Part shown: positions 1 to 39,683 of the stretch, piece by piece
Numbering within the stretch: position 1 is the first letter of the stretch
Layout of the letters: every line of letters begins with the position of its first letter
Assembly (NCBI GenBank): GCA_038110665.1
Contig: JAYNJY010000001.1
Coordinates: 1 to 39,683 of the forward strand
Origin: Rhodospirillaceae bacterium
GTDB lineage: Bacteria; Pseudomonadota; Alphaproteobacteria; Rhodospirillales; Casp-alpha2
Length of the DNA: 39,683 bases
Reading direction: 5' to 3'
Program-made: the position numbers and the translations under genes
Notes under the pieces: model-generated
Databases searched by the model: none
Told to the model about the DNA's origin: nothing
What the model saw: the letters and a program-made list of their open reading frames with translations, nothing else

Positions 1-189
1 GGCGGGCACGACACGGCAACAGGTGGCGCCGGGGGGGCTTCGGTCGCCGGTGGCGACGGTGGCGCGGGCGGTCCCGGCACGGGCGGCACAGGCACTGCCG
101 GGTCGCAGCCCGGTGGCGGTGGCGGCGGCGCCGAGGTGGGCGCATCCGGCGCTGGCGGCGACGGCATGTGTCGCGTCACGGTCTTCTAG
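1..189 (+). CDS. C-terminal end of glycine-rich tail/fibre-type protein (continuation of the ORF open at 38931..39683)
   Basis: Frame +1 is open from base 1 to TAG 187..189. It reads GGHDTATGGAGGASVAGGDGGAGGPGTGGTGTAGSQPGGGGGGAEVGASGAGGDGMCRVTVF*, with high GC3, and is exactly in phase with the last codon at 39681..39683. Confidence 0.6.
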   Translation, partial: GGHDTATGGAGGASVAGGDGGAGGPGTGGTGTAGSQPGGGGGGAEVGASGAGGDGMCRVTVF

Positions 190-198
190 GAGAGCGGC

Positions 199-531
199 AT
201 GGCTTTTAAGAAATGCGTCGTCGGCAGCGATAACATCGTGGCCAATGTCGTTACCCTGCCCGACGAGTGGGAGGCCGATAATCCAGCCTTCTGGCAGCCG
301 CCGGCTGGCTTCCGCCTTGTCGACCAGGGCGAGCGCGGCCAGATCGGCGCCACGGCTCGCCAGGACGGCGGGTTCGATGATCCACCCCCGCCGCCAGCGC
401 CCGGCCAGACGGCCGAGGAGCGCATCGGTGCCCTGGAGGCGACCATCCAGGTTCTCGTCGACAAGGCCGTGGTGGCGAAGGTCGACCTGCCCGCCGACAT
501 TCAGGATCGCATCCAGGACAAGAAGCCTTGA
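199..531 (+). CDS. small fibre-associated hypothetical protein (110 aa)
   Basis: ATG preceded by AGGAGA. The N-terminus MAFKKCVVGSDNIVANVVTLPDEW resembles small proteins often encoded beside phage fibre genes. There is a poly-Pro linker and TGATG coupling to the next gene. Confidence 0.6.
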   Translation: MAFKKCVVGSDNIVANVVTLPDEWEADNPAFWQPPAGFRLVDQGERGQIGATARQDGGFDDPPPPPAPGQTAEERIGALEATIQVLVDKAVVAKVDLPADIQDRIQDKKP

Positions 532-1775
532 TGGCGTGGCTGACGCCGGCCGCCACCGGGTTTCTGCTCACCTGTCTTTACGTCCCCCAGTTCATGAACC
601 GCGCCACGTCGGCGCGCTGGATGGCGGCATCGGTGCTGGTGCCGGTTCTGCTCTATCTCGCCGGTTCGGGGCGCAAGGTGGACTGGCTGGCCGCCTTCCT
701 CGGGGTGGCCTTCGCCGGCCTATCGGTCCTGTCGACCCTGTGGGCCATCTCCGTCCCCGACGCGATCAGCCGCAACTGGCATCTGCTCGTCGGCGTCGGC
801 GCCTTTCTGTGGGGCGCGCAGACCGGGCGCCATGGAATCGCCGCGATGGCTGTCGCCATGGGCGTCGGCATGGCCGCCAACAGCATCCTGGTCGGCATTG
901 ACCTGTCGGGGCTGGCGCCGCACCTTGTCGGCTATCCGGATGGCGCAAAGACGGTGGAGGAAGCTCCGCTATTTGTGCGTGTGACGAACGACCCGGCGGG
1001 CACCTTCCTGAACAGCAACTACATGGCGGAAGCGGCGGTGGTGGTGATCGCCCTTGTCGCGGCGATGCGCCTGTCGGCGCCCCTCAAGGTCGGCCTGATC
1101 CTGGTGACACTGCCCTGCGCCCTCCTGGGCGGCTCGCGGGGCGCACTGGTGGGCCTTCTCTCCCTCGCCGGCATGTGGGGGTGCCTGACGGGTAGATGGC
1201 GCTCCACGGCGCTCCTGGGCGGCCTGGGGGCCATTCTGGCGGGCGTCTACGTCGCCATGAACCTGTCGGACCCCTATGCGCTGCTGCCGCGACTCGCGAC
1301 CTGGGCCAACGTGCTGGCCTCCTGGACATGGTTCGGCAACGGCGCGGGCAGCTTCCTGACGGGGTATGCGACCATCCACGACGCCTGGGTTGCATCGCCG
1401 CCCAACGTCTTCGGCTTCGTCATCCGCCCGGGAACCGCGCACAACGATCTGCTGACGATCCTGTTCGAGCACGGCGTGGCGGGCGCGGTACTGGCGGTCG
1501 GGTTCGCGGCGCGCGTGGCCTGGATGGGATGGCGCGGGCCGGGGTTGTATCCGTTCGGCGCCATACTGGTGCTGGGGTTGACGAACTTCCCACTATACAA
1601 CCCCTTGCCGTTGGTAGCATTCTGCGCCGTATGCGGATGGATTTCCTCAGAACCGCGTTTCTCGCGGCCGGTCTGTGGTACGCCGGAGCGGGGGCGATGG
1701 GCGAATATCAGGTGGCTCTCGGCGAGGTCGCTGTCTCGCGGGGCGATGCCGCCGGTGCACTTCTCGCCTTTGTGA
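531..1775 (+). CDS. polytopic membrane protein, Wzy_C / O-antigen ligase-polymerase family
   Basis: Many hydrophobic segments. It carries GGSRGALVGLL, then WFGNGAGSF and the hallmark AHNDLLTILFEHGVAG loop. The last ~44 aa are R/S/P-rich and overlap the next ORF, so the true C-terminus is uncertain. Confidence 0.75.
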   Translation: MAWLTPAATGFLLTCLYVPQFMNRATSARWMAASVLVPVLLYLAGSGRKVDWLAAFLGVAFAGLSVLSTLWAISVPDAISRNWHLLVGVGAFLWGAQTGRHGIAAMAVAMGVGMAANSILVGIDLSGLAPHLVGYPDGAKTVEEAPLFVRVTNDPAGTFLNSNYMAEAAVVVIALVAAMRLSAPLKVGLILVTLPCALLGGSRGALVGLLSLAGMWGCLTGRWRSTALLGGLGAILAGVYVAMNLSDPYALLPRLATWANVLASWTWFGNGAGSFLTGYATIHDAWVASPPNVFGFVIRPGTAHNDLLTILFEHGVAGAVLAVGFAARVAWMGWRGPGLYPFGAILVLGLTNFPLYNPLPLVAFCAVCGWISSEPRFSRPVCGTPERGRWANIRWLSARSLSRGAMPPVHFSPL

Positions 1776-2071
1776 AGGCCAACGCGGCCTTTCCGCTGGA
1801 GCCCGCCATCCGCGAGCGCGAGGCGACCATGCACGCCGTGGCCAACATCGTGGCTCCCGAAATGATCCTGTCGGTGCTTGATGCCGAAATAGGAAGCGAT
1901 CCCCACAACCCGGTTCTGTTCTGGTATGCTGCGATCCAGTCGCTGCGCATCCCCGACGTGCCGCGCGCGGCGGCGTACCTTGACCGGCTGCGCGCCATCG
2001 GGCCAGAGTGGGAGCAGACGCGCAACGCCGAGGACGTGCTGAAGGCCGTCGTCGAGATGACGAGGAAGTAG
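1631..2071 (+). CDS. N-terminal TM helix plus helical-repeat (TPR-like) protein, 146 aa
   Basis: ATG 1631 in a different frame from the Wzy_C ORF. FLRTAFLAAGLWYAGAGAM is a TM segment, followed by alpha-helical repeat-like sequence. No clear SD. Confidence 0.5.
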   Translation: MRMDFLRTAFLAAGLWYAGAGAMGEYQVALGEVAVSRGDAAGALLAFVKANAAFPLEPAIREREATMHAVANIVAPEMILSVLDAEIGSDPHNPVLFWYAAIQSLRIPDVPRAAAYLDRLRAIGPEWEQTRNAEDVLKAVVEMTRK

Positions 2072-2072
2072 G

Positions 2073-2375
2073 ATGGCAGTCCTATACATCGCCGAGTATG
2101 ACCGGCTCGCCACCGATTCCAACGGCCGCGCGATTCTGGCGGGGACCGAGCCGCCCATTGCCGAGCAGACGGTCGCCATCGGCGGCACGTCCACGGCGTC
2201 ATCGGCGTTCAATTCGCAGACCCGCTACGTCCGCATCCATACTGACGCCATCTGCCACACGCTGTTCGGCAAGACGCCGACGGCGACAACGGGCAAGCAG
2301 CGGATGGCCGCCGACCAGACAGAGTTCAAAGCCGTCACCCCCGGCGACAAGGTCGCCGTCATCGAAGGAACCTGA
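2073..2375 (+). CDS. hypothetical protein (100 aa)
   Basis: ATG 2 nt after the previous stop, SD-like AGGAAG upstream, high GC3, beta-rich sequence. Confidence 0.6.
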   Translation: MAVLYIAEYDRLATDSNGRAILAGTEPPIAEQTVAIGGTSTASSAFNSQTRYVRIHTDAICHTLFGKTPTATTGKQRMAADQTEFKAVTPGDKVAVIEGT

Positions 2376-2377
2376 CC

Positions 2378-2923
2378 ATGGCTGACCCGCAGAACAACGC
2401 CATCGGCTTCGAGCCGTTCGTCCGCACGTTCCAGGCGTTCATGGACATGCAGCGCGACGGGGCGTCGCTGGAGGTCTATCTGAAGCCTCTCGTCAAGACC
2501 TTGGACGGCCTGCGCCAAGAGCGCGAGGCGCTGGGCAAGGTCAAGGAGATTGAGAAGCTGCACGCGGCGGCCGACGAGCGTGACCGCCAGGCCAAGGCCG
2601 GCCTGGACTCCGCTCGCGCTCGCACCCGCGCCATGATCGAGGAGGCCGAGGCCAAGGCGGCGGCCATCGTCGACCGCGCCAACAACGAGATGGCGAAGGC
2701 GGCGGAAGACCTGGAGAAGCGCCGGGCCGCGCTGGCTGCGGCGAGCGATTCCGTCCGGGTGGCGAAGGAGGAACGTGCCGAGTTCGAGAACGGTCGGCGC
2801 GCCCTGGAAGCCGAGAAGCGCCGCGTGGCGCAGGAGGCCGAGGCCGCCGCTAAGATGAAGTCGGACTACGAGGCGCGGCTGGCGGCGTTCAGCAAGCTGG
2901 CTGGTGCCGAAGCGGTCGCCTGA
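2378..2923 (+). CDS. coiled-coil protein (181 aa)
   Basis: Tightly packed after the previous gene. Long A/E/K/R heptad-like region (EEAEAKAAAIVDRANNEMAKAAEDLEKRRAALAAA...). Confidence 0.65.
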   Translation: MADPQNNAIGFEPFVRTFQAFMDMQRDGASLEVYLKPLVKTLDGLRQEREALGKVKEIEKLHAAADERDRQAKAGLDSARARTRAMIEEAEAKAAAIVDRANNEMAKAAEDLEKRRAALAAASDSVRVAKEERAEFENGRRALEAEKRRVAQEAEAAAKMKSDYEARLAAFSKLAGAEAVA

Positions 2924-2979
2924 TGCCGCTCTACCTCGCCAACGTCATCGGTGACGGCTTTTTATGTATGGGGATGTGA
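2923..2979 (+). pseudogene. 18-codon stub MPLYLANVIGDGFLCMGM*, a vestigial 5-prime end of a fibre-region gene
   Basis: TGATG-coupled to the upstream stop like a genuine gene start. The first 12 aa parallel the N-terminus of the ORF at 3062 (MADWIMVPIVGTG). The stub then runs into an AT-richer segment and stops. Confidence 0.3.
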
Positions 2980-3061
2980 TGCCCTGTCGTCTCATAGTCA
3001 GGCGCCTGCCGAAGCGCGCCATCGCCGTCCTTCGCCAGACCGCGACGGGCGGCAGATAGCC

Positions 3062-3421
3062 ATGGCGGACTGGATAATGGTGCCCATCGTTGGCACGGGG
3101 AGGGAGGACGATCCCTACCGGGTTGACCACGACGGCAGTTACGATCAGGCCGTCATCCCGTCCGACCCCAATACCGGCGCGCCGCTTCACGACTGGGGGC
3201 TGTGCCGCATCGGGCCGGGGCCCGCGAAGGAGGGCGCAACGCTGATCCCGGACAGGAGCGTGACGCTGACGACCGAACAGCGGGACGCCCTGGTGCAGAC
3301 GGCCCGCGCCAAGGGCGTCGATTGGCAAGGGCCTGTCGGTGATGGCGAGCAGCGCGGCCAGTTCCACCGCGCCATTGCCGCCCATCTATGGCCTGAATAC
3401 CGCATGCCGGACACGATCTGA
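3062..3421 (+). CDS. hypothetical protein (119 aa; alternative start 2951)
   Basis: MADWIMVPIVGTGREDDPYRVDHDG. GC3 upstream of 3062 is poor, so the ATG at 3062 is preferred. TGATG coupling to the next gene. Confidence 0.55.
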   Translation: MADWIMVPIVGTGREDDPYRVDHDGSYDQAVIPSDPNTGAPLHDWGLCRIGPGPAKEGATLIPDRSVTLTTEQRDALVQTARAKGVDWQGPVGDGEQRGQFHRAIAAHLWPEYRMPDTI

Positions 3422-4059
3422 TGGCCACCTTCGTCTCCGACGCGTTCACGGAAGGCAGCGACACGGCGCTGACATCGCACACTCCCGAGACCGGAGGGGC
3501 GTGGAACAACCACACCGGCACGATGACGGTGCGAGGGTCTACCGACGACCTGGTGGGGGACAGCAGTGGCGCGGCTGCCTACGTATATAATTCCACCGGG
3601 CCGGGGGATAACGATGTCGATGCGTCGGTGGACGTAAGCCACATCGGGTCCGGTACGGTTCGAGGTGGTCCCGTAATCTACGGCACGCTCGACGCCGGCC
3701 GCGACAATTACATGGCCTATCAGGCCAGCCTCACCGGCAACTACGGCCTCGCCAAGAACGTCGACGGCACCTTCACGTCGCTGGGAAGTTACAACTACGG
3801 ATCGAACGCCACCCGGAACGTGCTGTTGTCGGCCAGGCCGGCGGGCGCCACGAAGCTGGAAGTGTTCGTTGACGCCGTGTCGCGGATAACCAGCGGGGAC
3901 ACGGATTTCTCGACATTCGTTGCGGTCGGCGTCCGGGGCTATTCGTCGGACATTCTCGACAACTTCTCCGCCAGCGATGGGACGGCAGGTGGCGGTGTAA
4001 CCATCGGCTCCGGCCTGACCGAGGGTCTTAAACTAGGACGAGTGAGGCTCGCGGCATGA
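3421..4059 (+). CDS. beta-rich tail-associated / receptor-binding candidate (212 aa)
   Basis: G/S/T/N/D-rich beta-type sequence in the fibre cluster, overlapping the next start (ATGA). A jelly-roll or lectin-like fold is my guess only. Confidence 0.6.
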   Translation: MATFVSDAFTEGSDTALTSHTPETGGAWNNHTGTMTVRGSTDDLVGDSSGAAAYVYNSTGPGDNDVDASVDVSHIGSGTVRGGPVIYGTLDAGRDNYMAYQASLTGNYGLAKNVDGTFTSLGSYNYGSNATRNVLLSARPAGATKLEVFVDAVSRITSGDTDFSTFVAVGVRGYSSDILDNFSASDGTAGGGVTIGSGLTEGLKLGRVRLAA

Positions 4060-5729
4060 GTGGAATGGTTCTCGACACCTATCCAGCAGGAGCAACACTG
4101 TACTGTTACTTCGGCAGCTACAACAGCAGCGGTGCAAGTGTCGCATTGACTGGCCTCGCTGTCACCGACATCGAGATTTACAAGGCTGGATCAGTTACAC
4201 AACGTGCTAGCGATGCTGGCTACACCCTACTTGATACCGATGGCATTGACTTCGATGGCGTGACCGGCATCAACGGCTTCTCCATCGACCTGAACGACAA
4301 CACAGACACAGGATTCTTTGCAGTCGGTAGCCAGTACGTCATCGTCGTGAGCGCCGTCACCATCGATAGCCAGACCGTCAACATCGTCTGTGGCCAGTTC
4401 AGGATCGTCGCGGCCGAGTCGGTTGCTGGCAAGCCGAAGGTGGATGTGGATGCCTTCGGCGGCACCGCCGGCACCTTCGCCAGCGGGCGCCCGGAAGTGA
4501 ACACGACGCACGCGGCGGGCACTGCATGGGGGTCGGGCGCCATCACGGCTGGAGTTATTGCCGCAGACGCTATTGGAGCCTCCGAACTGGCAGCCGATGC
4601 GGCGTCCGAGATCGGCACAGCGGTATGGGCGACGGCAACGCGCGTGCTAACGGCGAACACGAATCTGAACGACCCGACGGCGGCGGCGATTGCCGATGCT
4701 GTATGGGACGAGGTTCTGTCGGGCGCGTCGCACAACGTCGCCAACAGCGCCGGTCGTCGCCTGCGGAGCCTTCAAGACAACGGCCTCTACGCTCTCGCGA
4801 GTGTCTGGGTGGACGAGGTGGCGGGCACTTCAACGGGCACGACCTCGTACGAGGATGCGACAGTCACGAATAGGTCGAACGATTTCGATAATGCACAGAC
4901 CGTCGCCAACGCCATCGACATCAAATCCATCCAGGTCAGCAATGGCAACAGCATCACGCTGACGGCGGCTTTGGAGGGATACAACCTCTACGGCAGTGGC
5001 TCGGTGCTGGCGCTCGGCTCTCAGAATCTCGGCGGCACAATCATTCGCGAGTTCGGGACGATCACCGGTATCGGCACATCGACCGGGAATCCTGTGTTTT
5101 TCGAGGACTGCCTACTGGGCGCGGTTACGCTCCCGCCCTCCGTCCTCCAGCAGTGCGGTATCGGCCTGTCCGGCGGCACGTTCACAATAGGGTCGGCGGG
5201 CGATTTCCTGTTCGTGGATTGCTACTCGCGCGTTGCCGGGTCGGCTGCTCCGATTGTTGACCTCGCTGCTGTCGGGGCGACGACGGTCGAGTTCCGGCGC
5301 TGGTCGGGTGGTTTGACCCTGAACAACGTCGCGACGGGCGATGTCGTCTCGGTCGATGTGGTCTCGGGCGGAACGATTACGGTCAACGGCACGGGCGGGA
5401 CCGTCGTTATCCGGGGTCACTGCGACGTGGTGGATGGGTCCTCGGGGTCGGTGACGATCACGCAGACCTCCGTAGTGAACATGACTAAGATCAACAGCGA
5501 GGTGCTCGATGTGCTGAATACGGACACCTTCGCCGAACCGACAGGCGTTCCCGCCGCAACGGCGACACTGGCGACGAAGCTCGGCGTGCTCTACATGGCG
5601 CTGCGCAACCGGGTCGACGTCACATCGAGCAAGAAGACGTTCTACGGCGACGACGGCGTGGCCGAGTTCGAGAAAGACCTGAGCGACGACGGCACGACCT
5701 ACAGCGAAACCGAAGTGAACGCGATCTAG
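4056..5729 (+). CDS. tail fibre / tailspike-like protein (557 aa)
   Basis: Size and position fit. There are repetitive AxELAADAASEIGTAVW / AIADAVWDEV segments followed by a G/S/T/V-rich beta-helix-like region. Confidence 0.7.
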   Translation: MSGMVLDTYPAGATLYCYFGSYNSSGASVALTGLAVTDIEIYKAGSVTQRASDAGYTLLDTDGIDFDGVTGINGFSIDLNDNTDTGFFAVGSQYVIVVSAVTIDSQTVNIVCGQFRIVAAESVAGKPKVDVDAFGGTAGTFASGRPEVNTTHAAGTAWGSGAITAGVIAADAIGASELAADAASEIGTAVWATATRVLTANTNLNDPTAAAIADAVWDEVLSGASHNVANSAGRRLRSLQDNGLYALASVWVDEVAGTSTGTTSYEDATVTNRSNDFDNAQTVANAIDIKSIQVSNGNSITLTAALEGYNLYGSGSVLALGSQNLGGTIIREFGTITGIGTSTGNPVFFEDCLLGAVTLPPSVLQQCGIGLSGGTFTIGSAGDFLFVDCYSRVAGSAAPIVDLAAVGATTVEFRRWSGGLTLNNVATGDVVSVDVVSGGTITVNGTGGTVVIRGHCDVVDGSSGSVTITQTSVVNMTKINSEVLDVLNTDTFAEPTGVPAATATLATKLGVLYMALRNRVDVTSSKKTFYGDDGVAEFEKDLSDDGTTYSETEVNAI

Positions 5730-5731
5730 CC

Positions 5732-5953
5732 ATGGCAATCGACACGGCCGAGAAACGTCGCAGCGTCGCCGGCATCCCGTTCTGGATTGGCCTCGGCGTC
5801 ACGCCCAATGTCGCCAAGGACGCCGAGTGGCGCCAGCAAGCCGGATGGGGATATTCCGGCATCGCCGCCGGCGGCGCGCCCGTCGTCTCCGGCCTGCCGC
5901 CCTACGTCGGCTTCCACGTCAACATTGGCAAGCCGATGGGCTCATGGGGGTAG
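5732..5953 (+). CDS. small hypothetical protein (73 aa)
   Basis: ATG 2 nt after the fibre stop. MAIDTAEKRRSVAGIPF..., high GC3. Confidence 0.6.
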   Translation: MAIDTAEKRRSVAGIPFWIGLGVTPNVAKDAEWRQQAGWGYSGIAAGGAPVVSGLPPYVGFHVNIGKPMGSWG

Positions 5954-5957
5954 GATC

Positions 5958-6281
5958 ATGTCCGATGATGTCAGGGAAACCGACCGCCTGCTTGGCCGTC
6001 TCGTTTCGCAAGCCGAGGAACAGCAGCGCCAAATGGCGGCGGCGTTCCGAAAGCTGGACGACATCGCCAAGGCGAACAACGAACTGGCCGGAATCGCCAA
6101 AGAGGCGCTGAGACTGGCTAACGCCAACTACGCGACGATCCAGCAGGACTTGCGCCCCGCTGTCGAGCGGTGGGGACGACTGGAGGCCAAGGGCGCGGGG
6201 GTGCTGGGCGTCGTGGCACTGCTCGGCGGCGGGGCCGCAACCGTCATCGCCAAGGTCTGGCCCTGGGGGCCGGGGCAATGA
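5958..6281 (+). CDS. coiled-coil protein with C-terminal TM anchor (107 aa); possible holin/lysis accessory
   Basis: ATG 5958 preceded by GGGGTAGGA. C-terminal segment GAGVLGVVALLGGGAATVIAKVW. The longer version in the ORF track (5787) overlaps the previous gene. Confidence 0.55.
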   Translation: MSDDVRETDRLLGRLVSQAEEQQRQMAAAFRKLDDIAKANNELAGIAKEALRLANANYATIQQDLRPAVERWGRLEAKGAGVLGVVALLGGGAATVIAKVWPWGPGQ

Positions 6282-6526
6282 TCCCCCTTCTCGTCGCCGC
6301 CGCCTTCTGTATGCCCCATGAGGCCGTGTCGACGATCCTGGAGCGCGAGCATCATGAAGTCGTCATCGGCGTGGCCCTGACCGCCGACGACAAGGTGATG
6401 GAGGTCTATGTGTCCCCCGAAGGAACCTGGACGATCACCGTGACCACGCCTGAGGGGCTTTCCTGCATCCTCGGGACGGGCGAGGGGTGGGAGTCAGTCC
6501 AGCCGAAAGTGGGGGAAGGGGCGTGA
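6278..6526 (+). CDS. small exported/membrane protein (82 aa)
   Basis: ATGA overlap with the previous stop. Hydrophobic N-terminus MIPLLVAAAFCMP. Confidence 0.55.
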   Translation: MIPLLVAAAFCMPHEAVSTILEREHHEVVIGVALTADDKVMEVYVSPEGTWTITVTTPEGLSCILGTGEGWESVQPKVGEGA

Positions 6527-7053
6527 AAGAGCACGCCTCCGATATCCTGGGCTACGTCATCACCCCTGTCCTTGCCGCCTTCCAGGAAGTATCCCCGCGC
6601 CTGCGTTCCGAGGCCGCCGCCTACCTTCTGCTGGGCACGGCCATGCAGGAATCCCACGGGAAGTACATCACGCAGATCAAGGGGCCTGCCCTGTCCTGGT
6701 GGCAGATTGAGCCGGCGACGATTGACGATATCTGGTTCCGGTATCTCGTTGCCGTCCGCCCCGATCTGAGGTCGGCCGTCAAGGGCTGGCTGCCGTACCA
6801 CATCCACGGAACGTCCCCGCTCTCGGTGATCTGCAACGAGGTGGCGGCCAACCCCCGCTTTGCCTGCGCGTTGGCTCGGATTCGGTATTGGTGGGTGAAG
6901 CCGCCGCTTCCCGAGGCCAACGACGTGAAGGGCCTCGGGGCGTATTGGAACGACCACTACAACTGCAACCCTACGAAGGGGACCGTCCCCGAGTTCATCG
7001 CCTCATGGCGGGAGCATATCGGGCCGGTCGATGGGAACGGGGTTGCGTTCTAA
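6523..7053 (+). CDS. endolysin, lytic transglycosylase (SLT-like)
   Basis: GTGA overlap start with GGGGGAAGGGG as SD. LLLGTAMQESHG carries the catalytic Glu-Ser context, followed by ALSWWQIEPAT. Sits next to the holin/spanin genes. Confidence 0.7.
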   Translation: MKEHASDILGYVITPVLAAFQEVSPRLRSEAAAYLLLGTAMQESHGKYITQIKGPALSWWQIEPATIDDIWFRYLVAVRPDLRSAVKGWLPYHIHGTSPLSVICNEVAANPRFACALARIRYWWVKPPLPEANDVKGLGAYWNDHYNCNPTKGTVPEFIASWREHIGPVDGNGVAF

Positions 7054-7078
7054 CCACAACCACAGAAGGAACTGAAAC

Positions 7079-7270
7079 ATGGATACGAAGCCCTGGTATG
7101 CCTCTAAAACGCTCTGGATCAACCTCGTTGCCGGAATCGCTGCTGTCGGCGGCGCCTTCGGCGTTGACCTCGGGCTGGACACGGAAAGCCAGACAGCCCT
7201 GGTCGGCGGCGTCATGGCCGTCGTCAACATCGTGCTCCGGCTGATTACGAAGACTGGCGTCTCCGCTTGA
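7079..7270 (+). CDS. holin candidate (63 aa, two TM segments)
   Basis: MDTKPWYASKTLWINLVAGIAAVGGAF...ALVGGVMAVVNIVLRLI. SD GAAGGAA. Located between the endolysin and the spanins. Confidence 0.6.
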   Translation: MDTKPWYASKTLWINLVAGIAAVGGAFGVDLGLDTESQTALVGGVMAVVNIVLRLITKTGVSA

Positions 7271-7497
7271 GCATCCTCGGCATCCTCCAAGCTGTCCTGT
7301 CCCTGGCGAACACCCTCATGGGCTACGTCAGCGACAGGAACCTGATGGACGCGGGGGAGGCCAAGAGCGTGGCAAAGGGATTGTCCGATGCGATGGACGC
7401 GATACATAGGGCTAAACGTGCCCGCGCTTCTGTCAACATGGATGCTGACAGCCTGCGTGACGACCCCAACAACCGGGATACCCTGCGCGGCCCTTGA
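7267..7497 (+). CDS. i-spanin candidate (76 aa)
   Basis: TTGA overlap start. N-terminal TM ILGILQAVLSLANTLMGYV followed by a charged periplasmic part. The o-spanin ORF starts inside it. Confidence 0.55.
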   Translation: MSILGILQAVLSLANTLMGYVSDRNLMDAGEAKSVAKGLSDAMDAIHRAKRARASVNMDADSLRDDPNNRDTLRGP

Positions 7498-7588
7498 CCC
7501 GATAAGTTATTCGGCCAGCCAGGATTCCGCGTTCACGGTGCAGCAGGTGAGAGAGTTCAACGCCGTCCTAGCGGAGCTATGCCCATGA
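7388..7588 (+). CDS. o-spanin candidate (66 aa lipoprotein), overlapped architecture
   Basis: Signal peptide MRWTRYIGLNVPALLSTWMLTAC with lipobox L-T-A-C (Cys23). It begins inside the i-spanin gene in another frame and extends beyond it. Confidence 0.65.
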   Translation: MRWTRYIGLNVPALLSTWMLTACVTTPTTGIPCAALDPISYSASQDSAFTVQQVREFNAVLAELCP

Positions 7589-7683
7589 AGTACGTCGTAT
7601 GGGGCTTTATCGGCGCCGTCGTCATCGTCGCCATTGTCTGTGTGGTGTTCTACGCGGGATTGGTGATTCAGGGCGGGCACTAG
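7585..7683 (+). CDS. 32-aa single-pass membrane peptide
   Basis: ATGA overlap with the o-spanin stop. Reads MKYVVWGFIGAVVIVAIVCVVFYAGLVIQGGH*. Below the ORF-track size cut-off. Confidence 0.4.
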   Translation: MKYVVWGFIGAVVIVAIVCVVFYAGLVIQGGH

Positions 7684-7684
7684 C

Positions 7685-8122
7685 ATGATTGAGGCGGTTG
7701 CCCTTACCCTTGTCGCCGGGGCATGGCGGTATTTCGACGGGCGGGGCATCCCCCGCTCGACGGCGGCGAGAAATGTCCTTGGCGCGGCCCTGGCGCTGGT
7801 CTGTGCCTACGTTGGTATGGGCATGACGTGGCAGGCCGGCGTCAGCGCCGCTATCGCCATCACGTCCCTGATCGTCGGCTATACCGATTGGCGAGCGTGG
7901 TGGTCTATCGCGCGCTATGGGGCCGCTACAGTGGCCATCTCGGTATTTGTGGGCATCACCCTAGGGGCGAGCGTGGCCGTTGTCCTGTACGGCATTGGCG
8001 GCTGCCTGGTGGGTGCTCTGTACGTCGCCCTGCACCGCGTCGTCAGGGACTTCGGGTTCAACACCGCTGTCTGCGAGACTGTGGCGGGATTGGTCGTCAT
8101 CGGCGGGCTGGCGTGGCTGTGA
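7685..8122 (+). CDS. polytopic membrane protein (145 aa), unknown function
   Basis: ATG 1 nt after the previous stop. At least four hydrophobic segments. Confidence 0.65.
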   Translation: MIEAVALTLVAGAWRYFDGRGIPRSTAARNVLGAALALVCAYVGMGMTWQAGVSAAIAITSLIVGYTDWRAWWSIARYGAATVAISVFVGITLGASVAVVLYGIGGCLVGALYVALHRVVRDFGFNTAVCETVAGLVVIGGLAWL

Positions 8123-8389
8123 GTGCGCTTCCGGGTCCATCTTCTGAACGCGTGGGATGGTCGCGCTGAACTGCGCCACATAGAGGCCCGCGATGCCTGT
8201 CTCGCCAAAATGGCCATTAGGACGCGCCGAAGCATGTTTCACGGCTGGACGATTGTAGGGGTCTATCTTGACGGCGTTCCCCAGGTCAGCCCGTGGACAC
8301 CGGAGCCGTCGCGATACAAACACCTAAGGTGGTCGGCGCCACGGAAGCGGACCGTCAGGCGTCTGCGGGCGGTGGACTATCTGCCGTAG
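8123..8389 (+). CDS. basic hypothetical protein (88 aa)
   Basis: GTG immediately after the previous stop. GC3 is about 72 percent by hand count, lower than in core genes. Last gene of the + arm. Confidence 0.4.
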   Translation: MRFRVHLLNAWDGRAELRHIEARDACLAKMAIRTRRSMFHGWTIVGVYLDGVPQVSPWTPEPSRYKHLRWSAPRKRTVRRLRAVDYLP

Positions 8390-8398
8390 AAGCCAACG

Positions 8399-9511
8399 CT
8401 ACCACTTCCTCCGCTCCTGCGCCGACTTCATGACCTCGTCGTAAAGCTCCGGCGCTTCCTCGTTCATCTTCTTCAACACGCCGCCCATGGTGCGGATCAC
8501 GCTGTCGAGCGCAACGCCACTGTCGCCGGCCTCGTCGAGCATGGCCATGATCTTGTCGCGGCGGGCTTCGTTGACGGAGGGGGATGGCTTGTCCGGCTCG
8601 CCGCCTTCCGGCTTCGGGTCCGCCCTGGCCGCCATCTCCTTCAGCCGCGCCAGATCGCCTGCGAGGGCCGCCTGATGTGGCCTCCCCTCGCCGGACCACC
8701 AGGCCCGCAGCGCCTCGGTTCCCTCATCAGCGGCCTTCTCTGCGGCCTGCAGGGGTGTTTCCGTGGCGGTCTTGGCCGGGGCCTCCCCGCCGTTCGCCCA
8801 CTCGCCCAGCAATCTGCCGGTGTCCTCGCTGATGGGCTGCCCGGCCGGGAAGGCGTGCGCGTGCTGCTGCTGGAGCTTGATCGGCTGCGGAATCCCCGGC
8901 GCCGTCGGCAGCAGCAGCATCGAAGCCGTCATCTCGTACATGAAGTCCTTCGCGCAGATCGGCTGGAACCCCTGCGGCACGATCTGCGTCTTGCCCTTGT
9001 CGTCCTTCACCATCGCGACCTTCTCCTCCGCCCGCAGGCAGAAGATGATCGACGCGCGGACCTGGAGGATCGCCTGGACCATGTGCTTGTGGCCCATCTT
9101 CGGCTTGATCCAGGCGGCCATTTTGACGGCCTCGCGGCGCTTCCAGTCGTCGCCGGCCATGCGCTGCATTTCTTCTTCGTGCCAGTCGAGGATGCCGCCC
9201 TCGCCGGCCCACTCATGCGACGTGCTGTCGATGATGATGACCTTGTACCCAGCGGCGTCGGCGGCCTTGATCGCATCGACGTAGGCGTCGGGGCGGAACG
9301 GCGGTTTCAGGTCGGCGTGGTCGAACGCGAACATGCCGCTGTAGTGCAGGCCGCGACCCGCCTCGGTGTCGATCATGGCGACCTTGCCGCCGCCGGCGAG
9401 GCCGGTTGCCAGCCGCAGCGCCGACATGGTCTTGCCGGAACCGCTCGGGCCGGCGATCCCGATCAGCAGGGAGGTTTGCTCGCGGACGGCGGGGCGGAAG
9501 GAAACCGTCAT
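8399..9511 (-). CDS. Sak4-like / AAA_24-type RecA-fold ATPase (recombination)
   Basis: Walker A GPSGSGKT and Walker B-like VIIIDSTSHEW. Paired with an exonuclease gene. Carries a ~140-aa C-terminal extension. Confidence 0.8.
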   Translation of the reverse strand: MTVSFRPAVREQTSLLIGIAGPSGSGKTMSALRLATGLAGGGKVAMIDTEAGRGLHYSGMFAFDHADLKPPFRPDAYVDAIKAADAAGYKVIIIDSTSHEWAGEGGILDWHEEEMQRMAGDDWKRREAVKMAAWIKPKMGHKHMVQAILQVRASIIFCLRAEEKVAMVKDDKGKTQIVPQGFQPICAKDFMYEMTASMLLLPTAPGIPQPIKLQQQHAHAFPAGQPISEDTGRLLGEWANGGEAPAKTATETPLQAAEKAADEGTEALRAWWSGEGRPHQAALAGDLARLKEMAARADPKPEGGEPDKPSPSVNEARRDKIMAMLDEAGDSGVALDSVIRTMGGVLKKMNEEAPELYDEVMKSAQERRKW

Positions 9512-10428
9512 CGTTCATTCCCCAGCGGCGCCTGCCAGTCGGTCAGCCGCTTCAAGTCGTTGCTCTCGTACTGGTCGCGGATCACTTCTCGCTCCATCTG
9601 CCGCGCCTCCTGCCACGGCGGCGCGTCGACATAGCAGACGTGCGCCGGGTAGCCGGGCCAGGAATCGCGCTCCATGCACCAGCGCCAAATGCGGATCGCC
9701 TCGTCGACCTTGCGATCCGCCAGATCGACGGCGGCCGGTGTCAGCCCGATCACGGACAGGCAGTACGGCGGCGACGTCTCCTGGATGACGAAGGCGAACT
9801 GCGGATCGCGGATGCCCAGCACGGCGCGGATCATGCGGCGATAGAATGCCGCCTGGACGTCGTAGCCGCGGTCGAAGACGGCACGGCGCCACAGTTCCGG
9901 GCTCGCGCTGCCGCCGGTCGATTTGTAGTCGTAGAAGATGGCGCCCTTCGTTGGCAGCCAGTCGAGCATGGAGCGGAACCATGTGCCGCCGTCCTCGTGG
10001 ATCAGCGTTTGCTCGGGCCTGCCGTTGACGAAGGCGTCCTTGGCGTCGCCGGCGGCCAGTTGCACGCGCGCGGCGTCGGCCATGCGGCGCACGTCGTCAT
10101 AGTGCTTTTCGAGAATGGGGATGCTGCCGGCCAGCCGGGCGGCGTCGCGCAGCGCCTTTGCTTCCTTCGTGCGGAAGCTGTCGGCCGCGATCACCGTCAG
10201 CGCCCGCTCGTCGCGCAGCAGCAGCGTATGGGCCGCCGAGCCGATGTCGAACTGCGTCGATTCCTCCGGCTCATGATCCGGGTTCAGCCGCGGGTGCGCG
10301 AACCAGGCGTGCCGCGGCGAGTATTCGAGCAGCATCTTGGCGATGGACGCGGAGAGAGACGGCTTCGGACAGGGGTCGAGATGGTAGGCGTCGGGCTTGA
10401 TGTCGTGGAGGCCGGGTTTGATGGTCAT
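9508..10428 (-). CDS. PD-(D/E)XK (Cas4/RecB-like) exonuclease
   Basis: N-terminus DIKPDAYH, then FDIGSAAH, core IFYDYKST (D..D/ExK) and QAAFY motifs. ATGA overlap with the ATPase gene. Confidence 0.75.
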   Translation of the reverse strand: MTIKPGLHDIKPDAYHLDPCPKPSLSASIAKMLLEYSPRHAWFAHPRLNPDHEPEESTQFDIGSAAHTLLLRDERALTVIAADSFRTKEAKALRDAARLAGSIPILEKHYDDVRRMADAARVQLAAGDAKDAFVNGRPEQTLIHEDGGTWFRSMLDWLPTKGAIFYDYKSTGGSASPELWRRAVFDRGYDVQAAFYRRMIRAVLGIRDPQFAFVIQETSPPYCLSVIGLTPAAVDLADRKVDEAIRIWRWCMERDSWPGYPAHVCYVDAPPWQEARQMEREVIRDQYESNDLKRLTDWQAPLGNER

Positions 10429-10436
10429 GGTTGCTC

Positions 10437-10574
10437 CTAATCATCCCACCGGCCACCACGGGCCGGGGTCCAGTTGTTGAACGATCCCCACCGCCCACCG
10501 GGTACACGCCACACCATCTCGGCAGGCGTCGGCGGCAGGCGTCGTCGGAACAGGGAAAGGAACCAGCGTTTCAT
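10437..10574 (-). CDS. 45-aa Trp/Arg-rich hypothetical peptide
   Basis: TGATG coupling with the upstream stop. Its own stop is followed by TAGGAG, which serves as the SD of the exonuclease gene. Confidence 0.35.
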   Translation of the reverse strand: MKRWFLSLFRRRLPPTPAEMVWRVPGGRWGSFNNWTPARGGRWDD

Positions 10575-10903
10575 CACACCGTCTCCCTGCTGTCCGCCTT
10601 CTGCCGCGCTGCCGTGGCCTTGCGGAATGCCTTCACGCAGCCCTCGATCTCGTTCTGCATGGTTTCCTCGACGTGCCAGATGATCCCGGCGCGGAGTTCC
10701 TGGACGGCGGTCTCGGGGGAACGGTCGATGTTGCGCCATGTGTACCAAGGCTCCTGGTCTTGGCGGTCCCGGTACGCCATGACATCGACCTCCCAATCCG
10801 CATGGTTGTAGGTCGGTATGCGAACGCGGCACTCGATTTCCGCCAGCGTCCAGCCACCGCCGAGGCGCTGGTAATACGGGAACTCAAGGGTGTCGGTGGT
10901 CAT
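10574..10903 (-). CDS. hypothetical protein (109 aa)
   Basis: Internal ATG at 10903 preceded by AAGGAG. The longer version in the ORF track looks like non-coding run-in. Confidence 0.6.
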   Translation of the reverse strand: MTTDTLEFPYYQRLGGGWTLAEIECRVRIPTYNHADWEVDVMAYRDRQDQEPWYTWRNIDRSPETAVQELRAGIIWHVEETMQNEIEGCVKAFRKATAARQKADSRETV

Positions 10904-10904
10904 G

Positions 10905-11108
10905 TCAGGGCTCCTTTCGCGCATCACGACCTTCGGGTTTGTCCGACGTGCGGGCATTCCGGCGGGACATCTGAACATCTCGCCCAGTATCCCCAGCGCA
11001 GAGCGGGCAATATTCCGACCCCTGAAAGTCCGCGCGCTGCACACTGCTGAACTGACATTCCCCGCATTCAAAAAAGTGGAACTCGGGCTGTTCGGTGTCG
11101 GTGTCCAT
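10905..11108 (-). CDS. zinc-ribbon protein (67 aa)
   Basis: ATG 11108 preceded by GGAGGA. Two CxxC pairs (ECGECQ ... YCPLCAG). Confidence 0.55.
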   Translation of the reverse strand: MDTDTEQPEFHFFECGECQFSSVQRADFQGSEYCPLCAGDTGRDVQMSRRNARTSDKPEGRDARKEP

Positions 11109-11110
11109 GG

Positions 11111-11335
11111 TCAGTCCTCCAAGAGGTTGCGGACGCGGCTGGCATTGGCTGGCCGAAAGTCCCCGTCGCCACGCTCGACACGCGCCCAAACTGCGAACGA
11201 CACACCCGCCCGACGCGCCGCCTCGCGAACGCCAATCCGGTGCTTGGCTCGATAGGCAAGCATCTCTCCCCCCAGCGTGTTCGTTTCAATCTTGCCGGTG
11301 TCGCGGCAATAGGGGCACAGCACGGTCTCACTCAT
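11111..11335 (-). CDS. HTH DNA-binding protein (74 aa), first gene of the leftward early operon (Cro-like position)
   Basis: CPYC knuckle followed by IGVREAARRAGVSFAVWARVERG (helix-turn-helix). SD GGGAGGG. Lies directly downstream of a near-consensus promoter. Confidence 0.7.
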   Translation of the reverse strand: MSETVLCPYCRDTGKIETNTLGGEMLAYRAKHRIGVREAARRAGVSFAVWARVERGDGDFRPANASRVRNLLED

Positions 11336-11377
11336 TTCATCCCTCCCAGTAGGGGGTGGCGGTCTTCATTACCGATC

Positions 11378-11405
11378 ATTATAGGGTGCGGCCTATTAGG
11401 GTCAA
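11378..11405 (-). promoter_or_regulatory. sigma70-type leftward early promoter
   Basis: The minus strand reads TTGACC (11405..11400), a 16-nt spacer, then TATAAT (11383..11378). This lies ~45 nt upstream of the ATG at 11335 and is overlapped by CCTAT/ATAGG repeats. Confidence 0.55.
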
Positions 11406-11419
11406 GCCTATAATTTTCG

Positions 11420-11449
11420 TTGACAGGAATGTTACCGCCGGGCGATGCT
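11420..11449 (+). promoter_or_regulatory. candidate rightward early promoter
   Basis: Perfect TTGACA at 11420..11425. After an 18-nt spacer comes GATGCT (11444..11449, with A2 and T6 conserved). The predicted start would fall at or near the ATG at 11456. Confidence 0.35.
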
Positions 11450-11455
11450 GCGGCC

Positions 11456-11650
11456 ATGCAGTCATTCAGAGAACAGTTCGCCACCGAAGTCGAGGGATAC
11501 ATGGAGCGCCGGGAACTCACCCCCTCGCGGTTCGGAATCCTGGCGCTCGGCGATCCGAACTTCGTCTTCGAGCTTCGGAAGGGGCGGGCGGTCAGCATGG
11601 ACGTTGCCGATCGCGTGCGCCGCTTCATGCGCGACAGCGAGGCCGCCTGA
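11456..11650 (+). CDS. small regulator-like protein (64 aa; alternative starts 11420/11429)
   Basis: MQSFREQF...LTPSRFGILALGDPNFVFELRKGR... Divergent from the HTH gene, in the CI/Cro-switch position. The DNA-binding assignment is inference. Confidence 0.55.
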   Translation: MQSFREQFATEVEGYMERRELTPSRFGILALGDPNFVFELRKGRAVSMDVADRVRRFMRDSEAA

Positions 11651-11763
11651 TGAACCGATTCGTCGAGCGAGGCCGGAACATTTCGGCCGACGGGGCTTTC
11701 ATCGCCGGTGCCGCCATGGCCGCGCTGGCGATCTGGGCGGCGGTCATTTTTCTCATCATCTGA
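11650..11763 (+). CDS. 37-aa single-pass membrane peptide
   Basis: TGATG coupling. Reads MNRFVERGRNISADGAFIAGAAMAALAIWAAVIFLII*. Confidence 0.4.
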   Translation: MNRFVERGRNISADGAFIAGAAMAALAIWAAVIFLII

Positions 11764-11797
11764 CAGGGAGACAGGGAATGCTCGGGGTAGGGGAGTC

Positions 11798-12277
11798 ATG
11801 ATCGTCGTTGGCATCGATCCGGGGTTGAGCGGCGCGATCTTCTGGATCGGCGGCCCGAACGGGATGATGTTCGCCGACATGCCGACCGTCCAGATCGACC
11901 GCAACGGCAAGAACAAGCGCAGCGTGGACGTCGGCGCTCTCGCCGATATGCTGCGGCACAACATTCCCGATCACGTCTTTCTCGAACAGGTCGGAGCCAT
12001 GCCGGGCCAGGGCGTCACGTCCATGTTCGCCTTCGGACAGGGTTTTGGCATCATCCTTGGTGTCATCGGCACGCTCGGCATTCCCATGACGCGCGTCTCG
12101 CCGATGAAGTGGAAGCGGGCCATGGGCGTGCCGCCGGGCAAGGATGGCGCGCGAGGCCGGGCATCGGAACTTCTTCCGGCCGCAGCGGCTCGCTGGCCCC
12201 TCAAAAAGCATGACGGCCGCGCCGAGGCCGCGCTGATAGCCGAGTACGGCCGGCGGCTGCTGAACGGGGCGGGGTAA
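11798..12277 (+). CDS. RuvC-like Holliday junction resolvase (159 aa)
   Basis: MIVVGIDPGLSGA (catalytic Asp), FLEQVGAMPGQGVTSMFAFGQGFG and DGRAEAALIAEY. SD GGGGAG. Confidence 0.8.
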   Translation: MIVVGIDPGLSGAIFWIGGPNGMMFADMPTVQIDRNGKNKRSVDVGALADMLRHNIPDHVFLEQVGAMPGQGVTSMFAFGQGFGIILGVIGTLGIPMTRVSPMKWKRAMGVPPGKDGARGRASELLPAAAARWPLKKHDGRAEAALIAEYGRRLLNGAG

Positions 12278-12297
12278 TATGGCGGACGGGGGCAGGG

Positions 12298-12879
12298 ATG
12301 TGGTCGAGCGCAGCGTGGCATGAGCACCAGCGGTACATTCTCGGCCCGGACGCGCAATGGGCCATCGGCCAGTTACGCCAGCGCGGCGTGACCTATGACG
12401 CGATGCTGGCCGCTTACATGCCGGGCGGCACGCGCATCCGGGTTCCGAACAAGGGCTTCTGGCGTCCTGACGAGAACGGCAAGCCGGCCGTCCTGCTGCC
12501 GGTCGTCGCGGGTATCCTGATGCACGAGAACGGCATCGACCGCGAGCCCATCGTCGCCGATATCCTGGCCTTCGATCCCGCGAAGCCGACCGAATGGGGC
12601 TTGCGGTACAACGAATTCGGCACCGCGCTTGGCGGCGACAACCTGGAACGCTGCGGCCGGCATGGCATGGCCGACTTCGAGATCACGTTGTACCCGGACC
12701 CGCTGTCGTGGTTGCTGGCCGGAGCGCGGGGTGCCGTGCTGCTGCAAGGCCGCGAGTGCCGGAACCTGATCCTGGACGTTCCCCGGCTGAATTGCTCCAC
12801 CGTGACGCTGGGGCGCATGGTCAGCCAGATCATCGTCCATGGCGACCTTGGGTGGCCAGAAGTCAGGGTGCCAGGGTGA
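12298..12879 (+). CDS. replication-module hypothetical protein (193 aa)
   Basis: High GC3 and GTGA coupling to the downstream ATPase. A primase/toprim-like role is only a positional guess. Confidence 0.55.
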   Translation: MWSSAAWHEHQRYILGPDAQWAIGQLRQRGVTYDAMLAAYMPGGTRIRVPNKGFWRPDENGKPAVLLPVVAGILMHENGIDREPIVADILAFDPAKPTEWGLRYNEFGTALGGDNLERCGRHGMADFEITLYPDPLSWLLAGARGAVLLQGRECRNLILDVPRLNCSTVTLGRMVSQIIVHGDLGWPEVRVPG

Positions 12880-14063
12880 GCCAGAGATTCGTCCCCATCG
12901 AATACGCGCAGGGAAGCCCCAGGACGCGCAACTCGAACCGGGGCGGGGACTTGTGGGCGCCGGACAATCCCGGCTATGTGCTGCCCGCGCTGCGCGGCAC
13001 AGACCCGGTGCAATTCGTCGGCAAGGAAGTGCCGCCGCGGCGATGGGTGGTCGATGGCTGGATACCCGAAGGCGAGGTTCACATGCTGTCCGGCGACGGC
13101 GGCGTGGGCAAGTCGCTCCTGGCGCAGCAGCTTATGACCTGCGCCGCGGTGGGCCGGAACTGGCTGGGCATGACGACGCGGCCGTGCCGGGCTGTCGGCA
13201 TCTTCTGCGAGGACCGCGACGAGGAACTGCACCGGCGCCAGGACGGCATCAACCGGATGCTGGATATCGACTTTTCCGCGCTCGAAAATATGCAGTGGAT
13301 TTGCCGCAAGGGCGAAGACAACGAGCTGATGCAATACCCGAACGGCTGGGACAAGGGCGCGCCGGTGCCGTTCTTTCAGCAGGTTCACAACTTCTGCCAG
13401 GACTTCGGCGCCGAATTGATCGTGCTCGATTCGCTGCATGACCTGTTCAGCGGCAACGAGAATGACCGCCAGCAGACGCGCCAGTTCGTCAACCTGCTGG
13501 CCGGGCTGGCGTCGGACCACCACGGCGCCGTCGTTCTTTGCGCGCATCCGTCGCGCGACGGGATGGCGAGCGGCAGCGGGTATTCGGGTTCGACGGCATG
13601 GCATAACACGGTGCGTTCGCGCGCCTACCTGACACGGCCGGCCGAAGGCGAGGATGCGGACCCGGATTCGCGGGTGTTGAAGAACATGAAGGCGAATTAC
13701 GGCGCCATGGGCGGGACGGTCAACATCGCCTACCGGGAAGGCGCGTTCGTCGTGGTCGAGAAGCCGACCGGCGTCTTCAAGGCGATCCAAGACCGCAAGG
13801 CCGAGAAGGTGTTCATGGACCTGCTGCGTAACTCCCTTGCCCGCGGCGTCCGCCTGTCGGCGAACAAGCGCGCCAACAATTGGGCGCCGCGGGACATGGA
13901 GAAGCCGGCCCTTACGGAAGGCGTCCGGCTGACGGAGTTGGCTTTGGCGATGGACCGGTTGCTCGCGCGCCGCGAGGTTGTTGTCGGCGAGGTCCGTTTT
14001 CCCGGTGAGGTGCGCGCGGGCCTGGGATTGCGGCCGGTTCAAGCAGACGATAGCCAGCCTTGA
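12876..14063 (+). CDS. RepA-like / AAA_25 RecA-fold ATPase (replicative helicase-loader type)
   Basis: GTG 12876 overlaps the previous stop. Walker A SGDGGVGKS, Walker B LIVLDSLHDLF, and VVLCAHPSRDG. Confidence 0.75.
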   Translation: MSQRFVPIEYAQGSPRTRNSNRGGDLWAPDNPGYVLPALRGTDPVQFVGKEVPPRRWVVDGWIPEGEVHMLSGDGGVGKSLLAQQLMTCAAVGRNWLGMTTRPCRAVGIFCEDRDEELHRRQDGINRMLDIDFSALENMQWICRKGEDNELMQYPNGWDKGAPVPFFQQVHNFCQDFGAELIVLDSLHDLFSGNENDRQQTRQFVNLLAGLASDHHGAVVLCAHPSRDGMASGSGYSGSTAWHNTVRSRAYLTRPAEGEDADPDSRVLKNMKANYGAMGGTVNIAYREGAFVVVEKPTGVFKAIQDRKAEKVFMDLLRNSLARGVRLSANKRANNWAPRDMEKPALTEGVRLTELALAMDRLLARREVVVGEVRFPGEVRAGLGLRPVQADDSQP

Positions 14064-14259
14064 CCAGCATCATACGCAGGGCCAGGCGGACGGCGCCGGG
14101 TGCGGGCGTCTCGCCGCTCGTCCACTTGTAGATCGTCCGTTCGGCGACGTCGAACATATCGGGCGCCGCGAGTTCGGCGACGGTCTTGCCCAGGGCCAGC
14201 CGGGCGGCGTTGAGGCCGGACGGCGTGCGGAGGTCGATGGCGAGGTGTTTGGCTACCAT
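13912..14259 (-). CDS. HTH protein (115 aa), last gene of the leftward small-gene operon
   Basis: GKTVAELAAPDMFDVAERTIYKWTSGETPAPGAVRLAL is HTH-like. The C-terminal ~50 aa are low complexity and overlap the convergent ATPase gene. Confidence 0.6.
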   Translation of the reverse strand: MVAKHLAIDLRTPSGLNAARLALGKTVAELAAPDMFDVAERTIYKWTSGETPAPGAVRLALRMMLVKAGYRLLEPAAIPGPRAPHRENGPRRQQPRGARATGPSPKPTPSAGRLP

Positions 14260-14360
14260 TGGAGAATCCCCGTTATCAGGCAGGCGGACGCGAAGGCCGC
14301 GACGATGAAGGCGACGGCGATTGCCACGATCAGCAGGCCGGCGAATGCGCGGGCGATCAT
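14253..14360 (-). CDS. 35-aa single-pass membrane peptide
   Basis: Reads MIARAFAGLLIVAIAVAFIVAAFASACLITGILQW*. ATGA overlap upstream and ATGGTAG overlap downstream. Confidence 0.4.
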   Translation of the reverse strand: MIARAFAGLLIVAIAVAFIVAAFASACLITGILQW

Positions 14361-14437
14361 GACAGCGCGACCCAGCACAGGACGCCGGCGATCCACAGGG
14401 CGGCGACGGCGAGGCGTTGGAGGGTGGCGGCGTTCAT
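14357..14437 (-). CDS. 26-aa hydrophobic peptide
   Basis: Reads MNAATLQRLAVAALWIAGVLCWVALS*. ATGA overlaps on both sides. Confidence 0.3.
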   Translation of the reverse strand: MNAATLQRLAVAALWIAGVLCWVALS

Positions 14438-14760
14438 GGCCAATCCCCCGCATAGCGTATGACTTCGGCGTAATACCGCAGACGGCGCTCCAGTTCGTCC
14501 CGCCGCTTGGCGCGGATGGCCCATGATATGGACTCAATGTCGGCCATGGCCATTTTTAGCGCGTCGAGAAGTTGCGGGGCGGCGTCGCGCACCGGGTCCG
14601 CCGGTGGCTGGCTTGCCAATTCAATGCCGTGCCGCGCCAAGTCAGCAATACGCCTCATGGGATATTGATATCCGCCATCGTTTTTGTGGTGGTGGTCGGC
14701 CAGGCCATGGATGGCAACCAATACGGCCCGCATCCAGACGTTTTCCTGTAGCGCGTTCAT
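14434..14760 (-). CDS. hypothetical protein (108 aa)
   Basis: Full ORF with good GC3. Shares the PPADPVRDAAPQLL motif with the ORF at 15046..15471. Confidence 0.6.
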   Translation of the reverse strand: MNALQENVWMRAVLVAIHGLADHHHKNDGGYQYPMRRIADLARHGIELASQPPADPVRDAAPQLLDALKMAMADIESISWAIRAKRRDELERRLRYYAEVIRYAGDWP

Positions 14761-14927
14761 GGCGCCACCTTCGCCGGCGGGTTGGCCGGCAGCGTGGCCA
14801 GCATCCGAATCACCATATTGCGCGGGATAACGGCCAGGATATCGCCCGATTTGTTCACAAGCTGAACGCTGTCCGTGTCGCGGTCATAGATCGGCACGAG
14901 GCCGGGTGTCGGCACAAGGTTGGTCAA
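14757..14927 (-). CDS. hypothetical protein (56 aa, TTG start)
   Basis: TTG at 14927 lies 7 nt after GGAGGA, immediately following the upstream stop. Confidence 0.45.
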   Translation of the reverse strand: MTNLVPTPGLVPIYDRDTDSVQLVNKSGDILAVIPRNMVIRMLATLPANPPAKVAP

Positions 14928-14929
14928 GG

Positions 14930-15049
14930 CTATTCCTCCGGTTGATCGTGGTTGCGGTATTTCAGCAGCCAGGAGCCGACGGCGAGGAACACAAGCGCGA
15001 CGGCGACTCCTGACAGCAGGGCGGCGGCAATGGCGGCGATCGTGGTCAT
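14930..15049 (-). CDS. 39-aa single-pass membrane peptide
   Basis: Reads MTTIAAIAAALLSGVAVALVFLAVGSWLLKYRNHDQPEE*. ATGA overlap with the upstream stop. Confidence 0.4.
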   Translation of the reverse strand: MTTIAAIAAALLSGVAVALVFLAVGSWLLKYRNHDQPEE

Positions 15050-15471
15050 GAGCGGCCCTCCGCCTTGGCGAGCGCGGCGCGGGCGGTATCGAATGCACGC
15101 TCGCACAGGGCGGTTTGATTGTCCCACCACAGCCGCCAGATTTTTTCGCCGTCCGGGTGAGTGTCGCGCGTTTGCGAACCATAATCCGGGCCGGTCTTTT
15201 CGGCGTCGCCCCATGCGATCATCGCCCGTGCCGCCGCCAGCAACTCCGGCGCCGCGTCGCGCAGCGGGTCGGGGGCGGGTGGCGCTTTTGTGCCGTCAAG
15301 AACTTCATCCGCATCCATCAAAGCGTCGTCCATGGAAACGCCCGATGTTTCGTCGCCGCCACGCACGCAGCGCACCAATTCCGCCAACACCTCCCGCAGC
15401 CGGTCGCGTTCGGCGGCGGTTTCGGGGGCGGCGGCGATGAGGGCGGCGTTGGCTTCGGCGGGGACCGTCAC
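15046..15471 (-). CDS. hypothetical protein (141 aa, GTG start)
   Basis: Full ORF. Acidic N-terminal half, PPAPDPLRDAAPELL motif, Trp-rich C-terminal half. Confidence 0.6.
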   Translation of the reverse strand: MTVPAEANAALIAAAPETAAERDRLREVLAELVRCVRGGDETSGVSMDDALMDADEVLDGTKAPPAPDPLRDAAPELLAAARAMIAWGDAEKTGPDYGSQTRDTHPDGEKIWRLWWDNQTALCERAFDTARAALAKAEGRS

Positions 15472-15544
15472 CCCGGTATCGACGCGGAAAAATGCCTCGG
15501 CAATGCAATACTTTTTGCCGTTGATTTCGGCGCCAATTCCAAAG

Positions 15545-15676
15545 TCATATCCGCCGTTTGTCGGTATTCCGGCTCGCTTGACTTCCCAAGGTCCGGGCGT
15601 ACCATGTGCCGGCGGCCCATCCGATCATCGGGGCGAAGCACATCAGGAAAAACAGAACGATGAATGTGGCCGACAT
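15545..15676 (-). CDS. 43-aa single-pass membrane peptide (alternative start 15703)
   Basis: ATG 15676 preceded by GGAGA. Reads MSATFIVLFFLMCFAPMIGWAAGTWYARTLGSQASRNTDKRRI*. Confidence 0.4.
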   Translation of the reverse strand: MSATFIVLFFLMCFAPMIGWAAGTWYARTLGSQASRNTDKRRI

Positions 15677-15989
15677 GGCGTCATCTCCGAAGCGGTTGAA
15701 CATGACGAAACCATACCTGCCCAAAAGGCATGTTGTCCACTGCCGATCATTCACGTTTTCGTGAGCGGATTTGCGGCGCAAAGCAGGCTCGAAACAGAGC
15801 CCAGAAACATGCCCGCCAGCACGCCTATATGATAGGTGTCAGAGACCACCGCGGAACCGTTCGCCATGCCGCGCCATGCACGCCCGACACAGACAACCAT
15901 AAGCACGGGCCCAACGTCGCCGCGCAACCGACAGGCGCACCCGAGACAGCCGCGAATCAGCTCAACGAAACTGCCTATAAGGCACCCGA

Positions 15990-16434
15990 CGATTCGCACC
16001 GAAACCGCTCGAAATCAATAATTCCGCATCCGTAACGAAATATTTTTTGCCATACATTTTCTAATGCGAAACCGTGACATTCTTGCAACATTGCAAAGCA
16101 TCAAAACAGCTAACACACTGAAAACAAACCGCGATTAGACCCGAGTCCGGAAGCGCCTACATGAGAAAAATGATTGCATGCATAAGCCATTGAAACCGCA
16201 CAACATTTTATTTCCGACGCGACAATCCATTGTCATCGCATAACATTCCGGTTGTATTTTCCCATTGCAACGCATATGCAACGCATTTTGGGTCAGCCCA
16301 AATCACACAACACAAACAACAACTTACAAACAGCCGATGCGTTGCAGCTTTTGTTAACCATTGCATTATTGCCTATCCCTTAGTCCCTTCGGGACGTCGG
16401 GATAGCCAATAAGGGCCTGCGGCCTGCCCGGCTA
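15990..16434. repeat. AT-rich non-coding hub with iteron-like repeats
   Basis: TGCAACGCAT occurs at 16266..16275 and 16277..16286 (11-bp phase), with an inverted copy ATGCGTTGCA at 16337..16346 and a variant ATTGCAAAGCAT at 16090..16101. CCATTG starts at 16187, 16227, 16262 and 16358. GAAACCG starts at 16001, 16068 and 16192, with CAAACCG at 16125. There is a CA-rich tract at about 16303..16332. No credible ORF. Confidence 0.6.
16373..16405 (+). other. nested stem-loop
   Basis: CTATCCC (16373..16379) pairs with GGGATAG (16399..16405). Inner pair GTCCC-ttc-GGGAC (16383..16395). No U-tract follows. Confidence 0.4.
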
Positions 16435-16464
16435 TTGACAGTCCTTGGCCATCGGCTGTATGGA
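16435..16464 (+). promoter_or_regulatory. candidate promoter of the rightward TerS/late arm
   Basis: TTGACA at 16435..16440, an 18-nt spacer, then TATGGA at 16459..16464. The -10 is weak. Confidence 0.35.
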
Positions 16465-16471
16465 TCAATTC

Positions 16472-17185
16472 ATGCCTCGCCCAGTCATGCCAAAGCGCCA
16501 GAGGCGGAGCACCAAATCCCCTCATCCGACGATGCAGCGCACGCCCGCCCTGGAAGGGCTAAGCGGGCGCAGCATCATCCGCACCTATCGGCACATAACC
16601 CAAGAGCATCGCCTGCCCAAACTGTCAGGCGCTCAATACACGTTCGTGGTCTGCCTGACCCGCGGCATGGGACCGCTCAAATCCTTTCAGACAGCCTATC
16701 CGAAACAGGCCACGTCCCGACCGTTGAGCGCACAAGCTCATGCCGCTTCAATTCTGTGCCAGTCGGACGCCATCCTGGCCTGGGTCGACCACATGGCCAG
16801 AAACGAGGTAACAGCCGCTGTCAGGACCCAAGCGGAGCACATTGCCCAACTGGAATTGGTCAAGGCAGCAGCGCTGGATCTGGATGAGGTAGAGACAGCA
16901 CGGAAGGCTGAGGTGGATATTGGGAAGGTGTCCGGATTGTACATAGACCGCTCCGTGCAGGAGACACACGTCACCATCAGCCCGCATTCGCTCGAACATG
17001 CCTTGGTCGCACGCGATCCAGACCTGGCGCAACGGCTCACTCGCTTGCGTGCTGCTCTGGCGGACGGTGGCGCGAGTGATCCGAAGCTGATCGAAGGCAT
17101 TGCCCGCGACGTGATGGTGACTGAGAAGCCACAAGATGTGGTGCCAGAGGGGCATAAACGATCACGGAAACGTGATAATCGCTGA
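16472..17185 (+). CDS. terS: terminase small subunit-like protein (start 16472 or 16487)
   Basis: LSGAQYTFVVCLTRGMGPLKSFQTAYPKQATSRPLSAQAHAASILCQSDAILAWV matches the HTH-type N-terminal pattern of P27/Terminase_2-like small subunits, as recalled from memory. Helical middle and basic C-terminus. Confidence 0.55.
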   Translation: MPRPVMPKRQRRSTKSPHPTMQRTPALEGLSGRSIIRTYRHITQEHRLPKLSGAQYTFVVCLTRGMGPLKSFQTAYPKQATSRPLSAQAHAASILCQSDAILAWVDHMARNEVTAAVRTQAEHIAQLELVKAAALDLDEVETARKAEVDIGKVSGLYIDRSVQETHVTISPHSLEHALVARDPDLAQRLTRLRAALADGGASDPKLIEGIARDVMVTEKPQDVVPEGHKRSRKRDNR

Positions 17186-17188
17186 GAA

Positions 17189-17216
17189 ATGGCGGAATTC
17201 CGCCATTCTCTGTTTT
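17189..17216 (+). terminator. perfect 18-bp palindrome plus T-rich tail (terminator-like)
   Basis: ATGGCGGAATTCCGCCAT (17189..17206) followed by TCTCTGTTTT, starting 4 nt after the TerS-like stop. Confidence 0.45.
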
Positions 17217-17284
17217 ACGGAATAAACCTTACCGCCTCAGTTAGGCAATATGCACAATGGCCCGCTCCGTGCTATGCTTTCGGC

Positions 17285-17740
17285 ATGGCACAAACAATTC
17301 CACTATCGACTCGGTTCTGGCGCTTTGTAACGCCCAGTGACGGCTGTTGGATGTGGCGTGGGCAGCGCAATCAAGCGGGATACGGCCAGCTAACGAGCAT
17401 GACCGATGGCGTGAGGGTAGCACACTCGGCTCACAGGCTATCGTGGGAACTGCATCGCGGCCCTATACCTGCAGGCCTATGGGTGCTGCACCATTGCGAC
17501 AACCCATCTTGCGTGAACCCCGCCCATCTATTCGTCGGAACCGCAGCCGACAACACGGCTGACATGATTGCCAAGGGTCGCGGCAATAAGACTGGGCGGC
17601 GGCGCAAACTGGCAGATGACCAAGTTCGCGCCATCCGTGCCGACGACCGCGCGGCGCATTATGTGGCGCATCAATACGGCGTGTCAGAATCCACGATTTA
17701 CAACATCAGGGCAGGCCGCCAGAAACAGGCGGTTATCTAA
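17285..17740 (+). CDS. HNH endonuclease (HNH_3 type, 151 aa; alternative start 17189)
   Basis: DGCWMWRGQRNQAGYGQL...AHRLSWELHRGPIPAGLWVLHHCDNPSCVNPAHLFVGTAADN, with a C-terminal HTH-like YGVSESTIYNIRAGR. Confidence 0.8.
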   Translation: MAQTIPLSTRFWRFVTPSDGCWMWRGQRNQAGYGQLTSMTDGVRVAHSAHRLSWELHRGPIPAGLWVLHHCDNPSCVNPAHLFVGTAADNTADMIAKGRGNKTGRRRKLADDQVRAIRADDRAAHYVAHQYGVSESTIYNIRAGRQKQAVI

Positions 17741-17761
17741 CTCACGATTTCGTGATTGGAC
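17741..17761. promoter_or_regulatory. conserved 21-bp motif with 6-2-6 palindrome (copy 1)
   Basis: CTCACGATTTCGTGATTGGAC begins directly after the HNH stop codon. TCACGA (17742..17747) pairs with TCGTGA (17750..17755). Confidence 0.4.
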
Positions 17762-17942
17762 CGCTCGACCTGGCCGTGGTTTCGTGTCGCCGGCTGGATG
17801 GCAAGCGTTCTCGACCGCTTTTCGGCCGGGAGAGGGGCCGGCCCCACCCCTTCGGGGTCGTCGGTTTCGCGTTCTAGACCGGGTCTATGGCTCCGCTCCC
17901 CCTATGGCCCGATAATCACTCGCAACTTGATTTCTGGAGGTC

Positions 17943-18161
17943 ATGATGGAGTTCACCGAGGAACAGCAGGCGGCCCTGCATAAGCGGATGAGGAAGGCGG
18001 CTGGCGCCATTTTGGGTGCGGCGCCGGCGGTTGATCTTGTGAACATGGACACGACGACGTCGAAGGTCGCTGTCGTTCTGGCGACGGTTGAGTATTTGAT
18101 GAGGGTTGGCATTTTGGAGCCGGGCCCGGAATCTCGGCGTGTGATGGGGCTTGTCAACTAG
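17943..18161 (+). CDS. hypothetical protein (72 aa)
   Basis: SD TGGAGGT, complete ORF. Confidence 0.55.
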   Translation: MMEFTEEQQAALHKRMRKAAGAILGAAPAVDLVNMDTTTSKVAVVLATVEYLMRVGILEPGPESRRVMGLVN

Positions 18162-18221
18162 CCGCATCCGTAGCTCCCCGCCCTCTACGGCCCTAATAAC
18201 CGTTCTCAACTGGAGGTTCTG

Positions 18222-18416
18222 ATGGTCCTGACCTTCAAGATTGGCTTCACGTTGGTTGTCGTGGGGTTGGTTTCCTCTCTGTTTTGGCTGTCGGTTTCGG
18301 CGGTTTCGTGGACGCTGTCGGCGATTTTCGGTTTGATGGCGGTTGGCGGGGGTCTTTTGGCGGGCTGTATGCTGCACGCGATCTGGTTTCCCGAGGAGAT
18401 GGAGAAGAAGCGGTGA
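18222..18416 (+). CDS. two-TM membrane protein (64 aa)
   Basis: SD TGGAGGT. Hydrophobic segments FTLVVVGLVSSLFWLSV and IFGLMAVGGGLLAGCML. Confidence 0.55.
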   Translation: MVLTFKIGFTLVVVGLVSSLFWLSVSAVSWTLSAIFGLMAVGGGLLAGCMLHAIWFPEEMEKKR

Positions 18417-18829
18417 GCTCCGACGTCGAGATGGCGAAATTGCGTTTGGAGTGCCTGAAGCTGGCTGGCGGCGACCGTGTGAAGGCCGCCGGGCATGTGA
18501 GGTTCGTGCTGCACGGGGTTTCGGAGCGCGATTCGGCGCCCGAGATCGACCTGACGGGGCTTCTGGGGGGCGGCGGGGCCTATGAAACGCTCCGCGCCAA
18601 AGAACCGCGCCAGCCGGCGGCTTCGGCTCAGTGGATGCCCAGCGACGATCTTCATCGTCTGGCCGAAGGATCCACCGCCCCGACCGTCGCCATCCCCATC
18701 GAGCCGTCCGACGATGACATTGAGGCGATGAGGGCCGCTATTCGACGCATGGCGGTAGACAACGGCGGTCTCGATTGGGACCTTGTTGCCCGCGCCGCCT
18801 ACCGCGCCCTCGTCGACCGCCACCGCTGA
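18413..18829 (+). CDS. hypothetical protein (138 aa; alternative start ATG 18431)
   Basis: GTGA overlap with the previous stop. The upstream part of the 181-aa track ORF overlaps the previous gene. Confidence 0.55.
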   Translation: MSSDVEMAKLRLECLKLAGGDRVKAAGHVRFVLHGVSERDSAPEIDLTGLLGGGGAYETLRAKEPRQPAASAQWMPSDDLHRLAEGSTAPTVAIPIEPSDDDIEAMRAAIRRMAVDNGGLDWDLVARAAYRALVDRHR

Positions 18830-18830
18830 C

Positions 18831-18851
18831 CTCACGACTTCGTGATTTGAC
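18831..18851. promoter_or_regulatory. conserved 21-bp motif with 6-2-6 palindrome (copy 2)
   Basis: CTCACGACTTCGTGATTTGAC begins 1 nt after the stop at 18829 and is 19/21 identical to copy 1. Confidence 0.4.
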
Positions 18852-18900
18852 GCCCGGCGGGCCGTTGGGCAGGGTTTCGGGGGAAACAGGGGAGATTCCG

Positions 18901-19113
18901 ATGGCAGACGAGACCAAATGGCGATGCCCGCGCTGCACGATGACGTTCTATCGTTCGCGGCCGGCTGGCGCGCACGGACTGGAGATCACGACCTGCGCCG
19001 AGCGGGGTTGTTCGGTGCGGTTCGGGCATGGCATCCGGGAGAAGGGCCGGGTAGGGGGAGGCACGAAGCCTGTCCGCGTCTGGCTGGAACCGCACGTTGG
19101 CCCGGAAGCCTGA
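18901..19113 (+). CDS. zinc-ribbon-like protein (70 aa)
   Basis: ATG preceded by GGGGAG. CPRC ... C..RGC cysteines. Confidence 0.5.
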   Translation: MADETKWRCPRCTMTFYRSRPAGAHGLEITTCAERGCSVRFGHGIREKGRVGGGTKPVRVWLEPHVGPEA

Positions 19114-19279
19114 GACCTTGGCCGAGTTCCTGGAGCGCCGGATGGGCGGCGAGGTCGATTGGAGCCGGGCTGTGGCGCTGGCCGACGAGTTCGCGGCGAT
19201 GCGTCGGCTTGGGGTTTTGGTTGACCGCCGGGTGCGCGATGGCGAGCCACGGAACAGGAAGGCAGGGAACCAGCCATGA
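19097..19279 (+). CDS. hypothetical protein (60 aa, TTG start)
   Basis: High GC3. ATGA coupling to the next gene. The start is uncertain. Confidence 0.4.
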   Translation: MARKPETLAEFLERRMGGEVDWSRAVALADEFAAMRRLGVLVDRRVRDGEPRNRKAGNQP

Positions 19280-19785
19280 CCGAACCGTTGACGGCGGAGC
19301 AGGTTGCCGAGTTTCGAGAGATGGTAGCCGACGGAAGAATGGGCTTCGTTGACGAGCGCGCCCGCCTTCTCGCCACCATCGACGCCCTGACGGCGGAACG
19401 TGACGAGGCGCGGGCCGATGCCGGCATGTGGGAACTGCACGACACGCAGCAGAGGGCTCGTTGCGTCGAACATTTGAAGGAACTGAAATCTTCGCGGGAT
19501 CGCATCGCCTCCCTTGAGCGGGTGGTGGAGGCGGCGCGGGAGTTCCGCGACAACGGCACCGTCCTGACTGTGTGCGGGGGCGGTCCATGCCAGCGGGTCA
19601 TCGAATACAGCGACAACAGCGACCCGCAAGCCAAGTTGTTCGCTGCCCTGAAAGCGCATGACGCAGTTGGGGCCCCGACAGCCGACCGCGAAGGCACGGG
19701 TAGCGGCGGCATCAATTCTCAGATCGACGGCGTCGAGGATAGGGCGGAAGCCCCAGACGAGCCGGAGGGCTTCGGGAATGGGTGA
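19276..19785 (+). CDS. hypothetical protein (169 aa)
   Basis: Complete ORF with a coiled-coil-like N-terminal half and an acidic C-terminus. Confidence 0.6.
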   Translation: MTEPLTAEQVAEFREMVADGRMGFVDERARLLATIDALTAERDEARADAGMWELHDTQQRARCVEHLKELKSSRDRIASLERVVEAAREFRDNGTVLTVCGGGPCQRVIEYSDNSDPQAKLFAALKAHDAVGAPTADREGTGSGGINSQIDGVEDRAEAPDEPEGFGNG

Positions 19786-19942
19786 GCCGTGGAATATCTG
19801 CCCGCACTGCGGCACGTCGATGTGGCTGGACACCGGAGGGGGGCACTGCCCGAAGCAAGGTGACGGCTATCACCCGGTAGTCGTTACCTACACGACGGAC
19901 AACACCCTCCCTCCCCGCAACATCGACAAGGAGGCGGAGTAG
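19778..19942 (+). CDS. zinc-ribbon-like protein (54 aa)
   Basis: ATGGGTGA overlap. CPHC ... HC. Confidence 0.5.
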   Translation: MGEPWNICPHCGTSMWLDTGGGHCPKQGDGYHPVVVTYTTDNTLPPRNIDKEAE

Positions 19943-20260
19943 ATGGAAATCGTCGGATGGCTGGTCGTCGCCGCTAACCGGGCTCGCTACAATCGCTTGG
20001 AGGGCCGTATCACCCGCGTCCTCACCAAGAAACCCGACACCGCCTCCAATGAGGTGGCGATCCGCATTGCGCTTGACTTGCCCGATACCCTGTTCGAGCG
20101 CCCGCAACTCGAAGCCAGAATTTCGGTGCCGGGCGACTCGCTGGGGGCGCCGCTGATCGCTGCCGACGTTCAAGAAAACATCGCGGCAATTCTGACTGAA
20201 CAATTGGGAATGCGGGTGCGCCTGTCGGCCGGCCAGCCCGAGGAGGCGGACGATGCCTGA
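19943..20260 (+). CDS. hypothetical protein (105 aa)
   Basis: ATG directly after the previous TAG. Complete ORF. Confidence 0.6.
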   Translation: MEIVGWLVVAANRARYNRLEGRITRVLTKKPDTASNEVAIRIALDLPDTLFERPQLEARISVPGDSLGAPLIAADVQENIAAILTEQLGMRVRLSAGQPEEADDA

Positions 20261-20318
20261 CACCCCCAAGCCGTGCGGGAAGTTTGCCTCCATATCGGCC
20301 TGGAACAGGAGATCATAG

Positions 20319-20534
20319 GTGCGGTACGCGCAAGAGAAGTCCGGGCAAAAATTGCATCTGGTTGCGGAGCCTGGCGAGGAAGCCCATGGGAACATAATCC
20401 GTGCCGGCCAGTTGTCGCAGCCGCTTTGCGGACGGCGCGTCGGCGGTTATCGAATGACCGCCAACTTTTCGCTGGCTCACGCCTGCAAGAACTATTGCCG
20501 CGTATGGGCGGCGCGGAACAGGGGACAGGCGTGA
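20319..20534 (+). CDS. hypothetical protein (71 aa, GTG start)
   Basis: GC3 about 72 percent. TGATG coupling to the next small ORF. An antisense ORF of similar quality exists, so the call is weak. Confidence 0.3.
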   Translation: MRYAQEKSGQKLHLVAEPGEEAHGNIIRAGQLSQPLCGRRVGGYRMTANFSLAHACKNYCRVWAARNRGQA

Positions 20535-20629
20535 TGCACCGTGACCACCTGATCGACGCCCTGATCGTGGCCGCCGCCGTCTTTCTCGCGCTGGCGATCT
20601 ATTGGGTCGACGGAGGGGTGCCGTGGTAG
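20534..20629 (+). CDS. 31-aa single-pass membrane peptide
   Basis: Reads MHRDHLIDALIVAAAVFLALAIYWVDGGVPW*. Coupled on both sides. Confidence 0.35.
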   Translation: MHRDHLIDALIVAAAVFLALAIYWVDGGVPW

Positions 20630-20790
20630 ACGACGAAATTACCGCCGAAGACCTCGCGCGTGACAGCCACGAAGGCTGGCGCGTCGCCATCCAGGCCATC
20701 CGGTATCGCAAGATCAGGTCTGGCGAGGTCGCGCCGCTGGATTCCGAGGAACTGCGCCAGGCGTGGCTCGATTGGGCGAGGTACTGCTGA
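20623..20790 (+). CDS. hypothetical protein (55 aa, GTG start)
   Basis: GGAGGGG lies 5 nt upstream. GTGGTAG overlap with the previous stop. Confidence 0.5.
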   Translation: MVDDEITAEDLARDSHEGWRVAIQAIRYRKIRSGEVAPLDSEELRQAWLDWARYC

Positions 20791-20791
20791 C

Positions 20792-20977
20792 ATGGCCAAC
20801 GTCGAGATCACCCGCGTCCGCGTCGACCTCGACGACGACACCGTGGCCCATCTCCAGGACGCCGGCCTGCTGTCGCTCGACGAGGCGTTCGACGCCAAGG
20901 CCATCGCGTCGGCGCTGCGCTGCGCCGCGGCGGTGTGCGGGCGGATGGGTCGGCGGACGATGGGCGCAGGACATTGA
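20792..20977 (+). CDS. hypothetical protein (61 aa)
   Basis: ATG 2 nt after the previous stop. MANVEITRVRVDLDDDTVAHL... Confidence 0.5.
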   Translation: MANVEITRVRVDLDDDTVAHLQDAGLLSLDEAFDAKAIASALRCAAAVCGRMGRRTMGAGH

Positions 20978-21130
20978 GTTAACAGGGGAGGGTATAGGCG
21001 GCGAACGGCGGCGTCACCGGCTGACTCCGAAGGCCCTTTCAGCAAGAAAGGCTCGATCCGGCTCCCCTGGCGGCTGATGCCGTTACATACTGGAAATCGA
21101 GCCAACCGCCGTATTTTCGAGGAGGAGAAG

Positions 21131-21277
21131 ATGGAACTGCTGTATCTGATTTCTCAGCTTCTGGTATTCGCGTCCGGGCTTGGCCAGGAGCGCACCGAGC
21201 CACGCGAGCCGCCACGACAAGAGCGCACCGTTGACGCCGGCAGCCAATCGGCGCCATCTTTGTCGCCGCGAGATTGA
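21131..21277 (+). CDS. possible 48-aa protein
   Basis: Very strong SD GAGGAGGAG before the ATG, but the codon usage is mediocre. Confidence 0.3.
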   Translation: MELLYLISQLLVFASGLGQERTEPREPPRQERTVDAGSQSAPSLSPRD

Positions 21278-21289
21278 CCCGAGGGCGAT

Positions 21290-22324
21290 ATGGCCGAAGC
21301 GCAGGTTGACGAGCGGGAATTTCAGCGGTGGGTCGTGACATCGCCATGGTTCAACGACCTCGCCTCGACGATGGGCCTGACCAGCGACCAGATGAAGGCG
21401 ATGCTGGCCCGGCAGATTTTCAACGACACCGAATACGACTGGCGCACCATGTATAGCGCGAACCTGTCGCCGACCGTCGGCGCGGGGAAACTGTCGCTGC
21501 CCAAGGCGACGTCCATTGGCACGTCCCTGCTGTCGGCCAGCCAGCAGATTGAGAATTTCTTCACCGACAGGTTCGGCGTCGCGTCGAAGTTCTTCGGCGA
21601 CACGGCTGACGCGGCGCTGCGGGCGGCATCGTCGCTGGGTTTCCTGCCTGGGTACACCACGCCCGGAGACGTTTCGGACACATCGGCGCTGGCAAAGTCG
21701 CTGAACGATTACGCGGCGTCGGGTGTTTCCTTCGCCGCCGACACGGCCGCGCCGTCGCCGGGGCTGTCCTTCGCTTCCGACACCGCGCCTCCCGACAATA
21801 GCCTCATGAACTTCGACCTCAGCACGCTGGGCAGCGACATCATGGAGCGCGTGAGCGGCATAGCGGGGGATGTCCGGACGCTTGCAGCCCCGCTGACAGG
21901 GCCGAACCAGCCGCCGCGCGCCGCCAACCCGCAGGAGCTTGGCATTCTCAGTGGTCTTATCGAAACCTACCTGACATCGCCGACGAGCATCCCAGGGTTG
22001 GCGTACAACGCGACGAATCTCCTCGCCAACACCGTCGGCAGGGGCTTGAGCGCGCTGGGCTTCGAGGGCGTCAACGGCCCCGCCGTGCCCTTCAGCGAGC
22101 GTGGCGTTTCGATGTTCAACGAGCCGCAGCGGTTCTCTGACGCCTACTACGAGCGCACGGGCATCGCGCCGCCGGGCGGTGGGTATGGCGTCGGCGAGGA
22201 CCGGCTGGCCGCCCTGAGCCGCGCCGCCGAGGATCGCGACAGCAATTTTGGCCGCAGCGGCACGGTCAGTCGCGAGGACAGCCTCCGCGGACTGTCCGAG
22301 CCGGGCACCGGCGGGCTCTACTGA
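21290..22324 (+). CDS. hypothetical protein (344 aa), S/A/G/P-rich
   Basis: Complete high-GC3 ORF. No recognisable motif. Confidence 0.65.
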   Translation: MAEAQVDEREFQRWVVTSPWFNDLASTMGLTSDQMKAMLARQIFNDTEYDWRTMYSANLSPTVGAGKLSLPKATSIGTSLLSASQQIENFFTDRFGVASKFFGDTADAALRAASSLGFLPGYTTPGDVSDTSALAKSLNDYAASGVSFAADTAAPSPGLSFASDTAPPDNSLMNFDLSTLGSDIMERVSGIAGDVRTLAAPLTGPNQPPRAANPQELGILSGLIETYLTSPTSIPGLAYNATNLLANTVGRGLSALGFEGVNGPAVPFSERGVSMFNEPQRFSDAYYERTGIAPPGGGYGVGEDRLAALSRAAEDRDSNFGRSGTVSREDSLRGLSEPGTGGLY

Positions 22325-22331
22325 CGCCTGA

Positions 22332-22361
22332 TTGACGCCGCCGCCCGATTGCGGTTATCGT
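22332..22361 (+). promoter_or_regulatory. candidate moron promoter
   Basis: TTGACG at 22332..22337, an 18-nt spacer, then TATCGT at 22356..22361. Lies ~40 nt before the AGGAGG-ATG at 22404. Confidence 0.45.
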
Positions 22362-22403
22362 CGGCCTGACGCTGACTCCCTGTCGCCGTCCCCAGGAGGG
22401 CCG

Positions 22404-22790
22404 ATGCCCGGAACACGTAGGACCGTTTTCCCATCCAGGACCGCACGGGCTTTCGTGTTGTCGGCCCTCCTGCCGCTTGCCATGTGCGACACCCCGGCGC
22501 TGGCGCAAAACGCCGTCTCGCCGTTGAACGTCGCCCGCACCACCCCTGACCTCGCCGTCACGGCGTCCGCGAGCGCGGCCTACGCCATTCCCGGCGGCAC
22601 CGTGCGGTGGATTTACCTCAAGAACGACTGCGCCAAGCCGCTTTGGTTCGACCTGGAGGGGCGCGACCTCTATCCGCTGAAACTCTTGCAGAACCAGGCG
22701 TTCGAGGGGTATTTCAGGGTGAACTCGATCAAGGTGAGCCCCGACAACACCGGGACAGCCTGCACTTTCACGGCCGTCGGCGGCCGGTAA
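22404..22790 (+). CDS. secreted protein (128 aa)
   Basis: AGGAGG SD. Signal peptide MPGTRRTVFPSRTARAFVLSALLPLAMCDTPALA-QN. Beta-rich mature part. Confidence 0.6.
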   Translation: MPGTRRTVFPSRTARAFVLSALLPLAMCDTPALAQNAVSPLNVARTTPDLAVTASASAAYAIPGGTVRWIYLKNDCAKPLWFDLEGRDLYPLKLLQNQAFEGYFRVNSIKVSPDNTGTACTFTAVGGR

Positions 22791-22803
22791 CACGGAGGAA
22801 GAC

Positions 22804-23370
22804 ATGCGACTCTTCAAGAACAGCTTGGCGGCCGTTGCGGTCGCCGCGGCGCTGATCGTGGGGCTCGCGTCCGCCCCCGTGCTGGCGCAGACCGTCACCG
22901 AACTACCCGGCCCGGAGCCGTCGGCGAAGATTCAGCGCGCCACCGGCAAGACCATCGACTTCTCGGGCGGCAACTCGACCACCACCAGCTACGACGTGTT
23001 CGACTTCGGCTTCACGTCCGATCTGGTCAAACTCTGCATTCTTCCCGGCAGCGCGACGGTGCATTTCCGTCTCGCCAACGCGGTGACGAACTCGCCGACG
23101 GCGATGGCCACCGCTCTCGCCGCGCAGCGTGCCACGGCGCCGATTTCAACCTCGGCAGCCTTCATTACCGGGGCCAACGTCTACGGCAGCGGCACCTTGG
23201 AGCGATCCTTGCCGCTGGCCACAGGCGTCATTTCCCCGGCTTCGGCGTGGACGCAGAACTCCGGCGGCTTCGGCAAGGAATGTACGGTGTTCCCCTTCCG
23301 CACGCCGGGCCTCGTGGCGCACGTCGTTTCTGGCATCGCGACGGTTGAAGCCTGGGCGGTTTCGCGCTAG
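22804..23370 (+). CDS. secreted protein (188 aa)
   Basis: GGAGGAAG SD. Signal peptide MRLFKNSLAAVAVAAALIVGLASAPVLA-QT. Confidence 0.65.
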   Translation: MRLFKNSLAAVAVAAALIVGLASAPVLAQTVTELPGPEPSAKIQRATGKTIDFSGGNSTTTSYDVFDFGFTSDLVKLCILPGSATVHFRLANAVTNSPTAMATALAAQRATAPISTSAAFITGANVYGSGTLERSLPLATGVISPASAWTQNSGGFGKECTVFPFRTPGLVAHVVSGIATVEAWAVSR

Positions 23371-23416
23371 GCTTCGTCCGTCCAGACGTTTTGCCTCCCT
23401 GAACGACCCCCAAACT

Positions 23417-23449
23417 GGCCCGGCGCTCCAACCGCCGGGCCTTTTTCTT
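23417..23449 (+). terminator. rho-independent terminator
   Basis: GGCCCGGCG (23417..23425), a 7-nt loop, CGCCGGGCC (23433..23441), then TTTTTCTT. It ends 8 nt before the TerL ATG. Confidence 0.7.
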
Positions 23450-23457
23450 GATCGGCC

Positions 23458-26079
23458 ATGAAGACCAACATCCTCGAACAGCAGCGCATCGCGTCCATGA
23501 CGACGCAGGAGATTTACCAGCAGGCGCTGCTGAACATGCTGCGCGACAAGCTGCAATTCTACCGGCCGTACCCGAAGCAGTTCGAGTTCCACTCGCTGGG
23601 CCTGACGAGCCGCGAGCGCCTGCTGATGGCGGGCAACCAGGAGGGAAAGGCGGGAAGGTTCGATGAGCCCGTTCTGACGCCGACCGGGTGGGTGGAAATA
23701 GGCAAGATCAAGGTGGGGGACGAAGTCATTGCCGGCGACGGCTCGGTGACGCGCGTGACGGGCGTGTTTCCTCAAGGGGTCAAGGATCTCGTCGAGGTCG
23801 AATTCTGCTACGGCACGAAGATTGTCGTCTGCGCGGACCATCTGTGGAAGGTCTTGAAGCCGGCGAATCGGTTCACGACGACGAGCCTTTCCTTGCCACG
23901 GAAGAAGGGCGAGAAGCGGAGAACAAGGCAGATTCCCAACCCGAAGTTCGGAGAGTGGTCGGTCGAGAGCACGGGGGTGATGCGCGCGGCCTACGGCGAC
24001 GCGCCCGCCCCCAAGTACCGCTATGCCGTGCCGGCCGTGGGGGCGGCTGAACTCGCCCCCCAAAGCGTTCCGATAGACCCTTACGTCCTGGGGCTTCTGC
24101 TTGGCGACGGTGGCCTGACGCACAATGTTTCGTTCACGACCGCAGACCAGGACATCGTGGATGCCATGGTGGCCGAGGCGGCTCGGTTTGGGTGCCGGGT
24201 GGCACCACGGCGGCCAATGCAGTACGCCGTTGTTGGCAACAGCGCCTTTCGGGAGGCGCTTCGTGGCCTGAATGTCGCGGGGAAGGGCGCTGCGGCCAAG
24301 CGCGTGCCGGAGGCATACCTGTGGAATGCGCCGGGAATCCGCCTCGCCATCTTGCAGGGGCTGATGGACACCGATGGGACGTGCGAAAAAAGCGGCGTGA
24401 CCAGTTTCACGTCGATTTCCCTCGGGCTGGCTGAAGATGTCGCGTTCCTGGTGCGCTCGTTCGGCGGCAAATGCTACATCCGAAGCCGCATCACGTCGTA
24501 CACGCACAAGGGTGAAAAGAAACAGGGGAGGCGGTCGTACACGGTCATCATCCGCCTGCCGCATGTGCCAATTTTCAGGCTGCGCAGGAAACTCGCGCGC
24601 TACATCCGGCCGACATCGACGTCCGACCATCACATCATCGTCGGATATCGGGACGCGGCGCCGGCCGAGGCGGTCTGCATCAGCGTCGCCCACCCGGACC
24701 GGACCTACGTCATGCGCGACTTCATCGTCACGCACAATTCGTTCTCCGGCGCCATGGAGATGGCCATCCACCTGACGGGCCGCTATCCGCCGTGGTGGCA
24801 GGGCCGGCGCTACCTGCGCCCGATCCTGGCCTGGACCGGCTCCGAATCGAACGAGACGTCGCGCGAACTGATCCAGTCGGCGCTGCTTGGCACGGAGACG
24901 CTCGACCGGATGCACCCCGACTTCGGCACCGGGGCGATCCCAGGCGAGTGCATCGTCGGCGTGACCTCGCGCTATGCCGGCGTCAAGGACGTGGCCGACC
25001 AGATCGTGGTGCGCCACGTCAGCGGCGGCTTCAGCCGCGTCATGCTGAAGGTCTACGAGCAGGGGTGGCAGAAGTTCCAGGGCAAGAAGGTCGACCTGGT
25101 GTGGCTCGACGAGGAGCCGCCGCAGTTCCAGATTTACTCGGAATGCCTGACCCGCACGCAGGCCGCCGAGCACGGGATGCTGTACCTGACCTTCACGCCG
25201 CTGCGCGGCACCACCGACGTCGTCAACCAGTTCCTGGAGAGCGACGGCGAGACGCGGGAGAACAACCAGAGCCGCGCCGTCGTCAACATGACGATCTACG
25301 ACTGCATCGGCGGTGTGTGGCCGGAAGGGACGCCGTTCGCCGGCCAGTCCTGGAAGGGCCACTACACGAAGGAGAAGGCCGAGGCCATCGTCGCGCAGTA
25401 CCCGAAGCACGAGCGCCGCACCCGCGCGCTGGGCGTGCCGATGATGGGCGAGGGCATGGTGTGGCCATTCGACCAGGAGGATTTCGTCGTCCCGGCGTTC
25501 AAGATTCCCAAGCACTTCCCGCAGATCGCCGGCTGCGACTTCGGCATCGACCACCCGTTCGGCTTCTGCACGCTGGCCTGGGATCGCGACAGCGACACCG
25601 TCTACCTGACCGGAAGCTGGCGCATCAACGGCCAGACGCCGGGCGGGCACTGCGACCTGATGCGCCGGATTTGCGACGACTGGATGCCCATCGCGTGGCC
25701 CCACGACGGCGACAACAAGGAGCGCGGCACCGGCGCCAAGCTGATCGCCAGCTACCGCGCGCGGCTGCACAATTTCCTGCCGTACAGCGCCCGCTACGAG
25801 AAGGACAAGGGCGGGCCGCAGCCGGTCGAGCCCATCGTGCTGAACGTCAGCGAGCGCATCCAGCAGGGCACGTTCAAGGTGTTCGAGCACTGCTCGGACT
25901 GGCTGGAGGAACAGCGGATGTTCCACCGCAAGGACGGCCGCATCGTTCCGAAAAAGGATGACGCGATCAAGGCGAGCCTGTATGCCTTGATGGAGTTGCG
26001 GCACGCCCGGACCAAGCCGGAGCCGCAGCCGATACGCCGTTCGAGGCCGATCCTGACGCAGTGGGGAGCGCCCGCCTGA
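23458..26079 (+). CDS. terL: terminase large subunit, intein-containing precursor (873 aa; 510 aa after splicing)
   Basis: Split Walker A GNQEGK/S, WLDEEPP Walker B-like motif, and a C-terminal nuclease-type region. Followed by portal, scaffold and capsid genes. Confidence 0.9.
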   Translation: MKTNILEQQRIASMTTQEIYQQALLNMLRDKLQFYRPYPKQFEFHSLGLTSRERLLMAGNQEGKAGRFDEPVLTPTGWVEIGKIKVGDEVIAGDGSVTRVTGVFPQGVKDLVEVEFCYGTKIVVCADHLWKVLKPANRFTTTSLSLPRKKGEKRRTRQIPNPKFGEWSVESTGVMRAAYGDAPAPKYRYAVPAVGAAELAPQSVPIDPYVLGLLLGDGGLTHNVSFTTADQDIVDAMVAEAARFGCRVAPRRPMQYAVVGNSAFREALRGLNVAGKGAAAKRVPEAYLWNAPGIRLAILQGLMDTDGTCEKSGVTSFTSISLGLAEDVAFLVRSFGGKCYIRSRITSYTHKGEKKQGRRSYTVIIRLPHVPIFRLRRKLARYIRPTSTSDHHIIVGYRDAAPAEAVCISVAHPDRTYVMRDFIVTHNSFSGAMEMAIHLTGRYPPWWQGRRYLRPILAWTGSESNETSRELIQSALLGTETLDRMHPDFGTGAIPGECIVGVTSRYAGVKDVADQIVVRHVSGGFSRVMLKVYEQGWQKFQGKKVDLVWLDEEPPQFQIYSECLTRTQAAEHGMLYLTFTPLRGTTDVVNQFLESDGETRENNQSRAVVNMTIYDCIGGVWPEGTPFAGQSWKGHYTKEKAEAIVAQYPKHERRTRALGVPMMGEGMVWPFDQEDFVVPAFKIPKHFPQIAGCDFGIDHPFGFCTLAWDRDSDTVYLTGSWRINGQTPGGHCDLMRRICDDWMPIAWPHDGDNKERGTGAKLIASYRARLHNFLPYSARYEKDKGGPQPVEPIVLNVSERIQQGTFKVFEHCSDWLEEQRMFHRKDGRIVPKKDDAIKASLYALMELRHARTKPEPQPIRRSRPILTQWGAPA
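23650..24738 (+). mobile_element. 363-aa intein (class 3 signature) with LAGLIDADG homing endonuclease domain
   Basis: Begins with Ala (AGRFDEPVLTPTGW...). Block B is GTKIVVCADHLW. LAGLIDADG motifs are LGLLLGDGGL and LQGLMDTDGT. Blocks F/G are AVCISVAHPDRTYVMRDFIVTHN, followed by Ser+1. Excision restores GNQEGKS. Confidence 0.8.
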
Positions 26080-26375
26080 TGGACGCATCGAAGTTCGAGA
26101 CCATCTGCCGCAAGAACGGTTTCAACCCGCTGACGCCGATCAACACCAGGCACGGCCGCGTCCTGGTCGCCGAGCGGTATTTCAACCATCATCCCGAGTT
26201 CGAGTGGCCGCACTGGCAGACGCTGTGGACGTTCGACCGTAACGGCCTCGACGTGGCGCAGAAGCTCTACTTCAAGTTCGGCGCCGCCTCGCAGGCCCGC
26301 CGGCGCGACGCCGCGGCAAAGGCCGCCGCCGCATGGGTGAAGGACAACCAGACCGTTGGCCGATACAAAAACTAA
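26079..26375 (+). CDS. hypothetical protein (98 aa)
   Basis: TGATG overlap with the TerL stop. Very high GC3. Confidence 0.65.
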   Translation: MDASKFETICRKNGFNPLTPINTRHGRVLVAERYFNHHPEFEWPHWQTLWTFDRNGLDVAQKLYFKFGAASQARRRDAAAKAAAAWVKDNQTVGRYKN

Positions 26376-28263
26376 CGGCGTCCCCGAGACGCGGACCAGC
26401 CTGGAGTTCAGCGACAGCGAGAAGCGCGCCATCGCCGAGTTCGTGCTGGAGCAGTATGAGCGCCGCAAGGACGCCCGCAAGGACGAGGAGATGCGCTGGA
26501 CGGAGATCGACCGTCAGCTTCGCATGGACCCGGAGCCGCGCATGGACGCGCGCACGGGCAAGCCCGTCGAGGGTTCGGGTTGGATGCCGCAGCTTGAAAT
26601 GCACACCCAGGCGCAGGCCCACGAGGCGCTGACCGCCGACGCCCGCCGGCTGATTTTCCCGAAGGACAAGTCGTGGTTCACCGCGCACGCGCTGATGACC
26701 GACGACTGGCTGGAAGCATCGAAGGACTTCACCTTCATCCCCGGCATGAAGAACGACATGCCATCGAGCGGCGTCGACCAGGAGGCCGCCGACGTCATCG
26801 TCGAATCGGCGATCAACCACTGGCACGGCATGTATAGCTTCCGCGCCCATATCGACCAGATTTTCGGGCAGGCGTTCAGCTATGGGATGGGCGTCGCTCG
26901 CGTCCGCATGATGCGGGTGTCAAAGTCGACGACCGACTATCGCGGCGGCGGCGTGGCGGACGGCCGGCTGATCCCGGCCGTGATCCCGCGCAGCATCCGC
27001 GACACCTACCTGGACAGCACGCCATCGGCCGTCATGCGCGAGGGCTTCATGGTGGCGCCGGTCAATATCGAGTGCTGCCGGATGCGCCTTGCCGACCTGA
27101 AGATGGCTGCGGCGCAGGGCTCGACCGACACTGGTAGCGAGCGCGGCGGCTGGCAGCGCGAACTTCTGTTCGCCATCGAGGACGACCCGCTGAAGCCCGA
27201 CATCGAAGTGCTCGACTTCGAGGGCGATATGATGATTCCGGTGTCGGGGTCTGGCAGCATCTATGCGCCGAACATGGTCGGCCGCGTCGCGTTCGGCCGG
27301 GCCGGTGGGCCGCATCTGATCCGCCTCGCCAAGCGCGACTTCCCGTTCAACAGCTACCTGCTGTTCCCGTACCATCGCGTGTTCATGGACAACGCCTACG
27401 CGACCAGCCCTATCATCATGGGTTCGCCGCTGCACAAGGCGCTGACGGAATCGGTCAACCGGCTTATGCAGGCCGCCGCGCTGAACGTCCAGCCGCCGGT
27501 GCAGTACGACCCCAACGATCAGTGGCTGATGGCTACGGGCGGGCCGGACCTGTCGCCGAACGCCGCCTGGCCATCGCAGTCCGACATCAAGGTTCATGAG
27601 GTCGGCAACCTGGCCGAAATGCTCCAGGTGTTCGCCATCCTCGGCGGCGGCCATGAGGACGTGACCGGCGTCAACAAGCCTCGCCTGGGCGCGCAGACGA
27701 AGTCGCACCAGACCGCGTTCGCCGTCGACAGCGAGATCGGCCGTGGCCTCGTGCGCACGGTGGATTTCGTCGCCGACCAGATGGACAACCCGTTCCAGAA
27801 CATGCTGTGCATGGAATACGAGATGTGCCGCAAGGCGTTCACCGAGCGCCCGGAGCCGGTATTCTCGCACCGCTGGCGCATGTGGATGAACATCGCCCGC
27901 GAGGTGCTGCCGGAGCGCGCCATCTTCGAGACGCACGGCTCGGCCGGGCCGCTGGAGGATCGCGAGCGGGCGCAGAAGCAGATGCAGGCGTTGCAGGCGC
28001 TCCTGCAACTGGAGCCGGTCGTCGTGCAGATGGGCCAGCAGCCGCTGAACTACGAGGCGATTCGCCGTTTCATCCTGTCCGAAGGGGGCTTCCCGGATGT
28101 CGACCAGTTCCTCCCCGCCCAACCTGCTCGACCAGCTATCCCCGCAGGACCGGGCGACGCTGGACCGGCTGGCGGCGGACCCGTCGGTGCGGGCGCTCCT
28201 GCTGCACCTGCGCCAGATTCAGCCGACCGGATTATCGCCATGGCGACCGGCGGCCAGGGGTGA
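26356..28263 (+). CDS. portal protein candidate (635 aa; TTG start; C-terminal end uncertain)
   Basis: Size and position directly after TerL and before scaffold and capsid. The last ~50 codons are P/A/G-rich with weak GC3 and overlap a better-coding ORF. Confidence 0.65.
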   Translation: MADTKTNGVPETRTSLEFSDSEKRAIAEFVLEQYERRKDARKDEEMRWTEIDRQLRMDPEPRMDARTGKPVEGSGWMPQLEMHTQAQAHEALTADARRLIFPKDKSWFTAHALMTDDWLEASKDFTFIPGMKNDMPSSGVDQEAADVIVESAINHWHGMYSFRAHIDQIFGQAFSYGMGVARVRMMRVSKSTTDYRGGGVADGRLIPAVIPRSIRDTYLDSTPSAVMREGFMVAPVNIECCRMRLADLKMAAAQGSTDTGSERGGWQRELLFAIEDDPLKPDIEVLDFEGDMMIPVSGSGSIYAPNMVGRVAFGRAGGPHLIRLAKRDFPFNSYLLFPYHRVFMDNAYATSPIIMGSPLHKALTESVNRLMQAAALNVQPPVQYDPNDQWLMATGGPDLSPNAAWPSQSDIKVHEVGNLAEMLQVFAILGGGHEDVTGVNKPRLGAQTKSHQTAFAVDSEIGRGLVRTVDFVADQMDNPFQNMLCMEYEMCRKAFTERPEPVFSHRWRMWMNIAREVLPERAIFETHGSAGPLEDRERAQKQMQALQALLQLEPVVVQMGQQPLNYEAIRRFILSEGGFPDVDQFLPAQPARPAIPAGPGDAGPAGGGPVGAGAPAAPAPDSADRIIAMATGGQG

Positions 28264-28408
28264 CAAGGCAAATACGGTTGCAATGAGCACAGAGGAATGG
28301 CTACATAAGGCCATCTTTGCGTCGGGAGCAATGGACGGTCGCGGTTTCGTGATCTCCCTGCTCCTCGGCGAGATAGGCAGACAGGGACAGCCGAAGGAAC
28401 CGACTTGA
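28097..28408 (+). CDS. hypothetical protein (103 aa) overlapping the portal 3-prime end
   Basis: ATG 9 nt after GAAGGGGG. In the first 44 codons about 41 end in G/C, against 29 of 51 in the portal frame over the same stretch. TGATG coupling to the scaffold gene. Confidence 0.55.
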   Translation: MSTSSSPPNLLDQLSPQDRATLDRLAADPSVRALLLHLRQIQPTGLSPWRPAARGDKANTVAMSTEEWLHKAIFASGAMDGRGFVISLLLGEIGRQGQPKEPT

Positions 28409-29094
28409 TGGCAGAGCCGAACGAAGCCGCCGCCCAGGAAGCCACCCAGCAGGACGCCGCCGCAACGGCAGCCGCCGAGACGGCCAAGGGCACTACCACG
28501 GGCGGCGCCGACGACCTCGAAGGCATCCTTTCCACCATTCGCGAGTACCGGGAGGAGACCGCCTCTCCCGGCCCGACCACCCAGCAGCGCGAACCCGGAG
28601 ACACCGGCCAGCGTTCGCAGCGGACGGGCGAAACCGGCGGGTCCGAAGACCACGGCACGAAGACGACGCAGGATCGCCTCGATCCGAACCGCGTCGAGGC
28701 CATCGAGCGGCGCATCATCCGCGACGATGTCAACCGTGCCATCGAGACCATGCGTTCGGCCCAGCCGGCGTTGAAGACCTTCGACGGAGACACCCTGGAG
28801 GCGTACCTGAACGCCCAGGCCACCCGCGATCCCCGGATCAGGGCGGCATGGCTGCGCAGGGATGCCGATCCAGGCACGTTCCAGAAGGTCGTCACCGGCC
28901 TGGCCCGGCGTATGGCTTCCGGTCTTCCGGCCCCCGTGGACGCCTCGGCCGCCGGCGAGCGTGGTGCGGCGGTCGCGGCGGCGCGCGGCGCCACGCAACA
29001 GCAGTCGGCCGCCGACCTGGAGGACGCGAAAGTCCTTGCCATGTCGGATCGCGAGTTCGACCAGCTTTGGAACAAGCTGAGTCGACGCGCCTAG
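28408..29094 (+). CDS. scaffolding protein candidate (228 aa)
   Basis: Lies between the portal and capsid genes. Acidic, low-complexity N-terminus and helical C-terminal half. Confidence 0.6.
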   Translation: MAEPNEAAAQEATQQDAAATAAAETAKGTTTGGADDLEGILSTIREYREETASPGPTTQQREPGDTGQRSQRTGETGGSEDHGTKTTQDRLDPNRVEAIERRIIRDDVNRAIETMRSAQPALKTFDGDTLEAYLNAQATRDPRIRAAWLRRDADPGTFQKVVTGLARRMASGLPAPVDASAAGERGAAVAAARGATQQQSAADLEDAKVLAMSDREFDQLWNKLSRRA

Positions 29095-29116
29095 GCCGCG
29101 TCCAGAGGACTGAACG

Positions 29117-30193
29117 ATGACCCTTACAACCGTCACTGAACTCTCCGCCCCGGTAAACGTCGTCTTCCAGAAGAAGTTTCTGAAGGACGCGCGGCAGCGG
29201 TGCCCGTATTTCATCGGATCGCGCCCCGGCGACGTTCTTCAGTCGCACAACGGCAGCTTCAGCGTCCGGTGGCGTCGCTACGACAACATGACGCCGACCA
29301 CCACCGCCCTGACGGCCCTGACCGGCTCGGAAACCTACCCGACCCGCACGGCCTCCCAGGCGTCGAAGACCGACATCGACGCGACCGTCAGCAAGTACGG
29401 CGATCACATCATTCTCAACGAGGAAGCCGACCTCATCAACTTCAACGGCCAGACCGCTGAATTGGTCGAGGTCATGGCGGTGCAGGCCGGCCGGTCGCTA
29501 AACCGGCTCCAGCGCAACACGCTGGAGGACAACGTCACGCTGGTCTACGCCGACGGCGCCACGACTGACGGCGGCGTTTCCTCGCCGATCAGCCTGACCC
29601 TGATCCGCTCGGCCGTGAACGCCCTGGCCCGCCAGTCGGCCATGAAGTTCATGCCGGCCACCGGCGGTTCGAGCCTCGAAGGCACCAGCCCCATGCGGGA
29701 ATCGTACTGGGGCCTCTGCCACGTCGACGTCGAGGAGGATATCCGCGACATCGCCGGCTTCATCCCGGTCGAACGGTACATGACGCAGACCCGCGTGGAA
29801 TCCGGCGAGTTCGGGGCGGTCGGCGGCGTGCGCTGGATCAGCACTGAGGAAGCCTCCGCCGACGCCGACCTCGGCGACACGGCCGGCAACACGGTGCGCA
29901 GCACGACCGGCGTCAGCGCCGACCTCTACACCAGCATCATCCTGGGCATGAACGCCCACGGCGCCCTGAGCCTGGACGCCGATCTGGTGCGGCGCATCTA
30001 CAAGGCCGGCGACCCGATCCCTGGGATCATCATGATCCAGAAGGGCAAGGGCTCGGCCGGCACCGCCGATCCGCTGAACGAGTTGGCGACCATCGGCTGG
30101 AAGTCCTGGCACGCGGGCGCCCTGATCGGCCCGAGCACCAGCAATTCCGGCTGGGCGCGTGGGCTGCGGACGGCGGCTCGCAAGCTGACCTGA
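29117..30193 (+). CDS. major capsid protein (358 aa, HK97-fold type; resembles the N4-gp56-type family from memory)
   Basis: Position after the scaffold gene, typical size, very high GC3, and a strong terminator immediately downstream. Confidence 0.8.
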   Translation: MTLTTVTELSAPVNVVFQKKFLKDARQRCPYFIGSRPGDVLQSHNGSFSVRWRRYDNMTPTTTALTALTGSETYPTRTASQASKTDIDATVSKYGDHIILNEEADLINFNGQTAELVEVMAVQAGRSLNRLQRNTLEDNVTLVYADGATTDGGVSSPISLTLIRSAVNALARQSAMKFMPATGGSSLEGTSPMRESYWGLCHVDVEEDIRDIAGFIPVERYMTQTRVESGEFGAVGGVRWISTEEASADADLGDTAGNTVRSTTGVSADLYTSIILGMNAHGALSLDADLVRRIYKAGDPIPGIIMIQKGKGSAGTADPLNELATIGWKSWHAGALIGPSTSNSGWARGLRTAARKLT

Positions 30194-30219
30194 TGACCGT
30201 CACATACGGCCACTGAGCG

Positions 30220-30249
30220 GGGCGGCGGGTTTCGGCCCGCCGCCCTTTT
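30220..30249 (+). terminator. rho-independent terminator after the capsid gene
   Basis: GGGCGGCGGG (30220..30229), loop TTTCGG, CCCGCCGCCC (30236..30245), then TTTT. Confidence 0.75.
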
Positions 30250-30270
30250 CGTAACGATAGAGAGGTCCTG

Positions 30271-30984
30271 ATGCCCATTCCCCACGAAGGCCCGCAGACG
30301 GCGGCATTCCTTCGCGCCCTGTTCAGCGAGGACGACAGCCAGCGGCCGGAGTTCGATGTCGGCCCGGCGGCGCTGCGCCGTTCGGAACTCATCAAGATGG
30401 CCGAGATGATCGGCGAGACGCTGGATTCCAACCTGGGCGCCAAGCAGATGGTGCCGTTCATCAACCAGTGGCTGCTCGCCGGCCGCTACGATCATCTGGC
30501 GAACGGGATTCACGACCCCGCCAGCGCCGCAGCGAACAGCACGCGCGAGACGGCGGACCTGAAACGCGAGTTGAACAAGGCCGGCCAGGAGATCGCGGCC
30601 ATGCGCCAGATGTTCTCCGAGTTCGTCAACTCGGCGGACCAGGATGAGGCGCTGGCCAAGATGCGCGCCTACGTCAATGGCGACGACCCGGCGGCGCAGG
30701 CGGAGATGGAGGAGGACGATATCCTCTCGGGCCGCGCTGGCGGCAATCTAAACGCCATGTCGTGGGAGGATGTCGAGGCCATGAGCTTCGCCGACCTGCG
30801 CGCCTACGCCCGCGACAACTGCAAACTGCCGACGCACAAGAAGAACTACGAGACCCTGCTGGCCGACGTGCGCAAGTTCCTGATGATCGACCCTGTTGCG
30901 CTGATGGCCGACGAAGACGATGATGGCGCCGACGTGAACGAGGCGGAGTCCGAGGATGTCGCGCACGCTGCTACAGGAAGTTAA
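30271..30984 (+). CDS. acidic structural-module protein (237 aa)
   Basis: Complete ORF. Two short helix-extension-helix-like segments (LRRSELIKMAEMIGETL; FADLRAYARDNCKLPTHKKNYETLLADV) and an Asp/Glu-rich tail. Confidence 0.6.
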   Translation: MPIPHEGPQTAAFLRALFSEDDSQRPEFDVGPAALRRSELIKMAEMIGETLDSNLGAKQMVPFINQWLLAGRYDHLANGIHDPASAAANSTRETADLKRELNKAGQEIAAMRQMFSEFVNSADQDEALAKMRAYVNGDDPAAQAEMEEDDILSGRAGGNLNAMSWEDVEAMSFADLRAYARDNCKLPTHKKNYETLLADVRKFLMIDPVALMADEDDDGADVNEAESEDVAHAATGS

Positions 30985-31627
30985 TGCCGTTCTGAAGAAG
31001 GCGTCGGTCATCCAGGGCTCGACGGGTGAACTGTCGAGCCTGACCGACTCGGCCCTCCAGGTCGACATCGACCTCGTCGTCAAGGCGTGGAACCGCGTCC
31101 TGCTGGACTTGTTCCGTGCCGGCGTCAAGATCAACACCCTGAGCACGGGAACGCTGACGCTGGTCACGGACACGCGCGAGTATGCCGTGCCGTCCGACTA
31201 CGTCGAGATCGCCGACCCGGTGTTCCTGGACAACACACTGGGCAACCGGCTGACCCCCTTCCCCGGCGGCTATACGGCGCTGCGCCAGCACCTGCTGATT
31301 CCCGGCAACTACACCGGCCTGCCGAACACCTGGGTAATCAACCCGACGAACAACAACATCATGCTCGACAACCTGCCCACCTCCGGGGAGAACGGCCGTG
31401 CGTATTCGTACATCTATCGGGCTACAGGCCTGCTGTCGGCGGCTGCTGATACGTTTGTGCTGCGCGACGATGCCGTGGAAGCAATGGAGGATGCGGTAGA
31501 GCAGATGTACGCCCGCCACAAGAAGGGTCAGTTCGACCAGGGGGCGTACCAGTTGAGCATCGCGGCGGCGGCGCAGGTTGCCCGGCAGACGCCAGCGCCC
31601 GGCCGCTATGGCGTGGTGCGCTACTGA
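30956..31627 (+). CDS. head-tail adaptor / tail tubular A-like candidate (223 aa)
   Basis: Position and size match podovirus structural modules. 29-nt overlap upstream and TGATG coupling downstream. Confidence 0.45.
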   Translation: MSRTLLQEVNAVLKKASVIQGSTGELSSLTDSALQVDIDLVVKAWNRVLLDLFRAGVKINTLSTGTLTLVTDTREYAVPSDYVEIADPVFLDNTLGNRLTPFPGGYTALRQHLLIPGNYTGLPNTWVINPTNNNIMLDNLPTSGENGRAYSYIYRATGLLSAAADTFVLRDDAVEAMEDAVEQMYARHKKGQFDQGAYQLSIAAAAQVARQTPAPGRYGVVRY

Positions 31628-33252
31628 TGGCGCTGCCCGACGACAAGAAGGGCCAACGCATCTCGCTCCGCTTCGGCGCGGGCATCAACACGGCGCAATC
31701 CGAGACCGACATCGACGAACGCGAGTGCGCGGCCGGCAGCCAGAATTTCGGGCTGGCGATCAACGATTCGTTCTTCTCCGGGCGCAAGCCGTTCGACCTC
31801 GTGGCGACGGCGCCGAACGCCGCCGAGGTTCGAGGCTTCGCCCAACTGAAGAAGCAGAACGGCACCGTCTCGACGCTCGTCCAGGCCGGCTCCAACGTCT
31901 ATTCGTGGGACGGCAGCACGGGCTTCACCTTGGTCGGCACGGTGGCGGCCGGCGCCAAGCTGCGCGGCGCGCCGCACCGGCAGAACTGGACGCTCGACGA
32001 GTACGTCATCATCACCGACCTGGAACTGCGCCAGCCGGTCATGACCTGGGACGGCACGACGTTCGCCGAACTCGCCCATGACCTGACGGGCGATTTCTAC
32101 GCCAAATACTGCTTCGTGGAAGGAGAGGCTGCCTGGTTCGCCAACATCATCTCCGGCTCGACGCCGACGGCGACGCCGCACATGTTGGTGCGCAGCGAGG
32201 TCAGCAATCCGTTGAACCTGAGCGTCAGCGACCGGCCGTCGTCATCGCTCGGCGTCAGCGACCCGTTCTTCCTGCTGACGCCGGACCTGCGGCCGATCAA
32301 CGGTATCCTGGCCGCGTTCGGCGTCATCATCGTCTCGTCGCAGGATGGCCGCATCTACAAGATCACCGGCACGACGGCCAAGGACATGGATATCGCCCAG
32401 CTTTACGACGGCTCCGGCGCCGACGGCTCCGAGCCCATCGAACTCGTCGGCAACGACGTGTTCTACGGACGGGCCGGCGCCATCGAAAGCGTGTTCTCCG
32501 TCGACACCTTCGGCGACGTGGCGTCCGATGACATCAGCCGGCCGATCGCCGACATCGTCGAGGAATACGACGACTGGACGCTGGCCTTCAATCCGCGGCT
32601 GAAGAAGGTCTATTGCTTCGCCGCCGGCCGCCAGGAATGCCTCGTCTACCACAAGACCTTCCTGGACGATAAGCGCGACCGGATCGCGTCCAGGCGCGAG
32701 GCGCCGGACAATTCGGCGTGGTCGCGCTGGACGACGCGCCATTCGATGCAGTTCGAGCCATCCGTGGCGATGTTCATGCACCGGCCGACCGATGTCATCG
32801 AACAGGTGTATCTTGGCGGTGCCGCCGGCCAGATTTTCATGCTGGAGGGAACCGGCGGCCAGGACGGCGGCAGCGAGGACATCGAGTCCGTGCGCGTGTC
32901 GCGGGTCTTCCAGGCGCCGGGCGACAACGTCGGCTTCCAGATTTCCGGCTTCCTGTCGTACCGCAAGCAGTTCGCGGTTCCCCTGACGATCACGCTGATG
33001 TACGCCGGCATCCGGCAGGCCGATCAGGAAATCAGCCTGACCATGGAGGAGAACACCAATGCCCAGGTCTTCGGTGGCGACGCTTATTTCGGAGGAGACT
33101 TCTACTTCGGGGTCCTCTTTGAAGGACGCCTCACCCGAGATCAGTTCTCCGTCGCCGGCCTCTCCAGCGAGTTCCAGATCAAAATCGTCGCCGATGGAAA
33201 CCAGGAGTTCTCCATCGAACGGTGCCAGATCGAGTTCCCGACGGGCCGCTGA
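31627..33252 (+). CDS. tail nozzle / tubular B-like candidate (541 aa)
   Basis: Position after the adaptor-like gene. Beta-rich sequence. Confidence 0.45.
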   Translation: MALPDDKKGQRISLRFGAGINTAQSETDIDERECAAGSQNFGLAINDSFFSGRKPFDLVATAPNAAEVRGFAQLKKQNGTVSTLVQAGSNVYSWDGSTGFTLVGTVAAGAKLRGAPHRQNWTLDEYVIITDLELRQPVMTWDGTTFAELAHDLTGDFYAKYCFVEGEAAWFANIISGSTPTATPHMLVRSEVSNPLNLSVSDRPSSSLGVSDPFFLLTPDLRPINGILAAFGVIIVSSQDGRIYKITGTTAKDMDIAQLYDGSGADGSEPIELVGNDVFYGRAGAIESVFSVDTFGDVASDDISRPIADIVEEYDDWTLAFNPRLKKVYCFAAGRQECLVYHKTFLDDKRDRIASRREAPDNSAWSRWTTRHSMQFEPSVAMFMHRPTDVIEQVYLGGAAGQIFMLEGTGGQDGGSEDIESVRVSRVFQAPGDNVGFQISGFLSYRKQFAVPLTITLMYAGIRQADQEISLTMEENTNAQVFGGDAYFGGDFYFGVLFEGRLTRDQFSVAGLSSEFQIKIVADGNQEFSIERCQIEFPTGR

Positions 33253-33292
33253 CCTCGACCGGGCGCTGCGGCGCTCGCCGAGCGTTCAGGTC

Positions 33293-33781
33293 GTGAACGA
33301 AGACGACCTCTCCTGGCTCTACGCCGCGTACAAGAAGGGTTGCTTCGGCCCGCTGTTCGCGCCCGACATGCAGGGGGCGGAGTTCAAGGAAGACTGCGCC
33401 AAGTTCCTGATGAAGTGGCCGCACCGCTGGCTGGTGCGGGCACGCTACAAGGGCACACGGGAACTGCACCCGGTCGGCCTGATGGTGGCGACGTCGGATA
33501 TGCACCGGCTGTTCCCTCATGCCATCTGGTTCCCCTGGGCGACGCGGCGCAACATCCTGGAGGGCCTGCTGGGATTCCTGCGCGACGCCACCGAGGCCGG
33601 CTGGCTTGTGGTCATAGCCAGTGGGGATAAATTCCGCGATTTCTTTACGAAACTGATGCGCTATGGCATCGTCAAGCGCGTCGGCGTCATTCCGGGCTGG
33701 TTCGCGGACACGGAAGCCGCTGTCCACGCCATCGAAGGGTCGGGCACGGACGCGATGTTCTTTTACGCCCGGAAGAAGTAG
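33293..33781 (+). CDS. hypothetical protein (162 aa, GTG start)
   Basis: The part of the 240-aa track ORF upstream of 33252 overlaps the previous gene. GTG 33293 is the first usable start. Confidence 0.5.
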   Translation: MNEDDLSWLYAAYKKGCFGPLFAPDMQGAEFKEDCAKFLMKWPHRWLVRARYKGTRELHPVGLMVATSDMHRLFPHAIWFPWATRRNILEGLLGFLRDATEAGWLVVIASGDKFRDFFTKLMRYGIVKRVGVIPGWFADTEAAVHAIEGSGTDAMFFYARKK

Positions 33782-33790
33782 AGGGCCGCC

Positions 33791-34498
33791 ATGTCGTTCC
33801 TCAAGAACCTGTTCAGCAGCCCGGATCGGATCGACCAGCCGACGCAGGTCATCACGCCTGGGTACACGGTCGATGCCCGCGGCGGGATGACGCGCACCGG
33901 GCCGGCCAACGAGGCGTTCAATACCCGCTTCCCCCGGATGCTCGACGACTTCGACTCCCTGCGCGGCCAGTTGGCGCCGGGCTTCGGCGCGCTGACGGAA
34001 AGCCGGGTGGGCGCGGTGCGCGACGCCGGGGCGGCGGGTATCTCCAACCTGCGCGGCGACCTCGCGCGGCGGAAGATTCTCGGGTCGTCCTTCGCCTCCG
34101 ACGCCCTGTCGCGGGCCGAACTGGAAGTCGGCAAGGCGGTCGGCGAGGCCAAGGCGCAGTCGTTTCTGGAGGAACTGGAGGCCACGTCGAAGATTCTGGC
34201 TCAGGAATACAGCACGATCATCCAGGCCATGCAGGTCAACCTTCAGGAGTTGGGGGTCTCCTCGCAAAGCGTGGCGGCGCTGAACAATCTGGCGCTGGAG
34301 GCGCAGAACATCTACGCGCAGGAACTGGCCGGCCAGGGCAACCTGTTCGGCACCTTGACCGGCCTTGGGCTGTCGGCGTTCGGCCAGGGTGGCGCGTTCG
34401 GCGCCGAAGATCCGACGACCGCGCTGTTGCGTGAATTGCTGGCCGGCGGGGCCGGCGGCGGCGGTAGTTCTTCGTCCGTCCCGTGGGCAACGATTTAG
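33791..34498 (+). CDS. internal virion protein candidate (235 aa)
   Basis: First of three consecutive large, helical, A/G/Q-rich proteins before the fibre gene. Gly/Ser-rich C-terminus. Confidence 0.5.
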   Translation: MSFLKNLFSSPDRIDQPTQVITPGYTVDARGGMTRTGPANEAFNTRFPRMLDDFDSLRGQLAPGFGALTESRVGAVRDAGAAGISNLRGDLARRKILGSSFASDALSRAELEVGKAVGEAKAQSFLEELEATSKILAQEYSTIIQAMQVNLQELGVSSQSVAALNNLALEAQNIYAQELAGQGNLFGTLTGLGLSAFGQGGAFGAEDPTTALLRELLAGGAGGGGSSSSVPWATI

Positions 34499-34513
34499 GA
34501 AAGGTTGGGCGTG

Positions 34514-35833
34514 ATGGCACAGTACGGCGCCGCTGGCGGGTTCTCGGCTGGGCTGCAAGGCGGCCTCGACGCCGGCGCGCGCCTGAATGCCAATTCGCTG
34601 GCCGCGCGAGACGCCAAGGTCAAAAGCGCGCTGACGATGCGCGGGATGCAGATCGACGAAGCCAGGATACAGCAGGACGCCAAGAGCAAGGAGCAGGCGA
34701 AGTACAAGACCATGCTCGACGAGGTCTACACGGCTTGGCAGTCGGCTGTCGTGGCCGGCGGCCCACAGCGCGAACAGGCGCTTGCCAACGTCCAGAAGTA
34801 CATCTCCCCGCTGGATGTAGGCGGATCGAAGCCCGGCCCCAGCCCATTGCAGACGGCGGCGATCCTGGCTGGCCTGCCGCCCGCCGAGTTGGAGATGAAG
34901 TTCCGTAGCCTATTCAATGCGCCGACGGTGGCCGACGTGGAGGGCAGAAAGTCCGAGGCCACGACCGGGGGCAGGATTGATGCTGAATTGGCTAAGGCGC
35001 CGGATACCCGGGCCGCCGCCGCTGCGGAGGCCGAAGACGTTGCCGCCGCGACGGTCACTGGCCGCGTCGGGGCGGAGACTGCCAACCGTGGCGCCATCGC
35101 AGCCAATGCCGGCGCCGTCACTGCGGCCCAAGAAGGGGCGAAGACGCCAACCATCGTCGAGTTGCAGAACGCGCGGGACAAGGCCCTCGCCTTGGGGACT
35201 CCAGAGGGGGTGCGGCGCGCCTCCGAGATCGAGGGGGAGATCGCCGCACGAGCCGACCCTACCGGCGCCATCCGCACGGCCGGCATCGTCCCGGCGAAAG
35301 AGGTTCGCGTGGCGGCCGAGAACCTGCGCATCGGCATCCGCAACCTGAACGAGGTCATGAACCTCCAGGGCATGATCGAGAAGTCTCCGATGTCGGTGGG
35401 CTTTGTCGGCGGCGCCATCGAGAAAATCGACGGTATCGTCGGGCAATTGGAGACGGTGACGGGCCTTGATCTCCCCGCCATCGGCACGGACGAATTTAAC
35501 CAAGCGCGCACGCAGGCCCGCAGTGTCGTGACGCAGATGATTACGGGCATGGAAAGCGCGAAGCGGCTAACCGAGGGCGATATCCGGCGCGCAAATGAGC
35601 AGGTGAAGGTACTCGAATCTGCGTCCTCGATCCGGCAGGTGAAGAACGCCCTCCAGACCATCTCCGAAATCATGGACCGCGCCAACTTGGCGCAGGCCGA
35701 CCAGTACCTTGCCAACGTCGAACTCCTGACCGACAAGGGCGCCGAGGAGGCGTTCAGCACCCTTCGCAAGAACGGGATGTCGAAGGAGATGGCGACTGAC
35801 TACGTTGCCCGGCTGCAACTCCAGAGGCAGTGA
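34514..35833 (+). CDS. internal virion protein candidate (439 aa)
   Basis: ATG 34514 lies 9 nt after GGAAAGG. Helical, A/E/R-rich. Confidence 0.5.
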   Translation: MAQYGAAGGFSAGLQGGLDAGARLNANSLAARDAKVKSALTMRGMQIDEARIQQDAKSKEQAKYKTMLDEVYTAWQSAVVAGGPQREQALANVQKYISPLDVGGSKPGPSPLQTAAILAGLPPAELEMKFRSLFNAPTVADVEGRKSEATTGGRIDAELAKAPDTRAAAAAEAEDVAAATVTGRVGAETANRGAIAANAGAVTAAQEGAKTPTIVELQNARDKALALGTPEGVRRASEIEGEIAARADPTGAIRTAGIVPAKEVRVAAENLRIGIRNLNEVMNLQGMIEKSPMSVGFVGGAIEKIDGIVGQLETVTGLDLPAIGTDEFNQARTQARSVVTQMITGMESAKRLTEGDIRRANEQVKVLESASSIRQVKNALQTISEIMDRANLAQADQYLANVELLTDKGAEEAFSTLRKNGMSKEMATDYVARLQLQRQ

Positions 35834-38800
35834 TGGCTGAAGCCGACACCCTGGACGCCGCGGCCCCTGCCGAACCCTCCATCGCGGAGCAGATCAGGGC
35901 GCGCCGCGAGGTCATCGAAGCATCGGGCGGTGTCGCTGGCATCCGCGCCCGCCAGGAGGTCAGGGAGGTCACGCGAGAGGGGCAGATTGCCGAGTCGGTC
36001 GGTCAGGCGACGCTTGGCCCACCGGGGCTCCAGGACACCGGAGCGCGAGCCGACATCGGCCTCTCGAACAGCTTCATCGAGAAGAAGATGAAGTTCCACA
36101 GCTACTACCCGGAAGGCAACTTCATCGAAAAGCCGGACCCGATGGCGCCGTCGAATCCCATCATCCTTTTCCGGCCCAACCAGGAAACGCCGTTCGCCAA
36201 ATTCGACGCCGAGGCCATGGAAACCTTCGAGCCGTTCGGCGACCTCGCCGATATAGCGGGCGAGGTTCCGGCCGTCGTTCTGGAGGCGCTTGTCGGCAAG
36301 GGGAGAAGCGTCCTCGGCAGCATGCTCAGGAACTTCTGGGCGTCCACGACCGGCGATGCCATGCGCGAGGCCGTCGAGGACGCCCGCGGCTTCCAGAAAG
36401 ACGAGATCGACCAGATCATCGTGCGCGGAGTCGGGCAGGGCGCTTTTGCCGCTGCTGGCGTGGGGACGACGGTGGCTGTAAGCGGCCCCCTGAACTGGCT
36501 GCGTGGCGCCCCGGCCATCGGCGTCAAGGAGGGTGCCCAGCGCGCGCAGACCATGGCCGCCAATCTCGGCGTCCCCCGACTCCATCCGGGTCAGGTATCA
36601 GACTGGCCGTTGCTCCAGAAACTCACCGGGCAGGCCCGCGAGACGATGCCGGATCTCCAGCGGTACGAGCGCGATCAGCGGTCGGCGACATCGCGCGCCC
36701 TGCTCGGGCTGCGCGACGAGGACGTGAGCCGCGCGCTCGGCGACGACCTGTCGAAGTTGCACGACGACGCGCGCAAGCAGGTTGTCGAGGCGGCGATCAA
36801 GAATCCCCGCCATCTCAGCGAGGGCGGCTCCGCCATCCAGAATGGCATCAAGGAATACGAAGACCTCTCCCGCATGGCGGTGAACAAGAAATACGCCGAC
36901 GCCAGGGCGATTGAGACGCCGGACTTCGATCCGTCTTCGGCGCTGGCCGTGGCCAGGAACATCGAGGAGGAGGCCGCCGCCCTCGGCCGCGATCTCCCCA
37001 AGGACGTGACGGACGCCATCGCAAGCCTGCGGAACTTCGACCCGGCCGCCGAGCCGACGACGTTGAGTTCCGGCGTTGTCATCGACGCCACGGCCAAACT
37101 CCGCGCCATCCGAACCGACCTGTGGGACATGAAGACGCTTCCGGTCGGCGGCACGGCCACGCCGGAGCAGCGCCAGAGCGCGCGCCTCGCCGGGCAGCTT
37201 TACACGGCGATCGGTCGCGTCCTGGATGACCCGAAGAACACGACGCCGGAGTTCAGGAAGGCGTGGTCCGAGGCGGCCCAGGAAGCGTCCGCGCGCTTCA
37301 CCACCATGGAGAAACTGATCGTCGTCAAGGCGGCCAGGGACGAAACTCCGGCGCAACTCGCGCTGAGGCTCGCCAAGCCAAATCAGGTGGACAACCTGAG
37401 GACGCTGCGCGAGATCATGCCGGATGACAAATGGAAGGCGTTCACTGACGCGGCCATTTCCGACATGGTCGATTCCAGGAACATCAACAGCCTGGCCGGC
37501 CACCTTCGCTCCTTCGACAAGGAGACGCTGAACACGCTGCTGTCGCCGACGGAGCAGATCACGCTGAAGCAGGTTGCGGAGCGGATCGACCGGCTGAACG
37601 ACCTCGGGCTTCCCGACATGCTGGGGCGCCAAGCCCGGCGCGGCGACATCGCCTATGACCTTCTCGTCAAGGGCGACAGGGGGAAAACAAAGACGTTCAC
37701 GGAGATGATAGGCGCCAACCCGGCGGTGCGGAAGGAAGTCCGCGCCGGCCTGATCGACAGCCTGATCGCCAGGAACGTCGATACCGTCGAGGGCCTTCGC
37801 GTCATCAAATGGGAGCAGTACAACCGCGACCTGGACAAAATGCTCGACAACGGCGCCCTGAAGTTCCTTACCCCTAACGACGTGCGCGTCCTGCGCGACC
37901 TGAAGGTGGTGGGGCAATTTCTACCGGACGCCAGCGATGCCGGCACGTCCATAGCGGCGGCGAGCACGGCAAGCGGGATATTCAGGGGGCGCCCGACCGC
38001 CCTTCTGACGGCCGGCCGGCTGTGGGGCCTGGGCAGATTGCTGACGACGGAGTCCGGCCAACGGGCGTTGCTCGGTAGCGACAGGAAAGTTTTCCGCGGT
38101 GCGCAGTACCCTGCGCTGCGCGTCGCTGGCGCGATTGCCGCCGAACTGCTGAGTGATTTTAGCGGCGGGGAAGAGACTCCCGGCGCCCGTGAGGAACCAC
38201 AGGCCCCTGCCGAGATCGGCCAGCGGGACGCGTCCTCTGCTCAACAAGAATTGCGCGACATCGTCGGCGGCTCCGGCAGCGGACTGCGGGGCGGCGCCAA
38301 GGAGGACATTCTTTCGCTTGGTGCGGTAAAGGACAATGTCCCGGCCAATGCCAGGGCGTATGTTCTCGCCTTATCTGGCGGAAAGGGGCCGATTACAGAG
38401 AGTTTCTTTTCCGGGAGGGAAATCGACGGGCTAAAACAAATTGTCTCTGAGGCATTAAAGAAAGGGAAAAAATCAATTTCATATGAAGATTATACTATTC
38501 CAGGTGGGTGGGGGGCCTCAGTAAGTGCTGACGATGATACGGTGTCTGGCATTGTAGACAAAAGTTACAATAGTTTAACTTTCAATCTTATGACCACGCT
38601 TGGCGGGGCATCAATTTCAACATCTAAGTCCGGTGATGTTATCGTTAAGGACGTATATGACTTCAACTCCGCCGGCACTCCTCCGAGAAAAACAGAATTA
38701 AATTACAAAAACAATAATTGGTGGAAGGAAGGGATACCTGTCCGGGATATTTTTGACGCCTTTATCTCTGGGGAGAAAAGCGCCTATGAATCGCTGCGAT

Positions 38801-38928
38801 CACTAGGTGCGACTATCGGTCCGCTGGCGGGGCGGGATGATAAGGGCATCCCCGTGGAAATAAATTTGGGCAACCCAAAAGATTGGGCGACTAAAGACAC
38901 TGTCGTCGCATCAGAAAGCGGTAGGTAG
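35833..38928 (+). CDS. large internal/ejection-type virion protein (1031 aa) with a foreign low-GC C-terminal module
   Basis: TGATG coupling. The largest ORF, in the position of podovirus ejection proteins. A composition break occurs at about 38300. Confidence 0.6.
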   Translation: MAEADTLDAAAPAEPSIAEQIRARREVIEASGGVAGIRARQEVREVTREGQIAESVGQATLGPPGLQDTGARADIGLSNSFIEKKMKFHSYYPEGNFIEKPDPMAPSNPIILFRPNQETPFAKFDAEAMETFEPFGDLADIAGEVPAVVLEALVGKGRSVLGSMLRNFWASTTGDAMREAVEDARGFQKDEIDQIIVRGVGQGAFAAAGVGTTVAVSGPLNWLRGAPAIGVKEGAQRAQTMAANLGVPRLHPGQVSDWPLLQKLTGQARETMPDLQRYERDQRSATSRALLGLRDEDVSRALGDDLSKLHDDARKQVVEAAIKNPRHLSEGGSAIQNGIKEYEDLSRMAVNKKYADARAIETPDFDPSSALAVARNIEEEAAALGRDLPKDVTDAIASLRNFDPAAEPTTLSSGVVIDATAKLRAIRTDLWDMKTLPVGGTATPEQRQSARLAGQLYTAIGRVLDDPKNTTPEFRKAWSEAAQEASARFTTMEKLIVVKAARDETPAQLALRLAKPNQVDNLRTLREIMPDDKWKAFTDAAISDMVDSRNINSLAGHLRSFDKETLNTLLSPTEQITLKQVAERIDRLNDLGLPDMLGRQARRGDIAYDLLVKGDRGKTKTFTEMIGANPAVRKEVRAGLIDSLIARNVDTVEGLRVIKWEQYNRDLDKMLDNGALKFLTPNDVRVLRDLKVVGQFLPDASDAGTSIAAASTASGIFRGRPTALLTAGRLWGLGRLLTTESGQRALLGSDRKVFRGAQYPALRVAGAIAAELLSDFSGGEETPGAREEPQAPAEIGQRDASSAQQELRDIVGGSGSGLRGGAKEDILSLGAVKDNVPANARAYVLALSGGKGPITESFFSGREIDGLKQIVSEALKKGKKSISYEDYTIPGGWGASVSADDDTVSGIVDKSYNSLTFNLMTTLGGASISTSKSGDVIVKDVYDFNSAGTPPRKTELNYKNNNWWKEGIPVRDIFDAFISGEKSAYESLRSLGATIGPLAGRDDKGIPVEINLGNPKDWATKDTVVASESGR

Positions 38929-38930
38929 CC

Positions 38931-39683
38931 ATGACCGGCCCCAGCACGTCCCCGTACACGCCGCCGTCCGAAGGCAGCTACAACGCCAGCCCGCCGCCCG
39001 ACGACGGCAGCCAGACGGAAGCCAACCGCATCAAGTGGTCGACGATCAAGACCAAGCTCGCGGACATCATCCGCACGTTCGCGCTGGCCGTCGATACCGC
39101 CGTCACCACCATGGCGGCGAAGACGGTCAACACCGACGACGGCGTGGCCAACGAGATCGGCGGCAACATCGGCTTCGAGGCCGACGAACTGACCATCGCC
39201 ACCGGCGCCATCGTGCCGAACCGCAGTCACCATACTGTCGACACCGAATCGGACGCGGCGAGCGACGACCTCGACACGATCACCAACACCAGCATGGCGG
39301 CCAGCGCGATCCTGATCCTGCGCGCCTCCCATACCGACCGCACGGTGGTCATCAAGCACGGCACCGGCAACATCTACCTGGTCGGCAACATCGACTTCAG
39401 CCTGGACGACACCGACAAGGTCATTGTCCTGCACCGGCGCGGCACCGACTGGTTCGAGCTTGCCCGCGCGGCGTCGAACACGCTTGACGTTCAGGTCTTC
39501 ACGGCGTCGGGCACCTGGACCAAGCCGGCCAGCGGCACGTTCGCCATGGTCGAAGTATGGGGTGCTGGTGCCTCCGGCGGCCAGGGGTCGAACGGCAACG
39601 CCTTCGGCGGCGGTGGCGGCGGCGCCTATAACATGGCGACGTTCCGTTTGACGGACCTGGGCGCCACCGAGACAGTCACTATC
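38931..39683 (+). CDS. N-terminal 251 codons of the glycine-rich tail/fibre-type protein (open at the window end, continues at 1..189)
   Basis: ATG 38931 lies 2 nt after the previous stop. VQVFTASGTWTKPASGTFAMVEVWGAGASGG...GGGGGGAYNMATFRL...TETVTI is the typical start of phage glycine-rich fibre domains. No stop before 39683. Confidence 0.7.
   Translation, partial: MTGPSTSPYTPPSEGSYNASPPPDDGSQTEANRIKWSTIKTKLADIIRTFALAVDTAVTTMAAKTVNTDDGVANEIGGNIGFEADELTIATGAIVPNRSHHTVDTESDAASDDLDTITNTSMAASAILILRASHTDRTVVIKHGTGNIYLVGNIDFSLDDTDKVIVLHRRGTDWFELARAASNTLDVQVFTASGTWTKPASGTFAMVEVWGAGASGGQGSNGNAFGGGGGGAYNMATFRLTDLGATETVTI

Follow-up and report, generated by a model that had tools for sequence, protein, structure and literature searches.

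A probable class 3 intein with a LAGLIDADG endonuclease in the P-loop of a P22-type terminase large subunit

The window, by which we mean the whole stretch of 39,683 nucleotides that was analysed, comes from an uncultured phage of approximately 40 kb with a G+C content of 65%, whose host probably belongs to the proteobacteria. It contains a gene for the large terminase subunit (TerL), with genes for a portal-like protein and a major head protein downstream. The TerL reading frame is split by an in-frame insert with the sequence features of an intein and of a LAGLIDADG endonuclease, which are summarized in Table 1. A search of the window for tRNAs, Rfam families and terminal repeats found none. 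An antisense open reading frame of 980 amino acids (23146..26088, minus strand) has no Pfam match, and we take it as a by-product of the GC3-rich coding sequence.

Table 1. Positions of TerL, the insert and their motifs in the window
Feature	Position	Strand	Details
TerL precursor ORF	23458..26079	+	873 aa, 98.0 kDa; end coordinate counts the stop codon
N-extein	23458..23649	+	64 aa, C-terminal end LLMAGNQEGK; collinear with the intein-free TerL P0001
Walker A, N-terminal part, AGNQEGK	23629..23649	+	Ser+1 (24739..24741) completes the motif after splicing
Predicted class 3 intein with LAGLIDADG homing endonuclease	23650..24738	+	363 aa, 39.7 kDa; 1089-nt gap in the empty allele
Hint block A region	23650..23727	+	Ala1, non-nucleophilic
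Hint block B, GTKIVVCADHLW	23812..23847	+	Aligned to class 3 DnaB inteins
Cys61 (B:7)	23830..23832	+	
His64 (B:10)	23839..23841	+	
Trp66 (B:12)	23845..23847	+	TGG
LAGLIDADG motif 1 (block C)	24082..24117	+	LGLLLGDGGL; acidic Asp153 at 24106..24108
Endonuclease block D, KRVPEAYL	24298..24321	+	Lys217 at 24298..24300
LAGLIDADG motif 2 (block E)	24343..24381	+	LQGLMDTDGT; acidic Asp242 at 24373..24375
Hint block F, AVCISVAHPDRTYVM	24670..24714	+	Cys343 (F:4) at 24676..24678, TGC, predicted branch nucleophile
Hint block G, FIVTHN	24721..24738	+	Thr361 (G:5), His362, Asn363 at 24730..24738; Thr361 codon 24730..24732, ACG
C-extein	24739..26079	+	446 aa and stop; first residue Ser+1 (24739..24741)
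Walker B-like LVWLDEE in C-extein	25096..25116	+	

The list of open reading frames and matches to the Pfam families Terminase_6N and Terminase_6C agree with the initial assignment of the 873-residue frame to TerL, and translation reproduces the length of 510 residues given for the ligated product. Spliced in silico, TerL matches Terminase_6N with E = 1.3e-21 and Terminase_6C with E = 5.4e-14, and has the layout of Terminase_6 (T4/P22)-type proteins, in which an ATPase domain with Walker A and Walker B motifs precedes a C-terminal RNase H-like nuclease. What remains of the ATPase domain lies in the C-extein together with the nuclease domain, which is matched by the nuclease domain of P22 TerL (4dkw, E = 5.8e-28). 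Exact in-frame removal of the insert restores this conserved host protein, as expected of an intein: the Terminase_6N match becomes longer (residues 56-311), crosses the junction and rises from 58.9 to 77.7 bits, a gain of 19 bits. The pattern [AG]xxxxGK[ST] then matches at residue 58 (A58-GNQE-GKS). The first-pass annotation was right that excision restores the Walker A motif, but the string that it quoted, GNQEGKS, has three residues between Gly and GKS (G-x3-GKS) and so falls short of GxxxxGK[ST]; the correct string is AGNQEGKS. Its Ser would serve at once as the P-loop Ser and as the predicted +1 nucleophile.

The translated insert consists of 363 codons without a stop, starts with AGRFDEPVLTPTGW and ends with DFIVTHN, and is flanked by LLMAGNQEGK and SFSGAMEMAIHLTGRYPPWW. 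An intein-free TerL from another metagenome (contig ERZ27247783 k141_392854, hereafter L001, encoding protein P0001) is 94% identical to that of the window in nucleotides and 96% in amino acids. The alignment of the two DNA sequences has a single gap of exactly 1089 nt, which confirms the proposed position and length of the insert and its splitting of the P-loop. The aligner set this gap at 23646..24734, a 4-nt ambiguity; at the codon level, the junction lies between Lys and Ser. Uninterrupted, the site in L001 reads AGNQEGK/SFSG, its sequence being CCGGCAACCAGGAAGGCAAG before and TCGTTCAGCGGCGCCATGGA after the junction, so that the insertion point falls between the invariant Lys and Ser of the TerL P-loop. 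Close TerL homologues collinear through the region would have spoken against an intein, according to the first-pass annotation; the relatives show instead a gap of exactly 363 codons.

Sequence searches with the insert found full-length intein homologues with E-values down to 3e-91, and 17,985 cluster representatives match it at E ≤ 1e-3, which places the identification as an intein far beyond chance. The AlphaFold2 (AF2) model of the insert has a mean pLDDT of 96.7 and a pTM of 0.93. The best Foldseek match of the model is PI-SceI (E = 3e-19, TM-score up to 0.73), and further matches are the TliVMA, PhoVMA, PI-PfuI and PI-TkoII inteins, I-DmoI and class 3 DnaB inteins. A profile search had been expected to return both a Hint and a LAGLIDADG domain. 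LAGLIDADG was indeed found, but the Hint and intein models of Pfam and NCBIfam gave sub-threshold matches only (Hom_end_hint, E = 0.046, 14.1 bits against a cut-off of 32.1), so a plain Pfam scan would return no Hint domain. The predicted Hint fold is instead indicated by matches to PDB sequences and by the modelled structure.

The PDB sequences matched are those of the solved class 3 inteins, DnaB-1 of M. chimaera (6rix and 6riy, E = 1.3e-8) and DnaB-1 of M. smegmatis (6bs8, E = 3.4e-7), with the HLW, Cys and THN residues aligned. Residues general to inteins are present in the form of the block B His64, the His362-Asn363 terminus and the nucleophilic Ser+1. In addition, the insert has the non-nucleophilic Ala1 and the triplet Trp66, Cys343 and Thr361 (WCT), the positions that define class 3 inteins (PMC2807308; PMC5050341), and their spacing from His B:10 and from the terminal Asn fits the published definition (PMC2807308). 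The three codons originally given for the triad read as stated. Among 111 homologues, His B:10, Cys F:4 and Thr G:5 are invariant, Trp B:12 and Ile344 are each kept in 108, and the +1 residue is Thr or Ser in 110; the homologue boundaries were chosen by the His-Asn pair, so its own conservation count is circular. Residue 1 is Ala in 96 of the 111, with Glu, Gly, Gln or Leu in the closest relatives. Cys343 aligns with the Cys of 6rix and 6bs8. The assignment to class 3 in the first-pass annotation is thus borne out by Ala1, the WCT triplet and Ser+1, by residue-for-residue alignment with the three solved structures and by near-invariance in the family.

Both LAGLIDADG motifs noticed initially were recovered with their acidic residues intact. 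The Pfam model LAGLIDADG_3 matches with 35.1 bits (cut-off 22.5; E = 1.6e-8), and I-DmoI and the nuclease domain of PI-SceI are among the structural matches, as expected of an enzyme with two motifs closed by acidic residues in an alpha-beta-beta-alpha-beta-beta-alpha double fold. Asp153 is kept in 106 and Asp242 in 110 of the 111 homologues, and Lys217, which we take to be the counterpart of the active-site Lys of PI-SceI, shows conservation of at least 90%. In the model, the nuclease domain has a pLDDT above 90. A candidate substrate for the predicted endonuclease is the empty site of L001. The window holds no other copy of an intein or of LAGLIDADG. The view that the intein is intact and mobile, taken already when the insert was first described, is consistent with these conserved residues and with the pair of occupied and empty alleles, and we adopt it as likely.

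We conclude that the element is, with a probability of roughly 0.9, a 363-residue class 3 intein with a LAGLIDADG endonuclease, inserted in frame between AGNQEGK and Ser of a P22-type TerL. Its likely splicing steps can be derived from the published class 3 pathway. With its P-loop split, the 98-kDa precursor is predicted to be unable to bind ATP. Cys343 (F:4) would attack the Lys64-Ala1 peptide bond, assisted by His64 and Trp66 of block B, to form a thioester branch, from which the N-extein would be transferred to Ser+1. Cyclisation of Asn363 with the help of His362 would free the intein (39.7 kDa), and an O-to-N acyl shift would yield active TerL of 58.4 kDa. In co-infections, the endonuclease of the free intein (Asp153, Lys217, Asp242) may cut intein-free TerL alleles, the repair of which would copy the intein in.

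The prototype of class 3 is the DnaB intein of mycobacteriophage Bethlehem (Tori et al., 2010; PMC2807308), and the same paper notes that inteins of this class occur in large terminase subunits and ATPase P-loops. The intein in the window shares with class 3 DnaB inteins a non-nucleophilic residue 1, the block B His with a Trp two residues on, Cys-Ile at F:4-5, the terminal Thr-His-Asn, Ser or Thr at +1, insertion in an ATPase P-loop and direct sequence similarity. However, its host protein is a terminase and not a helicase, and it has a full LAGLIDADG domain, whereas the solved DnaB inteins are endonuclease-free mini-inteins. Block F:8 is Ala in our intein, as in 34 of the 111 family members, in contrast to Asp in the DnaB inteins; exchange of this Asp for Ala in the MP-Be DnaB intein lowered splicing. 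Among TerL inteins of mycobacteriophages, TerL1-a lies at the P-loop between Lys and Thr, the 'classic' intein site in TerL, and TerL1-c, -d and -e are class 3 (Kelley et al., 2016; PMC5050341); class 3 inteins in TerL and Cas4 have also been described in actinobacteriophages (bioRxiv 10.1101/2025.01.02.630785). Our intein has in common with these inteins its location within the motor's ATPase domain, the 'classic' position between Lys and Thr or Ser of the P-loop, a LAGLIDADG endonuclease and the existence of occupied and empty alleles among related phages. It differs in that its host is a Terminase_6 (P22/T4-type) TerL from a high-GC phage, whereas the C-motif (site f) is the sole site reported in Terminase_6-type TerLs of mycobacteriophages, and inteins of cultured phages are at most 38% identical to it. 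The best structural matches, PI-SceI (the VMA1 intein), PI-PfuI, PI-TkoII and TliVMA, likewise have a LAGLIDADG nuclease nested in a Hint domain, but PI-SceI and the archaeal inteins belong to class 1 (Cys1) and have only 14-17% sequence identity to the intein in the window.

The intein and its exteins have different relatives. The nearest inteins (60-67% identity) occupy the same site after GK in TerLs with C-exteins that are 33-45% identical to that of the window, and hundreds of other TerLs carry homologous inteins at this position. TerLs with C-extein identities of 97, 77, 68, 64 and 55% all lack the intein, none of the best 120 extein matches is long enough to contain it, and in a neighbour-joining tree the extein is nested among 28 intein-free TerLs. 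The intein has a GC3 of 0.80, lower than the 0.94 of the extein (Fisher p = 4e-10), and the step coincides with the junctions. This contrast is consistent with a foreign origin and is no proof of it, as other genes of the phage have GC3 values of 0.66-0.90, a range that includes the intein. Because the closest inteins are found in distant TerLs at the same site, the best 120 TerLs are intein-free and GC3 changes at the junctions, the intein was probably gained horizontally, and its arrival in this phage lineage looks fairly recent, the source being a distantly related TerL occupied at the same position. The exteins show no co-conversion tract left by a distant donor. Divergence from L001 peaks in the N-extein, where 26 of 192 nt differ, and falls off downstream, and we considered whether it marks such a tract. 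We rejected this reading, since sequences upstream are generally more divergent; the residues specific to the window in the N-extein are also unlike those of intein-bearing TerLs. A scan of IMG/VR with the intein gave distant relatives only (31-37% identity), and a scan of 185,579 genomes with TerL found no close relative, with weak matches in proteobacterial MAGs only.

It is possible, though in our view unlikely, that the intein splices while its endonuclease domain is retained in an inactive or retargeted form, which would make it a vertically inherited passenger. Such a loss of mobility would fit the five positions at which the empty allele differs in the 20 nt on each side of the junction, and also the fact that searches did not find this exact intein a second time, the nearest one being 67% identical. 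Homing endonucleases in decay have usually suffered deletions or lost their acidic residues, and neither is seen here. Moreover, Asp153, Asp242 and Lys217 are conserved in a confidently modelled domain, the nearest TerL (94% nucleotide identity) is intein-free, and the extein tree points to a recent gain, all of which argue for a mobile element.

The metagenomic origin of the contig leaves room for two further readings. A dead intein, or an insertion that does not splice, would leave TerL inactivated and the contig that of a defective phage. This seems very improbable, as the insert ORF is uninterrupted, all residues known to be necessary for class 3 splicing are present and the neighbouring structural genes are intact; the exteins differ from L001 by 91 nucleotide changes, mostly synonymous, that give 21 amino acid changes, as purifying selection on the extein would produce. 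A chimera of TerL with unrelated intein-bearing reads might arise in a short-read metagenome assembly, but we regard it as extremely improbable for an insertion that is codon-precise, in frame and at the site used by homologous inteins in hundreds of TerLs. Two assemblies, SRR26337569 and SRR26337570, share the identical TerL-intein gene, which also disfavours an assembly artefact; the adjacent run accessions mean that these may not be independent samples. For an intein that does splice, a route other than the Cys343 branch could be envisaged, either direct attack by the +1 residue as in class 2 (KlbA-type) or a class 1-like reaction. Ala at residue 1 is found in KlbA inteins as well, but these lack the WCT triplet (PMC2807308). 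Given the diagnostic Trp, Cys and Thr, a Ser and not a Cys at +1 and the match to the solved class 3 inteins, such a route has very little likelihood, and we favour a class 3 intein that splices through Cys343.

We also speculate that splicing could be conditional, which would make it a post-translational timer of DNA packaging; the control might be exerted, for instance, by a reversible disulfide or a bound metal linking Cys343 with Cys61. Cys61 (B:7) adjoins the predicted catalytic His of block B, and B:6 or B:7 is occupied by Cys in 60-67% of the 111 family members. The related class 3 DnaB intein of M. smegmatis has been reported to splice in a redox- and zinc-sensitive manner. We consider such control improbable for the intein in the window; if true, it would mean that the intein is not purely a selfish passenger.

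Elements of this kind are common and well described. Published work already includes class 3 inteins from phage terminases and from P-loop sites between Lys and Ser or Thr, and there are approximately 18,000 matching cluster representatives, so the intein is ordinary and its scientific weight small: it adds one further member of class 3, from an uncultured high-GC phage, at the classic P-loop position of a packaging ATPase. The window and L001 nevertheless constitute a clean example of recent intein gain and a natural pair of occupied and empty alleles, with a defined substrate for homing and splicing assays. A gene annotated as 'terminase large subunit' in Elvirus carries a related intein; we set it aside as an example from a cultured phage, because records of related phages call their matches RNA polymerase beta subunit or helicase. 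Because Pfam reports LAGLIDADG only and the Hint domain is overlooked, TerLs of the type described here can be mis-sized or mis-annotated. Relatives in the same intein family are also present at the DxK site of PD-(D/E)XK (Cas4/RecB-type) nucleases.

We assign the insert in the TerL gene to a splicing-competent class 3 intein, with a probability of about 0.9. The ORF list and translation confirm the 873-aa TerL reading frame with a 363-aa insert described in the first-pass annotation, and coordinates are collected in the table. The intein product starts with AGRFDEPVLTPTGW and ends with RDFIVTHN, and is flanked by ...LLMAGNQEGK on the upstream side and SFSGAMEMAIHLTGRYPPWW on the downstream side. 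A search with the spliced extein retrieved a 510-aa, intein-free protein (P0001) with 96% identity, encoded on a 45.4-kb contig (L001) from another metagenome. Collinearity of close TerL homologues without a gap had been named as evidence against an intein; the two TerL genes are collinear at the DNA level apart from one gap of exactly 1089 nt, which favours the intein. The empty allele reads ...GGC AAC CAG GAA GGC AAG / TCG TTC AGC... (AGNQEGK/SFSG, with the slash marking the insertion point). The window and L001 form a natural occupied/empty allele pair with 94% nucleotide identity in the extein (91 differences, 21 of them amino-acid-changing). Across 15.8 kb the two phages share 72-88% identity, with a mean of about 83%. 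The TerL extein is their most conserved stretch, since the other aligned stretches are 72-88% identical.

Removal of the intein restores a Walker A motif, as initially proposed, but not the canonical GxxxxGK[ST] form, because GNQEGKS itself has only three residues between the glycines. The match in spliced TerL is A58-GNQE-GKS (pattern [AG]xxxxGK[ST]), which places the intein between the invariant P-loop Lys and Ser. In Pfam, both Terminase_6N and Terminase_6C match the C-terminal portion of the ORF; upon in silico removal of the intein the Terminase_6N score increases from 58.9 to 77.7 bits, with a match (residues 56 to 311) that spans the junction.

Features of the TerL locus and adjacent reading frames
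Feature	Coordinates	Strand	Evidence
Upstream gene, 128 aa	22404-22790	+	
Upstream gene, 188 aa	22804-23370	+	
Antisense ORF, 980 aa	23146-26088	-	
TerL precursor ORF, 873 aa	23458..26079	+	ORF list
Intein, 363 codons without stop	23650..24738	+	translation; exact 1089-nt gap in empty allele
Cys61, block B:7	23830-23832	+	translation
Trp66, block B:12	23845..23847		
Cys343, block F:4	24676..24678		
Thr361, block G:5	24730..24732		
Walker B-like LVWLDEE	25096..25116	+	motif match and translation

In class 3 inteins, by definition, residue 1 is not a nucleophile and co-varies with Trp B:12, Cys F:4 and Thr G:5; the Trp lies two residues past the block B His, and position +1 is Ser or Thr (Tori et al., 2010, PMC2807308; restated in Kelley et al., 2016, PMC5050341). 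All of these features are present in the TerL intein, and the triad codons had been placed correctly. Among 111 intein homologues with defined boundaries, His B:10, Cys F:4 and Thr G:5 are invariant, Trp B:12 is found in 108 (Phe in the remaining three) and Ala occupies position 1 in 96, while position +1 is Thr in 98, Ser in 12 and Cys in one. The best sequence matches with solved structures are the Mycobacterium class 3 DnaB mini-inteins 6rix, 6riy (E = 1.3e-8) and 6bs8 (E = 3.4e-7). Alignment to class 3 DnaB inteins pairs ...CADHLW with ...DAAHQW, and AVCISVAHPDRTYVM.RDFIVTHN with VRCVEVDNPAHLYLAGRGMVPTHN; therefore His, Trp, Cys, Thr, His and Asn all align. The published definition, these alignments and the homologues bear out the original assignment to class 3 with a WCT signature. 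The suggested HMM searches gave a mixed outcome, in that Pfam found LAGLIDADG_3 within the insert but its Hint models matched below threshold (Hom_end_hint, E = 0.046); NCBIfam gave weak matches to intein-containing proteins and nothing stronger.

An AlphaFold2 model of the intein, built from a 67-sequence alignment, has a mean pLDDT of 96.7 and a pTM of 0.93. The top Foldseek match in the PDB is PI-SceI (E = 3e-19, TM 0.65-0.73), and further matches include the endonuclease-bearing inteins TliVMA, PhoVMA, PI-PfuI and PI-TkoII, the free-standing LAGLIDADG enzyme I-DmoI, and class 3 DnaB inteins. The acidic residues that end the LAGLIDADG motifs are Asp153 (Asp in 106 of the 111 homologues) and Asp242 (110 of 111), and Lys217, in the KxVP block, shows a conservation of at least 90%. 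With these three residues conserved, no sign of nuclease degradation was seen, and the endonuclease is probably still active.

Following published class 3 chemistry, the 98.0-kDa precursor, with its P-loop split, should be inactive. A thioester branch would arise when Cys343 attacks the bond between Lys64 and Ala1, and the N-extein would then move onto Ser+1. Cyclisation of Asn363 would release the 39.7-kDa intein, and an acyl shift would yield 58.4-kDa TerL with the AGNQEGKS loop whole. The nuclease of the free intein would then cut intein-free alleles brought in by a co-infecting relative, which would gain the intein through repair of the break. We consider it improbable that splicing is conditional, one route being via Cys61. 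Class 1 inteins usually have Thr at the B:6/B:7 place where this residue sits; in the 111 family members Cys is found at B:6 in 67% and at B:7 in 60%, and both positions adjoin the catalytic His. We speculate that Cys61 may be a redox or metal partner of Cys343.

Several lines of sequence evidence suggest that the intein arrived horizontally, once and fairly recently, from a distant TerL relative, rather than having been precisely lost many times. The nearest inteins (60-67% identical; P0242, P0244, P0243, P0247, P0254 and others) occupy the same position after GK, in TerLs with C-exteins only 33-45% identical to that of the window. The TerLs nearest by extein (97, 77, 68, 64 and 55% C-extein identity) all lack an intein, and none of the best 120 extein matches is long enough to contain one. 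Neighbour-joining analysis of the spliced exteins places that of the window next to P0001, its sister, within a group of 28 TerLs that lack inteins, and all other sampled intein-bearing TerLs form a separate clade. GC3 is 0.94-0.97 along the extein and drops to 0.75-0.87 in the intein, in a step that coincides with the junctions; the means differ (0.94 and 0.80; Fisher p = 4e-10), although 0.80 is within the range of the phage's other genes. The extein has the highest GC3 among the window genes examined (0.94 vs a mean of 0.81). A donor-derived co-conversion tract was not recognisable in the exteins.

The nuclease half of TerL matches the solved nuclease domain of the P22 large terminase (4dkw, E = 5.8e-28), and genes for primase/helicase, portal-like and major head proteins lie around TerL; because of this resemblance and gene content, the window is the genome, about 40 kb long, of an uncultured phage. 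It derives from a 39,781-bp contig of Logan assembly SRR26337569, and an identical TerL gene is present in SRR26337570. The two genes directly 5' of TerL lie where a P22-like layout would put the small terminase, and encode proteins with signal-peptide-like N-termini (e.g. MRLFKNSLAAVAVAAALIVGLASAPVLAQ). Neither has a Pfam match, nor does the 188-aa protein have a PHROG match, and no small terminase was found. In L001 and L005, the corresponding positions hold ORFs of comparable length. The antisense ORF, which covers the entire TerL gene and has no Pfam match, most likely arises as a side effect of the very high GC3 of the sense frame. In its early region, the intein-free sister phage has genes for an MT-A70 family methyltransferase and for a protein with a weak DnaJ domain (L001:4857-5387), both absent from the gene calls of the corresponding part of the window contig.

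TerL is the commonest intein host in mycobacteriophages, where the Lys/Thr P-loop insertion is termed 'classic', splicing has been shown, and two TerL inteins were shown to cut intein-free partner alleles (Kelley et al., 2016). A 2025 preprint describes 293 TerL inteins in actinobacteriophages and a switch of class 3 TerL inteins to Cas4 nucleases via similar nucleotide-binding-site sequences (bioRxiv 10.1101/2025.01.02.630785). Homology searches found the same intein family after GK in TerL, PhoH, DnaB, SNF2-type and RecA-type ATPases, after DxK of PD-(D/E)XK nucleases and in a few further places, in agreement with this published picture. Of 1.84 billion cluster representatives, searched exhaustively, 17,985 match the intein at E <= 1e-3, and 3,836 still do so at E <= 1e-30. 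In contrast to mycobacteriophages, in which Terminase_6-type TerLs have inteins at the C-motif only (Kelley et al., 2016), the Terminase_6 TerL of the window has its intein at the P-loop. The intein is a new member of a well-known kind, and its distinctive features are modest: the allele pair and the host protein, a Terminase_6 (P22-type) TerL from a high-GC phage that probably infects proteobacteria.

Many intein-bearing TerL relatives are about 600 aa long and end directly after the ATPase domain (...FLPxxMRPxx; L017:6001-8704, P0121-P0132, P0141, P0184, P0192, P0203, P0208). In L017, a 2.17-Mb contig (JGI 3300059095), a gap of 112 nt separates the ATPase-plus-intein ORF from a distinct downstream ORF of 249 aa with Terminase_6C; therefore, this TerL seems to be split between two genes, unless they are joined by a frameshift or intron. 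Related TerLs have members of the intein family at two additional sites (P0276, P0279, P0281, P0282, P0284, P0286-P0288, P0290, P0296; P0293, P0297). One lies after ...SYDQGR and before TKWQAD, and the other, GNQ/CGKT, two residues upstream in the P-loop, where the inteins end in TRN and +1 is Cys. One relative, P0241 (1195 aa), appears to have two inteins, at the GK/ and YDQGR/ sites.

Follow-up and report, generated by a model that had tools for sequence, protein, structure and literature searches.

What is the low-GC segment that closes the largest structural gene of this otherwise high-GC phage sequence, where did it come from and what might its product do? The window, that is, the whole 39,683-nt stretch analysed here, carries this gene on the forward strand (35830..38928), with 1032 codons from a GTG or 1031 from an ATG, a TAG stop at 38926-38928 and, just downstream, the ATG of the following gene at 38931. 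The ORF size, the GGSGSGLRGG linker that precedes the compositional drop, the stop and the following start are all as a first-pass annotation, made from the letters alone, had described them. That annotation also placed a fall in GC from about 65-70% to about 42% near 38300 and a return to normal at the next gene. In 200-nt windows, GC is 0.64-0.70 up to 38399, 0.41-0.485 across 38300-38899 and 0.62-0.66 from 38800 on, bearing out both the fall and the recovery; a direct count over 38461-38760 returns exactly the 125 G+C of 300 (0.417) that had been reported.

The sliding-window and codon-usage check that had been suggested reveals a significant break. Interval 38461-38760 has z = -7 relative to 300-nt windows elsewhere in the window (mean 0.651, s.d. 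0.033, minimum 0.53), and only one other equally low island, non-coding, is present in the 39.7 kb (~15900-16300). The sharp part of the island is a compositional core at 38401..38800 (+ strand), with a GC of 0.425 and a GC3 of ~0.42 (falling to 0.275 in the lowest 40-codon window); GC is 0.56 over 38301-38400, a transitional stretch, and 0.547 over 38801-38928. The GC drop of the module sits at synonymous sites: GC1/GC2/GC3 are 0.43/0.43/0.42 over aa 858-990, against 0.67/0.47/0.83 over aa 1-850, and GC3 of the neighbouring genes is 0.83-0.90. Measured against 367 sliding 130-codon windows from 12 neighbouring genes (mean 0.875, s.d. 0.047, minimum 0.738), the module GC3 of 0.415 gives z = -9.7, and the TTA codon occurs four times in the module and never in the reference genes.

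Comparison with sister phages delimits a cassette of 726 nt (38203..38928, + strand), in frame and with its own TAG stop, that is missing from sister phage L002. The left junction CCCGGCGCCCGTGAGGAACCACAG (38179..38202, + strand) consists of 24 nt identical to L002, in which CCATGA and then the next gene follow at once; L002 and the window also share the right junction, CCATGACCGGCCCC. The cassette opens with a linker, APAEIGQRDASSAQQELRDIVGGSGSGLRGGAKE (38203..38300, + strand), which is native-like (GC 0.714) yet lies within it. Because these first 98 nt are high-GC, the exchange did not consist in inserting all 726 nt in a single simple step. The sister protein that lacks the cassette (P0002) terminates ...PGAREEPQP, and a third relative (P0003) has a different 280-aa C-terminal extension, of near-native GC3 and unrelated to the module, so the C terminus of the carrier is a cassette site. 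This alternative extension contains an HESVH motif. Downstream, the next gene (38931..39683, + strand) is tail-fibre-like, with a Gly_rich_2 domain, and its first 374 nt are 95% identical to L002 at the nucleotide level, thereby providing a homologous flank for cassette exchange. With high confidence, the exchange site is flanked by the conserved end of the core on one side and, on the other, by the 5' end of the tail-fibre gene, which is highly conserved; the segment has yet to ameliorate. Searches for the region in 50.7k phage records with megablast and blastn found nothing.

Low GC might instead be intrinsic to the domain, imposed by selection on amino acids or nucleotides (for example, for slow translation or 3'-end mRNA structure), and so be no mark of transfer. 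The amino-acid make-up of the family is AT-leaning (FYMINK 0.307 ± 0.049 and GARP 0.254 ± 0.045, with 0.288 and 0.267 for the module in the window), which explains much of the GC1 and GC2 drop. Moreover, an unrelated 62%-GC phage (L016) carries the module at the C terminus of a big SLT-bearing protein (P0016) in GC-depressed form (GC3 0.54 versus 0.80). However, GC3, which is free of protein constraint, has itself come down to 0.42 in the window. At 11 loci with a GC of 31-48%, the module lies within 0-6 GC points of its flanks and its GC3 is like that of the rest of the gene; on a 64%-GC contig, the domain of P0021 is fully native (GC 0.637, GC3 0.851). Since the P0021 copy is native and module GC tracks the genome elsewhere, the low GC is not imposed by the protein. 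The absence of the cassette from L002 also speaks against an intrinsic cause, as does a promoter and terminator scan that gave no signal above chance on the coding strand. Other high-GC phages with the same low composition had been named as the observation that would count against recent transfer, and here the two copies divide, P0016 being depressed and P0021 native. We read the P0016 copy as a second, older acquisition, which leaves some room for nucleotide-level constraint, and regard an intrinsic origin as improbable. Far less probable still is a chimeric metagenome assembly in which a low-GC fragment was joined to a high-GC phage contig. The sequence does come from assembled environmental reads, and a closely related module copy was not found in the collections searched. 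Nevertheless, three contigs from two sequencing runs contain the identical 1031-aa gene, and the cassette keeps the reading frame, opens with the linker of native GC and has its stop codon 2 nt before the conserved next start.

We therefore conclude with high confidence that recombination with a phage of much lower GC recently brought the domain in. The synonymous-site drop, the lack of the exact 726 nt in L002, the other extension in P0003, the GC tracking and the native P0021 copy together uphold the earlier view of a foreign, recently acquired segment. The way in which module GC follows genome GC elsewhere puts the donor genome, again with high confidence, at roughly 45-50% GC. The donor itself was not found among 1.84 billion representatives or in IMG/VR, where nothing is closer than ~44% identity, so that 'recent' rests on composition and indel polymorphism.

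The core of the carrier (aa 1-791; 35830..38202, + strand; GC3 0.83) is the largest protein of the structural module and a putative internal virion or ejection protein, at the position of T7 gp16 (IVP-D). It is 46-47% identical to P0002 (798 aa, ending where the core ends) and to P0003. The gene order is portal, capsid and SU10-adaptor-like, followed by proteins of 541, 162/240, 235, 442 and 1032 aa and then by the Gly-rich tail fibre, and relatives L002 and L004 have the same order. Thus, as at the IVP-D position, the carrier comes last and is largest in the internal-protein run, which is preceded by the tail-tube/adaptor genes and followed by the tail fibre. The core had no match in Pfam, PHROG, NCBIfam or PDB-sequence searches, and homology to the T7 gp16/IVP-D family was not detected. 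The earlier designation as an ejection-type protein is therefore backed by T7-like gene order and size but not by a sequence or profile match to IVP families; from order and size, we take the carrier, with moderate confidence, to belong to a T7-like set of internal proteins, as its ejection protein of the gp16/IVP-D type. In a Pfam scan, the whole protein has no domain at all, LysM, PG_binding and SLT included. An internal translation start for the module was considered and rejected: the AAGGAGG at 38299-38305 corresponds to Lys-Glu-Asp codons, and there is no in-frame start at a workable distance. Scans of the window for tRNAs and Rfam families found nothing. The closest capsid among deposited phages, 39% identical, is that of an uncultured freshwater-spring virus, and the only capsid-protein match in genomes, on a contig of 5 kb that had been binned to a Nitrospiraceae MAG, was too weak to name a host.

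The first-pass annotation could not place the module in a family. It is an intact copy of a widespread unnamed phage domain family that makes up the C-terminal ~170 positions of PHROG 7348. The domain spans aa ~827-1026 (38308..38907, + strand) by the family HMM envelope; the module, ~180 aa, matches PHROG 7348 positions 2391-2504 (E 3e-9). At E ≤ 1e-3, phmmer recovered 211 representative clusters, whose matches cover query residues ~5-200. Identities are low: the best non-self matches among 1.84 billion representatives reach only 34-44%, and an IMG/VR single-protein scan gave relatives at only 26-32%. No match was found in Pfam or NCBIfam, or among PDB sequences with either a single sequence or a profile, and a word-indexed protein search with the module alone gave nothing, the relatives surfacing in an exhaustive representative search. 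Searching the segment separately, as had been advised, does find family copies in low-GC phages and as stand-alone genes. The conserved motifs of the domain are VPxNxR, SGGxxPITE, SYEDY, TTLGxA, VxDxYDFN and GxPVxINLG, and the copy in the window has the full set (P..N.R, G.., Y.DY, TTLG.A, D.Y.FN and G..V.INLG). Two alignments agree on the invariant residues G26, Y61, G101, D117 and G182, all present in this copy (numbering starts at the first residue of the 208-aa C-terminal query, which corresponds to 38302-38925 of the window). The family alignments contain no conserved His or Cys and a single invariant acidic residue. This residue, the Asp of VxDxYxFN, is the sole invariant polar one and stands beside conserved aromatics (YxDY), a pattern compatible with a sugar-binding or glycosidase-type site.

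Structure prediction followed by Foldseek had also been proposed at the outset. AF2 gave a confident model of the module from a 71-sequence alignment (pLDDT 82, pTM 0.79; pLDDT 32 from the single sequence), and Foldseek against BFVD retrieved only uncharacterised phage proteins (E 1.6e-7 to 1.2e-3, TM 0.41-0.56), including Lentibacter phage ICBM3 and SIO1 gp23; the module thus has its predicted fold in common with other family members. Against the PDB, however, there was no fold match (best E 2.5, TM ≤ 0.17). The module has no sequence or fold similarity to known peptidoglycan hydrolase families (lysozyme-like/SLT, amidase_2/3, CHAP/NlpC-P60, M15 and M23).

Family copies occur in two settings: as separate genes within the structural modules of podoviruses, or as the C-terminal domain of a large virion protein. 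Among 112 full-length copies, 78 are C-terminal, fused to very different N-terminal parts; 29 lie in stand-alone proteins (≤230 aa) and 40 in proteins of at least 500 aa. The 64 multidomain members contain LysM (14), PG_binding_1 (12), SLT (7), crAss_CARG1 (3), Phage_lysozyme2, ART-PolyVal and DUF6782 (2 each) and LPD23 (1). A PG-binding domain adjoins the module, immediately upstream, in at least 26 of these 64, and some proteins are LysM-LysM-module without any further domain. crAss_CARG1 was rejected as the identity of the module, being a separate domain downstream of it. Some members also have HExxH metallopeptidase domains; with its ART-PolyVal and metallopeptidase partners, the family also accompanies cytoplasm-directed effectors. 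The module of one locus (L007) stands between a giant protein of 1827 aa, upstream, and a Peptidase_M15_3 gene, downstream; at two others (L005 and L006), it lies within an SU10-like structural module. By direct reading, none of the stand-alone members inspected has an N-terminal signal peptide, which fits virion delivery or passage through holin lesions, not secretion.

These associations suggest a role for the module. If the carrier is an ejection protein, the domain would therefore ride in the capsid and leave with the ejection proteins at infection, a step in which we have moderate confidence. With similar, moderate confidence, the domain may act on or at peptidoglycan, by binding, local remodelling or cutting, and this action may help the trans-envelope channel to cross the wall. 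We infer such a cell-wall-directed role, delivered from the virion, from domain co-occurrence (LysM/PG_binding_1, SLT/tail lysozyme and the M15 neighbour). An effector with a wall, membrane or anti-defence activity had been envisaged; co-occurrence favours only the cell-wall option, and no catalytic family or fold match accompanies it. Taken whole, the explanation that combines recent low-GC acquisition as a C-terminal cassette, virion delivery and wall-directed action seems to us evenly balanced between right and wrong. A bolder version, in which the module represents a structurally unprecedented peptidoglycan-active class (muralytic through the invariant Asp and the YxDY/DxYxFN cluster, or a glycan-binding fold), carried in the particle by podoviruses and traded across GC backgrounds, is doubtful, albeit with an appreciable chance of being correct.

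Two other functions have to be weighed against a wall-directed one. The module could be an injected, cytoplasm-directed host-takeover or anti-defence effector in the style of polyvalent proteins: in some members, ART-PolyVal, LPD23 or an HExxH metallopeptidase occurs in the same chain as the module, the alternative extension of P0003 has its HESVH, and IVP-D homologues bear cytoplasm-destined domains such as the N4 vRNAP (PMC4819975). However, PG-binding and muralytic partners account for at least 36 domain matches, directly beside the module, versus ~5 for cytoplasmic effectors, and the LysM-LysM-module proteins have no other domain; we consider this reading unlikely. Alternatively, the module could be a structural or assembly element without host activity, involved in capsid-core or portal docking or in contact with the tail fibre or adaptor. 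Its C-terminal location on diverse N-terminal parts, its invariable encoding within structural modules and the lack of conserved His or Cys, with one invariant acidic residue, would all suit such an element. Yet the sister protein has the same neighbouring genes and no module, and therefore the core needs no module for incorporation; a docking tag without cargo, as the stand-alone copies would imply, is implausible; and the tight pairing with LysM and PG_binding_1 would be left unaccounted for. We rate a purely structural role as quite unlikely, below the cytoplasmic one.

The locus is a clean example of module swapping of a known kind, modular internal virion proteins being already known. Its interest lies in the fact that one ejection-type protein has three alleles among sister phages, with no passenger, with the module and with an unrelated HExxH-bearing extension; as the flanks of the three are near-identical, the contribution of the passenger is testable by simple allele swaps. 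The family, hundreds of clusters strong, is missing from Pfam, has neither a solved structure nor a similar one, and is labelled misleadingly as 'endolysin' in PHROGs. Because it so regularly accompanies LysM, PG_binding_1, SLT and tail-lysozyme domains, it is a candidate for a new cell-wall-directed virion activity, and activities of this sort attract practical interest as enzybiotics. Transfer between phages of ~45-50% and ~65% GC constrains ideas of co-infection and host overlap in the sampled environment. If the peptidoglycan-active reading is true, the window has caught one module trade almost in the act.

Modular phage endolysins and virion-associated lysins combine LysM or PG_binding_1 with a catalytic domain. 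In family members, the module takes the usual place of the catalytic domain beside LysM or PG_binding_1, PHROG 7348 is labelled 'endolysin' (a label that probably stems from its LysM parts) and one member adjoins an M15 peptidase gene. Unlike these lysins, the copy in the window has no neighbouring PG-binding domain, and the module does not resemble known folds of hydrolases or of binding domains.

Podoviral internal virion proteins variably host lysozyme and other passenger domains, among them the N-terminal SLT of T7 gp16, the lysozyme of phiKMV-type IVPs and the vRNAP of N4 gp50 in an IVP-D homologue (Hardies et al. 2016, PMC4819975). The large protein of the window resembles them in its gp16 position and in an optional extra domain that varies between close relatives, and P0016 joins SLT and module on one such protein. 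It differs in that its core has no detectable IVP-D homology and its passenger is C-terminal, from an unnamed family and without a fold match. The logic of polyvalent proteins (Iyer et al. 2017, PMC5512222), in which effector domains are hitched to a delivered protein, would be the same here, and several module carriers are long multidomain proteins with ART-PolyVal, LPD23 or a metallopeptidase. Some carriers, with ART-PolyVal, LPD23 or DUF6782, qualify for this class in having at least two recognisable domains of the effector or LPD kind per polypeptide; the protein in the window, by contrast, has one recognisable added domain and lacks Pfam PolyVal/LPD domains. The text of Iyer et al. 2017 (PMC5512222) makes no mention of LysM.

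Among deposited proteins of cultured phages, only two contain the module: SIO1 gp23 of a Roseobacter phage (HMM E 2e-24) and HTVC115P gp40 of a Pelagibacter phage (aa ~1408-1595; BLASTP 33% identity, E 7e-11), annotated only as 'gp23' and 'hypothetical protein', respectively. Both genomes are low-GC (0.46 and 0.31), unlike the window, and both are too distant to have been the donor. Like the copy in the window, theirs lie in or beside giant internal-protein genes: the module is inside the 1893-aa gp40 of HTVC115P, and gp23 of SIO1 adjoins the IVP genes.

The gene of the putative ejection protein (35830..38928, forward strand) encodes 1,032 amino acids from a GTG, or 1,031 from the ATG one codon on that gene callers take; its TAG stop lies at 38926–38928 and the next gene begins at 38931. 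GC content is 0.646 over the whole window, and 300-nt windows outside two low-GC islands average 0.651 (sd 0.033, minimum 0.53). Between about 38300 and 38900, GC is 0.41–0.485, and it is normal again by 38900–39000. The break is sharpest at 38401–38800 (0.425), with shoulders of 0.56 (38301–38400) and 0.547 (38801–38928). A drop from about 38300 to the next gene had been described in the first-pass annotation and is borne out by 200- and 300-nt GC windows and by GC3; the hand count of 125 G+C in 300 nt at 38461–38760 is exact, and lies 7 sd under the remaining 300-nt windows. Most of the break sits at synonymous sites. GC3 is 0.42 (minimum 0.275) over residues 858–990, compared with 0.83 over the first 850 residues and 0.83–0.90 across six neighbouring genes (z = −9.7 for the module relative to 367 sliding windows of 130 codons drawn from 12 neighbouring genes; mean 0.875, sd 0.047, minimum 0.738). 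Codons almost absent from this genome are frequent in this C-terminal module: TTA occurs 4 times (0 in reference genes), TCA 7 times (4 in reference genes), and AAA accounts for 10 of 16 lysine codons compared with 26 of 185. The sole other strong low-GC island (15900–16300, minimum 0.42) lacks an ORF of note, carries TGCAA(C/A)GCAT three times directly (16092, 16266 and 16277) and once inverted (16337), and gave no match in tRNA and Rfam scans; it resembles an intergenic region with a regulatory or origin function.

A whole-protein search returned just two relatives besides the protein itself. P0002 (798 aa, core 47% identical), from a sister phage, ends at ...PGAREEPQP. DNA comparison with its locus, L002, reveals a common 24-mer at 38179–38202, after which L002 reads CCATGA and enters the next gene; the window has 726 additional in-frame nt (38203–38928) with their own stop, followed by the common CCATGACCGGCCCC. 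The first 98 nt of this cassette, encoding the linker with GGSGSGLRGG, have a GC of 0.714, and the recent breakpoint therefore probably lies not at 38203 but at about 38300–38400, within a pre-existing or already ameliorated linker. The gene from 38931 encodes a tail-fibre-like protein with a Gly_rich_2 domain. Its start is 95% identical at the nucleotide level over 374 nt (38931–39304 versus L002 12394–12763), whereas the core gene is only 63–68% identical; thus, the cassette site is bounded by a conserved flank suited to homologous exchange. This fibre-gene start is a mosaic boundary, reflecting either a recently exchanged fibre N terminus or a strongly conserved adaptor-binding segment. In the second relative, P0003 (1,070 aa), a core 46% identical is followed by an unrelated 280-aa extension (residues ~790–1070; L003 2721–5933, L004 10001–13213) with an HExxH motif (HESVH), near-native GC3 (0.58–0.76) and no match in Pfam, PHROG or NCBIfam. 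This extension, whose linker includes the RTX-like nonapeptide GGAGDDTLG, may represent a metallopeptidase-type passenger occupying the same cassette site. One site with three alleles (absent, present and alternative) is an unusually clean snapshot, which we count as new.

The genes run in the order portal, scaffold-sized ORF, capsid, 237 aa, SU10-adaptor-like (223 aa), 541 aa, ~162 aa, 235 aa, 442 aa, 1,032 aa and tail fibre. This order mirrors that of T7, in which the tail-tube genes are followed by gp13–gp16 and gp17, and the same layout is described for cobaviruses and phiRIO-1, with internal virion proteins (IVPs) that variably carry lysozyme and cytoplasm-destined domains (PMC4819975; PMC6775973). 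Gene order and size thus agree with the ejection-type identity proposed in the first-pass annotation, but the core has no sequence or profile homology to annotated families (Pfam, PHROG, NCBIfam and PDB sequence), and we assign the protein with moderate confidence, by position and size only. The small gene at 33059–33781 (probably from ~33293, giving 162 aa as called in locus L018) occupies the position of T7 gp13 and the cobavirus GNAT-type IVP-A, and has no match in Pfam or PHROG. The longest ORF of the large terminase (23458–26079) is 873 aa, compared with 510–514 aa called in relatives, and its N-terminal part also matches primase and helicase-loader P-loop PHROGs; the true start may lie further in, or the ORF may carry an N-terminal fusion.

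The module has no match in Pfam, NCBIfam or PDB-sequence searches. Its sole PHROGs match is to C-terminal positions 2391–2504 of phrog_7348, a 2,564-position profile labelled 'endolysin'; other family members match the same stretch, and the label is probably misleading for the module family. When the module was searched separately (exhaustive phmmer, 1.84 billion representatives), 211 clusters matched at E ≤ 1e-3, with non-self identity of at most 44%. The best 149 of these contain 112 full-length copies, 78 of them C-terminal, 29 in small stand-alone proteins (230 aa or fewer) and 40 in proteins of at least 500 aa (the longest 2,066 aa); some carriers lie in loci of 31–48% GC. In alignments, the invariant residues G26, Y61, G101, D117 and G182 (residue 1 being the first of the 208-aa C-terminal query, 38302–38925) and every conserved motif are present in the window's copy, which is therefore an intact domain. 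AlphaFold, given a 71-sequence alignment, predicted a confident α+β fold (pLDDT 82, pTM 0.79). Foldseek found no match for this model in the PDB (best E 2.5, TM ≤ 0.17), and its matches in BFVD are all uncharacterised phage proteins, among them proteins from Lentibacter phage ICBM3 and from Roseobacter phage SIO1 (gp23, confirmed by the family HMM, E 2e-24). As annotated, SIO1 gp23 (L020 25069–25671) leaves the last third of the family profile unmatched, ending just past the NFN motif; this may be a truncation of the deposited ORF or a natural short form. Among 50.7k deposited phage genomes, the module occurs only in SIO1-like phages and Pelagibacter phage HTVC115P. We count as new this large, unnamed family, whose confidently predicted fold has no PDB relative.

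Pfam matches among 64 multidomain members comprise LysM (14), PG_binding_1 (12), SLT (7), crAss cargo protein 1 (3), Phage tail lysozyme (2), ART-PolyVal (2), DUF6782 metallopeptidase (2) and LPD23 (1); no Pfam family spans the module itself in these proteins. Proteins inspected singly have the PG-binding domain immediately upstream of the module and the crAss cargo domain as a distinct unit after it; P0043 and P0157 consist of LysM–LysM–module and nothing more. All contexts examined are podovirus structural regions: P0157, from a T7-like marine phage, lies between a 1,827-aa giant protein and a Peptidase_M15_3 gene; P0028 is flanked by the capsid and SU10-adaptor genes; in HTVC115P the module is within the 1,893-aa gp40; and in SIO1 it adjoins the IVP genes gp25 and gp26. 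The stand-alone members that were read have no signal peptide.

The first-pass annotation took the module to be foreign and recently acquired, and the GC3 break and cassette polymorphism agree. A chimeric assembly artefact is excluded for practical purposes, as two sequencing runs yielded the identical fusion gene, on three contigs in all. Alternatively, low GC could be an intrinsic constraint of the domain: in every carrier its amino acids lean towards AT-rich codons, which explains much of the lower GC1 and GC2, and the module is also depressed (GC3 0.54 versus 0.80 in the rest of the gene) in P0016 (L016 3992–7723), a 1,243-aa SLT-bearing protein of an unrelated 62%-GC phage that shares only its C-terminal module with the window's protein. 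P0016 is thus a weak instance of the counter-example named in the first-pass annotation, an unrelated high-GC phage with the same module at the same composition. However, in P0021 (64%-GC contig) module GC3 is 0.85, versus 0.745 in the rest of the gene, and in 11 loci of 31–48% GC the module differs in GC from its flanks by 0–6 points, with a GC3 in line with the rest of its gene. High-GC encoding of the domain is evidently possible, and we consider intrinsic constraint improbable. The best reading of the window's module (GC3 0.42–0.47 versus 0.83, window GC 64.6%) is a recent import, with that of P0016 an older one and that of P0021 fully ameliorated or native; the depressed GC3 of P0016 suggests that high-GC phages take up the module repeatedly. 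We hold with high confidence that the acquisition was recent, by recombination, from a lower-GC phage. Module GC (0.43–0.47), given that the module tracks the GC of its genomes, implies a donor genome of ~45–50% GC; none was found among 1.84 billion representatives (phmmer) or in IMG/VR. The transfer spanned ~15–20 GC points, which we also count as new.

A polymorphic cassette of foreign synonymous composition, this C-terminal segment contains an intact domain from a large phage family. With moderate confidence, we propose that the domain would be packaged within the gp16-position protein and set free at infection; with similar confidence, it would then act at the peptidoglycan layer, whether by binding or by cleavage. 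We favour a wall-directed role because PG-binding and muralytic domains neighbour the module in its family, the module also occurs in stand-alone proteins, those of them that were read lack a signal peptide, and one member (P0157) adjoins an endolysin-type gene. A cytoplasmic effector seems unlikely, and a structural or assembly element somewhat more so, as stand-alone copies argue that the module is itself an effector rather than a docking tag. Speculatively, the one invariant Asp, with its conserved aromatic neighbours, would fit a sugar-binding or glycosidase-like site.

That podoviral internal proteins carry variable passenger domains (PMC4819975) and that phages encode 'polyvalent' proteins (PMC5512222) is already established, and the phenomenon itself is therefore not new; what is added to these systems is the passenger family, the three-allele snapshot at one site and the span of the transfer in GC.
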